Shown: positions 1-64,000 of the stretch, one piece after another
Numbering within the stretch: position 1 is the first letter of the stretch
How the letters are laid out: each line of letters opens with the position of its first letter
Sequence record: PP526941.1
Length of the DNA: 64,000 nt
DNA from: Escherichia phage vB_EcoM_ECO78
Reading direction: 5' to 3' (one strand)
Translations under genes and position numbers: made by a program
Notes under the pieces: model-generated
The model's input: the letters and a program-made list of their open reading frames with translations, nothing else
Database searches by the model: none
What the model was told of the DNA's origin: nothing

Positions 1-122
1 AGGAGTCATATACTGTTCAATTTCGCATACTGATCCATTTTGATGTTTCCAAAGGCAAATAGTATCAATAGAACCTGCAATACCATTAGAAACATATTTA
101 CGTTCAAAGTTAATGTAGTTCA
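1..122 (-). CDS. hypothetical protein, 5' portion only (ATG at 120-122, gene runs off window start)
   Basis: Open minus frame MNYINFERKYVSNGIAG... with GGAGAATAAAA RBS upstream. Confidence 0.4.
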
Positions 123-160
123 TTTTTATTCTCCGAGATGTTTAATTGCGGTACAGGTAT

Positions 161-189
161 ATAATATCATATCCTGTACCAAAGTAAAC
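161..189 (-). promoter_or_regulatory. early sigma70-type promoter (GTTTACT -35, TATTAT -10)
   Basis: Match to repeated T-even early promoter pattern just upstream of ORF starting at 122. Confidence 0.4.
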
Positions 190-191
190 AA

Positions 192-524
192 TTATTTTAC
201 TACTTTCCAGTGCTGCATGTCAAGTTTACCAACTTTTTTCATCTTCTCAATTAAGCGTTCTGCGCGTTGGCGAGCTGTAACATAATGCCATTCACCTAAT
301 TCATTTTGTTCAATTTTTCCAACGATTACTGTATTCAATTCATAAATCCAACCAGTAAAGAAATTATGAACTTGAATTGTAAAGGTGAAATCTGTTCCCA
401 TACCTTCTGTTGTTTCTACTTCAATAATATCACCTTCAACTGCCATTAAGAACCACATAGTTTCATCATATTTACCGTTGAAGCATTTAGTTTTAACTGC
501 AGCGTTCAGATTAATTGTTTTCAT
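192..524 (-). CDS. hypothetical protein (110 aa)
   Basis: ORF with ATG at 522-524 and GGAGAATAAA RBS; position of T4 30.x genes. Confidence 0.5.
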   Translation of the reverse strand: MKTINLNAAVKTKCFNGKYDETMWFLMAVEGDIIEVETTEGMGTDFTFTIQVHNFFTGWIYELNTVIVGKIEQNELGEWHYVTARQRAERLIEKMKKVGKLDMQHWKVVK

Positions 525-551
525 TTTATTCTCCTTTGTTTGTGTAAGATA

Positions 552-581
552 ATACTATCACAAAGGAACCGTACTGTAAAC
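552..581 (-). promoter_or_regulatory. early promoter (GTTTACA -35, 17-nt spacer, TAGTAT -10)
   Basis: Sequence pattern directly upstream of 192..524 ORF. Confidence 0.45.
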
Positions 582-600
582 AACTTTATGCAATCTTTGG

Positions 601-630
601 AAAATAAAAAAGGACTCCCGAAGGAGTCCT
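601..630 (-). terminator. rho-independent terminator (AGGACUCC-UUCG-GGAGUCCU stem-loop plus U-run)
   Basis: Perfect 8-bp GC stem with tetraloop at 611-630, A-run 601-610 on plus (U-run on minus transcript). Confidence 0.6.
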
Positions 631-634
631 CAAC

Positions 635-811
635 TTATGCTTTCTGCTTACCAAAACGAGAAGCATCATCTCGAAGAACCGCACGTGCTCGACGCATGAT
701 CTTCTCAACAGTTTGATTGATACGAGAGTTCGACCCACGCTTGTAGCCAGCGCGTTTAGAATCACCAACTTTCTTTTCAACTGCTTTCTTTGCTTTAGCT
801 TGTTTTGCCAT
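635..811 (-). CDS. small basic protein (58 aa, MAKQAKAKKAVEKK...)
   Basis: ATG at 809-811; chosen over overlapping alternative frame 586..780. Confidence 0.45.
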   Translation of the reverse strand: MAKQAKAKKAVEKKVGDSKRAGYKRGSNSRINQTVEKIMRRARAVLRDDASRFGKQKA

Positions 812-930
812 TATAAATTCTCTTTTAAATGAAAATGCAGGACTTATTGGCATTGCCTGCGCAAGCCCTCAAGGGGTACTTAGGTTTTGAATATTTACCG
901 ACAGGATAACCATAAACCTCGTCAACATAA

Positions 931-1179
931 TTACTTCAGTGTTACCACAAAGTGACGAACTGCTTTTCGCGCAGCAGAAGCCAGAGGCTTAGCATATTTA
1001 AGTTCATCTTTTTCCTGAAGCTCAGCAGCTAATGCAGTTTGAGCAGGATTCAGATGTTTGAAATAACGCAGGATTTCAAGAGCTTCGGCTTCAACATCAA
1101 TAGATGCGCCATAGTTTTCGTGACCATTATTCCATGCGTTTCGTTGCAGTTCAAGAGCGTGTTGTAATTGTTTAATCAT
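931..1179 (-). CDS. rIII: rIII lysis inhibition accessory protein (82 aa)
   Basis: Size, sequence and position upstream of gene 31 match T4 rIII. Confidence 0.8.
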   Translation of the reverse strand: MIKQLQHALELQRNAWNNGHENYGASIDVEAEALEILRYFKHLNPAQTALAAELQEKDELKYAKPLASAARKAVRHFVVTLK

Positions 1180-1318
1180 TTAAAAATTCTCGTTAGAGAT
1201 TAAAACTCGGTAGTCACGTTCTTCTGAATTTCATCTTCTTTCGACAGATCTCTCAGTTGTAGACTACCACATAGAATTGTTCGGTTAACTTATTATTCCG
1301 ACACCCAATTCATATTAT

Positions 1319-1326
1319 TATTTATA
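1319..1326 (-). promoter_or_regulatory. late promoter motif TATAAATA
   Basis: Exact TATAAATA on minus strand just downstream of gene 31 stop, pointing toward rIII. Confidence 0.3.
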
Positions 1327-1662
1327 TCACTTATAAAGACACGGAATAGCTTTATAGTGACAAGTAACGAATTTTTGTTTAATTTCTTTTGGCTGCTTAA
1401 GACCCAGAGCTACAAAAGGATGCGGAACATTTCGAATTTGACCAACTGGAAGAGAAGTCAAATCACCAACTTCGCAGAAACCTTCAGGAACATCAGGACC
1501 GACAGAGTGAACTACACACAGTTCAGGAACTTCACCTTGAACACGTTTACCAATAATAAGTCCTGATTCTGTAACTTCTTCATCACCGGCTTGTGCAGGT
1601 TCAGAAACTAAAATAACATATTCACCGACAGCACGAATTGGTAGCTGTTGTACTTCAGACAT
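1327..1662 (-). CDS. 31: gp31 co-chaperonin (GroES analogue, 111 aa)
   Basis: 111 aa, sequence and position match T4 gp31. Confidence 0.9.
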
Positions 1663-1718
1663 CGTTTTTCCTTTTTGTTAACAGATGAATTAATAATAAC
1701 AAATAATTCTTAAAGCAT

Positions 1719-2027
1719 TTATTTACCGATAAATTGAAGCAAATGCTCAACTTTCATACCATTAACAGAAATCAATTTGTCAATAGAAAAACCTCGCCAT
1801 GCACCAAGTTCAACATCAAATACTGGAATCATGTCAGTAGATTCTTTCCGAGTAGATTCAGTCAATTTACCAGTTTGCATGGTTGGCATAAAGTCTGCAT
1901 CACGAGTACCTTTCATAGTACGAATAGTACCATCAGACTTTTCAAAAACTACGTTTGAAACACCCATGGACAATTTAGTTTTCAAAATTTCACGAATTGC
2001 TACTTTCTGTTCAGTTGTCAGTTTCAT
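1719..2027 (-). CDS. hypothetical protein (102 aa)
   Basis: ORF between 31 and cd (T4 31.1-like position). Confidence 0.5.
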   Translation of the reverse strand: MKLTTEQKVAIREILKTKLSMGVSNVVFEKSDGTIRTMKGTRDADFMPTMQTGKLTESTRKESTDMIPVFDVELGAWRGFSIDKLISVNGMKVEHLLQFIGK

Positions 2028-2264
2028 TTATTTACCTATTACAGTTTTAATATGGGTTGTTCCACGTTCTTTAAGGGTGGAAAGCAATTTTTGGCATTTT
2101 TCTAAATCAGATTTCCAACTATACGGCCTATCAATACTAGTCCAATCAGTTTTATAATACTGTTTCCATTTAGAGAAAAAATATTTCTTATACTCTACAG
2201 CAAATGAAATGTTCTCGTTAGAATAAGAACTAATTGCTGTGAGCTGTACCAAACGAAATTTCAT
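2028..2264 (-). CDS. hypothetical protein (78 aa)
   Basis: ORF abutting cd stop (T4 31.2-like position). Confidence 0.45.
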   Translation of the reverse strand: MKFRLVQLTAISSYSNENISFAVEYKKYFFSKWKQYYKTDWTSIDRPYSWKSDLEKCQKLLSTLKERGTTHIKTVIGK

Positions 2265-2845
2265 TATTCACCACAGAATTCGTTGATATTTTCCCAGTTT
2301 AACTTATTCAAGTTTTTCTTAGGAACATTAAACACTTCAATACCTGCATTTCGCAGAATATCATCCCAACCAGGTTTATTTTTATCGTATGTTTCGCAAT
2401 AAACCAGCTTTTTAATTCCAGATTGAGCTATCGCTTTTGCGCAATCTGGACAAGGAGAAAGTGTTACATACATAGTAGCACCTTCAATAGAAGAACCATT
2501 TCGTGCAGCAAACAAAATTGCGTTTAGTTCAGCATGAATTTCATTTTTAGATGACCATTCCGAGTGAGCACTACGATGTTCTTTCGCCAAGACAAAACGA
2601 TCAGTTGAACCAAATGATACGCATTCAGGCTTATGACCTTGAATGATAGTATGTTTAGGCTTATTTAACAACCAACCTTGCTCAGCAGCATAATCACAAC
2701 AGTTCACACCCCCTGCGGGGGAACCATTATACCCAGTAGAAATAATACGTCCATTCTTTTCAATTACTGCTCCTACCTTCCAGGAGCAGCATTTTGATTC
2801 TTGTGATACTAAATATGCAATTTGAAGTACTGTACTCGCTTTCAT
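2264..2845 (-). CDS. cd: dCMP deaminase (193 aa)
   Basis: HAE...PCPDC zinc-dependent cytidine/dCMP deaminase motifs; T4 cd size and position. Confidence 0.9.
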   Translation of the reverse strand: MKASTVLQIAYLVSQESKCCSWKVGAVIEKNGRIISTGYNGSPAGGVNCCDYAAEQGWLLNKPKHTIIQGHKPECVSFGSTDRFVLAKEHRSAHSEWSSKNEIHAELNAILFAARNGSSIEGATMYVTLSPCPDCAKAIAQSGIKKLVYCETYDKNKPGWDDILRNAGIEVFNVPKKNLNKLNWENINEFCGE

Positions 2846-3180
2846 TTCATAATCACCAGATAAGCAGATTTAGCAGTTTCAACACGATAAATTTCGTGAC
2901 GAAGTTTAGTTATACTTTTAATAACAGAACTAATTATATTCTGCCCATCTTTAAAGCGGTTTTTCTTATCAATAAAAACTGCGCCAGTCATCTTTTTGTG
3001 AAGCTCAACTGGATACTTCGTCACAATAATAGCATCATACACAGAAGGATGAATACTATTCACCAGAGTATCATTCATTAAAGTTATTCTAATGAACTGT
3101 GCTGTTTCAGAATCAAGCGCTCTATGATCGCCAGTATCATTTTCAAGACAATTATCAATTATATCAGTTAAATTCATCAT
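2842..3180 (-). CDS. hypothetical protein (112 aa)
   Basis: ORF overlapping cd start by 4 nt. Confidence 0.5.
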   Translation of the reverse strand: MMNLTDIIDNCLENDTGDHRALDSETAQFIRITLMNDTLVNSIHPSVYDAIIVTKYPVELHKKMTGAVFIDKKNRFKDGQNIISSVIKSITKLRHEIYRVETAKSAYLVIMK

Positions 3181-3416
3181 AGTACGCCATACACCCTTTG
3201 TGCTTCAACTAATCCATCAAAATCCAGTTTAAGATGTGATATTTGATCGCCATCGCCTGGATTCACAATTACTAATACTGAACGAGGAGTTTCGTTAATA
3301 ACACGAACCGATGTTTCAGGAAATCGTTCAGAAACCTTATTTACCAATTCCTGTGCAAATAGCTTGACTTTTTCTTGGAATTCTTTAACAGTAATCGGTT
3401 TTTCACTTAGCAGCAT
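3177..3416 (-). CDS. hypothetical protein (79 aa)
   Basis: ORF preceded by early promoter at 3447-3476. Confidence 0.5.
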   Translation of the reverse strand: MLLSEKPITVKEFQEKVKLFAQELVNKVSERFPETSVRVINETPRSVLVIVNPGDGDQISHLKLDFDGLVEAQRVYGVL

Positions 3417-3446
3417 TCTGTTTTCCTCATTTGTTTTGGTAGAGCT

Positions 3447-3476
3447 ATAATATCACAACTCTACCGTAAAGTAAAC
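3447..3476 (-). promoter_or_regulatory. early promoter (GTTTACT -35, TATTAT -10)
   Basis: Repeated early promoter pattern in intergenic gap. Confidence 0.45.
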
Positions 3477-3478
3477 TA

Positions 3479-3754
3479 TTAAATTGCTTTGAATTCTGCT
3501 GTCTGCGATTCAAAACGAATATCGCCTTTGATAACTAGCTCAGCATCAAGACCAAATACGACAATGATATGCGCGGAACCTGGATACAGTGTAATGGCAA
3601 TAGAATCCACCTGGTCTGGAAGCAAAGCGTTCAATACATGAGTCACTTGAGCATGGATTCGAAGCTCGGCTGCGTTATCAAGTTTTTCAAACATATTATT
3701 AGCGATAATTTGGCTAAACACTACTTCTACGATTTTAGAGTAAGTCGGAAACAT
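3479..3754 (-). CDS. hypothetical protein (91 aa)
   Basis: ORF downstream of pseT. Confidence 0.5.
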   Translation of the reverse strand: MFPTYSKIVEVVFSQIIANNMFEKLDNAAELRIHAQVTHVLNALLPDQVDSIAITLYPGSAHIIVVFGLDAELVIKGDIRFESQTAEFKAI

Positions 3755-3818
3755 ATTTACCTCACATAATTTTCTTCAAGACAATTAATAATATCTCAAG
3801 TTTCATGGTGCCAAGCCA

Positions 3819-5022
<1,204 letters not shown>

Positions 5023-5026
<4 letters not shown>

Positions 5027-5259
5027 TTATTTTTCTCAACCAATGATTGAATATAATCATGCAGGTCTTTAGATGCTTTGCCCCACTTATTTTGATATTC
5101 ATTTTTGAGATTAGCACGTGATTGAGCTAATAAAACATCATTAGTTGGAGGTAAAGATTCTAACCGCTGAATCTGGCGTCCATAAATCATTGCAGCCATC
5201 TCGGATTCATAAATCAATCCTTTGAGATGTTCAAATTGGTGCCATGAAATCATTTGCAT
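5023..5259 (-). CDS. hypothetical protein (78 aa)
   Basis: ORF in pseT-alc interval. Confidence 0.5.
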
Positions 5260-5549
5260 TTATCCTCTTTTAACTCTTGACGATAATAACATATCATAGT
5301 TTTCTGGTCATGTACATATCGTTTTACATCATTAAGCCAAATACGAAATTCCTGAGAATCTTCAAATGGCATACCGACCCAAGCTTTACCATCGATAACT
5401 TTAACTTGCCATGATAGTTTAGCTTCGTCATATGACTTTATTTGTACAGGCCAATTGGGATGAACTGTTTCTTTCTTTACTTCTAGAGGCTTTGTCGAAC
5501 AACCAACTAGAAGACCAATAGATAATATTACTGCTGATAGTTTAATCAT
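5250..5549 (-). CDS. predicted lipoprotein (99 aa, lipobox LLVGC)
   Basis: N-terminal signal peptide with lipobox cysteine. Confidence 0.5.
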   Translation of the reverse strand: MIKLSAVILSIGLLVGCSTKPLEVKKETVHPNWPVQIKSYDEAKLSWQVKVIDGKAWVGMPFEDSQEFRIWLNDVKRYVHDQKTMICYYRQELKEDKCK

Positions 5550-5899
5550 TTAGAAAGGTCCTGGATGTCTTCTGCGAACTTGTTGAAGGAGTTGTTGATT
5601 TGTTTTTCAACCAATCCTGGCTTATGAGCCACCACATCCGCCTTCTTTGCGTCTTTGCGCAGTTTTTCATTTTCACGCTCAATAGCAGCAATTGCCTCAC
5701 GATTTTTATTATTCATCGCATCAATATAATTATACTGAATTCGCAAATTATTTAATGCTAAGGCGTTTTCATTGGCTGTTTTTGTAATTTCAGTAACTGA
5801 TGTTTCTAATCTTTCTACCTTATTTTTTAAAATAATAGATGTTCCGCCAAATGCTATTACAAGTAATAGCAATCCAGCTGTAAAATTACTTACATGCAT
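5546..5899 (-). CDS. hypothetical membrane-anchored coiled-coil protein (117 aa)
   Basis: N-terminal hydrophobic helix followed by heptad-rich segment. Confidence 0.5.
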   Translation of the reverse strand: MHVSNFTAGLLLLVIAFGGTSIILKNKVERLETSVTEITKTANENALALNNLRIQYNYIDAMNNKNREAIAAIERENEKLRKDAKKADVVAHKPGLVEKQINNSFNKFAEDIQDLSK

Positions 5900-6393
5900 A
5901 AAGTTTTAATAACCTCTATAATATCGTCTTGAGAAAGACCATTAATTAAAATATGATGTTCAGCAGGAGATTTAGAAATTTTAAAGCATGCCTCAACATC
6001 TTCTGCCATATCCGATGCACTACGATTTGGATTACTAATTCCAAGACGATGTTTTCCTGTCAAAGGATTAACGATGATATAGCATTTGCAGCTATTGATA
6101 TGAACATTGGGTTGAGTCTGATTAATGAATACTTCGCACTCATACTTAGCGAGTTGATTTTCTAAAAAGACTTTCATCTCCTCAACCGCATCAGGAAGCA
6201 TATCACGGGCTTGCTCAAGACGACGATTTCGATATTCTTTAATGGTCGTTTTCCGCTTAACTTGCTTAGCTAAATCTTTCTTAAGATCGGTGATATATCC
6301 AACTCGACGATTTCCTTTGAATACAGAAATCCCATCTGTAGTATCACCGTATGCTTCAACGACCATTTCAGTAGTAATAAGCTGCAAATCCAT
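5890..6393 (-). CDS. alc: Alc (shuts off transcription of cytosine-containing host DNA)
   Basis: 167 aa from second ATG; sequence and position match T4 alc. Confidence 0.75.
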   Translation of the reverse strand: MDLQLITTEMVVEAYGDTTDGISVFKGNRRVGYITDLKKDLAKQVKRKTTIKEYRNRRLEQARDMLPDAVEEMKVFLENQLAKYECEVFINQTQPNVHINSCKCYIIVNPLTGKHRLGISNPNRSASDMAEDVEACFKISKSPAEHHILINGLSQDDIIEVIKTLCM

Positions 6394-6424
6394 CATAAAG
6401 TCCTCATGTTATGTCAGTAAGACT

Positions 6425-6454
6425 ACTATAACACAACACGATGGACTTGTAAAC
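6425..6454 (-). promoter_or_regulatory. early promoter (GTTTACA -35, TATAGT -10)
   Basis: Pattern upstream of alc. Confidence 0.45.
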
Positions 6455-6457
6455 AGC

Positions 6458-8045
<1,588 letters not shown>

Positions 8046-8072
8046 AATAAAATGGGCCTTGCGGCCCACTCC

Positions 8073-9251
8073 TTAAAAGTATTTTTTAAAACTCATCATA
8101 ACTTTATCATCAACATCATTATCAATCTGTGCAACAAGGTAAGATGACAGTTCTACTTCTTGTGGCGCGGATTGAACATTATCAGAATTAAGATATTCAC
8201 GAATCCAAGGATATGGATGTTTAACCGGAGCATCGGTAATTGGGCATGGAAGACCACACTGTTTCATACGAGATACAGTTAAGTAATCAATAAAGCTCCA
8301 CATGCTATTTGTATTTAATCCAGGAACATCGCCATCTTTAAATAAATGAACTGCCCAATCTTTTTCTTGACGGTTAACTTCCATGAAAATATCAACTGCT
8401 TCTTGTTCACACTCTTGGGCAATTTTAACCCATTCATCGCCATCAGTGCCAAGTTGAAGTTGACGAATAATATATTGGGTGCCCTTAAGGTGTAGTTGTT
8501 CATCGCGAGCAATGAACTTCATAATCTTGGCATTACCTTCCATGATTTCCATATTCTTGTGGAAGTTAAAGGTGCATGCGAAAGATACATAAAAACGAAT
8601 AGCTTCTAAGGCATTAATAACGTGCAAACAGAGGTAAAGAGATTTCATTAGCTCACGCTTCCAATATGTCTCATGCTCAATAGCATCTTCAATAATGTCT
8701 TCGTCTGCATTAATTTCTTTTTGGTATTCGATATCAGCTTTAGCGTTTTCCCAATAACGAGTTTTAATCAGAACATCATCATAATAACGTCCAATGGATT
8801 CAGCACGTTTCATAATAGCTTCATCTAATACAATTTCATCAAATACCTTCGATGGATCAGTATAAAGATTTCGCATGATATGAGTATATGAACGACTGTG
8901 AATAGTTTCACTAAAAGTCCATGTAGCAACCCATGTATCAAGACTTGGGTCTGAAATTAATGACATAAGTACGGCAGACGGCGCACGACCCTGAATGCTA
9001 TCCAAAAGTGATTGATACTTCAGGTTGTTAGTAAAAATATTTTGCTGGTACTGAGGAAGCTTATTAAACTGTGCAGCATCCATCATCAAGTTTACTTCTT
9101 CAGGACGCCAGAAAAATGACAATTGCTTTTCGGTTAAATCTTCAAAAACTTTATGGCGTTGAATATCATAACGCGCAATACCAAGACCTGAACCGAAGAA
9201 CATAGGTTCTTTTAAAACATCAACTGGATTTGTATTAAAAACTGTGCTCAT
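8073..9251 (-). CDS. nrdB: ribonucleotide reductase beta subunit, contiguous (no intron)
   Basis: 392 aa di-iron R2 protein in one uninterrupted frame. Confidence 0.92.
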   Translation of the reverse strand: MSTVFNTNPVDVLKEPMFFGSGLGIARYDIQRHKVFEDLTEKQLSFFWRPEEVNLMMDAAQFNKLPQYQQNIFTNNLKYQSLLDSIQGRAPSAVLMSLISDPSLDTWVATWTFSETIHSRSYTHIMRNLYTDPSKVFDEIVLDEAIMKRAESIGRYYDDVLIKTRYWENAKADIEYQKEINADEDIIEDAIEHETYWKRELMKSLYLCLHVINALEAIRFYVSFACTFNFHKNMEIMEGNAKIMKFIARDEQLHLKGTQYIIRQLQLGTDGDEWVKIAQECEQEAVDIFMEVNRQEKDWAVHLFKDGDVPGLNTNSMWSFIDYLTVSRMKQCGLPCPITDAPVKHPYPWIREYLNSDNVQSAPQEVELSSYLVAQIDNDVDDKVMMSFKKYF

Positions 9252-9302
9252 AAATTTTCCGCTTAGTTAATAGATAGTGACTCGTCCATGAGTCAAATTA
9301 TA

Positions 9303-11567
9303 TCATAATTTACAGGATGAACAATCTTCAGCTTTTGGAGTTTCTATTTCATAATCATCAGTACCAGAACCGTCACGGGTATTATGATAATAGAAATTTT
9401 TTCCGCCAAAATACCAAAAATACAAAAGGTCATCAATCATTATTGACATTGGAACCTTTCCTTTTGGAAAAATCTGCGGGTCATAATATGTATTTGCTGA
9501 AGCTGATTGACATACCCATTTCAGCATAATAGCTACCTGTGTAAGATAAGGTTTATTGCCTTTCTTAGCTAATTTCCACGTATAATCATAGAGGTCTATG
9601 TTATGTTCAATATTGGGCACGACTTGATTAAAGGAGCCCTCTTTTGATTCTTTAACAGAGACTGGTCCACGTGGAGGCTCGATACCGTTTGTACTGTTAG
9701 AAACTTGGGAAGATGACTCACATGGCATAAGTGCTGATAATGTGCTATTACGGATGCCAAAGAGCTTAAGGTCTTCCCGCAGCGACGACCAGTCACAAAC
9801 GTATTTTGGAGCTGCGATTTGGTCAATCTTTTTATTGTACCAGTCGATAGGTAATTCGCCTCGAGACCAACGAGTGTCTGAATAATATTCGCAAGGTCCT
9901 TTTTCTTTGGCGAGCTTAATGGATGCTTTAATGAGTCCATACTGTAATCTCTCAAATAGTTCATGTGTTAAATCGTTAGCATCTTCATAAGAAGCAAAGT
10001 TACTTGCCAGCCAAGCTGCATAGTTAGTAACACCTACACCGAGGTTACGACGCTTTTTAGCTTTTTCTGCTTCAGGAACTGGATATCCTTGGTAATCCAA
10101 AAGATTATCAAGAGCACGAACTTGAACTTCTGCCAATTCATTAATTTTATCTTGGTCTTGCCAATCGAAGTTATCCAACACAAACGCAGATAACGTACAC
10201 AATCCAATTTCGGCATCAGGGCTATTCACATCATTTGTTGGAATAGCAATTTCACAGCACAAGTTACTCTGACGAATAGGTGCCTTTTCACGAATAAACG
10301 GAGTGTAGTTATTCGTATTATCAATGAACTGTACATAAATCCTTGCTGTTCCTGAACGTTCAGTCATGAGCAATTCAAACAGTTCACGGGCTTTAATACG
10401 CTTTTTACGAATATTAGGGTCTTTTTCTGCTGCTTCGTATAATTCGCGGAAACGGTCTTGGTCTTTAAAATAAGAATAATAAAGCTCGCCACCCATTTCA
10501 TGCGGACTGAACAAAGTAATGTAATCGTTCTTTCCAAAACGTTCCATCATCAAATCATTCAGCTGAACACCATAATCCATATGACGAATGCGGTTTTCTT
10601 CTACGCCTTTGTTATTTTTCAAAACGAGAAGATTTTCAACTTCCAAATGCCAAATAGGATAATAAGCAGTAGCAGCGCCGCCACGAATTCCACCCTGTGA
10701 ACATGATTTAACTGCGGTCTGAAAATGTTTCCAAAAAGGAATAACACCAGTATGGCGTACTTCACCCATGCCAATCTTAGAACCTTCGGCACGAATCATA
10801 CCAACGTTAATACCAATTCCAGCACGTTTGGAGATATATTCAACAATCGAAGCGGAAGCCTTATTGATAGACTTCAATGAATCACCTGCCTCAATAACAA
10901 CGCATGAACTAAACTGCCGAGTTGGAGTACGACAACCAGCCATAATAGGAGTTGGCAATGAAATCTGTCGAGTAGATACCGCTTCATAAAAACGGATAAC
11001 ATGTTTTAATCTATCAACAGGTTCATCTTGATGCAATGCCATTCCAATAGCCATAAATGCAAACTGCGGAGTTTCATAAATTTGACCAGTGGTTTTATCT
11101 TTAACTAAATATTTTTCTTTTAATTGCATCGCCCCGGAATAAGTAAATTCCATATCCCGCTCGTGCTTAATTTTTGATTCTAAAAATGTAATTTCTTCTG
11201 CTGAATATTTTGACAATAATTCAGGGTCATATTTACCTTCATTTACACAATAAGAAATATGGTCAATAAATGAACGTGGTTCATACTGCCCGTAAACATG
11301 TTTACGAAGAGCAAACATTAAACAGCGTGCAGCTACATATTGATAATCAGGTTCTTCAACCGAAATAGAATTCGCAGCGGCCTTAATGACAATAGTCTGA
11401 ATATCATCAGTTGTCATTCCATCACGGAGATAAGATTTAATGTTTTCATATAATTCATAAGGATCTACTGATGTTCCCTCAGCTGCCCAAGATAAAACTT
11501 TAATAATTTTTTGTGGGTCAAAGCTCTGAGAAACACCACTACTTTTGATAACATTAATTAATTGCAT
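9303..11567 (-). CDS. nrdA: ribonucleotide reductase alpha subunit (754 aa)
   Basis: Class I RNR large subunit; T4 NrdA size. Confidence 0.95.
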   Translation of the reverse strand: MQLINVIKSSGVSQSFDPQKIIKVLSWAAEGTSVDPYELYENIKSYLRDGMTTDDIQTIVIKAAANSISVEEPDYQYVAARCLMFALRKHVYGQYEPRSFIDHISYCVNEGKYDPELLSKYSAEEITFLESKIKHERDMEFTYSGAMQLKEKYLVKDKTTGQIYETPQFAFMAIGMALHQDEPVDRLKHVIRFYEAVSTRQISLPTPIMAGCRTPTRQFSSCVVIEAGDSLKSINKASASIVEYISKRAGIGINVGMIRAEGSKIGMGEVRHTGVIPFWKHFQTAVKSCSQGGIRGGAATAYYPIWHLEVENLLVLKNNKGVEENRIRHMDYGVQLNDLMMERFGKNDYITLFSPHEMGGELYYSYFKDQDRFRELYEAAEKDPNIRKKRIKARELFELLMTERSGTARIYVQFIDNTNNYTPFIREKAPIRQSNLCCEIAIPTNDVNSPDAEIGLCTLSAFVLDNFDWQDQDKINELAEVQVRALDNLLDYQGYPVPEAEKAKKRRNLGVGVTNYAAWLASNFASYEDANDLTHELFERLQYGLIKASIKLAKEKGPCEYYSDTRWSRGELPIDWYNKKIDQIAAPKYVCDWSSLREDLKLFGIRNSTLSALMPCESSSQVSNSTNGIEPPRGPVSVKESKEGSFNQVVPNIEHNIDLYDYTWKLAKKGNKPYLTQVAIMLKWVCQSASANTYYDPQIFPKGKVPMSIMIDDLLYFWYFGGKNFYYHNTRDGSGTDDYEIETPKAEDCSSCKL

Positions 11568-11884
11568 AAGTCCTCAACTTGAAAATCGTCTTTAAACAAT
11601 CGGTTAACTATATGAGCTATTATATCACCATGACACGGCTTTGGTTTACATGTGCATCCTAGCCTCATTCCACGTAAAGGCTCTAAATGTGCTTTAGTTA
11701 TTTCTCCGGATTTAATTCGACGTATAAAATCTTTTTTGAATAATTCAATGGCAGCCTCCCGGCTGCCAGCATCTTTACCGACGTAATTTCCCCAAAATGT
11801 ACCACGGTGAATATTAACATCAAAGTCGGATTTGTATTTATTCACTACCCGGCATAGACGGCCCGGTTGGTAATAATTCTTCAT
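11558..11884 (-). CDS. hypothetical Cys/His-containing protein (108 aa, T4 nrdA.1 position)
   Basis: ORF overlapping nrdA start; CTC...PCHGD motif. Confidence 0.5.
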
Positions 11885-12101
11885 ATTGTTTTTCCGTTAA
11901 AACAGTAATATCGTAGTAACAGTCAGAAGAAGTTTTAACTGTAGAAATTTTATTATCAAAATACTCACGAGTCATTTTATGAGTATAATACTTTTTACCA
12001 TAAATGATAATAGGTTGTTCTGGTCCTGGAACTTCTAACTCACTTGGGTTAGGAAGTGTAAAAAGAACAACGCCAGAAATATCTTTAAATCGTAAAATCA
12101 T
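11838..12101 (-). CDS. hypothetical protein (87 aa, T4 nrdA.2 position)
   Basis: ORF overlapping td stop. Confidence 0.45.
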
Positions 12102-12958
12102 ATTGCCATTTTCCCTTTAATTGCTGGATGCGATTCATAATTTTCAAGGATAAAATCTTTCGGTTTCATGTATTCAGTTAACCAGTAAAGCTGTGTTTCG
12201 GTGTCACAATTTCCAAACTCTATAGGCCAATCAATTTTAAGTTCACATAGTTCTTTAGGCTCACGACGTAAAATTTCTTTACATTGCTCAGTATGATTCA
12301 TATAGATGTGAGTATTACCACCAGAAAATATCAAATCTCCTGGGATAAGATTACACATCTTAGCCACAATATGCGTCAAGGCAGCGTACGAGGCAATATT
12401 GAATGGCAAGCCCAAGAAAACATCTACACTTCTTTGGTACCATTGTAAATCAAGATAACCATTACGCACATTAAACTGATAGAACATATGACAGGGCGGT
12501 AATGCCATTTGATTGATTTCAGCTGGATTCCATGCTGAAACGATTTGACGTCGATCAGTTGGTAATTTTTTAATACGATCAATAGTTTCAACTAATTGAT
12601 CCACACCACCGAAATCACGCCATTGTTTACCGTATATAGGACCAAGTTCACCACTATGATATCCTAGGTCTTTAGCCTGGTTTTCATAGTTATCGTCCCA
12701 AATAGTTTTACCTTGAATAAGACTACCATGAGTGCGAAGACGTAAATCATTAACATTGGTAGAACCGGAAATAAACCATAGAAGCTCAGCAATGCATGCA
12801 TTCCAGGCGAGCTTCTTAGTCGTTACTGCAGGAAAACCTTTAGTTAAATCCCAGCGTAATTTAGTACCGAACAAAGCAATTGTTCCTGTGCCCGTTCGGT
12901 CATCGGTTTCATAGCCGTTTTCAAGAATGTCTTTAATTAAATCTTGGTATTGTTTCAT
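12098..12958 (-). CDS. td: thymidylate synthase, contiguous (no intron)
   Basis: 286 aa ThyA with catalytic PPCH motif in one frame. Confidence 0.95.
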
Positions 12959-13002
12959 TTAGCACCTTATATAAATTATAATACATTTTATGAAGCTAAT
13001 AA

Positions 13003-13350
13003 TCAATACGGTTTAGCATCAAATTTTCTTTCAATTTCAGGCGTAAAATACAATTCTTTACCACGCTTGGAAAAGCGACCAATAATATGATAATTATTCT
13101 CATCAAACGTGATATTGCCGATATCCATAGCTTTCAACCAAATATCGATATTTCTGTCAAGCTTTATATCAAAATTCCAATATGGAGAACTATTACCAAA
13201 AATACTACAAGCGGATTCAGTGAAACAACTGCTATAAATCTTGTCTTTAGGAACTACTAATTGATAGACACCTTTAATAAACTGAGGACCCTGCCATTTT
13301 GGTTGTTTCGCGTCTTTTTCTAATAGAATAGGGTAATAATTAAAATTCAT
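13003..13350 (-). CDS. hypothetical protein (115 aa from first ATG; 119 aa if GTG at 13362)
   Basis: ORF between frd and td; no recognisable motif. Confidence 0.45.
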   Translation of the reverse strand: MNFNYYPILLEKDAKQPKWQGPQFIKGVYQLVVPKDKIYSSCFTESACSIFGNSSPYWNFDIKLDRNIDIWLKAMDIGNITFDENNYHIIGRFSKRGKELYFTPEIERKFDAKPY

Positions 13351-13370
13351 ATTTTCCGCCACGTGTTATT

Positions 13371-14197
<827 letters not shown>

Positions 14198-14207
14198 ATT
14201 ATTTTCC

Positions 14208-14450
14208 TTAAACAGACTTTTTCACAATTTTCCAATCAACTTTAAACTGCTCGACGTCAGAATGGTAAATCCAGAATCCTGCGCTTTCTCCGTCTTCATA
14301 AAGAGGACATCCATCGCATTCATCTTCCCACCCCATATCGCGTAAAAGATGTTCAGCTTTTTCAACAAGTTCAGAATCTTTACCAATGATATTAAAATAC
14401 CATTTACCTCTAACTTCTGAATCTTTGATGCTCTGACGCTGTAATCTCAT
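14208..14450 (-). CDS. hypothetical protein (80 aa)
   Basis: ORF preceded by early promoter. Confidence 0.5.
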   Translation of the reverse strand: MRLQRQSIKDSEVRGKWYFNIIGKDSELVEKAEHLLRDMGWEDECDGCPLYEDGESAGFWIYHSDVEQFKVDWKIVKKSV

Positions 14451-14475
14451 TTTATTCTCCTTAGTTGATAGGGTA

Positions 14476-14505
14476 ATAGTATCACACTACTACCCTTCTG
14501 TAAAC
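14476..14505 (-). promoter_or_regulatory. early promoter (GTTTACA -35, TACTAT -10)
   Basis: Repeated promoter pattern. Confidence 0.45.
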
Positions 14506-14885
14506 TACTTTTTGAAAGTTTTTCGCAAAAGTTCAATGATTTCGTCGACGTTATTTTCGTCTACAATGCAGTGAATTTTTGTTACGCCAGAAACCTTGTC
14601 TTCGATTTCATCTTCTTCAGAAGTCGGTTCTTTATATTCACGAAAACAATGAAATTCATCTTCACAAATTTCTAAAAGTCTATCTTTGAGGTAAAAATGC
14701 TTTCCATTTGCGCATTCAATGTGTTTTACTGCTTTATATCCATTAGCGACGGAAACTTCTTTAACTTCAAACCATCCGCCATTATCTCGAATGGCTTTAA
14801 CTATTGATGAATTAGAACGTGGGCTATAATTAATAAATGTATCAATAAGTCTTGGAACAAGTTCATACTTTTTACCGGTATACAT
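14505..14885 (-). CDS. hypothetical protein (126 aa)
   Basis: ORF in frd-32 interval. Confidence 0.5.
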   Translation of the reverse strand: MYTGKKYELVPRLIDTFINYSPRSNSSIVKAIRDNGGWFEVKEVSVANGYKAVKHIECANGKHFYLKDRLLEICEDEFHCFREYKEPTSEEDEIEDKVSGVTKIHCIVDENNVDEIIELLRKTFKK

Positions 14886-14929
14886 TACGTTTTCCTCATT
14901 TTAATAGGGGCTTGATAGCCCCTTGATAA

Positions 14930-15157
14930 TTACTGTTCAATAAATCCTGTGTAAAATTCTACATCTTCAGCATCCATACCGTCGCAGTATTCATTAACCA
15001 TAAACTGTTTAAGACGATCTAAAGGACCTTCAATAACAACTGAAACATTACAATTAGGATCATTTAGTGCGCTTATGATACTAAGTTCAGGATAACGATT
15101 ACGAATAATTTCTTCAATATATTCAAAATCAACAACATCAATATCAATTTTAGCCAT
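14930..15157 (-). CDS. hypothetical acidic protein (75 aa)
   Basis: ORF downstream of conserved promoter at 15201-15230. Confidence 0.5.
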
Positions 15158-15200
15158 ATTATTTTCCTCTTTAATTATCAGCAGTATTGCCGATAGTTGT

Positions 15201-15230
15201 ATAGTACCACAGTATGCTTTGGTTGTAAAC
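15201..15230 (-). promoter_or_regulatory. early promoter, member of near-identical extended repeat family
   Basis: About 70-nt block nearly identical to 32491-32560. Confidence 0.5.
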
Positions 15231-15249
15231 CGTTTTGTGAAAAATTTTT

Positions 15250-15280
15250 AAAATAAAAAAAGGGGACCTCTAGGGTCCCC
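15250..15280 (-). terminator. rho-independent terminator after gene 32
   Basis: GGGGACC...GGTCCCC stem (15262-15280) followed on minus strand by U-run. Confidence 0.6.
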
Positions 15281-15302
15281 AATTAATTAGTAATATAATC
15301 TA

Positions 15303-16211
15303 TTAAAGGTCATTCAAAAGGTCATCCAGGTCCGTGTCATCAGCACTAGATGAACTGCCAGAGCTTGAGCTCATAAAATCATCTTCAGTTTTTGTATTGA
15401 AGTCATCAACATTGAATGCATCCAAATCATCAGCAACTTTATCAGCTTTCTTAGCAGCAGTTGCTGCGGCCCCGCCCATCACAGCAGTTCCCATGACTTG
15501 ACCGAATTTAGTGCTCAGTTCTTCAAACGATTTGAATTTATCTTTAGAAGTCATTTCAGAAAGGTCAACCATTTGTTCGAACAGTTCTTTCTGGAAAGAT
15601 TCATCGTCAATGTTTGGAATCGCAGATTGATTCAGAAATTTAGATTCATCGTAGTTACTAAATCCAGAAACTTGTTTAACTTTCAGTACAAAGTTAGCAC
15701 CTTCCCACGGACAAGTTACATCAACCGGAGTTTCACCCATTTCAACATCAACTGCAATCATTGCATTGATTTTATCCCAAATTTTCTTACCGAAACGGTA
15801 TTTAAATACTTTACCTTCATTTTCTGGAGCAGCTGGGTCTTTTACAACAAGAATGTTAGCCCAGTAAGAAGTTTTACGTTTAACAAGACTGTACTCTTTA
15901 TTGTCAGTGTTGTACAGATCATTTTTACTGATGTATTGACATACTGGGCAAGAATCGTAATCACCGTGGGTAGATGAACAGTTTTCAATATACCATTTAC
16001 CATTTTTCTTGAAACCGTGATTTACAAGAATTGCGAATGGTGCTTGTTCATCATTTTTAGACGGAAGAAAACGAATTACTGCTTGACCGTTACCCGCATT
16101 GTCGAGTTTCAGTTTCCACTCGCCTTTATCTTCAGAAGAAAAACCACCTTTATTTCCAGCCAGTTTAGCCATTTGTGCAGCGAGTTCAGCAGTAGATTTA
16201 CGTTTAAACAT
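15303..16211 (-). CDS. 32: gp32 single-stranded DNA-binding protein
   Basis: 302 aa, sequence matches T4 gp32 including acidic Ser-rich C-terminus. Confidence 0.95.
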
Positions 16212-16310
16212 TTTTATTTCCTTTTTAATTTAATTAACAGTTGGTGCTATGACGATGTATGACCTCATAGCTGGTCAGTGAGATAATTATAATCTATTTA
16301 TAATAAGCAA

Positions 16311-16964
16311 TTAATACTTACAAGATTTCACAGTTTCAATGAAAACATTTTTAGCTTTCTGTGAATCAATATTTAAAATTTTTCTATAAGCCTTTAACTT
16401 TATAGAATAATTATTCCAGACTAAATTATCAGTCTGTTCATCATGTTTATCAATTATATTTAAAAATGAATCAAGCAAGATAAACGTCTCAAACGAAATT
16501 ATGTTCGATTGCAGAAGTTTAAAAATATAACTTGACTGAACTTTTGGATTATATTCAAAGATTTCTTTAAAAGCAGAAACTTCAACTTTTTTACTAAAAT
16601 AATAAATGTTGCGAATATCTTCTTCAAACTTAAATTTAATTTGCTTTAAGCGTCCGATATATTCACGATAAAACACAAGTGCATCAGCGTCAGAGATGTC
16701 ACCAATCCAAGCATCTTGGTTAGCAACCAAATTGCTTATAAAGATTAAAGCAAGTTCCTTTAATTTATATTTTTCTGATAACTTCTGGAAAAAATACTTA
16801 TCCCTTCGCTTTTGATAAGCGGCATCAGACACCCGCATGCACCAATTATACTTAATAACATCATACTTTCCATTCATATGTTGTTTTATCATTAAGTATA
16901 ATTTATAAACTGATTTACCATCAATGTATCTTTCACCACCAGCAGGCATGCGGAGTTTAATCAT
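16311..16964 (-). CDS. 59: gp59 helicase loader (217 aa)
   Basis: Size, sequence and position between 32 and 33. Confidence 0.9.
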   Translation of the reverse strand: MIKLRMPAGGERYIDGKSVYKLYLMIKQHMNGKYDVIKYNWCMRVSDAAYQKRRDKYFFQKLSEKYKLKELALIFISNLVANQDAWIGDISDADALVFYREYIGRLKQIKFKFEEDIRNIYYFSKKVEVSAFKEIFEYNPKVQSSYIFKLLQSNIISFETFILLDSFLNIIDKHDEQTDNLVWNNYSIKLKAYRKILNIDSQKAKNVFIETVKSCKY

Positions 16965-17299
16965 AGTAGAAAATCTAATGTATTAGTTTTTTCACAACGA
17001 ACAACAGAAGGACGTAAAAGATTTTCGTCAATAGCTTCTGACTGAATTTTTTCAATTATACCCGAAGGAATAAATTTAGCAAATTGAGTTTCAGGAATAG
17101 AGTTTTCTTCCAAGAATGCTGTCGTAGCTTCAAGATAACTCATTCCAAACTCTTCTACCATTTTTTCAATAATAAATCCATTTTCTTGACGATCAAGAAG
17201 CTTTGCTATTTCATCCTTTTCTTTCTTGATTGAAAGTTCTTTTTCTGAAAGACCGGTCTCATCGACCGGACGAATATCATTTAGAGAAAACTGTGTCAT
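16961..17299 (-). CDS. 33: gp33 late transcription co-activator (112 aa)
   Basis: ATG at 17297-17299 (track used upstream TTG); MTQFSLNDIRP matches T4 gp33. Confidence 0.85.
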   Translation of the reverse strand: MTQFSLNDIRPVDETGLSEKELSIKKEKDEIAKLLDRQENGFIIEKMVEEFGMSYLEATTAFLEENSIPETQFAKFIPSGIIEKIQSEAIDENLLRPSVVRCEKTNTLDFLL

Positions 17300-17546
17300 A
17301 AAGTTCAACTACCTCTTCAGTTTCAGCTTCAAACACATCACGGTTATCTTTATGATACAAAGCTAACAGACGATTAAACATCTTACCATCAACGCCAAGT
17401 TCATCTTTGGCACGAATTCGAATATCTTTAATCAATTCATTATAACCAGAAATTTTCAGTTTATGATCAGATGCTTCTTTAATAAATTTAGCCAAGTCTT
17501 CGCCATGGATAGCTTCATCAAATTCAACCATTTCTTTTTTAGCCAT
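17277..17546 (-). CDS. dsbA: DsbA double-stranded DNA-binding protein (89 aa)
   Basis: Size, sequence and position between rnh and 33. Confidence 0.85.
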   Translation of the reverse strand: MAKKEMVEFDEAIHGEDLAKFIKEASDHKLKISGYNELIKDIRIRAKDELGVDGKMFNRLLALYHKDNRDVFEAETEEVVELYDTVFSK

Positions 17547-17554
17547 TATTCACC

Positions 17555-18472
17555 TCAAAATTCATTAATGCTATTAGTTAATTTAGAAAGACCCGCTTTT
17601 ACAAAATATGAATAAATTTTGCCACGCGGTGGTAATTTATATGAATTATAGTAATTCACAATGTTTGAAGCAATATTATCAGGAATATAATCAAAATCAA
17701 TTAGAACTAAATTTTCTTTATAACGATTATATTCAGATTCTGTGAGAAGCACCTTAGCTTGCTCACGGTCATTAGCAATAGCTTCAACGATTGAAGTTTT
17801 CATTGAAGGAGTTCGTTCACCTTCAACTCTGGTAAACCAAAAGTCAGATCGTACTTTAACTGAAGCAACGTTATCCTTTTTGTCGCCTTTAAGGATTTTA
17901 GTCATACAGTCAATTTCAGCAGAACCGCTTTTAATTTTAACCCATTTCTTATGCATCGGTGACCATTGCTTAACATTTGGATATTTGTGAAGCTGTGTAA
18001 AGTCACCATCCGACGAAATGATTAAAATCTTATGTCCTTCTAAAGAGAACTTTTTAACAAGAACAGCAATGTGGTCATCTGCTTCATACTTATCAATATC
18101 CATAACAATGTATGGCATATAAGCTTTCAATTCATCTATAACTTTATGGCTGGATTCAAAATAACCTTCCCAGTCCCAAGTAGATTCTTCTCGTGCTTTT
18201 CCACGGTTTTTCTTATAATAATACGCAAAATCACGACGCCAATATCCAGATTTCGCGTTATCAATACACAACACGATTTTAGTGTATCCAAGCGTTTTTG
18301 CTTTTTTGACATTAAACTTAATTGAGTTCAATATCAAATGACGAACCATTGATAAATTAATTTTTTCTTTATCTGGGAAGTTTACTAAAGCAGTTGAAAG
18401 CGCAATTTGACTAAAGTCAATAAAGCAAATTCCCTCTTTGTAATCTTCATCCAGCATCATTTCTAAATCCAT
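17555..18472 (-). CDS. rnh: RNase H / 5'-3' exonuclease (FEN family, 305 aa)
   Basis: ATG at 18470-18472 (track start is TTG); MDLEMMLDEDYKEGI matches T4 RNase H. Confidence 0.9.
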   Translation of the reverse strand: MDLEMMLDEDYKEGICFIDFSQIALSTALVNFPDKEKINLSMVRHLILNSIKFNVKKAKTLGYTKIVLCIDNAKSGYWRRDFAYYYKKNRGKAREESTWDWEGYFESSHKVIDELKAYMPYIVMDIDKYEADDHIAVLVKKFSLEGHKILIISSDGDFTQLHKYPNVKQWSPMHKKWVKIKSGSAEIDCMTKILKGDKKDNVASVKVRSDFWFTRVEGERTPSMKTSIVEAIANDREQAKVLLTESEYNRYKENLVLIDFDYIPDNIASNIVNYYNSYKLPPRGKIYSYFVKAGLSKLTNSINEF

Positions 18473-18534
18473 ATGAACCTCGTTCAATTAGTGAGATTTC
18501 TATTATATACCATCCGAATCTTAAAGTAAACAAG

Positions 18535-18542
18535 TATAAATA
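18535..18542 (+). promoter_or_regulatory. late promoter TATAAATA for gene 34
   Basis: Exact motif 35 nt upstream of gene 34 ATG. Confidence 0.7.
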
Positions 18543-18576
18543 CTTATTATTGAAAACACAATAGGAGCCCGGGAGA

Positions 18577-21500
18577 ATGGCCGAGATTAAAAGAAAGTTC
18601 AGAGCAGAAGATGGTCTGGACGCAGGTGGTGATAAAATAATCAACGTAGCTTTAGCTGATCGTACCGTAGGAACTGACGGTGTTAACGTTGATTACTTAA
18701 TTCAAGAAAACACAGTTCAACAATATGATCCAACTCGTGGATATTTAAAAGATTTTGTAATCATTTATGATAACCGCTTTTGGGCTGCTATAAATGATAT
18801 TCCAAAACCAGCAGGAGCTTTTAATAGCGGACGCTGGAGAGCATTACGTACGGACGCAAACTGGATTACAGTCTCATCTGGTTCATATCAATTAAAATCC
18901 GGTGAAGCTATTTCGGTTAACACTGCAGCTGGTAATGACATCACGTTTACTTTACCATCTTCTCCAATTGATGGTGATACTATCGTTCTCCAAGATATTG
19001 GAGGAAAACCTGGAGTTAACCAAGTTTTAATTGTAGCTCCAGTGCAAAGTATTGTAAACTTCAGAGGTGAACAAGTACGTTCAGTACTAATGACTCATCC
19101 AAAGTCACAGCTAGTTTTAATTTTTAGTAATCGTCTGTGGCAAATGTATGTTGCTGATTATAGTAGAGAAGCTATAGTTGTAACACCAGCGAATACTTAT
19201 CAAGCGCAATCAAATGATTTTATCGTACGTAGATTTACTTCTGCTGCACCGATAAATATTAAACTTCCACGATTTGCTAATCATGGCGATATTATTAATT
19301 TCGTTGATTTAGATAAACTAAATCCACTTTATCATACAATTGTTACTACATACGATGAAACGACTTCAGTACAAGAAGTTGGAACTCATTCCATTGAAGG
19401 CCGTACAACGATTGACGGTTTCTTGATGTTTGATGATAATGAGAAATTGTGGAGATTGTTTGACGGGGATAGTAAAGCGCGTTTACGTATCATAACGACT
19501 AATTCTAATATTCGTCCAAATGAAGAAGTTATGGTATTTGGTGCGAATAACGGAACAGCTCAGACAATTGAGCTTAAGCTTCCAACTAATATTTCTGTTG
19601 GTGATACTGTTAAAATTTCCATGAATTACATGAGAAAAGGACAAACAGTTAAAATCAAAGCTGCTGATGAAGATAAAATTGCTTCTTCAGTTCAATTGCT
19701 GCAATTCCCAAAACGCTCAGAATATCCACCTGAAGCTGAATGGGTTACAGTCCAAGAATTAGTTTTTAATGGTGAAACTAATTATGTTCCAGTTTTAGAG
19801 CTTGCTTATATAGAAGATTCTGATGGAAAATACTGGGTTGTACAGCAAAATGTTCCAACCGTAGAAAGAGTTGATTCTTTGAATGATTCTACTAGAGCAA
19901 GATTAGGCGTAATTGCTTTAGCTACACAAGCCCAAGCTAATGTCGATTTAGAAAATTCTCCGCAAAAAGAATTAGCAATTACTCCAGAAACATTAGCTAA
20001 CCGTACTGCTACTGAAACTCGCAGAGGTATTGCAAGAATAGCAACTACTGCTCAAGTGAATCAGAACACCACATTCTCTTTTGCTGACGATATTATCATC
20101 ACTCCTAAAAAGCTGAATGAAAGAACTGCTACAGAAACTCGCAGAGGTGTTGCTGAAATTGCTACGCAACAGGAAACTAATGCAGGAACCGATGATACTA
20201 CAATCATCACTCCTAAAAAGCTTCAAGCTCGTCAAGGTTCTGAATCATTATCTGGTATCGTAACTTTTGTATCTACTGCAGGTGCTACTCCAGCTTCTAG
20301 CCGTGAATTAAATGGTACGAATGTTTATAATAAAAACACTAATAATTTAGTTGTTTCACCTAAAGCTTTGGATCAGTATAAAGCTACTCCAACACAGCAA
20401 GGTGCAGTAATTTTAGCAGTTGAAAGTGAAGTAATTGCTGGACAAAGTCAGGAAGGATGGGCAAATGCAGTTGTAACGCCAGAAACGTTACATAAAAAGA
20501 CATCAACTGATGGAAGAATTGGTTTAATTGAAATTGCTACGCAAAGTGAAGTTAATACAGGAACTGATTATACTCGTGCAGTCACTCCTAAAACTTTAAA
20601 TGACCGTAGAGCAACTGAAAGTTTAAGTGGTATAGCTGAAATTGCTACACAAGTTGAATTCGACGCAGGCGTCGACGATACTCGTATCTCTACACCATTA
20701 AAAATTAAAACCAGATTTAATAGTACTGATCGTACTTCTGTTGTTGCTCTATCTGGATTAGTTGAATCAGGAACTCTCTGGGACCATTATACCCTTAATA
20801 TTCTTGAAGCAAATGAGACACAACGTGGTACACTTCGTGTAGCTACACAAGTTGAAGCTGCTGCAGGAACATTAGATAATGTTTTAATAACTCCTAAAAA
20901 GCTTTTAGGTACTAAATCTACCGAATCGCAAGAAGGTGTTATTAAAGTTGCAACACAGTCTGAAACTGTGACTGGAACGTCAGCAAATACTGCTGTATCT
21001 CCAAAAAATTTAAAGTGGATTGTGCAGAGTGAACCAACATGGGCTGCTACTACGGCGATAAGAGGGTTTGTTAAAACTTCATCTGGTTCAATTACATTCG
21101 TTGGTAATGATACAGTCGGTTCTACACAGGACTTAGAGTTATACGAGAAAAATAATTATGCAGTATCACCATATGAATTAAACCGCGTACTTGCTAACTA
21201 TTTGCCATTGAAAGCAAAAGCTGCAGATAGTAATTTATTGGATGGTCTAGATTCATCTCAGTTCATTCGTAGGGATATTGCCCAGACAGTTAATGGTTCA
21301 CTAACCTTAACCCAACAAACGAATCTGAGTGCCCCTCTTGTATCATCTAGTACTGCTACGTTTGGTGGTTCAGTTTCGGCAAATAGTACATTAACTATTT
21401 CTAACTCTGGAACAGCAACTCGTCTGATTTTTGAGAAAGGACCTCAAACTGGAACTAATCCAGCGCAGACGATGACTATCAGAGTTTGGGGAAATCAGTT

Positions 21501-22446
21501 TGGCGGCGGATCAGATACAACACGTTCTACTGTATTTGAAGTTGGTGATGAAACGTCTAATCATTTTTATTCTCAACGTAATAAAGCTGGTAATATAACG
21601 TTTAGCATTAATGGTACTGTGATGCCAATAAATGTTAACGCTTCAGGCACGTTGAATGCGAATGGCGTTGCAACATTCGGTCGTTCAGTTACAGCCAATG
21701 GTGAATTCATTAGCAAGTCTGCAAATGCTTTTAGAGCAATTAGTGGTGATTACGGATTCTTTATTCGTAATGATGCTGCTAATACCTATTTTATGCTCAC
21801 TGCATCCGGTGATCAGACTGGCGGATTTAATGGATTACGTCCTTTGGCTATTAATAATGCATCTGGCCAAGTAACGATTGGTGAAAGCTTAATCATTGCC
21901 AAAGGTGCTACTATAAATTCAGGTGGTTTGACTGTTAACTCGAGAATTCGTTCTCAGGGTAATAAAACATCTGATTTATATACCCGTGCACCAACATCTG
22001 ATACAGTAGGATTCTGGTCAATTGATATTAATGATTCAGCTACTTATAACCAGTTCCCAGGTTATTTTAAAATGGTTGAAAAAACTAATGAAGTGACTGG
22101 ACTTCCATACTTAGAACGTGGCGAAGAAGTTAAATCTCCTGGTACACTGACTCAGTTTGGTAATACACTTGATTCGCTTTACCAAGATTGGATTACTTAT
22201 CCAACGACGCCAGAAGCACGTACCACTCGCTGGACACGTACATGGCAGAAAACCAAAAACTCTTGGTCAAGTTTTGTTCAGGTATTTGACGGAGGTAACC
22301 CTCCTCAACCATCTGATATCGGTGCTTTACCATCTGATAATGCTACAATGGGAAATCTTACTATTCGTGATTTCTTACGAATTGGTAATGTTCGCATTGT
22401 TCCTGACCCAGTGAATAAAACGGTTAAATTTGAATGGGTTGAATAA
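18577..22446 (+). CDS. 34: gp34 long tail fibre proximal subunit (1289 aa)
   Basis: Length identical to T4 gp34; GGAG RBS; internal degenerate repeats. Confidence 0.95.
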   Translation: MAEIKRKFRAEDGLDAGGDKIINVALADRTVGTDGVNVDYLIQENTVQQYDPTRGYLKDFVIIYDNRFWAAINDIPKPAGAFNSGRWRALRTDANWITVSSGSYQLKSGEAISVNTAAGNDITFTLPSSPIDGDTIVLQDIGGKPGVNQVLIVAPVQSIVNFRGEQVRSVLMTHPKSQLVLIFSNRLWQMYVADYSREAIVVTPANTYQAQSNDFIVRRFTSAAPINIKLPRFANHGDIINFVDLDKLNPLYHTIVTTYDETTSVQEVGTHSIEGRTTIDGFLMFDDNEKLWRLFDGDSKARLRIITTNSNIRPNEEVMVFGANNGTAQTIELKLPTNISVGDTVKISMNYMRKGQTVKIKAADEDKIASSVQLLQFPKRSEYPPEAEWVTVQELVFNGETNYVPVLELAYIEDSDGKYWVVQQNVPTVERVDSLNDSTRARLGVIALATQAQANVDLENSPQKELAITPETLANRTATETRRGIARIATTAQVNQNTTFSFADDIIITPKKLNERTATETRRGVAEIATQQETNAGTDDTTIITPKKLQARQGSESLSGIVTFVSTAGATPASSRELNGTNVYNKNTNNLVVSPKALDQYKATPTQQGAVILAVESEVIAGQSQEGWANAVVTPETLHKKTSTDGRIGLIEIATQSEVNTGTDYTRAVTPKTLNDRRATESLSGIAEIATQVEFDAGVDDTRISTPLKIKTRFNSTDRTSVVALSGLVESGTLWDHYTLNILEANETQRGTLRVATQVEAAAGTLDNVLITPKKLLGTKSTESQEGVIKVATQSETVTGTSANTAVSPKNLKWIVQSEPTWAATTAIRGFVKTSSGSITFVGNDTVGSTQDLELYEKNNYAVSPYELNRVLANYLPLKAKAADSNLLDGLDSSQFIRRDIAQTVNGSLTLTQQTNLSAPLVSSSTATFGGSVSANSTLTISNSGTATRLIFEKGPQTGTNPAQTMTIRVWGNQFGGGSDTTRSTVFEVGDETSNHFYSQRNKAGNITFSINGTVMPINVNASGTLNANGVATFGRSVTANGEFISKSANAFRAISGDYGFFIRNDAANTYFMLTASGDQTGGFNGLRPLAINNASGQVTIGESLIIAKGATINSGGLTVNSRIRSQGNKTSDLYTRAPTSDTVGFWSIDINDSATYNQFPGYFKMVEKTNEVTGLPYLERGEEVKSPGTLTQFGNTLDSLYQDWITYPTTPEARTTRWTRTWQKTKNSWSSFVQVFDGGNPPQPSDIGALPSDNATMGNLTIRDFLRIGNVRIVPDPVNKTVKFEWVE

Positions 22447-22454
22447 GAGGTATT

Positions 22455-23570
22455 ATGGAAAAATTTATGGCAGAGTTTGGACAAGGATATGTCCAAACGC
22501 CGTTTTTATCGGAAAGCAATTCAGTAAGATATAAAATAAGCATAGCGGGTTCTTGCCCGCTTTCTACTGCAGGGCCATACGTTAAATTTCAAGATAATCC
22601 TGTAGGAAGTCAAACATTTAGCGCAGGTCTTCATTTAAGAGTTTTTGATCCTTCCACAGGAGCATTAGTTGATAGTAAGTCATATGCTTTTTCTACTTCA
22701 AATGATACTACATCAGCTGCTTTTGTTAGTTTCATGAATTCTTTGACGAATAATCGAATTGTTGCTATATTAACTAACGGAAAGGTTAATTTTCCTCCTG
22801 AAGTAGTATCTTGGTTAAGAACCGCCGGAACGTCTGCTTTTCCATCTGATTCTATATTGTCAAGATTCGACGTATCATATGCTGCTTTTTATACTTCTTC
22901 TAAAAGAGCTATCGCATTAGAGCATGTTAAACTGAGTAATAGAAAAAGCACAGATGATTATCAAACTATTTTAGATGTAGTATTTGACAGTTTAGAAGAT
23001 GTCGGAGCTACAGGATTTCCAAGAAGAACGTATGAAAGCGTTGAGCAATTTATGTCAGCTGTTGGTGGAACTAATAACGAAATTGCGCGTCTACCAACTT
23101 CAGCTGCTATAAGTAAATTATCTGATTATAATTTAATTCCTGGTGATGTTCTTTATCTTAAAGCTCAGTTATATGCTGATGCTGATTTACTTGCACTTGG
23201 AACTACGAATATATCCATTCGATTTTATAATGCATCAAATGGATATATTTCCTCGACACATGCTGAATTTACTGGGCAAGCTGGGTCATGGGAATTAAAG
23301 GAAGATTATGTAGTTGTTCCAGAAAACGCAGTAGGATTTACGATATACGCACAGAGAACTGCACAAGCTGGCCAAGGTGGCATGAGAAATTTAAGCTTTT
23401 CTGAAGTATCAAGAAATGGCGGCATTTCAAAACCCGCTGAATTTGGCGTCAACGGTATTCGAGTTAATTATATCTGTGAATCTGCTTCACCTCCGGATAT
23501 AATGGTACTTCCTACACAAGCATCGTCTAAAACTGGTAAAGTGTTTGGGCAAGAATTTAGAGAAGTATAA
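22455..23570 (+). CDS. 35: gp35 long tail fibre hinge connector (371 aa)
   Basis: Size and position in 34-38 operon. Confidence 0.9.
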   Translation: MEKFMAEFGQGYVQTPFLSESNSVRYKISIAGSCPLSTAGPYVKFQDNPVGSQTFSAGLHLRVFDPSTGALVDSKSYAFSTSNDTTSAAFVSFMNSLTNNRIVAILTNGKVNFPPEVVSWLRTAGTSAFPSDSILSRFDVSYAAFYTSSKRAIALEHVKLSNRKSTDDYQTILDVVFDSLEDVGATGFPRRTYESVEQFMSAVGGTNNEIARLPTSAAISKLSDYNLIPGDVLYLKAQLYADADLLALGTTNISIRFYNASNGYISSTHAEFTGQAGSWELKEDYVVVPENAVGFTIYAQRTAQAGQGGMRNLSFSEVSRNGGISKPAEFGVNGIRVNYICESASPPDIMVLPTQASSKTGKVFGQEFREV

Positions 23571-23574
23571 ATTG

Positions 23575-23599
23575 AGGGAGCCTTCGGGTTCCCTTTTTC
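23575..23599 (+). terminator. rho-independent terminator after gene 35 (UUCG tetraloop hairpin plus U5)
   Basis: AGGGAGCC-UUCG-GGUUCCCU followed by TTTTT. Confidence 0.6.
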
Positions 23600-23601
23600 T
23601 T

Positions 23602-23609
23602 TATAAATA
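23602..23609 (+). promoter_or_regulatory. late promoter TATAAATA for gene 36
   Basis: Exact motif 24 nt upstream of gene 36 ATG. Confidence 0.7.
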
Positions 23610-23632
23610 CTATTAAAATAAAGGGGCATACA

Positions 23633-24295
23633 ATGGCTGATTTAAAAGTAGGTTCAACAACCGGGGGCTCTGTCATTTGGCATCAAGGAAATTTTCCATT
23701 GAATCCAGCCGGTGACGATGTACTCTATAAATCATTTAAAATATATTCAGAATATAATAAACCACAAGCTGCTGATAACGATTTCGTTTCTAAAGCTAAT
23801 GGTGGTACTTACGCCGCGACTGTTCGATTTAATGGAGGCGTACATGTTCCTACTATAGGTAGTAGTCAACAGTGTGGTGTTTATCCAGGTAACGGTGATG
23901 CAGCTACTTTTGCTATGGCAAATATTGACATCGTTTCGTGGAATGGTATTGGTTTTAAATCATCACAAGGTTCAGCAGACCGAACTGTTGTAATTAACGC
24001 TCGTACCGGTGATATCAGCAGTAAGGGCGGTTTTTATGCAACTGGTCCTGTCCGTTCTAACGCTACTGCTCCGGTTGCAGCAAATGACCTTACTAGAAAG
24101 GACTATGTTGATGGAGCAATAAATACTGTTACGGAAAATGCGAACTCTAGAGTGTTACGATCTGGCGACACTATGACGGGTAACTTAACCGCACCAAATT
24201 TTTTCTCGCAGAATCCTGCGTCTCAACCTTCACACGTTCCACGATTTGACCAAATCGTAATTAAGGATTCTGTTCAAGATTTCGGCTATTATTAA
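23633..24295 (+). CDS. 36: gp36 long tail fibre distal connector (220 aa)
   Basis: Size and position. Confidence 0.9.
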
Positions 24296-24303
24296 GAGGA
24301 CTT

Positions 24304-27300
24304 ATGGCTACTTTAAAACAAATACAATTTAAAAGAAGCAAAACCGCAGGTGCACGTCCTGCTGCTTCAGTATTAGCCGAAGGTGAATTGGCTATAAACT
24401 TAAAAGATAGAACACTTTTTACTAAAGATGATTCGGGAAATATCATTGATCTAGGTATTGCTAAAGGCGGTCAAATTGATGGAAATGTGACTATCAATGG
24501 TCTTTTAAGATTAAATGGGGATTATACACAAACTGGTGGAATGACCGTAAATGGACCTATTGGTTCTACTGAAGGCGTATCCGCCTTAGTTTTTAGATCT
24601 ATGCGAGGGTCATTTTACGCAAGAGCAACAAATGATACTTCCAATGCCCATCTTTGGTTTGAAAATACAAATGGATCAGAGAGAGGGGTTTTATATTCAA
24701 AACCACAGTCTGAAAATGAAGGCGTAATTACAATGCGTGTTCGTCAAGGAACCGCTGCGGGAGCTCAAAATTCAGAATTTCATTTCATTTCTACTGATGG
24801 CGGTATCTTCCAGGCACGCAAATTAACTGCTTTAACTTCTATTAGTACACCAACTATTAGTGTTAATTTAATTAATCATGATTCTAAAGCCTTTGGACAA
24901 TACGATTCGCAATCATTAGTTCAGTATGTTTATCCTGGAACTGGTGAAACTAACGGAGTAAACTATCTTCGTAAAGTTCGAGCTAAATCAGGTGGCACTA
25001 TGTGGCATGAGCTTTGTACTGCTCAGACTGGCCAGGCTGATGAAATGTCTTGGTGGACAGGTAATACTCCATCATCTAAACAATATGGCATTCGTAATGA
25101 CGGACGAATGGCAGGCCGTAATAGCCTTGCATTAGGTACATTCACTACGGGTTTCCCGTCTAGTGATTATGGTAACGTCGGTGTAATGGGCGATAAGTAT
25201 CTTGTTCTCGGTGACACTGTAACCGGTCTGAAATATATTAAGCAAGGTGTTTATGATTTAGTTGGTGGAGGTTATTCCGTTGCATCTGTTACTCCAGATA
25301 GTTTCCGTAGTACTCGTAAAGGTATATTTGGTCGCTCAGAAGACCAAGGTGCTACATGGAACATGCCTGGAAACAACGCCGCGTTTTTATCGGTTCAAAC
25401 ACAAGCTGATGAAAACACTGCTGGAGACGGCCAGACACATATTGGCTATAACTCAGGCGGTAAAATGAACCACTATTTCCGTGGTAAAGGCAAAACTAAT
25501 ATTAATACTCAAGAAGGCATGGAAGTTAACCCGGGTATTCTTAAACTAGTAACCGGTGCTAACAGTATTAGCTTTAACGCTGCAACAGGTAATATTGATT
25601 CTACATTAGCTTTTCGTCTTAATAAAGGTATAATTATTGATGGACCTGATAATCAGGGATTCCAATTTAATGCTCCGACGGCTGTAGATGGTACTAGAAG
25701 CATATACTGGAATAGTGGCACTCGCGCAGGTCAAAACAAAAACCCTGTTACAGTTAAAGTGTGGGGTAATTCATTTAACGCATCTGGTGATCGTAGTCGT
25801 GAAACCGTTTTTGAAGTAGCTGATGGGCAAGGTTACCATTTTTATTCTCAACGCGTAGCTCCTGCACCTGGTTCGACTGTCGGGCCTATTCAACTCCGAG
25901 TTAATGGTGGTTTATTAACTTCTGGTGGTATTACTGCTTCCGGTTCTATTGTTACTGAATCAAGTTTAGTTGCAAATAATGGATTATCTGTAAATGGTCA
26001 GGCTAAATTTGGCGGAACAGCAAACGCACTAAGAATTTGGAACGCTGAATATGGTGCTATTTTCCGTCGTTCGGAAAGTAACTTTTATATTATTCCAACC
26101 AATCAAAACGAAGGCGAAAGCGGAGACATTCACAGCTCTTTGAGACCTGTGAGAATAGGATTAAACGATGGCATGGTTGGGTTAGGAAGAGATTCTTTTA
26201 TAGTAGATCAAAATAATGCTTTAACTACTATAAACAGTAACTCTCGCATTAATGCCAACTTTAGAATGCAATTAGGACAAAATGCTTATATAGATATTGA
26301 GGCTTCTGATGGAATTCGCCCAACAGGTTGTGGTTCCTTTGCATCTCAGAATGACGTAAACGTCAGAGCTCCAATTTATATGAATATAGAGCGTACTGCT
26401 ACTTCTGAATATATTCCTATTGTTAAACAGCGTTATGTGCAAGGTGATAGCACTTATTCTATTGGGACATTAATTAATCAAGGAGATTTCCGTGTTCATT
26501 ACCGCCAAGGCACCGGTACGGGTGGCACTGATTTGAGTTGGGAATTCCGTCGCACAGGCGATTTCCGCGCGGCAGGTAAAATTATTGCTGGTGCTGCTAC
26601 TCTTGGCACTGATGGTAATATCACCGGTGGTTCTGGTAACTTTGCTAACCTGAATACCACATTAAATCGTAAGGTAAATTCCGGATTTGTAACATACGGT
26701 GCAACGGCCGGATGGTACAAATTCGCTACAGTAACGATGCCACAATCTACTTCTACTGTTTCATTTACTATAACTGGTGGTAAAGGATTTAATACCGGAC
26801 TGTTTACACAATGTGCTATAACAGAAATTGTTCTTCGTACTGGTAATGACCGCCCAGCAGGTTTAAACGCCGTGATGTATACCAGAACAGCGGCAGGTCT
26901 TACTGATATTGCTGTAGTTAATACCTCAGGAAATACATATGATGTCTATGTTGAAGCTGGCACTTATGCCAACCAATTAGCTTATACCTGGCATACAGTT
27001 GATAATGCTACCGTAGAAGTTATTGGCGCTTTTGGTCCTACTCAAGACCCGGTAGATTCTTTGCCGGCTAATTATGTTAAAGGCCAAGTAGCTAACATGC
27101 TTAACAACCTGGTAGACACAGGTAAAGTAAAACGTTATGTAGCAGATTCTGAAATTGCTATTAATAACCAAACGGGTCTTCGTATTACGAGTAATTATGA
27201 TAGATCAGGTTCTAATTCCGTTTTGTTTCGAAATGACGGTGGAAGCTTCTATATTTTACTGACTGACAAAAACTCTTCAGACGGCGATAATAAAGCAACT

Positions 27301-28227
27301 GAAGGTGATTGGAATGGAAAACGACCATTTTCAATTGATATGACTGCTGGTACTGTTCGTCTTGGCGAAAATACTTCTTTTAGTAAAGATGTTACTATTG
27401 ATGGAAACATTAATTCACGAGTTAAAGTTGTCGGACAGTGGAATGTTAGCTTTTCTGATATTTCAGATGTGACTCGTGACCGTTCTGCATTTTTAGTGAA
27501 TACGGGTGGCATTTCCAATACAAGTCAATCTTATTACCCGCTATTTTCTGGATACAGTTTTTTAACTGACGCGGGTTATCGCCAATCGTTTGAATTTGGA
27601 TGGTTAGGTGTTTCTGGTACTTGGCGTCAAGGTATTATTCGCATGCGTGGTGACAACGCATCGGGGCAACAGGCTCGTTGGACTTTTGATATGGATGGAA
27701 CATTTTATGCTCCTAAATTGGCTTGCGGTTCTACCGGTGCCCTCGGTATTAACACATCCAACGGATGGGGTGGTAACTCAATTGCAATTGGTGATAGCGA
27801 TACTGGTTTTAGACAAGTAGGCGATGGGCTTTTAGAAGCGTGGGCGAACAACGTTAAAGTTGTTAGATTCACTTCGAGCGAAGTTTATTCCGAGAAAAAC
27901 GTCAATGCTCCTAACGTTTATATTCGTTCTGATGTTCGCTTGAAATCTAATTTTAAACCTATTAAAAATGCGCTCGAAAGGGTTGAGCAACTTGATGGTT
28001 TAATCTATGACAAAGCTGAATATATAGGCGGTGAACCTGTTCAAACTGAAGCGGGTATTATAGCTCAAACGTTACAAGACGTTTTACCAGAAGCTGTCCG
28101 TGAATCAGAAGATAGCAAGGGTAATAAAATACTCACTGTTTCTTCTCAAGCCCAGATTGCTCTTCTGGTTGAAGCTGTGAAAACACTTTCTGCTCGTGTA
28201 AAAGAACTTGAATCTAAACTTATGTAA
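24304..28227 (+). CDS. 37: gp37 long tail fibre distal subunit (1307 aa) with C-terminal intramolecular chaperone domain
   Basis: Conserved fibre N-terminus [12 protein letters not shown]; C-terminal SDVRLK...coiled-coil tail typical of S74-type self-cleaving chaperone. Confidence 0.9.
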
Positions 28228-28228
28228 A

Positions 28229-28256
28229 AGAGGGCTTCGGCCCTCTAAGGATTTTT
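28229..28256 (+). terminator. UUCG-tetraloop hairpin after gene 37 (attenuator or RNA 3' end)
   Basis: AGAGGGC-UUCG-GCCCUCU at 28229-28246, T-run 28252-28256. Confidence 0.4.
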
Positions 28257-28257
28257 A

Positions 28258-29043
28258 ATGGCAATTGTAGGTGTTCCTGGCTGGATTGGTGAATCTGCTG
28301 TGAATGAAACTGGACAACGTTGGATGGATGCTGCGATGAAAGCTGTTCGTGTTTCAGTTCCCGGCTGGATGAGCTCAATGGCTGGACAATCTAAAGAAAT
28401 TCATTATAGCATTGGTGCTAGCAATTCTTACAATAAAGACACTCTTATTAACTGGATGAAAGCACAGGGGTCTACTCCGGTAGTAATTACTATTACAGGA
28501 AATATTGTTTCTTCATCGACAGGTCAACCATGCTTAGATTTTCCTAGCTCATTAACTAATGCATACGTGACACTTAATATCAATTCAGGCGTGCATGTTT
28601 GGGGTCGCGGCGGGAATGGTGGAAATAACTCTGCTGGCGGAGCAGGAGGAACTGCAATAAATAACGGAATTGGAACTAGATTACGTATTAATAACAATGG
28701 TGTTATCGCAGGCGGCGGTGGCGGCGGTGGCGGCGGATACTACTCTCCTTTTTCACAAATGAGATTGACTTTTGGTGGAGGAGGCGGTCGTCCATTTGGT
28801 GCGGCTGGCGGGTCTGCTAATATGGAACAGGGTGCTACTGCTGGTACTATTTCTGCGCCCGGTAAAGGGTCTGTCAACGGTATCTATAATGGCGGGAATG
28901 GTGGTGATGCCGGTGCCGCAGGAGGTAAATGTAATATTCGCGGTCAAGGATCAGAATATAATGGCGGCGCTGCTGGTAAAGCTGTTACTGGTAATGCTCC
29001 AACTTGGACTAAAGTTGGTACAATATATGGTGCAAGAGTATAA
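28258..29043 (+). CDS. 38: gp38 receptor-recognising adhesin, T2-type (261 aa, glycine-rich motifs)
   Basis: Conserved N-terminus plus five poly-Gly blocks characteristic of T2-type gp38. Confidence 0.85.
   Translation: MAIVGVPGWIGESAVNETGQRWMDAAMKAVRVSVPGWMSSMAGQSKEIHYSIGASNSYNKDTLINWMKAQGSTPVVITITGNIVSSSTGQPCLDFPSSLTNAYVTLNINSGVHVWGRGGNGGNNSAGGAGGTAINNGIGTRLRINNNGVIAGGGGGGGGGYYSPFSQMRLTFGGGGGRPFGAAGGSANMEQGATAGTISAPGKGSVNGIYNGGNGGDAGAAGGKCNIRGQGSEYNGGAAGKAVTGNAPTWTKVGTIYGARV
28711..28737 (+). repeat. (GGCGGCGGT)x3 simple repeat encoding poly-glycine inside gp38
   Basis: Direct reading of sequence. Confidence 0.9.
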
Positions 29044-29074
29044 TTTTGAATAAATATCCTTAAAAGGAGGGTCT

Positions 29075-29731
29075 ATGGCAGCACCTAGAATATCATTTTC
29101 GCCCTCTGATATTCTGTTGGGTGTTCTAGATCGCTTGTTCAAAGATAACGCTACCGGGAAGGTTCTTGCTTCCCGGGTAGCTGTCGTAATTCTTTTGTTT
29201 ATGATGGCGATTGTTTGGTATAGGGGAGATAGTTTCTTTGAGTACTATAAGCAATCAAAGTATGAAACATACAGTGAAATTATTGAAAAGGAAAGAAATG
29301 CACGCTTTGAATCTGTCGCCCTGGAACAACTCCAGATAGTTCATATATCATCTGAGGCAGACTTTAGTGCGGTGTATTCTTTCCGCCCTAAAAACTTAAA
29401 CTATTTTGTTGATATTATAGCATATGAAGGAAAATTACCTTCAACAATAAGTGAAAAATCACTTGGAGGATATCCTGTTGATAAAACTATGGATGAATAT
29501 ACAGTTCATTTAAATGGACGTCATTATTATTCCAACTCAAAATTTGCTTTTTTACCAACTAAAAAGCCTACTCCTGAAATAAATTACATGTACAGTTGTC
29601 CATATTTTAATTTGGATAATATCTATGCTGGAACGATAACCATGTACTGGTATAGAAATGATCATATAAGTAATGACCGCCTTGAATCAATATGTTCTCA
29701 GGCGGCCAGAATATTAGGAAGGGCTAAATAA
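29075..29731 (+). CDS. t: holin t (218 aa)
   Basis: Length and sequence match T4 holin; single N-terminal TM segment. Confidence 0.92.
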   Translation: MAAPRISFSPSDILLGVLDRLFKDNATGKVLASRVAVVILLFMMAIVWYRGDSFFEYYKQSKYETYSEIIEKERNARFESVALEQLQIVHISSEADFSAVYSFRPKNLNYFVDIIAYEGKLPSTISEKSLGGYPVDKTMDEYTVHLNGRHYYSNSKFAFLPTKKPTPEINYMYSCPYFNLDNIYAGTITMYWYRNDHISNDRLESICSQAARILGRAK

Positions 29732-30004
29732 TTATTTGTTTGTATACATCTCTAGATATCGATATACACCCTCAAAACCCTCGTTGAATTCGTCGATGAG
29801 GGTTTTCTTATCTTCTTGAGTTAATTCAGAAACAATTTTACGGAATGAATTTTGATTTAACTTTCTACCTTCATGTGTTACTCCAATCTCATTCAGAAAT
29901 GCAATAAAATTAGCGCGATTCTCAACAATATCTTCTCGGGAAAATTTAATCAAAATAGACGCAACAGTAATAATTTCACGAACTGTATCAATGTTTTTAT
30001 TCAT
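29732..30004 (-). CDS. asiA: AsiA anti-sigma70 factor (90 aa)
   Basis: Sequence MNKNIDTVREIITVASILIKF matches T4 AsiA. Confidence 0.92.
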   Translation of the reverse strand: MNKNIDTVREIITVASILIKFSREDIVENRANFIAFLNEIGVTHEGRKLNQNSFRKIVSELTQEDKKTLIDEFNEGFEGVYRYLEMYTNK

Positions 30005-30016
30005 TAACTATACCAC

Positions 30017-30169
30017 TCAATTAGTTGACTTTGTTATAATATCATCAGACGCTTGATTTGTAAACTGGTCTGTGTTATTTTCTTCAAAAATTTTTTCTAC
30101 GAATTCCTTGAACGACTTACGTTCCTGAGCTACATTGTGCTCGATTACCTTTTCAAGATTATGACTCAT
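30017..30169 (-). CDS. small hypothetical protein (50 aa, below ORF-track cutoff)
   Basis: Hand-translated MSHNLEKVIEHNVAQERKSF...; start overlaps arn stop by 4 nt. Confidence 0.35.
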   Translation of the reverse strand: MSHNLEKVIEHNVAQERKSFKEFVEKIFEENNTDQFTNQASDDIITKSTN

Positions 30170-30444
30170 TCGAAATAATCTTCAATTTCATAATCATGGA
30201 CATAAATCATTATAGTTTTTAATACATCATCGATACTTTTTCCTGGAGCTGGAATTACGTAGAAATATCCTGCTTTTGAGAGGTCTTTATAAGTTCCAAT
30301 CAAGAAATCATTATTCTCGAGATGTAGTTCTTCAACTAATTCATTAACAATTGAGTGGTATAAATTTGGTAGAAACTTATATAGCTTTTCTAGAATATCA
30401 ATTTTGATTGTGTATTGAACCACAGACTGAGAATCAATAATCAT
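30166..30444 (-). CDS. arn: Arn anti-restriction protein (McrBC inhibitor, 92 aa)
   Basis: Size, acidic composition and position next to asiA. Confidence 0.8.
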   Translation of the reverse strand: MIIDSQSVVQYTIKIDILEKLYKFLPNLYHSIVNELVEELHLENNDFLIGTYKDLSKAGYFYVIPAPGKSIDDVLKTIMIYVHDYEIEDYFE

Positions 30445-30527
30445 AGACCTTCCCCTTGTGTTTCTGTTTGCGATTAGATTCTTTAAACGCTTTCTTCTTA
30501 TCCTTATGAACAGAAGCTTTATTAAAA

Positions 30528-30746
30528 TTATGTTTTGCGACTAAATTGTTCATAGTGCTGAATTACCTCTCTTAAACATTTGCATGTGAATGAAAACTTT
30601 TTAGCTACACCACATTCAAATATATGTTCTCTTAAATCACGTGTATCGGTATATCCCATCTCAACAATAAAATGCCGTATTAGATTTTTATCTTTATCGT
30701 TAAGAGAATTAAAATAATCGGATTTTGAATTAATTTCCCTGGCCAA
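30528..30746 (-). CDS. hypothetical protein (72 aa)
   Basis: ORF in arn-motA interval. Confidence 0.45.
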   Translation of the reverse strand: MAREINSKSDYFNSLNDKDKNLIRHFIVEMGYTDTRDLREHIFECGVAKKFSFTCKCLREVIQHYEQFSRKT

Positions 30747-31026
30747 ATTGAATCACCTTCAGTTGACGTTTTAGTTCTTTTATCATTTCTTCGTTCATCG
30801 CAATATAAAGATCGCGTAAAGCAGGTTTTAGCATTCCATTTATTGGGGAACTAAATGGACATACATAATCTTTTCCTACGAGCTTTTTGGTGAATTCCAT
30901 ATTACAGAATTGAAATGCCGGTTCATTGGTATAAATTCCCCAATTAGTTGACATCATTTTATTAGCATATTCCAGTGCCTGGATTTGATTCGTAATTCCA
31001 TCAATTTGAAACTTTTTAATATTCAT
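30730..31026 (-). CDS. hypothetical protein (98 aa)
   Basis: ORF in arn-motA interval. Confidence 0.45.
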   Translation of the reverse strand: MNIKKFQIDGITNQIQALEYANKMMSTNWGIYTNEPAFQFCNMEFTKKLVGKDYVCPFSSPINGMLKPALRDLYIAMNEEMIKELKRQLKVIQFGQGN

Positions 31027-31487
31027 TAGTAAAGGTCCTCAGAGTAAAGTTCTTTTTCACTACCACCACGTTCAATACGTACTTGTCCAGCGTAAGTTGC
31101 AATAATCATTGCTTCTTCACGTGTCCAATAATTACTATATTGGTCAATAAATCCTTGGTCATCATCACAAACTTGCTGAGTAACTAATTGAGGTTTAACT
31201 ACATCTAAAACTTCTGCCATATCTTTAGAATAATGACGAGCACCTGGAATAATAAGAGTTCGTCCATCTTTTAATTTAAAACGGTTGGCTGCGCAAACAA
31301 TTCGTCGTTGATACTTTTGGTTTTCATCCCAGTACGCAGTCTGCCAACAAATTTCAGGAACTTCTTTCAGAATATCTTCTTCTGTGCATTTATAACCATG
31401 TGCTTTAAATTTTTGAACAAGACTTTCTGGAGTCTCACGAGATAAAGGAACATTCAACATTTTTAAACGATTAATAAATGGGTTCAT
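31026..31487 (-). CDS. hypothetical protein (153 aa)
   Basis: ORF with ATGA overlap to neighbour. Confidence 0.5.
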
Positions 31488-31813
31488 TTAAACCATCCTT
31501 TAATACGCTGCCACAAAGTTTTCTGCTGAGTTTTGTTAACACCAATTGAACGAATAACTGGTTGAGATTCCTGGAATTCTTTATAATCGGCAAGGTAAAT
31601 TTCGTAAGCTGCATCCGTAAATGAACTTATCGCTGCCATAAAATTATTGCGAATACCTACTGGAGCATCTTTACTTTCACGAATAATCATGTATTTACCA
31701 GTCTTAATCTTTACGATAGTTCCAAGATAAGCTCCATGGTACCAAATATCCCAACCCTCTTGAGTAGGTTCTGCGCAACGACGAAGTTCATTAACAATTT
31801 CTAACTTGTTCAT
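31484..31813 (-). CDS. hypothetical protein (109 aa)
   Basis: ORF immediately downstream of motA. Confidence 0.5.
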
Positions 31814-31823
31814 TATTTATTCC

Positions 31824-32459
31824 TCACAGTTCAGATGCTACGGTGATTACTGCTTCAATGTTTTCTGCCGAGCGTTTAATGTCAAGATACACATTACCGT
31901 TTTTAGCGATTTTACATGACATTCCGATGTCAGTAAATTTCTGAATATGATGTTCCATCATTTTATATCCAAAAATTCGCATATTTCCATTGTTGTTAAT
32001 TTCAAAATTACGAATTCCGTGAGTGCGTTTTTCTAAAATAGCGAGATAATTACTACGATAAGTTTCAACCTTTTTAAGAACAAATCCATTTTCATCTAAA
32101 AGTTTTAACATGAAGTCTTTATCTTCTTCCATATCAGAAGTAATCTCACGAGCTTTACGAGTTGCCCGTTTTTTCAGTAATTCTGGAGCATTTTCCTGCG
32201 CGTATAAAGTTGCTGCATTTGAAATAATATCCTGAGCTTCACCAGTAATGATTAATCCATCACCGGATTTCTCCACCAGGCCTTTTTTAATCAATACCCC
32301 AATATTACTATTAACTACTGCGTTACCTAAATCTGGATGCACCTCACGAACTTCTGCAGCTGTAATGAAATCTTTCTTAGCAATAGTAATTAAAATCGCA
32401 GCAGTTTTTTCATTCAGAACATCGTTAGAAGCTTTGATGATGTAAGTTACTTTAGACAT
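31824..32459 (-). CDS. motA: MotA middle-transcription activator (211 aa)
   Basis: Sequence MSKVTYIIKASNDVLNEKTAAIL matches T4 MotA. Confidence 0.92.
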   Translation of the reverse strand: MSKVTYIIKASNDVLNEKTAAILITIAKKDFITAAEVREVHPDLGNAVVNSNIGVLIKKGLVEKSGDGLIITGEAQDIISNAATLYAQENAPELLKKRATRKAREITSDMEEDKDFMLKLLDENGFVLKKVETYRSNYLAILEKRTHGIRNFEINNNGNMRIFGYKMMEHHIQKFTDIGMSCKIAKNGNVYLDIKRSAENIEAVITVASEL

Positions 32460-32500
32460 TTTCTAATCTCCGTAATTCTGTATCAGTAGTTGATAGTTGT

Positions 32501-32530
32501 ATAGTACCACAGTATGCTTTGGTTGTAAAC
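32501..32530 (-). promoter_or_regulatory. early promoter for motA (extended repeat family)
   Basis: GTTTACA / TACTAT with 17-nt spacer; block shared with 15201-15260. Confidence 0.55.
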
Positions 32531-32550
32531 CATTTTGTGAAAAATTTTTA

Positions 32551-32580
32551 AAATAAAAAAGGGAGAGCCTCGGCTCTCCC
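32551..32580 (-). terminator. rho-independent terminator after gene 52 / small ORF
   Basis: GGGAGAGCC...GGCTCTCCC stem followed by U-run on minus transcript. Confidence 0.6.
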
Positions 32581-32585
32581 TAAAA

Positions 32586-32735
32586 TTACTGCATGACTGT
32601 GATAACTGTCATGATAACACGTTGAATTCCGAACGCAAGAAGACCTCCTGCTACTGCTGGAACAACGCCTAAACCCGCCAGTAAAATGCTACCAGATACT
32701 AAGGCCGCACTCGTGATACCGATGAATGGACTCAT
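32586..32735 (-). CDS. small hydrophobic peptide (49 aa, MSPFIGITSAALVSG...)
   Basis: Hand-translated; ATG overlaps gene 52 stop (ATGA). Confidence 0.4.
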   Translation of the reverse strand: MSPFIGITSAALVSGSILLAGLGVVPAVAGGLLAFGIQRVIMTVITVMQ

Positions 32736-34060
32736 TTGATTTCCTCTAAATCTTTGGTGTATTCGGTAACTACATCAGTAGTTTTCCAATATTCGTTTTC
32801 TTCTTTTTTAGCTTTAGCTTCTTCAGCAAGTTTCTTTGCTTCGTCGGAAGTCATATGAAAAATATTCATTCCAACTAGTTTATCAACATAAGAAGAATAC
32901 ATATCGATTTTCGAAAGTTCTTCGGTCAGTTCTTTACGAGTTTTACCTTGTACAACAATTTCACCTGAAATTACTTTCTTAATGAAATGTGCCTTGGCAA
33001 AAGCTAAACGAAATGCTGATTCAGTTTCTTTGATTTTGTTATCAATTCGTTTTTGGACATAAGTTTTACGAACTTCAACGAAGTCTTTGATTAAATCAAC
33101 TACGTTATCGTAAACTTGCAGCTTTCCTTTCTCATTAATGACGGTAATATTCTGAGAACGCCGCTCAATCAACCCGAAGTCTTTCATAATTTTTGCATGA
33201 CGTTCTTCTTCATTATCGCTCAAAGAATATTCTTTGCGGAATTTAACTTTGAAGCCAAAACCATGCTCACCGCAAGCATCATCCCATGTAATGAAGCCTT
33301 TATCTTCAAGCGGGTCTAAGATTTTACTCACATAAGTTTCACGATCATACTTATACGGAATCTCAGTGATATGCATTTGAGTTCGTGAAGTAAACTTATA
33401 TGTTCCACGAATTTCATATTGACCATCAATCTCAACGACTTCACCACGAAATTCTGGGAATTCTACCTTTGGTTTAGTTACTTTCTTTCCTTGAAGAGCT
33501 TGCAGTACAGCTTTCTTGACAGAAGAAACACTATGAGGAAGAATGTAAGTTGCATAACCAGTTGCAATACCGGAAACACCATTAAGAAGAACAGTAGGAA
33601 TAATAGGCAAATAGAAAGCAGGCGGAATGTGTTCTTTATCTTGATGTACCGGAGCATATTCAGTATCTTTATATACGTTATAGAAATTTTTACTTACACG
33701 AGCAAAAATATAACGACTTGCCGCTGCTTTTTGAACGGTACGAGAACCAAAGTTTCCTTGACCGTCTAACAAAGGAAAGTTATTATTCCAAGTGTTAGCC
33801 ATCAAAGCACCTGCGTCTTGCGCAGAGTTTTCACCATGATGATATCCAAGGTCTGCTACACCACCTGCAATAGAAGCAAGTTTGTGAAACTTATCTTTAT
33901 TTCCTCGCGCCAAATCAAGAGCTCGAGCAATAACAAATCGTTGAACTGGCTTAAATCCATCAATCATATTTGGAATAGCACGATTTTCAACCGTGTACAT
34001 AGCATAAGCCAATGCTTCATTATCAATGATACTTTTTAAATCGCGATTATTCAGTTGCAT
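32732..34060 (-). CDS. 52: gp52 topoisomerase II medium subunit (442 aa)
   Basis: GyrA-like N-terminal domain; T4 gp52 size. Confidence 0.92.
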   Translation of the reverse strand: MQLNNRDLKSIIDNEALAYAMYTVENRAIPNMIDGFKPVQRFVIARALDLARGNKDKFHKLASIAGGVADLGYHHGENSAQDAGALMANTWNNNFPLLDGQGNFGSRTVQKAAASRYIFARVSKNFYNVYKDTEYAPVHQDKEHIPPAFYLPIIPTVLLNGVSGIATGYATYILPHSVSSVKKAVLQALQGKKVTKPKVEFPEFRGEVVEIDGQYEIRGTYKFTSRTQMHITEIPYKYDRETYVSKILDPLEDKGFITWDDACGEHGFGFKVKFRKEYSLSDNEEERHAKIMKDFGLIERRSQNITVINEKGKLQVYDNVVDLIKDFVEVRKTYVQKRIDNKIKETESAFRLAFAKAHFIKKVISGEIVVQGKTRKELTEELSKIDMYSSYVDKLVGMNIFHMTSDEAKKLAEEAKAKKEENEYWKTTDVVTEYTKDLEEIK

Positions 34061-34064
34061 AAAT

Positions 34065-34205
34065 TTACCATACTAGTGAATGTAGTGCCATAATAACATC
34101 AGAAATGAAAAGCACGACTTGAATTAATCCGAACATTACTCCATAATATAGTGCTACCAATAAAGTAGCAAGGGCTAATGAATAGCCCAAGATTTTCTTA
34201 ATCAT
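34065..34205 (-). CDS. small hydrophobic peptide (46 aa)
   Basis: Hand-translated MIKKILGYSLALATLLVALYYG... Confidence 0.35.
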   Translation of the reverse strand: MIKKILGYSLALATLLVALYYGVMFGLIQVVLFISDVIMALHSLVW

Positions 34206-34353
34206 TTTTTGAACCGATACAAGCGAATAGTGATAAAACCGCTAATAGGCCTTGGGCTGATGCTTGTAAAAATACTGAAGTTTCTCCAGTTACCAATGTT
34301 CCAACAAATAAAAAGGACCAACAGAAAAAGGCTATACCATGAACAAATTTCAT
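34198..34353 (-). CDS. ac: small membrane protein (51 aa), position and size of T4 ac
   Basis: Hand-translated MKFVHGIAFFCWSFLFVGTLV...; 51 aa as T4 ac. Confidence 0.5.
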   Translation of the reverse strand: MKFVHGIAFFCWSFLFVGTLVTGETSVFLQASAQGLLAVLSLFACIGSKND

Positions 34354-34360
34354 ATTTTCC

Positions 34361-34441
34361 TCACTGGCGTCCGAAGACGCCTTTAGTTTTAAGATTGTTA
34401 CGATAGAACTGCATCACGTGTTCGTTATGGAAATTACTCAT
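34361..34441 (-). CDS. stp: Stp peptide (26 aa)
   Basis: Hand-translated [26 protein letters not shown], matches T4 Stp. Confidence 0.8.
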
Positions 34442-34884
34442 TAATATGCCTGCAAAACAAATTTAAAGTTATCAGCCAACATACGGTTCATTTCTTCAAG
34501 TGTTTGATACTCAGAATGATGATTGCGAGTAAACGCCAAAGCTAACTGACCTTTACCAAATCCTGTCGTCAGAGGTTTCATCTTAGAAGCAGGCAGATAA
34601 AACACTGTGTATACCATATTGTTATTTGCAATAGTACGCGCAAGTTGAGACCGGCGTTGACGAATATGACTTAGAACCGCACTGAATCCTTGCTTAGAAC
34701 GCTGATTACCTACATAAAATCGTGCAGACACGCATGAACCATCGAATTCACTTACTAAAAAGTAAAATCCAGGTTTAGATAAAATATCTTTATGTGGAGT
34801 TCCTAAAAACCATTCACCACCCTTGATTGTACCAATAACAGTAGCGCCTGCATTGTTCAGATCAGTAACAGTCATATATTTCAT
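34441..34884 (-). CDS. ndd: Ndd nucleoid disruption protein (147 aa from MKYM)
   Basis: GAGGAAAT RBS before ATG 34882-34884; stop overlaps stp start (TAATG). Confidence 0.8.
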
Positions 34885-34944
34885 ATTAATTTCCTCTAAA
34901 TTATTTTCTACTCCAAGGCCGCATGAATACACACGGCCATTAAA

Positions 34945-35160
34945 TTACTCGTCGCAGTCGACGCTCAATTCCCAAAACTCTTCTACAGTATAAGTTTCAG
35001 TATCATTTTCAATACAGAAACGTTCATTACTGTTATTTGCTAAAGTAGCGTTAACTGTCATTTTCTCGCTGGTGCTCTTAAGAGGTGAAATACGAATTAA
35101 CTGATCACCGTTATCTAAACAAAAAATTTCACCAACTTTTACATCTTTAAAGATTTTCAT
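34945..35160 (-). CDS. hypothetical protein (71 aa)
   Basis: ORF in ndd-denB interval. Confidence 0.45.
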   Translation of the reverse strand: MKIFKDVKVGEIFCLDNGDQLIRISPLKSTSEKMTVNATLANNSNERFCIENDTETYTVEEFWELSVDCDE

Positions 35161-35275
35161 AATTCACCTCAAGGAGTATAAAATCCAAATGCAGTTGTTG
35201 ACCATCCCATCCAATATGGAAAATTTGCGCCAATGTAAAACATGAGAATATAAAACCAACCGCTCAGCAAATTCA

Positions 35276-35494
35276 TCATTTTACACCATTCCAAATTGTT
35301 TCAACCACGGATTTTAAACCATTTTGATGAATATCCATTCCGACTACCGCCATCAAATAGATTCCAACTACAACTGAACCTAAGGCAAAAATCAGCATGA
35401 AAATGAATAAAGCTGGAAAAATATTATCGAAAAACCATTCAATAAATGTAAAAGCACTGCGTTTACGCTTCATATTTTCCTCACATAAATCCAA
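35276..35494 (-). CDS. hypothetical small membrane protein (72 aa)
   Basis: Two hydrophobic segments. Confidence 0.45.
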   Translation of the reverse strand: MDLCEENMKRKRSAFTFIEWFFDNIFPALFIFMLIFALGSVVVGIYLMAVVGMDIHQNGLKSVVETIWNGVK

Positions 35495-35594
35495 AGTAAA
35501 CGTTTAATACATCAATCATTAAAACGATTGGGAATATACTCAAAACTACTAGTATTATAACTACATTCCATATAGCTTTAATAATCTTTTTCAT
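35481..35594 (-). CDS. small membrane peptide (37 aa, MKKIIKAIWNVVIILVV...)
   Basis: Track ORF N-terminus crosses the promoter; real start set at ATG 35592-35594 after GGAGGAACAGAAA RBS. Confidence 0.4.
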   Translation of the reverse strand: MKKIIKAIWNVVIILVVLSIFPIVLMIDVLNVYFGFM

Positions 35595-35622
35595 TTTCTG
35601 TTCCTCCGTAGTTGATAGGGTA

Positions 35623-35652
35623 ATAGTACCACGGAGGAACAGTCTTGTAAAC
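35623..35652 (-). promoter_or_regulatory. early promoter (GTTTACA -35, TACTAT -10)
   Basis: Repeated promoter pattern. Confidence 0.5.
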
Positions 35653-35868
35653 AACTTTTTAAAAATATTCGTAATAAATGTGAATACCAACTACTACCGC
35701 TGAAACCTGCGCAACCCACCACGCACAAGCAATAAGTACAGAATTCAAAATTTTCATAATAACCTCATTACAAAAGTAAATGTTAAACAAATTACTGGAA
35801 TACTAATTAACCAAACAAAACACCACCATAGTGAACTCATAGCTCAATCTCAACGATTTTCATTTTAC

Positions 35869-36087
35869 TCAATAATCCGCTAAAAGATCGACGATTGCAT
35901 CACGAAGACACTTATTCGCAATACGTTTAAGAGCAATTTCAGTTTCTGGAGCATTTTGAATAATCATTGAATTCAATTCAGCCTCAGCAAACTGAAGTTC
36001 TTTAACTAATTCAGCTTTATATTTCCCTTGCCCTTTCTTAGCTTTTGCTCGTTTTAATTCAGCTGTAGTAAACATTTTATTCTCCAA
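35869..36087 (-). CDS. hypothetical protein (72 aa)
   Basis: ORF downstream of promoter at 36110-36139. Confidence 0.5.
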   Translation of the reverse strand: MENKMFTTAELKRAKAKKGQGKYKAELVKELQFAEAELNSMIIQNAPETEIALKRIANKCLRDAIVDLLADY

Positions 36088-36109
36088 ATCCGTATCAGTT
36101 GATAGTTGT

Positions 36110-36139
36110 ATAGTACCACGGTCCTTGTGGTATGTAAAC
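36110..36139 (-). promoter_or_regulatory. early promoter (GTTTACA -35, TACTAT -10)
   Basis: Repeated promoter pattern. Confidence 0.5.
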
Positions 36140-36156
36140 CGTTTTGTGAAAATTTT

Positions 36157-36714
36157 TTAAATGGAAAGATACCATCCGTTGTAGTTGCTTTTTCTTACAA
36201 CCTTACGAAGGTCTTCTCTATCACCGATGAATTTCGGAGTGTACTGGATGACACCTGGGTGAATTTCTTTAGTGTTGAATATAATTATACAGTCAGCGAC
36301 CTGATGATTCAGAATAGGCCCTAGATTTATTCCAGAACCATATGGATACTCTCCGCTGCATCCTGTTGTTACAGAAATCCAACGTGAGTCAGTTTGATGT
36401 GTCTTAACTTCTACACGAAGCCCGCAGTATCTTGGATGCGCCAATACATCCCATGCGTATGTATACGGGTCATTAACATCCTCTTGGCCTTTGTTAACAT
36501 ACCCGCTTAGCCAATCTGCTACAAAAAACTCTGCGTACACCGCGATACGACATCTTTCGATAACTTCTGCTTTATCCTGGTTCGGGTTTTGTTTTAAAGA
36601 GTATCTTGCTGTATCAGCAATTTTGACCTTCATTTCACTAGTCAAGTCACTGTTCGATAGGGTAAATGTCGGAATCTGAAATAGTCTCTGTAAACCCGGA
36701 TTCGTTTTCTGCAT
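36157..36714 (-). CDS. denB: endonuclease IV (185 aa)
   Basis: Size and position between ndd and rIIB as in T4. Confidence 0.75.
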   Translation of the reverse strand: MQKTNPGLQRLFQIPTFTLSNSDLTSEMKVKIADTARYSLKQNPNQDKAEVIERCRIAVYAEFFVADWLSGYVNKGQEDVNDPYTYAWDVLAHPRYCGLRVEVKTHQTDSRWISVTTGCSGEYPYGSGINLGPILNHQVADCIIIFNTKEIHPGVIQYTPKFIGDREDLRKVVRKSNYNGWYLSI

Positions 36715-36976
36715 TTAGACTTTCCTTTTTACCGCTGAGATAAGCGTTATATACTTTAAGAGTGCCGTAATAAATTCGGTCATTTTCATCTAAAGACTCA
36801 CGGTCAAGTTCATCGAGTTCCTTTTTATCCATGACTATAATATCATTGCAGTAAAGAAACCCAAGTTTTTCGTGACCAAACTCAAATTTATTGCAGTACA
36901 CAATATTAGCGTGATGATTTCCGTGCAGTTTAATCTCTTTTATGTCGGAATCACCGATATTCATACAATAAATCAT
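36647..36976 (-). CDS. hypothetical protein (109 aa)
   Basis: ORF overlapping denB start region in another frame. Confidence 0.45.
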   Translation of the reverse strand: MIYCMNIGDSDIKEIKLHGNHHANIVYCNKFEFGHEKLGFLYCNDIIVMDKKELDELDRESLDENDRIYYGTLKVYNAYLSGKKESLNAENESGFTETISDSDIYPIEQ

Positions 36977-37013
36977 AATTTTTCCTTAAAACAAAAGGGC
37001 CGAAGCCCCTTAT

Positions 37014-37208
37014 TTATTTGAATTGTGCAATTCTTTTTTCTAAACAATCTGCGTAAGATTTCATTGAGATGAACTGTGAAAGCAGTAATTCTTGCTCAAC
37101 TTCATTAATCGTTAGAAACTTTGCGCTTTCTAAAAATTTACTCAGTGCATTAATTTTGAGCATTAATTGATCGTATTCTTCTTTTACTCGTGCTTGATAA
37201 CCTAACAT
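37014..37208 (-). CDS. hypothetical protein (64 aa)
   Basis: ORF between rIIB and denB, flanked by UUCG hairpins. Confidence 0.45.
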   Translation of the reverse strand: MLGYQARVKEEYDQLMLKINALSKFLESAKFLTINEVEQELLLSQFISMKSYADCLEKRIAQFK

Positions 37209-37236
37209 AATTTTCCTTAGTTAAGGGCCGAAGCCC

Positions 37237-38175
37237 TTATTTAAATTGTTCAGTAACGTCTTCAACTACTTCGTATTGGCAGGTACGCATTTTAGCGTCG
37301 TTGTAATCAATCGGAATTGATACTACATCGCGAGGATGTACTTTAACTTTTACAACTCGGCTGGTTGAACTACCAAAGTGACGAATATAAGATTTAGAAC
37401 ACACATGCAGACCACGAGAACAAGTTTGTGTATCATCGTCATTCACACGAGTACGTGGCATTTTAACTACTTTACCAGGACTGTTATCAAAGGTATTTGA
37501 GTGACAGTCAAAGTAATTGCTACGAACTACTTTCCAAGCATAGAAGTAACCATCTTCTGTAATTTCAATATCGTTTGCTACCAAGAAATCAAAGAGTCGA
37601 GATACCGCTTTTTGGCTCGGGTTTTCCAGCAGATTTTCCAAGAACGGAAAATAAAATTCAAAGTTTTCGCCTTTTTCCATCGAATCAAGAATACGATCAA
37701 CTAAACCAGATCGCAATTCAATATTTTGATAGAACAAGCTTCCACCTTCAATTCGAACATCACCGGAAATATATTTTTCAACAGCGCGGCGAACATTAAT
37801 TTTTTGTGCCGCTTCTTCCAATTTATCTGCAACAAGCAGATTAAGAATTTCCTGGAAGTTTGAATGAGTATTAGGAGTTGCGTTATAAGTTACACCGTCA
37901 ACAGTAATTGAAATGAATTTTTTAGATGCATTCCAAATAATGTCAGATTTAGCAACTGGAGCAATAACTACATCGCTATTAACTTTAACCGTAATGTCAC
38001 CGCTAATAGTAACTTTAGGACGTTTAGCTTCTTCAGCATTTTTCAAAACACGGCGGATTGTGTCAACCGATACATCCTTCCAGTAAGCTAATTCCTGCTG
38101 GGTGTAATTACCACTTGAATACAGTTTGACAATTTCAGCTTGTTCGTTTTTGGTCAGGCATTTAATATTGTACAT
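37237..38175 (-). CDS. rIIB: rIIB (312 aa)
   Basis: Size and position adjacent to rIIA. Confidence 0.9.
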   Translation of the reverse strand: MYNIKCLTKNEQAEIVKLYSSGNYTQQELAYWKDVSVDTIRRVLKNAEEAKRPKVTISGDITVKVNSDVVIAPVAKSDIIWNASKKFISITVDGVTYNATPNTHSNFQEILNLLVADKLEEAAQKINVRRAVEKYISGDVRIEGGSLFYQNIELRSGLVDRILDSMEKGENFEFYFPFLENLLENPSQKAVSRLFDFLVANDIEITEDGYFYAWKVVRSNYFDCHSNTFDNSPGKVVKMPRTRVNDDDTQTCSRGLHVCSKSYIRHFGSSTSRVVKVKVHPRDVVSIPIDYNDAKMRTCQYEVVEDVTEQFK

Positions 38176-38186
38176 AATTTTCCTTA

Positions 38187-40364
38187 TTAGGCCGCAAGGG
38201 CCTTCATAGTTTTAGCGATTTGGGAAACTTCATCATCACTTAAAGAGTTGCGATAACCGATGAAGTCGGAAACAATACGGAATTTCTTGGTAAACTCAGC
38301 AACCATTTTATCACTATTTTTTGAAGCATTATTTGATAATACATCAAAAAGATTAGTTACTGTCCAGATGTCATGACCGATGGTACCTTTTCCACCGTTG
38401 AAATATATACCCTGTAATGAACTAACCATATTACCAAGGCGAGTATATTCTTCAGAAACTTCATCTACACTGAAGTACTTCATCATAAAATCGAGTTCAG
38501 GATACTTAATAATTTTATCAATATATCGTTTAGCTGAACTTGAATAACCTACATACTTATCATAATCTACAGCATCAAAAGCATCTACATATAAATCACG
38601 CAGAGTTTCAAAAATACATTGGCACTGACCAAGTTCTTTTACCTTTTTCTGCAAAAGCGGACGAATAACATAAAACTCATTAATGCCAATAAGATTAGCC
38701 ATACGAGTCAAAATACTCGTAGATGGATGACAAAGCGATGTAGTACCATCCATAGAGAAAATATCAGAACGATGCATATACGCTACATAACCAGTAATTT
38801 CATCTGCTTCTGACGTAAGTGTAAACAGTTCCTCTTTTTCCCAGCGCCCATCTTTAATTTCAAACTTAAACGCAGTAGCAGTTTTAGGACGAGGAGCTTT
38901 ACTTTTAACTGCCTTCGGAATATAACTTTTAACTAAAGCTTCAATTTCTGACAAATAATGAATGTTAACTTCATCACTTTCAAACATTGCCATAATATCA
39001 GGGAGTAAATCAATCTGCGATTCTACTTCCGGATTAATAAACAGAAGACGCTCATTATGATGAATATTCAAAGTGTTGTTAAATTCTTTATCATCTAACG
39101 CATGCGCTAATCCACGGACAATATTAACACGATTTTTAATATTATCAATAACGATATTAATTTTTGTTGTATTAATACCGAACAGACGATAACTTGATGC
39201 AATGGCTGAAGTTTCATGACTTTGCTTAATGCGTTTCAGTCGAGGGTCAAGATTTACTTCATACACAACTCCTGCATTGCATAACTTACTGTCAGGTTCA
39301 AACATGCTTTGCATCTTCTTATATGACAGATTTTTAGTCGTAAATTTGACTGAATTACTAATCATATAATCTCGAGCAGAATATCCCATCTTCATCAATT
39401 CACGGTATGTATGACGAGGAGATGTAGATTCTTTAAATCGTTTTACATCTTCATTGAATGCTTTCTCACTAAGCTCTTTAACACGCTCAATAATATTTTT
39501 ACGAGTACGATCATCTAATGAAAGAGCTTCGCGCGATGGAGCAATATCCAGTGAACCCATTGGAAACTTAATGTAATTCACTTCATTGCGGATGCTTAAC
39601 CAGTTGCGGTCTCTAATAACACCATCGATAGGATAAACAATACCACCATAGATAGCATACAATCCACCACGATCTGGCCAGTATCTTTCTGGATTTACGC
39701 CGTAATAGTCATCAAAATCCGGAAAATAATCAATTTCGCGGTCAAGACCATTAATGATAGCTAAATCTTTGAATGGTCGCATGATATAAGAAACTTCATA
39801 AGCAAAGTTTCTAAAGTCTTTTTCTTCAACTGGAACTACGATTTCAATACCAGTTTTATCATCTGGACCCATTTCTTTTACAAATGTAGGTTTAATTTGT
39901 GGACCATCGCCATCCATGTAAGCTACATAACCACGAATTTCGCCTTTATGATATGAAGTAATACTAAATGTATCAGTATAACTAAACGGAGATTTAGAAC
40001 CTAAACCAAATCCGCCAATGAAATCGTTAGATTCAGCCTTAGATGAACTAAAGTATGAATTATACAACCCAGGAGAATTATCATCACCCTGAATATCAAA
40101 ATCGCTCATACCCGGACCAAAATCTCGGCAAACAAATCGTGGATCTAATCGTCCTGGAACTTGAATGATAAATTTTTCAGGATTTCCATTGAGAGCATGG
40201 GCATCAATCATGTTGGTAATCAATTCACGGACTACTGCGCGAATCTTGTTTGTATACAAATCAGATGACAGAATTTTGAATACTTTAGGAGATGCTGTGA
40301 TGCTAAATGCCTTTGATTTAGAACCATTACCAAGAATTGTTTCTTTTTCAGTGGTGATAATCAT
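38187..40364 (-). CDS. rIIA: rIIA (725 aa)
   Basis: Length identical to T4 rIIA; ATPase-like N-terminus. Confidence 0.92.
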
Positions 40365-40374
40365 AATTTCCTCA

Positions 40375-40578
40375 TTAATTCATATTGCGTTTAATAACTT
40401 CAGCAACTTCTAGTAGTTCATCTTTAGTTGCGGTGTCGGATTGAATTTTATCTCTAATATCCTTAAAGCGGTTTTTAAACTCTTCAGCTTCTCCCATATC
40501 GAAAAAGCGTTGAATGATTCTATATTCTCGATGAACTGCTTTATCAAAAAGTTCTAAATTTACTTTATATGATTTCAT
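40375..40578 (-). CDS. hypothetical protein (67 aa, T4 rIIA.1 position)
   Basis: ORF downstream of promoter at 40604-40633. Confidence 0.5.
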
Positions 40579-40603
40579 TTCAATATCCTCATTTGCCCAA
40601 TTA

Positions 40604-40633
40604 ATTATACCACATCCTTGTGGTAAAGTAAAC
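40604..40633 (-). promoter_or_regulatory. early promoter (GTTTACT -35, TATAAT -10)
   Basis: Repeated promoter pattern overlapping gene 39 stop. Confidence 0.5.
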
Positions 40634-42450
40634 TATTGGCTCATCCATTCTTTACGAAGGTCAGCATTATCTCCCATGAGCATTTCAAAAAGCTCTTTCC
40701 AATTCTCAGGAAGTTTAACAACATCATATACTGGGTTTTGAATCATCTCACGATATTCAGATTTTTCCAAAGAGCCAAGTCCCTTAATATAACGGATGCT
40801 ATGTTTAGGTAGAGCATCTTTGGCACTCTCATATTCAGCGACTGTATAAAACCATTCTTGTTTTTTACCGACCTGAGCGATGATTACAGGAGTTTTGACG
40901 AAGCGAATTCTTCCTTGTTCAAACAGTTCTGGCCAATTACTAAAAAATCCGAGCAGAGAAGGATAAATGCTTCCTAGACCATCATGGTCGGCATCGGTCA
41001 TAATTGCAATATTATGATAATTCAAGTTTTCAGCCTTTTCACCAAGAACTAATCCGGTGATTGCGCAAATATCAAACAGTTCTTTATTTTTAAGCATATC
41101 AGCATATGACATACCCCAACTGTTGAGAACTTTACCACGCAATGGATAACCACCATGAAGTTCTTTATCACGAACATCAATAAGATATCCGATAGCAGAA
41201 TCACCCTCAGTCAAGAAAAGAGTAGTGTCAGCATCTTTACCACAAAGATTCGCTTTAATATGTTTATGAACCTTAGCTTTAGAAGCCTTTTTAGCTGCTT
41301 TAGTTTCTGCTGCCTTTTCTGCAGCCAATTTACGAGCCAAAGCAGCTTCAATAATTGGCATTAAAATTGCTTCATTATTTAAAATAGCACGTGAAATCTT
41401 TTTAGCATCAAGCTGAATATGACTACGAATTTCACCAAATGGAGAAGTCAAACGCTCTTTAGTCTGAGAATCAAATCGCATGTTTTTCATATCACGAACA
41501 AACATAACGATAGTCAAACATTCTTTAACACGTGCTTTAGTTACATCAATTTTGAACTTGCGTTTGATTTGTGGAATAAGGTCTTCACAAATATCATCCA
41601 TAACGCAGTCAATATGATGGCCACCATTCTTAGTATGAATGTTATTGACGTATGTTAATTGACGAAAACCATCCGGTGAACGACCAACCGCAATAGAACA
41701 ATTTTCTTGTTCTTGAACGATAGCATGCTCATCATATTGGCGTGCGTATTTCTTAAAATTACCCTGAACCTTTTTACCATTAAAGGTAAATTGAATATCA
41801 GGATAAACTACTGCAAGTGTCTGGAGACGATCTAGCGTAATGTCAAGATAAACTTGAGATAGCTCATTAGTTTCAAATGACATAAAATCAGGAATGAAAG
41901 TAACACGTGTTCCTTTCCATTTTCCAGGAATAGTTTCCCATGATTTATTTTCCATGCCATTTGAACAACGAACTACAATATTATTTTGACCATCGCCAGT
42001 TTCACCGACAAACATCACAGAAAAAATGTTAGTTAAACTAGAACCAACACCGTTCATACCGCCAGTGACGCGTTCTTTATCATCACCGAAGTTACCACCT
42101 GCTTTTGGAATAGTCCAGGCAGCAACAGGACCAGGAATTTCTTCACCGGTAGGTGTTTTAACCATCGCTTGTGGAATACCACGACCGTTATCTTCAACTG
42201 TTACTTGATTGTTTTTAATAGTAACATTAATTTTATTCGCGAATTTAAACTTAGTACGAATACCTTCATCTACTGAGTTATCGATAATTTCATCAATAAG
42301 CTTAACAAGACCAGGTACATACTGAACACTTTCCCATTTACCAAACAGAAAACGCTCATGCATTTCATTAGCGGAAGAGCCAATATACATGCCGCTACGC
42401 TTTTTGATATGTTCAATATCGCTCAGAATTTTAATTTCATTCTTAATCAT
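40633..42450 (-). CDS. 39: topoisomerase II large (ATPase, GyrB-like) subunit, contiguous 605 aa (T4 genes 39+60 equivalent)
   Basis: ATG at 42448-42450 (track start is GTG); C-terminus ...NADLRKEWMSQ continuous with no bypass gap. Confidence 0.92.
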   Translation of the reverse strand: MIKNEIKILSDIEHIKKRSGMYIGSSANEMHERFLFGKWESVQYVPGLVKLIDEIIDNSVDEGIRTKFKFANKINVTIKNNQVTVEDNGRGIPQAMVKTPTGEEIPGPVAAWTIPKAGGNFGDDKERVTGGMNGVGSSLTNIFSVMFVGETGDGQNNIVVRCSNGMENKSWETIPGKWKGTRVTFIPDFMSFETNELSQVYLDITLDRLQTLAVVYPDIQFTFNGKKVQGNFKKYARQYDEHAIVQEQENCSIAVGRSPDGFRQLTYVNNIHTKNGGHHIDCVMDDICEDLIPQIKRKFKIDVTKARVKECLTIVMFVRDMKNMRFDSQTKERLTSPFGEIRSHIQLDAKKISRAILNNEAILMPIIEAALARKLAAEKAAETKAAKKASKAKVHKHIKANLCGKDADTTLFLTEGDSAIGYLIDVRDKELHGGYPLRGKVLNSWGMSYADMLKNKELFDICAITGLVLGEKAENLNYHNIAIMTDADHDGLGSIYPSLLGFFSNWPELFEQGRIRFVKTPVIIAQVGKKQEWFYTVAEYESAKDALPKHSIRYIKGLGSLEKSEYREMIQNPVYDVVKLPENWKELFEMLMGDNADLRKEWMSQ

Positions 42451-42519
42451 CACTTATCCTCGTTTGGTTTCGGGAATATTATACTCCGGTAATCATAAAG
42501 CTAAAGGCCCGAAGGCCTT

Positions 42520-42780
42520 TTATTTAAAACGGATAGTCGAATCCTTGAAGAATAGACCAGAACATACGGTTCCTTCTACTTTCTGCCCGGTAGGTCCAAT
42601 AGCACGAAATCCAGTGTGTTGGAAATCATTTTCAGAGCAACCGAACCAGTTATATCCAGTGATTTCAATATTAGTAAAACCGCTTGAAGACAAAATTTTG
42701 GTTGCATTATCAGCATCAGTACATCCTGCTAAAGACACTGCTAATACTAATGCTGCGATAGAACGATTAACATATTTCAT
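42520..42780 (-). CDS. predicted lipoprotein (86 aa, lipobox LAGC)
   Basis: Signal peptide MKYVNRSIAALVLAVSLAGC. Confidence 0.5.
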   Translation of the reverse strand: MKYVNRSIAALVLAVSLAGCTDADNATKILSSSGFTNIEITGYNWFGCSENDFQHTGFRAIGPTGQKVEGTVCSGLFFKDSTIRFK

Positions 42781-42784
42781 AATT

Positions 42785-43156
42785 TCACTCAAATTTAATG
42801 GCTTGAAGGAGACTAATAATTCTCAAGCGACTTCTTTCATCTTTAACTGTAAAAGAAAGAGGGTCGCCAGATTTCATAGTAATAGTACATTCAAAATCAA
42901 AATCTTCGGAAACTTCTTTGAAGAAGTCAAATTCTTCATCATAAATTAAAACATTACTCTGACAACTATGAAGAATTTTTCCATCATTTCCAGATGCTGT
43001 ACTAATCATTGTAACATTATGACCTTTCATATCTTCAACGATAAATTCACTAGTCAATATTACAGCATTAATAGAACTATTCCTATTACTAGCAGAAAGT
43101 AGATATTTCTGTTCTTCACCTTCACGAATGCGATATTTCTTACCGATTTTAAACAT
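42785..43156 (-). CDS. hypothetical protein (123 aa)
   Basis: ORF upstream of lipoprotein gene. Confidence 0.5.
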   Translation of the reverse strand: MFKIGKKYRIREGEEQKYLLSASNRNSSINAVILTSEFIVEDMKGHNVTMISTASGNDGKILHSCQSNVLIYDEEFDFFKEVSEDFDFECTITMKSGDPLSFTVKDERSRLRIISLLQAIKFE

Positions 43157-43158
43157 AA

Positions 43159-43335
43159 TTACCCTTTAAGTAAGTCGTAAAATCCACCATTCACATGCTT
43201 AGGAGCGGAAACTAACCGAATGGCAATCCGATGACAATCAGGACATACATCAGTATCCCTTTCAGAAATTTTCTTGATTTTTTCGTATTCATTCCCGCAA
43301 TCTTCGGATTGGCATTTATAATCATACATTGGCAT
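43159..43335 (-). CDS. FmdB-like zinc-ribbon protein (58 aa), below ORF-track cutoff
   Basis: Hand-translated MPMYDYKCQSEDCGNEYEKIKKISERDTDVCPDCH...; two Cys pairs. Confidence 0.45.
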   Translation of the reverse strand: MPMYDYKCQSEDCGNEYEKIKKISERDTDVCPDCHRIAIRLVSAPKHVNGGFYDLLKG

Positions 43336-43337
43336 AA

Positions 43338-43757
43338 TTATTCCTTAAAGTGTGCTTTCAACATCTGATACAAGGACCATGCCTGTTCATTATTTTCAAT
43401 AGTAACTTTCATGATAGGAAATTCTGTGAAATCTTCTATTTGTTCTTGCTCTTCCTGCTCTTGTTCTTCAGCAGCCTGATATGGATTTTCCACTTCATTA
43501 AAGAACCCAGCTTCGTTAGTAGAGAGCCAGATAAAGTTTTCGTCAAGGATATCACCATGTGTTGCATATCCAACTGTGCCAGTAGATGTCACAATTTTAG
43601 TAGGACGACCAAGATGGTCAACATCTAAAATTTTAAAAGGATGCATACCTAAACGTCGCGCATAGATTCCATTATCAGTATGGTCTTTAATAAAATTTTC
43701 TTGAGCTTGTTTATTTTTAAATTGATACCATTTATTAACTTCAAATCTAATAGCCAT
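43338..43757 (-). CDS. hypothetical protein with acidic [10 protein letters not shown] tract (139 aa, T4 goF position)
   Basis: ORF; low-complexity acidic segment. Confidence 0.5.
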
Positions 43758-43972
43758 TAATAAATTTCCTTCCAGTAAGTTGTGCCATCTTCAGTAATTT
43801 CACGGAATACACCGTAAATAGGTTGTTTATCACCAACCTTTTCATACACATAAACCGAAGTCAAGTGAGTAAACTTAACGGTGTGTTCCTTTTGAACTAC
43901 TACCAAATCTGGATCGAATAATACATCTTCAAATTCGTCATTAGTGCAATTCTGAACATTTTTACGTTTCAT
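43757..43972 (-). CDS. hypothetical protein (71 aa, size and position of T4 cef)
   Basis: ORF with ATGA overlap to downstream gene. Confidence 0.5.
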
Positions 43973-44149
43973 TACAATTTCCTCATTAATTGAACATTGG
44001 AGCGATGCGTTTCAGAAGAGTGACAGCACCTTTGGCAAATTTTCCATTTTATTCTCCAAGTTGTTTTCTGTATCAGTAGTTGATATTGATATAGTACCAT
44101 AATCAACTACTGATGTATATAGTTTTATGAAAAAAAAAAAAATTAAACT

Positions 44150-44647
44150 TTATGCACAGCGGGCTTTGCTATAGTGTTTAATCCAACTTTCAGGAATGAC
44201 TTTGTATGTTCCTAAAAATACCGCGTTGTATAACTTAACACCATCTTCTACCCATTGATCGGTAATGTATGCACACATAGCACGAGTACGATGTTTTTGA
44301 ACAACCCCTTCCTCATCTTCGGTAAATTCGAATTCATAAGGAGCAATAAACTTAATAGCCTGACCGAGTTTCCACTTAAAGTCTACACCTACATGCGAAG
44401 TATCAATCGTTTCAATTCCTTTAGCAGGAACAGCTTTCAAAAACGCAGACTCAAGAAATTTCGCACGAACATAGCCAAACTGGGGTTTAGACTTTCCATC
44501 TTTAGGAATGATACGCACTTTTACTTCAGAATCTTCATATTTAACACCATGTTTAAGCTGAATGCTTACAATTTCAACCAATTTTCCTGCTGCTTTAGAA
44601 CGGGATTTATCAGATACACGAGCTAATTCACCAATATTAATAATCAT
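44150..44647 (-). CDS. hypothetical protein (165 aa, T4 motB position)
   Basis: ORF; C-terminal block shared with the upstream paralog. Confidence 0.5.
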   Translation of the reverse strand: MIINIGELARVSDKSRSKAAGKLVEIVSIQLKHGVKYEDSEVKVRIIPKDGKSKPQFGYVRAKFLESAFLKAVPAKGIETIDTSHVGVDFKWKLGQAIKFIAPYEFEFTEDEEGVVQKHRTRAMCAYITDQWVEDGVKLYNAVFLGTYKVIPESWIKHYSKARCA

Positions 44648-44691
44648 AGTTATCTCTCACTTGTTAAAAAGATTTTATACTCCACAGGACC

Positions 44692-44721
44692 ATTATACTC
44701 TGGTCCCAAGAGTTTGTAAAC
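44692..44721 (-). promoter_or_regulatory. early promoter (GTTTACA -35, TATAAT -10)
   Basis: Repeated promoter pattern. Confidence 0.5.
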
Positions 44722-44723
44722 TA

Positions 44724-45266
44724 TTAATTCAAAATAGCTACAACCGCACTACGGGGTACTACGCTAAAATCACCTGCATGAACAACGTTCAGAAGTTCAA
44801 CGCCATCTTCAATCCACTGGTCTGTTACCCATCCACAGACCGAAATAAATGGGGTCTTAATAGCTACAGCACGAGTTAGAAGGTCAGTAGGATCGCATTC
44901 TTGGAAGAGGATAAGCTCTGCTTCAAAGACTATAGTTTTAATTACTTCATCATTATCTAAGCGTTGTGCTCGAATCACATAAGCTTTATTCTTATCGTGC
45001 CAGTTACTTTTTGAAAAACTTTTAACCACAAACTCGCCTTCACCAAAAACACTAGTCAATGCTTTATAACCCAAACTTAGTTCAGTAGTTTTAATTTCAG
45101 TTTCAACCAGTTTGTAGATTTTGCCAATTTCAATGGTCCGAGCAGTCATAAAGGTTTCCTTAATTTCTAATGGTTTAACAAGAGTGCCGTGCATGCTTGC
45201 TATATCCATATCAAATATTTTATCTATAGGATTTGGGGTGTATTCAGGATTATAATTAAATTTCAT
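44724..45266 (-). CDS. hypothetical protein (180 aa), paralog of 44150..44647
   Basis: Shared motif TDQW(V/I)EDGV(K/E)L.N.V. Confidence 0.5.
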   Translation of the reverse strand: MKFNYNPEYTPNPIDKIFDMDIASMHGTLVKPLEIKETFMTARTIEIGKIYKLVETEIKTTELSLGYKALTSVFGEGEFVVKSFSKSNWHDKNKAYVIRAQRLDNDEVIKTIVFEAELILFQECDPTDLLTRAVAIKTPFISVCGWVTDQWIEDGVELLNVVHAGDFSVVPRSAVVAILN

Positions 45267-45268
45267 AA

Positions 45269-45781
45269 TTATCTCATTTCAATAAAATCTACAAGTTCAG
45301 CATGGGATTTGCGGAACATTACTTGGTGTCCGCCAATGATAACTTCATCTTCAGGAACTTCATAAATCGCAATGTACATTCCACGATCTTTTAAGTCTTC
45401 ACGCTCTTCTCGGGTGAACCATCTCATCATATCATATTCACTAGCGAAAGCAAAATGGTATAATGCAATAAACCGCGATGGAATATACCTTTCAGACGGT
45501 GAATAATTTTTATCCCATTTAGTTTTAATAACATCATTAGCATTTTCAACTAATAACTTATCATCGTGTGGAATAGGAATACTTTCATGGCTTTCATAAT
45601 TATCGCTATGATGATGAAATGACGATGAATTAATACCGCAAAATTTTAGCCAAGTTCGAGTTTTCATAGAATCAAATCCACGATAAGGAGTTGATTGAAC
45701 GCATAACTCTTGCCTAATTTTCACTATACCACTATCATCATTTAATGCGCTAAACGATGATTCAACACGATAAATTTTCAT
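45269..45781 (-). CDS. hypothetical protein (170 aa from MKIYRVESSF)
   Basis: Track N-terminus crosses the promoter; ATG at 45779-45781 with GAGGA RBS. Confidence 0.45.
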   Translation of the reverse strand: MKIYRVESSFSALNDDSGIVKIRQELCVQSTPYRGFDSMKTRTWLKFCGINSSSFHHHSDNYESHESIPIPHDDKLLVENANDVIKTKWDKNYSPSERYIPSRFIALYHFAFASEYDMMRWFTREEREDLKDRGMYIAIYEVPEDEVIIGGHQVMFRKSHAELVDFIEMR

Positions 45782-45808
45782 TTTATTATCCTCAGTAGCT
45801 ATGGTGTT

Positions 45809-45838
45809 ATAGTACCACAACTAACCGAGGAAGTAAAC
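45809..45838 (-). promoter_or_regulatory. early promoter (GTTTACT -35, TACTAT -10)
   Basis: Repeated promoter pattern. Confidence 0.5.
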
Positions 45839-45844
45839 AACTTT

Positions 45845-46528
45845 TTATCGTTTTGTTGGAAGAGATAGAGGATCGCACTCTTCCTCTGACGGAGCATCTT
45901 CAAGACCCATAGCATACCGCAAAGCATACTTCATCATCAGGATGTCTTTCGCGCAGTCATGAATAGAATCATGTGCAACGAATCCATCTAAAGTTCCCTT
46001 TGGAAGAGGACATGTAGTCATATCACGAACAAGCAGAAGTGCTTCAATTCTAGTACGAATATCACGTTGATTCCAGAATTTACATGGTTCTAACTTAAAT
46101 GTGTCAAGTTCATTCTCAGAAACGCCGTTAAGACGCTGAATATCGCGAATAAGATCGACTAAAATTGGAAAATCAAATGACATTCCACGGCACCAGCCTT
46201 GAGATTTCCAAGGATCGATGTTATGTGCATTAATGTAATCATTAAATTTTGCAATACCATCGATAGTGCTTACATCTTCATTTGATGGCGCAATATTTTT
46301 TCGAGCTTCAGGAGACTGATTTTTCCACCATTCAATAGTGCTTTTAGTAAAAAGACGATGTCCTTTTTGGCTTTTTAAATCAAACTTGATTTTAATGCCA
46401 CGTGAAACTAATTCATCAAAGGATTCAACTACTTCTGGATTAGGGTCAAAGGCAATAACAGCTAAGTCAATAACAGCTGCTTTTTCACCGCTTCCCATTG
46501 TTTCAAAATCTATAATAAAATCAAACAT
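45845..46528 (-). CDS. dexA: exonuclease A (DnaQ-like 3'-5' exonuclease, 227 aa)
   Basis: DFETMG exo I motif; T4 dexA size and position next to dda. Confidence 0.8.
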   Translation of the reverse strand: MFDFIIDFETMGSGEKAAVIDLAVIAFDPNPEVVESFDELVSRGIKIKFDLKSQKGHRLFTKSTIEWWKNQSPEARKNIAPSNEDVSTIDGIAKFNDYINAHNIDPWKSQGWCRGMSFDFPILVDLIRDIQRLNGVSENELDTFKLEPCKFWNQRDIRTRIEALLLVRDMTTCPLPKGTLDGFVAHDSIHDCAKDILMMKYALRYAMGLEDAPSEEECDPLSLPTKR

Positions 46529-46803
46529 TAAATTTTCCTCGCTAAATCGCGAATTTGACCTACAGTATAATCTTGGATATAAACTTTATTAATGGGCTCA
46601 TCAATAAATTTTGCCATAGATTCAATATCTTTTTGTATCTCTTCAAGACTGTATACTATCTTTAAAGCTTTTTCGCGAATAGTAACATTATCAGGTCCTG
46701 GATTTTCTTGAATGACAGCTTTAACATTTGCCATAAGAGATTTAAACTGATGCAAACTCAATTCAATCATTAATAACCGCCTTATAAAGATGGCTAATTT
46801 CAC
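46528..46803 (-). CDS. hypothetical protein (91 aa)
   Basis: ORF; similar to adjacent 86-aa ORF. Confidence 0.45.
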   Translation of the reverse strand: MKLAIFIRRLLMIELSLHQFKSLMANVKAVIQENPGPDNVTIREKALKIVYSLEEIQKDIESMAKFIDEPINKVYIQDYTVGQIRDLARKI

Positions 46804-47023
46804 CTAAAATATAATCACTAATTGTAACAGTTTTCACTTCACCGCAAAAGAATTCTAACGCAATCAAATCTCGTTCAATTTCTTCCAATTGAAGCATTAA
46901 CTTGCCTGATTCAATTTTCACGTTTTTGCGATTTTTACTATAAGCTATTTCATAAATTTCGCTCACTTTATCTTGAAGCAGATAAAACTGATCTTTAGTT
47001 ATTTCCACGAATAGCTTCCTCAA
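46763..47023 (-). CDS. hypothetical protein (86 aa)
   Basis: ORF; shares LEEI(Q/E)(K/R)D motif with neighbour. Confidence 0.45.
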   Translation of the reverse strand: MRKLFVEITKDQFYLLQDKVSEIYEIAYSKNRKNVKIESGKLMLQLEEIERDLIALEFFCGEVKTVTISDYILGEISHLYKAVIND

Positions 47024-47255
47024 ATTTAATCAGCAGCTTACAGACACTTTCATCTAGCGTAATTACCGTGTCTGTGTTACTGTGATATGATTGTTTTTCA
47101 ATTCGTTTAATTGCTAGTATAGTATCACTTATAAGATTAAGCTTATAAAGGAGCTCAGCTCCTGTTATCATAACACTGAGGTTATCTTGCTTATCAGTAT
47201 GCTTCTTTATACCATCTATTAGACGATTTAAATATTTTGAATTGATGTTAATCAT
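46995..47255 (-). CDS. hypothetical protein (86 aa)
   Basis: ORF directly downstream of dda. Confidence 0.45.
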   Translation of the reverse strand: MININSKYLNRLIDGIKKHTDKQDNLSVMITGAELLYKLNLISDTILAIKRIEKQSYHSNTDTVITLDESVCKLLIKFEEAIRGNN

Positions 47256-47261
47256 ATATCC

Positions 47262-48581
47262 TCACACATAAAACACATCATAACGACCACGAGTGACACC
47301 AACATAAAGAAGCTGCTGAGCCAATTCAGCATCTGCATAATGAATACAAGGTGTATAGATGAAAGCACGGTCTACAGACATGCCCTGAGCTTTATGGAAT
47401 GTTGATGCAGGAAGTGCTTTCACTTTACTAAACTGTGATTTAGCATCCCAAAAATCACTCCACGGAGCTTTTCCACCTTTATTCCAATTTTTATACGTTT
47501 CTGCCGTTTTACCTAAAAATAAGTTAAACTTATACAGCTCTTCATCAGATGAAATTATTTTAATCTTTTCACGATAATATTCATCATCGCCGTAAGTTTC
47601 TACTGTTAAATCCCAATGACGAATTAGATATTCTCCAGAAACACCATGAGCTTTAACAAATGTTGATGTATACTCTGCTTCTATAATACGAACTAATTGT
47701 CCGTTATTAAAAATAATTTCTGACACAGGCTTTCCATCAATCTTATATGTTTTAATTAATGGTTCCTGCATTACGATAATTTCACCAACGATAAAATCTT
47801 TATCAGTTTCAAAAATCTTTTTGCGAATAATGCTATTTAACTTGTCGACAGATTTATTCGTAAATGCCATTACGCGATTTTCAAACAAATCATCTAGCGA
47901 TTTTACGATTGAAAAATAATTTACCATAAAATCGCGTAAAGCGGTATCACCAGTAAATCCACGTACTCCATGCCCGTCAACAACTTTATCATAAATCCAC
48001 TTACCGTTGCGAACATCAGTAGCTACATCAATAATAGGAGCATTACTGCGTTTAACTTCAGTGAGTTCACACTGATAAAAATCTTTATGCGTAAAGAATG
48101 GACTGATATAAGCAGTGTTTTCTCCTGGGTCAACAGGTCTAATTTGCTTATTATCGCCTATTCCAATTATAGTACACCACGGCGGGATAGTTGAAAGCAG
48201 AATTTTAAATAGCTTTCTATCATACATTGACACTTCGTCGCAGATTAATACTCTACATTTAGCTAAATCCGGTACTTCTTTTTGTTCAAAAAGAACGTTT
48301 TCTTCATATGTTACCGGGTTAATTTTGAGAATACTGTGAATAGTACTCGCTTCTTTCCCTGATAGTTTTGAAAGAATCTTTTTAGCTGCATGAGTAGGAG
48401 CTGCTAAAATAATGCCAGTTTCGCCTGTAGATATTAAAGCTTCAATGATGAACTTAGTAAGAGTAGTCTTACCAGTACCAGCAGGTCCATTAATAGTTAC
48501 ATGATGTTTCTTTTCTTTAATAGCCCTCATAACGATGTTAAAGGCATTTTTCTGGCCTTCTGTCAAATCATCAAATGTCAT
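47262..48581 (-). CDS. dda: Dda DNA helicase (SF1B, 439 aa)
   Basis: Walker A GPAGTGKTT; T4 Dda size. Confidence 0.9.
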   Translation of the reverse strand: MTFDDLTEGQKNAFNIVMRAIKEKKHHVTINGPAGTGKTTLTKFIIEALISTGETGIILAAPTHAAKKILSKLSGKEASTIHSILKINPVTYEENVLFEQKEVPDLAKCRVLICDEVSMYDRKLFKILLSTIPPWCTIIGIGDNKQIRPVDPGENTAYISPFFTHKDFYQCELTEVKRSNAPIIDVATDVRNGKWIYDKVVDGHGVRGFTGDTALRDFMVNYFSIVKSLDDLFENRVMAFTNKSVDKLNSIIRKKIFETDKDFIVGEIIVMQEPLIKTYKIDGKPVSEIIFNNGQLVRIIEAEYTSTFVKAHGVSGEYLIRHWDLTVETYGDDEYYREKIKIISSDEELYKFNLFLGKTAETYKNWNKGGKAPWSDFWDAKSQFSKVKALPASTFHKAQGMSVDRAFIYTPCIHYADAELAQQLLYVGVTRGRYDVFYV

Positions 48582-48889
48582 CGTAAATTCCCTGCAATTG
48601 GTATACTAACAATACGCCCAGTATCTAAAATTCGCCGATATAATCTTTGTGTGTCTACATCAGGCTTAACATGTTTAACTTCTATTTTATTAAACCAAAA
48701 CTTGCGTGGAGTCTCGACTAATCTCGGAATTCCCATACCTAAAGCTAGTCGATACTGCTCTTTAAGAGTGGTAAATACTTTATCAGCAATCTCCCTTTCA
48801 AAAAATACAGCAGGACGATGTTCATCAAGCGGAACTGGCACCGCAAATCCATCTTTATCTCTATACACTATCGCATATACATAAAACAT
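48578..48889 (-). CDS. hypothetical protein (103 aa)
   Basis: ORF overlapping dda start. Confidence 0.5.
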   Translation of the reverse strand: MFYVYAIVYRDKDGFAVPVPLDEHRPAVFFEREIADKVFTTLKEQYRLALGMGIPRLVETPRKFWFNKIEVKHVKPDVDTQRLYRRILDTGRIVSIPIAGNLR

Positions 48890-48890
48890 A

Positions 48891-49637
48891 TTATCCTCGG
48901 ATAAGTTTAAAAATTGAACAATTTAGCGGGTATCCTCTTTTCAGTTTAAGTTTATCAATAAAAGACAAGTTTTGATACCGCTCTACACCTTGAATAATTT
49001 TATCACACATATCATATTGCATTTCTGCTTCTGACAACTTTTTCACAGTTTTCCAGTCAGAGCCTTTAAGAAGAACGTTCAATTTAACAACTTCAGCGCC
49101 TTCTGCTATACGAGAACCATCAATACGAGCTTTAAGCGCTATAATCGTTAGCTTAATGTCAGAGGTTTGTTTTGATTTAGAAAGCTGAGAAATGTGTTCA
49201 ATTCGGTTTTCACGTTTTTTCTGTATAGCTTTAATTTGATTATAAGTCTTTTTGATTTTAGCCCATTTCTTTTCATCTAAATTTAGTTTATGAACTTTTT
49301 TCGCAGATGAACGACCAATTCGCAAAGCAAATAAATCACGCTTTTCAATCAACTCTTCTAAAGTATAATCAGAACGAAATGTATTATACTTTTTCTTTAC
49401 TGCAATAACATTCCCTTTAATGTATCCAACGTTATTATCAAAACGTTCTAATGATAATTTCTCTCCTTCAATACGATTATCAAAAGGTTCTCCCGAGTAA
49501 GCGCAAACTTTCTGATCTAAAATGTTCTTAATGTAATTGAAGTCTAAGTTAAAATCTTTAGAACGTCTTTTAGCAGATGCCTGAGTATGCTCTAGACGAC
49601 GTGTAATTTTACGAATTTGATTTTTAGACAGTTTCAT
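48891..49637 (-). CDS. hypothetical basic protein (248 aa, T4 srd position)
   Basis: ORF downstream of promoter at 49668-49697. Confidence 0.5.
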   Translation of the reverse strand: MKLSKNQIRKITRRLEHTQASAKRRSKDFNLDFNYIKNILDQKVCAYSGEPFDNRIEGEKLSLERFDNNVGYIKGNVIAVKKKYNTFRSDYTLEELIEKRDLFALRIGRSSAKKVHKLNLDEKKWAKIKKTYNQIKAIQKKRENRIEHISQLSKSKQTSDIKLTIIALKARIDGSRIAEGAEVVKLNVLLKGSDWKTVKKLSEAEMQYDMCDKIIQGVERYQNLSFIDKLKLKRGYPLNCSIFKLIRG

Positions 49638-49667
49638 ATTTTTCTCACGGACGGGTTAACTACTTAT

Positions 49668-49697
49668 ACTATAACATTTTTACTTCAGCTTGTAAAC
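49668..49697 (-). promoter_or_regulatory. early promoter (GTTTACA -35, TATAGT -10)
   Basis: Repeated promoter pattern. Confidence 0.5.
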
Positions 49698-49753
49698 AAC
49701 TTTATGAAAAATGCTTTAAAACTTTCATGGTATAATGAATCTAAGTCCTTCCA

Positions 49754-50356
49754 TTATAGATTAAATCCTTCGAAATCAAGAGTATAAATAGTGTATGTTG
49801 AATACTTTTTATACTCGTATCTATCCGCAATTCTAAATACACTTCCAGCTGGTATCATTACTTCTTGTTCATCTGAAACTAATTCCATATTACGATAGCG
49901 ATGGCTATCCGGAAATTTAAAACTCGGGCTATATTCTTTACAACGTAAAGCCTTTATAGCATACTCCTGGAAATTAAACACCATAGGAGCTTTGAATTCA
50001 AAAATAACTTGTGTATTGTATTCTAATCCAGAAGCAAAATGTAGAGCTATATTTTTATCATATGAAGCTGATACTACTTTATCAAATATAATAATATCAA
50101 TTCCTTGATTTAACACCTGTTTAGTCTCAACTGGAACACCTCTCCAAAGAGGTTTATCGTTTGGTTCCAAACGAGATTTGATTATTTCATTTAACCAAGA
50201 ATGATCGTCTGGCTTATTAGTAATACAATGAATTAAAAGTTCAATTTCGGATAAATTAAATCCTTCAGAAAGTAATTCTTCACGAATAGAAGCACGCACC
50301 GATGCATCCATTGATTTTATTTTAAAATCTTTTAATTGCATTGCTGAATATTTCAT
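49754..50356 (-). CDS. modA: ADP-ribosyltransferase ModA (200 aa)
   Basis: Size and position; paralogous to adjacent ModB. Confidence 0.75.
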   Translation of the reverse strand: MKYSAMQLKDFKIKSMDASVRASIREELLSEGFNLSEIELLIHCITNKPDDHSWLNEIIKSRLEPNDKPLWRGVPVETKQVLNQGIDIIIFDKVVSASYDKNIALHFASGLEYNTQVIFEFKAPMVFNFQEYAIKALRCKEYSPSFKFPDSHRYRNMELVSDEQEVMIPAGSVFRIADRYEYKKYSTYTIYTLDFEGFNL

Positions 50357-50976
50357 TCAACTACCTCAATATCATATACTTTAAATGTTCCAAATGAATC
50401 GTGTAATTTTTCTTTTGAAATAGAAGTTATTTTATATTTTCCAATTGGAATCATCCATTCTTGTTCACGTACAATCATCATTAAGTTATCAGTACGTTCT
50501 GAATCTAATCCATCAGTATCTTCATATGTATACTTAAACTCAGTATTAGGAGAAGAAAGTATAATATCGCTGATATGGTCAGAATAATTAAAAGCTTTAT
50601 CAGTTTTTAAGCGAAATATTATTTCAGTGGAATATTCAACATAAGAAAAACCACATGCTGTGTGCAAACTAGTAGTAAATGAATCTACCCTATTCGTTGA
50701 AAACACTTCTCCGACTTGTAAATCTTTAATGAGTTCTTTTGTCGATTTTGATATACCACGATATAGCTGATAAGGTGATTTAGTTAAATGCTTTTTAACG
50801 ATTTTATTCAACTGCTGATGAAGAGCTTCATTCTTTTTGGCTTCCATACATTGCCAAAGAATTGACTGTTCAAAGTCAGTAAATTTTTCACAAACCTTTT
50901 TATACATATCATATTGAAAATCAACGCTTTCAGCTTTTATAGATAACTGTTCAACATCTGCAAGATTAATAATCAT
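50353..50976 (-). CDS. modB: ADP-ribosyltransferase ModB (207 aa)
   Basis: Size and position; ATGA overlap with modA. Confidence 0.75.
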   Translation of the reverse strand: MIINLADVEQLSIKAESVDFQYDMYKKVCEKFTDFEQSILWQCMEAKKNEALHQQLNKIVKKHLTKSPYQLYRGISKSTKELIKDLQVGEVFSTNRVDSFTTSLHTACGFSYVEYSTEIIFRLKTDKAFNYSDHISDIILSSPNTEFKYTYEDTDGLDSERTDNLMMIVREQEWMIPIGKYKITSISKEKLHDSFGTFKVYDIEVVE

Positions 50977-51002
50977 GATAGCCTCCGTATACTTCAGAAG
51001 CT

Positions 51003-51032
51003 ATCATATCATTGTTAGGAAGGAAAGTAAAC
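51003..51032 (-). promoter_or_regulatory. early promoter (GTTTACT -35, TATGAT -10)
   Basis: Repeated promoter pattern upstream of modB. Confidence 0.45.
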
Positions 51033-51043
51033 AACTTTTTGAA

Positions 51044-51226
51044 TTATTTTGCCCAGGGAGCCCAAGGCGGAGGGTCAAGATGGTATGAAGCTAGTTCTTC
51101 TAGAAGAGCATCTGGGGCTTCAATTCCATAATTCTGTAATACTATACGGTACTCTTTCTTATAATCACTAGAATCATTCTGGATATTCGTAGAATGATTA
51201 TCTTCTAACATCTCAAATAAATCCAT
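51044..51226 (-). CDS. hypothetical protein (60 aa)
   Basis: ORF. Confidence 0.4.
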   Translation of the reverse strand: MDLFEMLEDNHSTNIQNDSSDYKKEYRIVLQNYGIEAPDALLEELASYHLDPPPWAPWAK

Positions 51227-51234
51227 ATTAATTC

Positions 51235-51705
51235 CTAGCGATAAAAACCAAAATGACGATTAGCTTCAATAATCTTTCTTTCTTCTTCGGACATTCTCCA
51301 GCGTAGTCCAACATCAAAATGAGCCCAGACCATCTTAACAAATGCATTTATATCTTTAATATCTTCAATAATGAATGTTTTACTTTTAGAAGGTTGACTA
51401 GCTAATTTAACTTTATCGTCTTCAAACAGGTCAAAAAGACCATATTCATGAGCTCTTTTATAGCCTTTAATAGTTAAAGCTTCAGAAGAAGAAAACGGTG
51501 AATCAGTATTCTGTAAAATATCTTCAGTATGCTTTATAATTAGAATAACATTTTCTGGATATTTTCTTTCTTTTATATCTTTAATTAAAATATCCGGATT
51601 TTCTGCTAAAGGAATAATTAATGAGCACTTTTTATCAAGTGTATTTACTGATTTACCTTCTTTAGACATAAATTCTATTGAATAATGTTTTGCTACTTCA
51701 ATCAT
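51235..51705 (-). CDS. hypothetical protein (156 aa)
   Basis: ORF. Confidence 0.5.
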
Positions 51706-51858
51706 GTGATTTCCTCTTGCCTACTAATGGGCCGTCAGGAATTTTGTTTTCCTGGATATATTTCTCATTTTCTTCCATCATTTTACTACCGATTTTAAGA
51801 AGCAAATCCATTGCTTCATTTGCTTTAGCTTTAGCCTCTTCTAATGTCATATCTCTGT

Positions 51859-52062
51859 TCACGATTTATCCCCATAGATGTCTCTCATCAATTTAAGCGC
51901 TGAGCGTTCTAATTTCTTTTCTTTCTCAGCACTAATCATTGATTTCATCCATTCTTCCGATTCGTTCTGCATTTCTTTATTTGCTTGTTCAACCCAACCA
52001 TCATCAATATACATTGAGTTTGGTCTATTGAACCATTCAAGCATTTTCTTCAGAACTTTCAT
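51859..52062 (-). CDS. hypothetical protein (67 aa)
   Basis: ORF. Confidence 0.4.
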
Positions 52063-52534
52063 TTGTTTTACCTAAAACAATAGTAGGAGCATCGTCAAAT
52101 TCATGAATTTTTAGCAATTTTGGATTTAAATTATTCCATACATAATAAATAAAGTATGATAAAGCATCTTCACTCGCAATTATAAATTTATTTCCTTTAT
52201 CTATTTTCCAGTCATATACTGAATCGTACGAATAAAAAGATAAAGGGTTATCATTATATTGTTCTGCGCTAACATTGATGTATTCGGATTTAGTAAATGC
52301 TTCAATTGCTCTAAACGGACTATTTGGCACAGTTTCAATAATTCCGATCTTTTTAAGTTTTATTTCAGCATCTTCTGGAACTGGCATTGAAACGAAATTT
52401 TCTACGAGATACATAGGGTTACGATAACCCTTATCAATCATTACGGCTACAGTAATTGGAACATCTTTAGCAAATGACATGCTATTACTGCTAATATACA
52501 TTTCAAACAAAATCGCTTCCATAATTTTCCTCAA
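52037..52534 (-). CDS. hypothetical protein (165 aa)
   Basis: ORF. Confidence 0.5.
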
Positions 52535-52869
52535 TCACAAGATGTAGATGAACAACTAGAATCACAAGAACTTCCACATGAATCTCCCGTCCATACATGA
52601 ACAGGAACATTAGTATCATATGAATCAGAACTAGACTGTGTATTCTGTGTATTAGATGATGTAGGTGTTGACCAGCGCCAAGGATTTTTATAATATTCTT
52701 GGGCTTCTTCATAAGTCATAGTAACTGCTTCTACTGTTCCATCTCCCATATAAACATACTCAACTACAGTTAAAGGAAGGTAGTCATTTGAAATAGGAAC
52801 TACACCTTCCCCAGGAGTTGTAGAGAAAAAATCCGTAAAGAAACTTTTAAACCAATTAAAGATAAACAT
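52531..52869 (-). CDS. hypothetical protein with Ser/Cys-rich C-terminal tail (112 aa)
   Basis: ORF ending ...[18 protein letters not shown]. Confidence 0.5.
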
Positions 52870-53075
52870 TACAAAAAGCCTCTTTTGAATTCAACTTGCT
52901 TTTCACCATAATCGTATCGAATCTCTGCATTAAATTCGACAGAACCATCTGCATACATCATAAATGAATGCACAACAACTTCTGTAGACCATGGCTGTAG
53001 TTCATATTTTTTCATTACATGCCGTGAAATGATAATATCTAAATCTTCATTTGGTTTAATCCAGCGATTTAACAT
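52869..53075 (-). CDS. hypothetical protein (68 aa)
   Basis: ORF downstream of promoter at 53102-53131. Confidence 0.45.
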   Translation of the reverse strand: MLNRWIKPNEDLDIIISRHVMKKYELQPWSTEVVVHSFMMYADGSVEFNAEIRYDYGEKQVEFKRGFL

Positions 53076-53101
53076 AGTGCTCTCCTCTATAAGATAATTC
53101 T

Positions 53102-53131
53102 ATTATACCATACTCATTGTGGAAAGTAAAC
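53102..53131 (-). promoter_or_regulatory. early promoter (GTTTACT -35, TATAAT -10)
   Basis: Repeated promoter pattern. Confidence 0.5.
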
Positions 53132-53141
53132 CGGTAAAATG

Positions 53142-53166
53142 AAAAAAGGACTCCCGAAGGAGTCCT
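53142..53166 (-). terminator. rho-independent terminator after soc (identical hairpin to 611-630)
   Basis: AGGACUCC-UUCG-GGAGUCCU plus U-run on minus transcript. Confidence 0.6.
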
Positions 53167-53171
53167 TGAAT

Positions 53172-53417
53172 TTATTCACCAGTTACTTTCCACAAATCTT
53201 CGTTTGCAGTAATCCATTCAGTACGTTGATTTTCTTCATATACTGTAGAATATGCTGCTTTTTCTGAAGGGAATATCTGATAATGAGCGCCAGAAATTTT
53301 GTGAACGTCAGAATAAAGAGGGAAAGCTACAGAAATTTCCTTTCCTTCAATTTTCTTATTTCCATCTAATTTTTGCTCAAATGTTTTAATATTAACATAA
53401 CCGCGAGTACTAGCCAT
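53172..53417 (-). CDS. soc: Soc small outer capsid protein (81 aa)
   Basis: Sequence MASTRGYVNIKTFEQKLDGNKK matches T4 Soc. Confidence 0.9.
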   Translation of the reverse strand: MASTRGYVNIKTFEQKLDGNKKIEGKEISVAFPLYSDVHKISGAHYQIFPSEKAAYSTVYEENQRTEWITANEDLWKVTGE

Positions 53418-53433
53418 GTAATTCTCCTTTTAT

Positions 53434-53643
53434 TTAAATTACATGATTATTTATAATAAATTCTTGCGGAACGTTAAAATAACCAATTTTAGTTAATATA
53501 ACAACATCACCATTAATAATTACCGGAGAATAATCTTCTGGAGCATTAAATTTCCAATGGGCTCTAATATTATATCCGTCAGAACCAAATGCTCGACTAG
53601 CCGGTCTCCCAGCTTTTTGCCATGCATAAAAATCAAATTTCAT
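53434..53643 (-). CDS. hypothetical protein (69 aa)
   Basis: ORF between 56 and soc. Confidence 0.45.
   Translation of the reverse strand: MKFDFYAWQKAGRPASRAFGSDGYNIRAHWKFNAPEDYSPVIINGDVVILTKIGYFNVPQEFIINNHVI
53448..53455 (-). promoter_or_regulatory. late promoter TATAAATA for soc
   Basis: Exact motif about 30 nt upstream of soc ATG on minus strand. Confidence 0.6.
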
Positions 53644-53834
53644 TTTGAATGCTCTATAATTAATTTTAAAGCTTCTTCACTGACAAAAATTTCGTCAGGA
53701 CCTTCTATAATTTCAACCATACGAAGTTGATTAGTTAAGAGCTCACACACGAGCTCTTTGTTATAATCTTTAAATAGCTGGTCAATACGTTTCTTATGGG
53801 CTTTCTTAAGCTGACGTTTATTTAAACGAGCCAT
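53640..53834 (-). CDS. hypothetical basic protein (64 aa)
   Basis: ORF with ATGA overlaps on both sides. Confidence 0.45.
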   Translation of the reverse strand: MARLNKRQLKKAHKKRIDQLFKDYNKELVCELLTNQLRMVEIIEGPDEIFVSEEALKLIIEHSK

Positions 53835-54352
53835 TAATAGCCTCGGTCTTGACGAGCGAAGTTTTCAGCATTTTTCAGATAATAAAGTTTAAAGATTTCT
53901 TCAGCTGACATTCCAAGAGCAATGAATTTATTCATGAAAAAGTGAAACTGGTCAATCAGTTCAAATTTAATTTCAAGCTGATCTTCAGGAGATAAATCTT
54001 GAATTTTCTTGGATTGCATTTCAGAATAACGTTTCTTCCAAGGTTTCCATACAGCAGAAGCTTCTTTTTCGCCATTACTCATACCACCAAGAGAAGTATA
54101 TAGCTCGCGAGTTTCGTCTGCGATATAATCGTCTTGGTTTCGCAGCCAAGCAAGAACTTCTCCTGCAGTTTCAAGTGAATCGGGATGACGATTTGTTTCT
54201 GGTTTATCATTAGCCAAACGAATCTGTAAATGCCGCTGCATATCAAGCATAACCTGCAGTGGGTCAATATTGTGCATAATATTCTCAGCATATGCACGAT
54301 TTGCTTTATCAACACCTTCGATCAAATGAGCACATTCATTAAAGTAAGCCAT
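53834..54352 (-). CDS. 56: dCTP pyrophosphatase gp56 (172 aa from MAYFNECAH)
   Basis: ATG at 54350-54352 with AAAGGAAA RBS; MazG-like; T4 gp56 size. Confidence 0.8.
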   Translation of the reverse strand: MAYFNECAHLIEGVDKANRAYAENIMHNIDPLQVMLDMQRHLQIRLANDKPETNRHPDSLETAGEVLAWLRNQDDYIADETRELYTSLGGMSNGEKEASAVWKPWKKRYSEMQSKKIQDLSPEDQLEIKFELIDQFHFFMNKFIALGMSAEEIFKLYYLKNAENFARQDRGY

Positions 54353-54423
54353 TATTTTTCCTTTCAATTCATGGGTTAGTAGATTAATTATACAATAAAT
54401 ATATAAAGCAATAAGGAGGATAT

Positions 54424-54624
54424 ATGGTACAAAAATTAATGGCACTTGTTAATGCCATAAAAGGTAATAAAAAACGTATAGCTTTTACTATTTCTGCTAT
54501 GATAGGAATTTTACTCTGGAATTTTGTTTTATCACCAATTGCTATTGCTCATGGTGTTAATATTCCAGTAATTACTCTTGATACATTCGTAGATTTAGCA
54601 TTTGCTTTGGTTGGGTTAATTTAA
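54424..54624 (+). CDS. small membrane protein (66 aa), plus strand
   Basis: AAGGAGGA Shine-Dalgarno 4 nt before ATG; two hydrophobic helices. Confidence 0.45.
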   Translation: MVQKLMALVNAIKGNKKRIAFTISAMIGILLWNFVLSPIAIAHGVNIPVITLDTFVDLAFALVGLI

Positions 54625-55649
54625 ATCTTAGCATATTTAGATAGCCGCATTTTAGCCATCAACCCCTGGGCAATATTATTTTTCATATATTCCATAATTT
54701 GTTCAGGGGCTGCACCTTCCTTTCTAATCATATCATTAACATCTTTTGATTTCCAGGGAGATTTATCCCAAAACATAACCCTTTCTCCTGCATCAACTAA
54801 TTTAGTCATTCGTTTAATAGTGTCAGGGTGACGAGGTTCATTATCTAAGACCCACACGCGTCTATCTTTAAATGGAACAACTTCTAGGTCTAATTGACCA
54901 CCAGTAATAGCTATACCATTTTCAATAAAAAGTGAATCTATAGGTCCTTCTAGAACATATACATCACCATCTTTGACTCGTTCAACTCCATAGATTTTTG
55001 TTGCCTCAGGATAAGCTTTGATGGTGATATATTTTTGAGGAGCATCTTTCTTTAATGCACGTCCTTGAAAAGACTCAGCTTTTCCATTAGCATTATAAAT
55101 TGGAATAACAAGACGAGGCTCAGGTATTTCCTTTTTATATGTTCCCGGTGCTATGCTATTAACTAATTTAGGCCATTCAGTTGTAAACCAAAGATATTTC
55201 CATTTATCCTTTGGAATACAACGAGCTTTTACATATTTTATAATTGGATGGTCTTCCGCCAGTTTATCTAATCTAATACATGACGGAAGAGATTTAATTA
55301 TTTTCTTCTCAGGTTGTTTAGGAAGTTCTTTAGGTTTTTCTACTGGCCGACTTTTACCTTTTTCTTTTCTTATTTCAAAGATATACTCACGATATAAATC
55401 AGGTTCAAACTCCTTTAAATATATTCCGATTGGTGCATGATAGTTACAGTTATAACAATGAATATTTCCTTCATTATTATCACCATAATACCATCCACGA
55501 GCTTTATTCTGGTCGGTTTTTGAATCTCCACAAACAGGGCATCTAAACCGTAATTTAAAAGTTGAACTATTATTTACTTGTGTGAATTTAGGTAAATGAG
55601 CTAATGCACGATATGCAAACTCATTATCAATCCAAGGTATTGATGACAT
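54621..55649 (-). CDS. 61: gp61 DNA primase (342 aa)
   Basis: N-terminal CPVCG...CYNC zinc ribbon and TOPRIM region; T4 gp61 size. Confidence 0.9.
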   Translation of the reverse strand: MSSIPWIDNEFAYRALAHLPKFTQVNNSSTFKLRFRCPVCGDSKTDQNKARGWYYGDNNEGNIHCYNCNYHAPIGIYLKEFEPDLYREYIFEIRKEKGKSRPVEKPKELPKQPEKKIIKSLPSCIRLDKLAEDHPIIKYVKARCIPKDKWKYLWFTTEWPKLVNSIAPGTYKKEIPEPRLVIPIYNANGKAESFQGRALKKDAPQKYITIKAYPEATKIYGVERVKDGDVYVLEGPIDSLFIENGIAITGGQLDLEVVPFKDRRVWVLDNEPRHPDTIKRMTKLVDAGERVMFWDKSPWKSKDVNDMIRKEGAAPEQIMEYMKNNIAQGLMAKMRLSKYAKI

Positions 55650-55651
55650 TT

Positions 55652-55816
55652 TTACTCTTCTTTTTCTTTAGATTCCTCTTTTTTCTTTTTAGGAATCTGC
55701 TCAGGACCTTTATTTACTACAGCACCTGACGTTGTTCCAGTAGAGATATTTTCAGGATTACCACCTGAATCTCCAGCTACCATATCTTCTTTGATAAATT
55801 CTTTATATGTTTTCAT
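55652..55816 (-). CDS. small hypothetical protein (54 aa, T4 61.1 position)
   Basis: Hand-translated MKTYKEFIKEDMVAGDSGG...KKKKEESKEKEE. Confidence 0.35.
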   Translation of the reverse strand: MKTYKEFIKEDMVAGDSGGNPENISTGTTSGAVVNKGPEQIPKKKKEESKEKEE

Positions 55817-55817
55817 A

Positions 55818-56174
55818 TTAACCTCTATTCATAAAAGCATTAAAAATTTGGTCATCAATCGACGGAATAGCAATCTTTTCTGCATCATTTAGCAAATCAT
55901 TAATTTCATCAGATAGCATAACGCATGTACCTTTATTTCCTGTAATTGTTACTGCACAATTACGAACGTTTTCTTTATCAAATTTTAGGTTAATATTTTC
56001 GTAGTGAAAATCCTTTAATGCCGAATATATTTTTAAAATGAAATTGTCTTTTACTACAATAAACCCAACCTCACTATTAAAACGTGGTTCATGGAAACTG
56101 TAATAAACCTTTTCATCTATAAAATCGTATGAAATTTTTTCCATTTTTAAATATGAAAATTCAGAACTATACAT
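55818..56174 (-). CDS. hypothetical protein (118 aa)
   Basis: ORF in 41-61 interval. Confidence 0.5.
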   Translation of the reverse strand: MYSSEFSYLKMEKISYDFIDEKVYYSFHEPRFNSEVGFIVVKDNFILKIYSALKDFHYENINLKFDKENVRNCAVTITGNKGTCVMLSDEINDLLNDAEKIAIPSIDDQIFNAFMNRG

Positions 56175-56186
56175 ACTAACCTCTAA

Positions 56187-56480
56187 TTACTCACCTACCA
56201 CTTCAGCGATGATATTTTTATTATTAAAGTTTTTATCGCAATACAGAACATAATTATACTGCATTACACCACCAGACTTAAGTTGTTTTTGTACTTCAGC
56301 TTTCATTTCAGGACGATCACGCTCAACGATATTCATAATATCTGCTTCAATTTGGGTTTCAACCTCAGTCTGATCCGCAGTCATAGACCATTCGCACAAA
56401 TCTTTATCATAACCTGCCATAGCAGGATGAGCAGCGCAAGAAGCTAAAGCAAAAATTGTAGCAAAGATAAATTTTTTCAT
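56187..56480 (-). CDS. predicted secreted protein or lipoprotein (97 aa, ALASC)
   Basis: N-terminal signal peptide. Confidence 0.5.
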   Translation of the reverse strand: MKKFIFATIFALASCAAHPAMAGYDKDLCEWSMTADQTEVETQIEADIMNIVERDRPEMKAEVQKQLKSGGVMQYNYVLYCDKNFNNKNIIAEVVGE

Positions 56481-56537
56481 GATAATCTCCTCAGTAGTTT
56501 ATGTTTATATAGTATCTCAATTTCCAACAAAAGTAAA

Positions 56538-56792
56538 CTATTTTATTTCCTCAAGTTCGTTAATCAATAAAAGTTCTCTGACGCTAAAAACAAAGAAAAA
56601 TGTGTTCCCATCAACCAGAGCATGACCGCTAATAGAACACCCTCTGTGGAATTTAGAAACTTTACAATCTAGAACTGTAAAGGGTTTTAATCCTATGACT
56701 TTAGCTGTGCGTCTATTCAGTTCACAACCACTTGCGAATTTTTCCAAATCTTCTTCTGATTTAAACTGATATTCTCTATTAACTAGCATCAT
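56538..56792 (-). CDS. hypothetical protein (84 aa)
   Basis: ORF downstream of promoter at 56824-56853. Confidence 0.5.
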   Translation of the reverse strand: MMLVNREYQFKSEEDLEKFASGCELNRRTAKVIGLKPFTVLDCKVSKFHRGCSISGHALVDGNTFFFVFSVRELLLINELEEIK

Positions 56793-56823
56793 TTTCTTTT
56801 CTCCGCGATTAGCTGATAGAATT

Positions 56824-56853
56824 ACTATAACACAACTCTATCAGCTTGTAAAC
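56824..56853 (-). promoter_or_regulatory. early promoter (GTTTACA -35, TATAGT -10)
   Basis: Repeated promoter pattern. Confidence 0.5.
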
Positions 56854-56855
56854 TA

Positions 56856-57098
56856 CTATTTTACTAGCATCAATAACTGTTTCTCTAGCTTAACGATCTT
56901 ACGAAAATACCTTTTACACTGACGAATCTGTCGCTTCGTAGGACGTACAGCAAACTTAATAAATTCCACTCGACCAGATGGAGGACTTTCTTCTGGTGGA
57001 ATATCTAACACCAATTCCCACGTATCTGCAATAAGTGCTTTGAATTGTGTATTTTTCCTGACGTTATACGGAGTAGGTTTAAATAAAACAATATGCAT
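56856..57098 (-). CDS. hypothetical protein (80 aa)
   Basis: ORF immediately downstream of dmd. Confidence 0.5.
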   Translation of the reverse strand: MHIVLFKPTPYNVRKNTQFKALIADTWELVLDIPPEESPPSGRVEFIKFAVRPTKRQIRQCKRYFRKIVKLEKQLLMLVK

Positions 57099-57099
57099 A

Positions 57100-57282
57100 T
57101 TATCCTCGGCAATCTACTTCACATACTTTCTTGTCATCAATGAAAGCTTTAACTAATGCTTTATTAACTTCAGCATATTGAGTAGTAGCCCATTGAACGT
57201 CATCTTTCATCATTGTGATTTCTTTAGTAAACATGCTTTCGTTCTTAAACCACCCCATAAAAACTACCTTTACCAATTCCAT
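57100..57282 (-). CDS. dmd: Dmd antitoxin against host RnlA/LsoA (60 aa)
   Basis: 60 aa, sequence MELVKVVFMGWFKNESMF..., position next to gene 41 as T4 61.5. Confidence 0.75.
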   Translation of the reverse strand: MELVKVVFMGWFKNESMFTKEITMMKDDVQWATTQYAEVNKALVKAFIDDKKVCEVDCRG

Positions 57283-57311
57283 AACAATCTCCTCATTTAA
57301 CCAACAAGACT

Positions 57312-57341
57312 ACTATACCATAGTCTTGTCAACTTGTAAAC
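57312..57341 (-). promoter_or_regulatory. early promoter for dmd (GTTTACA -35, TATAGT -10)
   Basis: Repeated promoter pattern overlapping gene 41 stop. Confidence 0.5.
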
Positions 57342-58768
57342 TAAAATTTTAATTCATTTGCCAAAGCATCTAACTGAGCTCGAGTGGATTCATTTCTTTG
57401 ATAGCGATTCTGCTCAGCCTGAATCTGTTGTGAACCTGCTACTTCACTCACTTCAGTTGGAGTAGAATCTTGTTCAATTTCTACCCATTTCTGATTTCCT
57501 TTTTGAACACCCATCAAAAACTTATTCCATTTGTTCTTATCGCCATATCGTGATTTGATTTGCTTAATGAGTTGTTGTTCAGCAGCTGCTAACTCCTCGG
57601 TTTCAATGACCGCAAGCATAAAATCAGCTGTTGCTGGAAGACCAGCAGATTCTGCAATATCGCTCATGTTAACATCAGAAGAGTCCCAAGCTTGTTTACC
57701 AACCTGTGCTGCAGTCCAAAGAACAGTTTCGGTTTCAACAGCCAAAGCACGCAATTCCTCTGCAATAGCTTTAACAGTTGTGTAACTATTTTCTGAATAA
57801 ACTCTGATGCGGCAAGATTTACAAATACCTAGATAGTCGACAATAATGATTGTTGGAACAAAATTCTTTTTGAGCTTCAATTCGTTTAAAAGTGATCGAA
57901 ATGTATTAGCATCTGCTCCGCCAGTAGGATACTGTTTAACGATTAAACGACCGAGAGTAGATTTCTCACGCCATTTTTCCATTTTTCCTTTATACTCAGC
58001 GTAAGAAATATGCCCATCATCAATGTCATCAAGAGAAACATCAAGCATATTAGCGTCAATACGTTTAGCACAGACTTCTTCTGCCATTTCCATGGAAATG
58101 TAAAGAACATTATGTCCGAGCTGCAAATAATCTGCTGCCAATGAACACAATCCTAATGACTTACCAACGTTAACACCAGCCATTAAAACGTTCAGTGTTC
58201 CAGTCTCAGCTCCACCTTTAGTAATTTTATTTAGAATTTTGAGTTTAAATGGAACCTTACGAGCTTTATTCATATAAGATAGCCAACGTGCTTCGTAGTC
58301 ATCCATCCAATCATGACCAACGTAACTATCAAATGAAATTGATAATGCTTGTCGCATGATGTCAGGAATAGCACCAACATCCGGCATTTTCTTATTTCGT
58401 TTTTCCGGAGGAAGCTCAGCATTAGTTTGAATTTCAATTATTTTAGACGTAGCATTAAACATCGCCCTTTGCTGAACATATTTTTCTGTTTCTTTTATTA
58501 ACCAACTGTGGTCTTCCGGAGAATCAGCTAGTTTTGAAATAAGTGTTTTTACACCAGAATATTCTGTTTCAGTAAATGAACTATTTTCTAATGCAACATT
58601 TAACGCATTAATAGATGGAACGCTATGGTACTCATTAACATGAGATTTAATTAATTTGAATGTATTTTTAGCTGGACCACTTTCAAAATATTCTGAATCC
58701 ATATATGGCCAAACTTTTGAAAAATAAGCTTGATCAAATATGAGATGAGAAAGAATAATTTCTACCAC
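57341..58768 (-). CDS. 41: gp41 replicative DNA helicase (475 aa), apparent GTG start
   Basis: DnaB-family Walker A GVNVGKS; first codon is GTG preceded by GGAGTAA RBS. Confidence 0.9.
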   Translation of the reverse strand: MVEIILSHLIFDQAYFSKVWPYMDSEYFESGPAKNTFKLIKSHVNEYHSVPSINALNVALENSSFTETEYSGVKTLISKLADSPEDHSWLIKETEKYVQQRAMFNATSKIIEIQTNAELPPEKRNKKMPDVGAIPDIMRQALSISFDSYVGHDWMDDYEARWLSYMNKARKVPFKLKILNKITKGGAETGTLNVLMAGVNVGKSLGLCSLAADYLQLGHNVLYISMEMAEEVCAKRIDANMLDVSLDDIDDGHISYAEYKGKMEKWREKSTLGRLIVKQYPTGGADANTFRSLLNELKLKKNFVPTIIIVDYLGICKSCRIRVYSENSYTTVKAIAEELRALAVETETVLWTAAQVGKQAWDSSDVNMSDIAESAGLPATADFMLAVIETEELAAAEQQLIKQIKSRYGDKNKWNKFLMGVQKGNQKWVEIEQDSTPTEVSEVAGSQQIQAEQNRYQRNESTRAQLDALANELKF

Positions 58769-58777
58769 ACTTACTCC

Positions 58778-59122
58778 TTAAAAGAATTTAAATTTTTTCT
58801 TTGACCTTTTATTAAATGCATCTTGTAGTTGCATTGTAATACATTTTTCTACATGAGGAGCTAACTCAGCTTTTCTTTCTTGGTCAAGAACAGCAAAGTC
58901 CATTACGACTTTTCCATCAACCCAATCTAATTTTGTCACATACACAATGTGTGTAGAACCATCTTCTAGTTTAATGACAATCTCCTGGATAACATTTTCC
59001 ATAGCGGATTTAATTATCTTAAGAGACTCATTAAAAAGACGTTCTTTTCTTTCTTCTTCCCCCTCCGAAGAGGGGGATTCATCGATAATTTCTAGATCTA
59101 AATCTAAATCATCTTTATTCAT
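58778..59122 (-). CDS. 40: gp40 (114 aa from first ATG; 120 aa if GTG at 59140)
   Basis: Position between 41 and uvsX; start uncertain. Confidence 0.55.
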   Translation of the reverse strand: MNKDDLDLDLEIIDESPSSEGEEERKERLFNESLKIIKSAMENVIQEIVIKLEDGSTHIVYVTKLDWVDGKVVMDFAVLDQERKAELAPHVEKCITMQLQDAFNKRSKKKFKFF

Positions 59123-60296
59123 TAAATTCTTCCATATCACTTAACTGTTCGAGGTCAGTTTCTAAATCAGCTGCTGATTTACTTTTACTTTCTGGAGATT
59201 TAAATTTTTCAACCTTTGAGTTAATCAATTCATCAACTTCAGCTTCAACAATTTCATTACTATCAATAGCACCTAACTGATAAGCACGTTTAATAGCATC
59301 TCGGAATGGTTGATGCTTAAATAAAGGACCCCAGAATGTAGTGCAGTTGGTATCTTTTGCACGCCAAGATTTTTCTTCGCGAATCATCTCGCCGGTTTCT
59401 TCGTCAAGAAATTCACGAGCATACCAGCCATTTTTAGGTTTTACCACGAATCCTAATTCTAGAGCCATATCTAACAATCCAGAATAAGGATCGATACCAC
59501 CGTCAAATTTAACATCAATAAAGAATTTACTTTTTTCTTTAACGGTACGAGATTTTTCTACATTTAGAACAAATTGATACCCCTGAAGATCAGAACCATC
59601 TTTAATCTGGCGCTTACCGATAATGAATACAGTATCAGCCGAATACATTACGCCTGTACCACCTGTCATCACGGTTTTACTAAACATTTCAATTGTTTCA
59701 ATTGTATGGTTAACCGCAACGCACGGAATGTTTTTAATACTAAAATAAGGAGTAACAATACGAAATAATGACTTCAGCGATTTAGCACGAGTCATATCTG
59801 CCACAGATTTTTCATTCAAGGCATCTTCAGTTTCTTTCTTAGAAGCCATATTACCGATTGAGTCGATGAATACAATAACCTTTTCACCACGCTCAATAGC
59901 TTCAAGCTGATTCACCATATCAATTTTCAGCTGTTCAACTGACTGAATTGGTGTATGAATTACTCGTTCCGGGTCAACTCCCATGGATCGCAAATAAGCT
60001 GGAGTAATACCAAATTCGCTATCATAGAATAGACATACCGCGTCAGGATATTTGTTCAAATATGCTGCAACCATAGTCAAAGACATATTTGATTTAAAGT
60101 GTTTAGAAGGCCCTGCGAAAATAGTTAAACCAGACTGCATACCGCCATCAATCGCACCAGAAATAGCAATATTAAGCATTGGGATTTTTGTGCGAATTAC
60201 ATCCTTTTCATTAAAGAATTTAGATGTAGTCAGTTCAGCAGTCATTTTAGAAGTGGAAGCTTTAATCAAACGGGATTTTAAATCTGCAATAGACAT
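59115..60296 (-). CDS. uvsX: UvsX recombinase (RecA-like, 393 aa)
   Basis: RecA fold Walker A GPSKHFKS; T4 UvsX size. Confidence 0.92.
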   Translation of the reverse strand: MSIADLKSRLIKASTSKMTAELTTSKFFNEKDVIRTKIPMLNIAISGAIDGGMQSGLTIFAGPSKHFKSNMSLTMVAAYLNKYPDAVCLFYDSEFGITPAYLRSMGVDPERVIHTPIQSVEQLKIDMVNQLEAIERGEKVIVFIDSIGNMASKKETEDALNEKSVADMTRAKSLKSLFRIVTPYFSIKNIPCVAVNHTIETIEMFSKTVMTGGTGVMYSADTVFIIGKRQIKDGSDLQGYQFVLNVEKSRTVKEKSKFFIDVKFDGGIDPYSGLLDMALELGFVVKPKNGWYAREFLDEETGEMIREEKSWRAKDTNCTTFWGPLFKHQPFRDAIKRAYQLGAIDSNEIVEAEVDELINSKVEKFKSPESKSKSAADLETDLEQLSDMEEFNE

Positions 60297-60373
60297 TCAT
60301 TTTTTCCATAGGCATCATTATATTTTCCTCACTGGTTAAAGATAGAGTAATTATAACACAATAAATTTAGGCA

Positions 60374-61216
60374 TTAATCAACTGCTATTGGATGAATAGC
60401 ATTAAACTTATGAAATGCTTCTGATTTTTCTTTACGCGAAACACACATGCGAAGAACCTTTAGTGGTTCATCTTCTTCACCCAACGATTTTCTCTTTTCA
60501 ATATTCGATGTTTTCCAACGAGCTTGCTCTGGAAACTCTCTATTGATTTGCTCAAGCGCTCTATTATGTTTAGAATTACTACGAATTGAGCTACATCCGC
60601 CTGGAGCTTGCGCTTTTCCAGATACAACCAGATATTTGAACAAGGCCAAATGCGGATAACCTTGATTAATTAAATTGAGAAATGCATACATATCTTCACA
60701 TAAATCAATTTTTCCATACCCAATTTGTTCTGTCGTAAGTTTTCCAAGGTCATACCAGGTATTCGTGAATCCATATGAATTTTCACGGTAATTACCCCAA
60801 GATGAAGTAATTTTAAAAATAGGTAGACGAGCATGACCGTGATAATACCCGCAATCCATAGCATCTTCAACGTATTGAATCAATTCATAGAACTGTTCAC
60901 GAGTCAATTGATTGACTTTATCTACGCAACGCCGATCATCTCTTTTTCGCATTGAACTCATACGAATAGTAGTATCATCGTCAATCATCCAGATTCGTTG
61001 GCCTGCATACATATCAGTAATTACTTTACGAGTTCCAGCAATTCCGTTTACGTCATCAGGAATAGTTACAATTTTAGCTCTAGACCCATAGGCATCATAA
61101 TAAGCTTTTTCTTCATGTTCACGTACTACAATATGCGGTTCATAATCAGTCGGAAACATATCAAGGGCAGAAACTGCCCCTACACGTTGATAGCTCGGAA
61201 TTACGAATTGAATCAT
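60374..61216 (-). CDS. GT-A type glycosyltransferase (280 aa), candidate beta-glucosyl-HMC alpha-glucosyltransferase of T2/T6 type
   Basis: DxD-like MIDDDTT motif; occupies the T4 beta-gt locus but is not T4 beta-gt; ATG at 61214-61216. Confidence 0.55.
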   Translation of the reverse strand: MIQFVIPSYQRVGAVSALDMFPTDYEPHIVVREHEEKAYYDAYGSRAKIVTIPDDVNGIAGTRKVITDMYAGQRIWMIDDDTTIRMSSMRKRDDRRCVDKVNQLTREQFYELIQYVEDAMDCGYYHGHARLPIFKITSSWGNYRENSYGFTNTWYDLGKLTTEQIGYGKIDLCEDMYAFLNLINQGYPHLALFKYLVVSGKAQAPGGCSSIRSNSKHNRALEQINREFPEQARWKTSNIEKRKSLGEEDEPLKVLRMCVSRKEKSEAFHKFNAIHPIAVD

Positions 61217-61953
61217 TTCCACTCACCTTTATAGTCTTTTTTCACAATATGAGTTTCGCCAGTATTCCACCAATGATCAACCAAGTAAAAATGACGAGAA
61301 TATACATGAAGACTTCCAACATTCCATATAATAGAACCTGCTTTATACTGACGAGTTGAATCGCCTGCATTCAAATCAGATACTAATTTATCTAATACGT
61401 ATTTTTGCCATGCATAATCATTACGGAATCCGAAGACCACGTCATTTGAGCGCATGCTTACTACTGCATTGACTTTCTTATCACGAATCAAGTACTGTAC
61501 TGTATTAGTACACATGAAATCTGACATACCATCTTTATTGTAGTCAAACTGCATAGATGGACGAGTATAAATCATGATACCGCGCCGAGAATCAGGATTT
61601 TGACCAAGTTCAGCTAAACACATATCATACTGGGCATAGTTATCTTCTGACCAGATAGCCCAACCATAATTCGAGTTAATTTCGCCTTTAGAAGATGCTA
61701 CTTGTTGCCAAATCTTCGGTGTTTCACCCGGAATATCTTTAACGAACAAGCTCTTAGATTTATACCATTCAAGTTCGCGCTGAATGTATTCATCATTAAG
61801 AGCGCCAAAAATAAACGGTTCATCTGCTACAAATGATGCGCCAATAATTTCAATAGTTTTAACGCCAGTTTTATCAACTACGAAATCTTTTTCCTTTAAT
61901 GCAAGCCCCAAATGAAGACGGATTTCTTCAACTGTCATAGAGTCACTAATCAT
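61213..61953 (-). CDS. 42: dCMP hydroxymethylase (246 aa)
   Basis: Sequence MISDSMTVEEIRLHLGLALKEKDF matches T4 gp42. Confidence 0.92.
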   Translation of the reverse strand: MISDSMTVEEIRLHLGLALKEKDFVVDKTGVKTIEIIGASFVADEPFIFGALNDEYIQRELEWYKSKSLFVKDIPGETPKIWQQVASSKGEINSNYGWAIWSEDNYAQYDMCLAELGQNPDSRRGIMIYTRPSMQFDYNKDGMSDFMCTNTVQYLIRDKKVNAVVSMRSNDVVFGFRNDYAWQKYVLDKLVSDLNAGDSTRQYKAGSIIWNVGSLHVYSRHFYLVDHWWNTGETHIVKKDYKGEWK

Positions 61954-61960
61954 TTAAACC

Positions 61961-62110
61961 TCAATTGATACATTCATATTTAACTTGTAACAGTAATAAG
62001 CTCCAACCTAAAATAATAGTTGGAATCATAAGAGGAACCGTTACACTATAGTATATACTTATTATAATCATCAAGATTAAAAGCAATGCTGCTATAATTT
62101 TGCTTTTCAT
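61961..62110 (-). CDS. small hydrophobic peptide (49 aa)
   Basis: Hand-translated MKSKIIAALLLILMIIISIYY...; ATGA overlap with imm stop. Confidence 0.35.
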   Translation of the reverse strand: MKSKIIAALLLILMIIISIYYSVTVPLMIPTIILGWSLLLLQVKYECIN

Positions 62111-62358
62111 TCCTTCTCTCTGATGATAATTACCTGATTTGGCTGCGCAGACTTTTTAGTTTCACCCGCAATTGACCAAATAAATGTAATAAACCAACCA
62201 ATAATTGACCAGTTAAACAGTAAAGACGTGAAAAAGATTCCTACTGTCGATTTTGACCCACGCATCAAGGCAATAAACCATGGAAGCATGTATATAATAA
62301 TAGCCAACACGCCTGAAACTAAAACCATAAAAATTGAACCTGCTACTAAAGTTTCCAT
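62107..62358 (-). CDS. imm: Imm superinfection immunity membrane protein (83 aa)
   Basis: Two TM helices; size and position next to gene 42. Confidence 0.75.
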   Translation of the reverse strand: METLVAGSIFMVLVSGVLAIIIYMLPWFIALMRGSKSTVGIFFTSLLFNWSIIGWFITFIWSIAGETKKSAQPNQVIIIREKE

Positions 62359-62365
62359 CTTTTCC

Positions 62366-62746
62366 TCACTTAGTCAAATTTTTTACGCATGAATTATAAG
62401 AATTCACTACATACTCCATCGGAGCATTTTTACCTGTACGCCACTGGTAATTATTAGCCCAATTTGCCCAAAGCACGGCACAGTAGTTTTCAATTTTTTC
62501 TTCGCGTGTAATTACATCTGAATTACGATATGCTTGAGCAGATTCATCTGGACGAATAGCTTCGTCAAAATTCGCCTGCATTTGTTCTATTGTTTGCTTT
62601 GGAGCTTCTTTATAACACTTGACATTAGGATTATAAAATTTGCTTGAACAATTTACAATTTTTCCTACATCAGACTGATTTACTACCGGTCCTTGAGCTA
62701 CACAACCAGTAAGACCCAATGCAATAACCAAAATAGCGATTTTCAT
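62366..62746 (-). CDS. predicted lipoprotein (126 aa, lipobox LTGC)
   Basis: Signal peptide MKIAILVIALGLTGC. Confidence 0.5.
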   Translation of the reverse strand: MKIAILVIALGLTGCVAQGPVVNQSDVGKIVNCSSKFYNPNVKCYKEAPKQTIEQMQANFDEAIRPDESAQAYRNSDVITREEKIENYCAVLWANWANNYQWRTGKNAPMEYVVNSYNSCVKNLTK

Positions 62747-62758
62747 AACAATTTCCTC

Positions 62759-63010
62759 TTAAAACTTAACAAATAATTTTAAAGCATCTTCAGTTTTAAT
62801 TCCTTTTCTTACACCCATAACAGAAATTGGCTGTGACTGAAATTTTCCTTTGCCATTATAAATTTCTAATCCAGTCACCATTCCATTTTGTTCTATAATA
62901 CCATAAGTATTACCTTCATTTTCGAATTCTTTAACTTTAAAGAGTTTATTAGCTTTTTCTGCATTAACAACTTTTAAATTTTGAATAAAATTAGTTTGAA
63001 TGTTTTTCAT
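62759..63010 (-). CDS. hypothetical protein (83 aa from MKNIQTNFIQ)
   Basis: Track N-terminus crosses the promoter; ATG 63008-63010 follows GGAGGA RBS. Confidence 0.45.
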   Translation of the reverse strand: MKNIQTNFIQNLKVVNAEKANKLFKVKEFENEGNTYGIIEQNGMVTGLEIYNGKGKFQSQPISVMGVRKGIKTEDALKLFVKF

Positions 63011-63038
63011 TTTGTGTTCCTCCGTAGTTGATAGTTGT

Positions 63039-63068
63039 ATAGTACCATGGAAGAACAGTCTTGTAAAC
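63039..63068 (-). promoter_or_regulatory. early promoter (extended repeat family)
   Basis: GTTTACA / TACTAT; flanks shared with 15201, 32501, 36110 copies. Confidence 0.5.
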
Positions 63069-63151
63069 AGTTTTGTGAAAAAAATTTTAATGAATTTACA
63101 GGACCTAGAATCATCTATTTTTCCTAAGTATAGATTTATATTACTTGTATG

Positions 63152-63172
63152 AAAAAGGGACCCGGAGGTCCC
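63152..63172 (-). terminator. rho-independent terminator after gene 43
   Basis: GGGACC-CGGA-GGTCCC hairpin with A-run upstream on plus (U-run on minus transcript). Confidence 0.55.
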
Positions 63173-63185
63173 TAGATTTATTCTA

Positions 63186-64000
63186 TCAGCCAAACAGGAA
63201 GTCTAACGAAGCTTTTTCTTCATAGTCCATACCAGCCGATTCACACATACCCGCAAGCGGTTTAACAAACGATTTTTGGAACAAGGTTGAGTAGTCAATC
63301 CAAGACAGTACGTCAGAACGAATTTCTTTTGGAAGTTCTGTACCTGATGGCCAAGCAATGCACTTATCACCAAATGGATTTCCTTCACGTAATGGAAGAA
63401 CCATTACTTTATTTCCATCCAAAATTGGAGCTACACCCAGACCGCTAACAGCTCGACGATAAGTTAGCACACCACGAATATGGAACGGGCATTTAAATCC
63501 TGGCCAACCTTTATCATCATATTTCGCTATATCGTTCGCAGTTTTTACTTCAGCAATAACTTTATAGTCAAGTTGACGATATTCTTTCTCGAAGTTCTTG
63601 TAGTATTCTTGGACAGACTCTTCACCTTCCTGAAGAATACGACGAATACTTTCTTCGAGAGCTTCTTGTACTGCTTTTGGTGTTGAACTCTGTTGAGTTT
63701 CCATGCCCATGATTTTTAGATGCGGTTCAGCAAATCGTTTATCTTCCATATCATAAACGTTCAGAGCATAACGCTTTTTCGCTTTCCAAAATCCACCAAC
63801 ACCCTTTGAACCAAGCGGAGGGCAAGAAATAGCTTCACGGTCCATATGCATCAGATGCTCGCGGTTATTCATATAATCACATAACTCACGATATGCAACA
63901 TCAATCATAGGTTCCATCTTTTTCTTACCAAACTGATTCATGAATTCAACTAAATCGTTCTGCTCTTTGAATCGGTCAAGACCTACTTTTTCAATAACTT
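63186..64000 (-). CDS. 43: DNA polymerase gp43, C-terminal portion (gene continues past window end)
   Basis: Family B polymerase C-terminus ending SLDFLFG (clamp-binding tail). Confidence 0.9.
   Translation of the reverse strand, partial: VIEKVGLDRFKEQNDLVEFMNQFGKKKMEPMIDVAYRELCDYMNNREHLMHMDREAISCPPLGSKGVGGFWKAKKRYALNVYDMEDKRFAEPHLKIMGMETQQSSTPKAVQEALEESIRRILQEGEESVQEYYKNFEKEYRQLDYKVIAEVKTANDIAKYDDKGWPGFKCPFHIRGVLTYRRAVSGLGVAPILDGNKVMVLPLREGNPFGDKCIAWPSGTELPKEIRSDVLSWIDYSTLFQKSFVKPLAGMCESAGMDYEEKASLDFLFG

Follow-up and report, generated by a model that had tools for sequence, protein, structure and literature searches.

Which glycosyltransferase is encoded between uvsX and gene 42 in Escherichia phage vB_EcoM_ECO78, and what does its identity predict for the modification of the phage DNA? 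The question is raised by a 280-residue reading frame in a window of 64,000 nucleotides (the whole stretch of DNA that was analysed; record PP526941.1), standing where T4 has the gene of its β-glucosyltransferase (β-gt). Our analysis makes it very probable that this reading frame, ba-gt, is the orthologue of the T2/T6 βα-glucosyltransferase (βα-GT), the enzyme that adds a second glucose to α-glucosyl-hydroxymethylcytosine (α-glucosyl-hmC).

The reading frame and its translation start

The coding sequence of the βα-glucosyltransferase, variously called ba-gt, ggt or, in T2-type phages, 'b-gt', lies on the minus strand at 60374..61216 and specifies 280 residues and a stop codon. According to the list of open reading frames and the sequence, it begins with the ATG at 61216 and stops at 60374-60376. 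The mechanical list had placed the start two codons earlier, at a GTG at 61222, which gives 282 residues; the ATG is the annotated start in T2, UFV13, EH2 and FelixPlatter. Within the translation-start region (61213..61227, minus strand), as read from the sequence, a purine-rich GGTGAG (61222-61227) precedes the ATG (61214-61216) by 5 nt, and this ATG and the TGA stop codon of gene 42 (61213-61215) overlap in an ATGA. This region shows no differences among the window, T2, T6 and UFV13, and we infer that translation of ba-gt is coupled to that of gene 42.

A preliminary description of this DNA had placed a 280-residue frame with a DxD-type motif between uvsX and gene 42, and both the frame (60374-61216) and the motif were found as described. 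The motif is the DDD of residues 79-81 (60974..60982, minus strand), assigned from sequence and alignment to the DxD-type class that binds metal and nucleotide-sugar; it belongs to the stretch RIWMIDDDTTIR, residues 74-85 of the protein (60962-60997).

A terminator-like, GC-containing stem-loop with a 9-bp stem, TAGGGGCAGTTTCTGCCCTTG, was also observed inside ba-gt, in codons 12-19 (61162-61182, minus strand). Among T2, T6 and UFV13 it hardly varies (one base is changed in UFV13), and it may be either a chance occurrence or an element of mRNA structure.

Identity of the encoded protein

BLASTP over 280 residues gives the protein 98.6% identity with the T2 'beta-glucosyl-HMC-alpha-glucosyl-transferase' and 97.9% with its T6 counterpart. 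These values, together with the slot between uvsX and gene 42, bear out the assignment made in the preliminary description to a beta-glucosyl-HMC-α-glucosyltransferase of the T2/T6 type; the gene order uvsX / ba-gt / 42 / imm is identical in T2 and T6. Profile searches agree: the protein matches PF20691 (TAGT, TET-associated glycosyltransferase) at 38.8 bits (E=1.3e-09), above the gathering cut-off of 27.5 bits, with residues 3-207 aligned to model positions 2-205 of 205, and it matches PHROG 842, 'beta-glucosyl-HMC-alpha-glucosyltransferase', with E=8.6e-89. No model for it was found in NCBIfam. Winkler and Rüger reportedly cloned the βα-GT gene of T2 and T6 in 1993; it is annotated in RefSeq and is present in hundreds of genomes of T4-like phages. 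The orthology, synteny, family membership, fold class, DDD conservation and purifying selection of ba-gt were all observed in this analysis, and the gene is an ordinary, intact copy of a well-known T2/T6 gene.

Predicted fold and active site

A phmmer search of PDB sequences with the ba-gt protein returned no relative with a solved structure and only chance matches (E>1). An AlphaFold2 model, for which 10 sequences were aligned, reached a pTM of 0.71 and a mean pLDDT of 69.7, which amounts to moderate confidence overall, with pLDDT at 84-95 for residues 1-80 and below 50 for residues 126-150 and the C-terminal tail. The fold predicted by this model is GT-A (nucleotide-diphospho-sugar transferase), not GT-B. 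Its fourth β-strand leads into the conserved DxD motif, and the DDD comes directly after the strand formed by residues 74-77, the canonical position of the DxD motif in GT-A enzymes; D79, D80 and D81 are invariant in the 10 aligned sequences, the most distant of which shows 28% BLASTP identity. This location agrees with the published conclusion for the T6 enzyme, whose AF3 model is GT-A, sister to GT2, and is placed in pfam20691 (bioRxiv 10.64898/2025.12.06.692756). The structural matches listed for our model are of the GT-A type, and the T4 β-gt and α-gt chains are not among them. GT2-like GT-A enzymes are inverting; a GT2-like fold of the ba-gt enzyme would imply an inverting mechanism, which would fit a β-linked product formed from UDP-α-glucose.

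A cassette exchanged relative to T4

That the protein does not resemble T4 β-gt had also been claimed beforehand, and the comparison with the three T4 proteins upholds this. The best BLASTP match to T4 β-gt has E=12 and extends over 8 residues, with no hit to the family of that enzyme, PF09198, at E<=10; the best match to T4 α-gt has E=2.8, with no hit to the α-gt Pfam family (PF11440, GT-B); and BLASTP against T4 SegA gave nothing significant. Thus neither a strong similarity to T4 β-gt nor an absent glycosyltransferase fold prediction was found, the former standing at E=12 and the latter giving way to a predicted GT-A fold.

At the nucleotide level, blastn of the window against T4 shows homology ending at 60284 and returning at 61231; in the T4 record the two borders are at 23555 and 25497. 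The intervening segment (60285..61230) has no nucleotide homology to T4, which carries segA and b-gt in its place, about 1.94 kb in all. The position of the break therefore identifies the 0.95-kb segment as a clean cassette replacement of the 1.94-kb segA and b-gt segment.

These results bear on the idea that ba-gt encodes a highly diverged β-glucosyltransferase of the T4 type, with a GT-B fold, kept at its ancestral locus. Such a protein would share with T4 b-gt its position, as ba-gt does, and nothing further points that way: the BLASTP match of E=12 over 8 residues, the empty PF09198 search and the fold, predicted to be GT-A, refute it, and the T4 homology breaks off exactly at the gene borders. 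We regard its probability as vanishingly small.

Neighbouring genes and other features of the window

Immediately upstream of ba-gt is gene 42 (61213..61953, minus strand), which encodes the dCMP hydroxymethylase that makes the hmC precursor and was recognized by thymidylate-synthase family matches and by synteny. This synteny holds with both T2 and T4, and the gene 42 region shows 96.5% nucleotide identity to the T4 stretch covering the gene 42 annotated there. The downstream neighbour, uvsX (RecA-like recombinase; 59115..60296, minus strand), was assigned by a RecA family match and by synteny with T2 and T4, and is about 90% identical in nucleotides to T4. The window also includes genes 41 and 40, imm and the end of gene 43, and with these neighbours the genome is therefore of the Tequatrovirus type. 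Over 12 kb the best matches are UFV13, ADUt, PP01, T2 and Ozark, with 95-97% nucleotide identity.

A consensus scan of 59000-62500 yielded 13 promoters against 14.6 expected from shuffled sequence and 3 terminators against 1.5; the counts are not above those of shuffled sequence and carry no regulatory information. The 77 nt that separate ba-gt from uvsX include, on the minus strand (60350-60358), a perfect extended -10 element, TGTTATAAT, which precedes the uvsX ATG by about 50 nt; it escaped the scan because its -35 hexamer is poor. Since T4 has segA at this place, the element could be a uvsX promoter specific to T2-type phages.

Two further reading frames were observed upstream of gene 42. 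Between imm and gene 42, a strongly hydrophobic frame of 49 residues (MKSKIIAALLLILMIIISIYYSV..., 61961-62110, minus strand) overlaps the imm stop codon by 4 nt. T2, T4, T6, UFV13 and EH2 all have it uninterrupted, at 86-100% identity; of the records inspected, only that of EH2 annotates it, and T4 RefSeq and the T2, T6 and UFV13 tables do not, so that it is possibly an overlooked gene for a small membrane protein. Between imm.1 and gene 43 lies an extra frame (62759-63193, minus strand) of 144 residues when read from a TTG start. Its real start is probably an internal ATG, giving about 84 residues; T2 annotates a hypothetical protein there, and T4 has no gene at this position.

Elsewhere in the window, a run of plus-strand frames (18577-29731) encodes proteins of 1289, 371, 220, 1307, 261 and 218 residues, which by size and order would fit the long-tail-fibre genes 34-37, a gp38 adhesin of the T2/T6 type and the holin t. 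If so matched, the run would suit a phage more like T2/T6 than T4. A search for tRNA genes in the window found none.

Selection and allelic state

Between the window copy and T2 ba-gt there are about 33 synonymous and 4 non-synonymous differences (dN/dS 0.028), and against UFV13 dN/dS is 0.020. Being full length, with the DDD intact and dN/dS at 0.02-0.03, ba-gt is therefore under purifying selection and not a relic. An inactive relic, contributing nothing to DNA modification, as is perhaps the case in some laboratory stocks of T6, would find precedent in two public T6 records with lesions in the βα-GT gene (AP018814 and MH550421), which suggest that loss of the gene may be tolerated in the laboratory. 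The full length and intact DDD of the window copy, the excess of synonymous over non-synonymous changes relative to T2, and the conserved start region and overlap with gene 42 all argue against such a state here, and we consider it very unlikely.

The T6 lesions were noted for themselves. In AP018814 (1501-2340 of the compared stretch) one codon of the DDD is missing, leaving IDDTT and 279 residues; in MH550421 (2138-2980 of the compared stretch) there is a TAG at codon 10, and the gene is annotated from a later start, with 261 residues. They are odd, since T6 is the reference phage for 72% gentiobiosylation, and may be stock-specific mutations or sequencing errors.

In comparison with seven other copies, A65V is the sole private amino acid change of the window protein. 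At the positions private to T2 (H11, S251) and to T6 (N40, G55, H106) it has the consensus residue. Assignment to a T2-like or a T6-like allele by diagnostic residues was attempted and fails, as the consensus state is found at every private position, so that the extent of gentiobiosylation is unpredictable from the ba-gt sequence.

Distribution among phages

In a collection of 50,697 phage records, ba-gt is present at 90-97% nucleotide identity in 474, and a homologue was detected by tblastn in 688. The best protein matches, among T-even phages of Escherichia, Shigella and Yersinia, reach 99.6% identity; towards the T2, T6, EH2 and FelixPlatter proteins the values are 98-99.6%. The EH2 copy is 96.9% identical to the window gene in nucleotides and 99.3% in amino acids, the TB37 copy is 96.4% identical in nucleotides, and the NR1 and Geo proteins are 98.9% and 97.5% identical, respectively. 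While proteins are up to 99.6% identical, no database copy exceeds 96.9% in nucleotides: the window gene diverges by at least 3% from all 474 copies, and the differences are nearly all synonymous. This ceiling of 96.9% therefore places the phage in a lineage absent from the 50,697-record collection, at least at the ba-gt locus.

Discussion

We propose the following pathway for this phage. Deoxycytidine would be replaced by 5-hydroxymethyl-dC through the products of gene 42, immediately upstream of ba-gt, and gene 56; next, α-glucose would be put on the hmC of the DNA by a primary α-glucosyltransferase whose gene lies outside the window; and the ba-gt enzyme, a small and presumably DxD-dependent member of PF20691 with a predicted GT-A fold, would use UDP-glucose to attach a second glucose in β-1,6 linkage to the α-glucose, yielding gentiobiosyl-hmC. 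With ba-gt in the slot of T4 segA and the GT-B β-gt, the DNA would therefore be of the T2/T6 type, containing hmC, α-glucosyl-hmC and gentiobiosyl-hmC without β-glucosyl-hmC, and gentiobiosyl-hmC is a probable constituent of it. The chemistry and the defence phenotypes ascribed to ba-gt here are those that the literature on T6 and near-identical phages would lead one to expect.

In T2 and T6, α-GT is the primary enzyme and βα-GT adds the second glucose to α-glucosyl-hmC to give gentiobiosyl-hmC (bioRxiv 10.64898/2025.12.06.692756; PMC13160076). The name 'α-glucosyltransferase' misleads, as the second glucose is β-linked and no α-linkage is made (PMC11078745; bioRxiv 10.64898/2025.12.06.692756). 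Analyses by HPLC/MS found about two-thirds α-gentiobiosyl-methyl-dC and about one-third 5-hmdC in the DNA of EH2, TB37 and NR1, which have α-gt and a TAGT protein without β-gt, and 5-hmdC, α-glucosyl and α-gentiobiosyl forms at 1:2:2 in that of Geo (PMC13390438).

The ba-gt enzyme is thus a secondary transferase that needs α-gt. Searched by tblastn with T4 α-gt, β-gt and SegA, the whole window yielded no match at E<=1. UFV13, a relative, has a-gt about 11.6 kb further along than ba-gt, a distance that would put it beyond the right end of the window, and by analogy with its relatives the phage presumably has α-gt. Were the genome instead to lack α-gt or to have another primary transferase, the ba-gt enzyme would extend a different first sugar.

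This leads to the proposal that the enzyme is a primary or otherwise different glycosyltransferase, acting on hmC or β-glucosyl-hmC or with another sugar donor. The family gives it some footing, since homologues paired with β-GT have been reported and 288 of 753 phage genomes carry a solitary homologue with no recognizable primary glycosyltransferase, so that acceptor specificity is not uniform in the TAGT family (bioRxiv 10.64898/2025.12.06.692756), and it would fit with α-gt not being seen within the window. The window protein, however, is 98-99.6% identical to those of T2, T6, EH2 and FelixPlatter, with A65V as its sole change from the consensus, and those phages have α-gt and chemically make α-gentiobiosyl-hmC (PMC13390438; PMC11078745); in the nearest relative checked, α-gt stands where it is expected. 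A different activity is accordingly most improbable, and we retain the secondary βα-GT as the preferred reading.

How much gentiobiosyl-hmC such an enzyme leaves in the DNA is a separate matter. Despite about 97% identity between the T2 and T6 enzymes, gentiobiosyl content differs about 15-fold between the two phages, being about 5% in T2 and about 72% in T6. Finding the gene therefore tells which modification to expect and not how much of it. A pattern outside the T2-T6 range, due to the window allele (at least 3% diverged in nucleotides, with the private A65V) or its genomic partner, could arise if the genome lacked α-gt or had another primary transferase; we give it very little chance.

The ba-gt gene marks the phage as a T-even of the T2/T6 rather than the T4 type, and in this respect its value is one of annotation only. 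DNA of the T2/T6 type would, by analogy, change which modification-sensing host defences can act on the phage. Deletion of ba-gt from T6 leaves only α-glucosyl-hmC and heightens sensitivity to the Brig1 glycosylase, which is specific for α-glucosyl-hmC and to which gentiobiosyl-hmC lowers sensitivity (PMC11078745). Gentiobiosyl-hmC is also resistant to the deglucosylating enzyme BapA (PMC13160076), and BrxU, of the GmrSD family, cleaves all tested modifications, gentiobiosyl-hmC included (PMC13390438). The identity of ba-gt is thus useful for predicting host range and sensitivity to defences, and opens no new question.

Comparison with known systems

The closest known system is the βα-GT of T2 and T6 (ba-gt, ggt or g-gt), with which the window copy has in common its length of 280 residues, the slot between uvsX and gene 42, the ATGA overlap with gene 42 and the DDD motif. 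Four substitutions separate it from T2, and five substitutions and one indel from T6 (record AP018814), and its nucleotide divergence from the database copies is put at 3-5%; judged by sequence, these differences indicate no change of function. The βα-GT-like proteins of T4-like phages of Klebsiella, Enterobacter, Cronobacter, Salmonella and Serratia are likewise encoded beside gene 42, and at 48-66% identity they are much more diverged from the window protein.

PF20691, the TAGT family, has a GT-A fold and is a sister group of CAZy GT2. According to the literature, its T-even branch is set apart by the use of the dCMP-hydroxymethylase pathway instead of a TET/JBP dioxygenase and by glucosylating a sugar that the base already bears, not the hydroxymethyl group of the base. 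T4 β-gt (b-gt; PF09198; GT-B; PDB 1JG7) has the same genomic slot beside gene 42, which in T4 also holds the homing endonuclease gene segA, and is unrelated to ba-gt in sequence and fold. T4 β-gt and the T2/T6 βα-GT share UDP-glucose as donor and the stereochemistry of a β-linked product, but T4 β-gt acts on bare hmC, whereas βα-GT acts on α-glucosyl-hmC.
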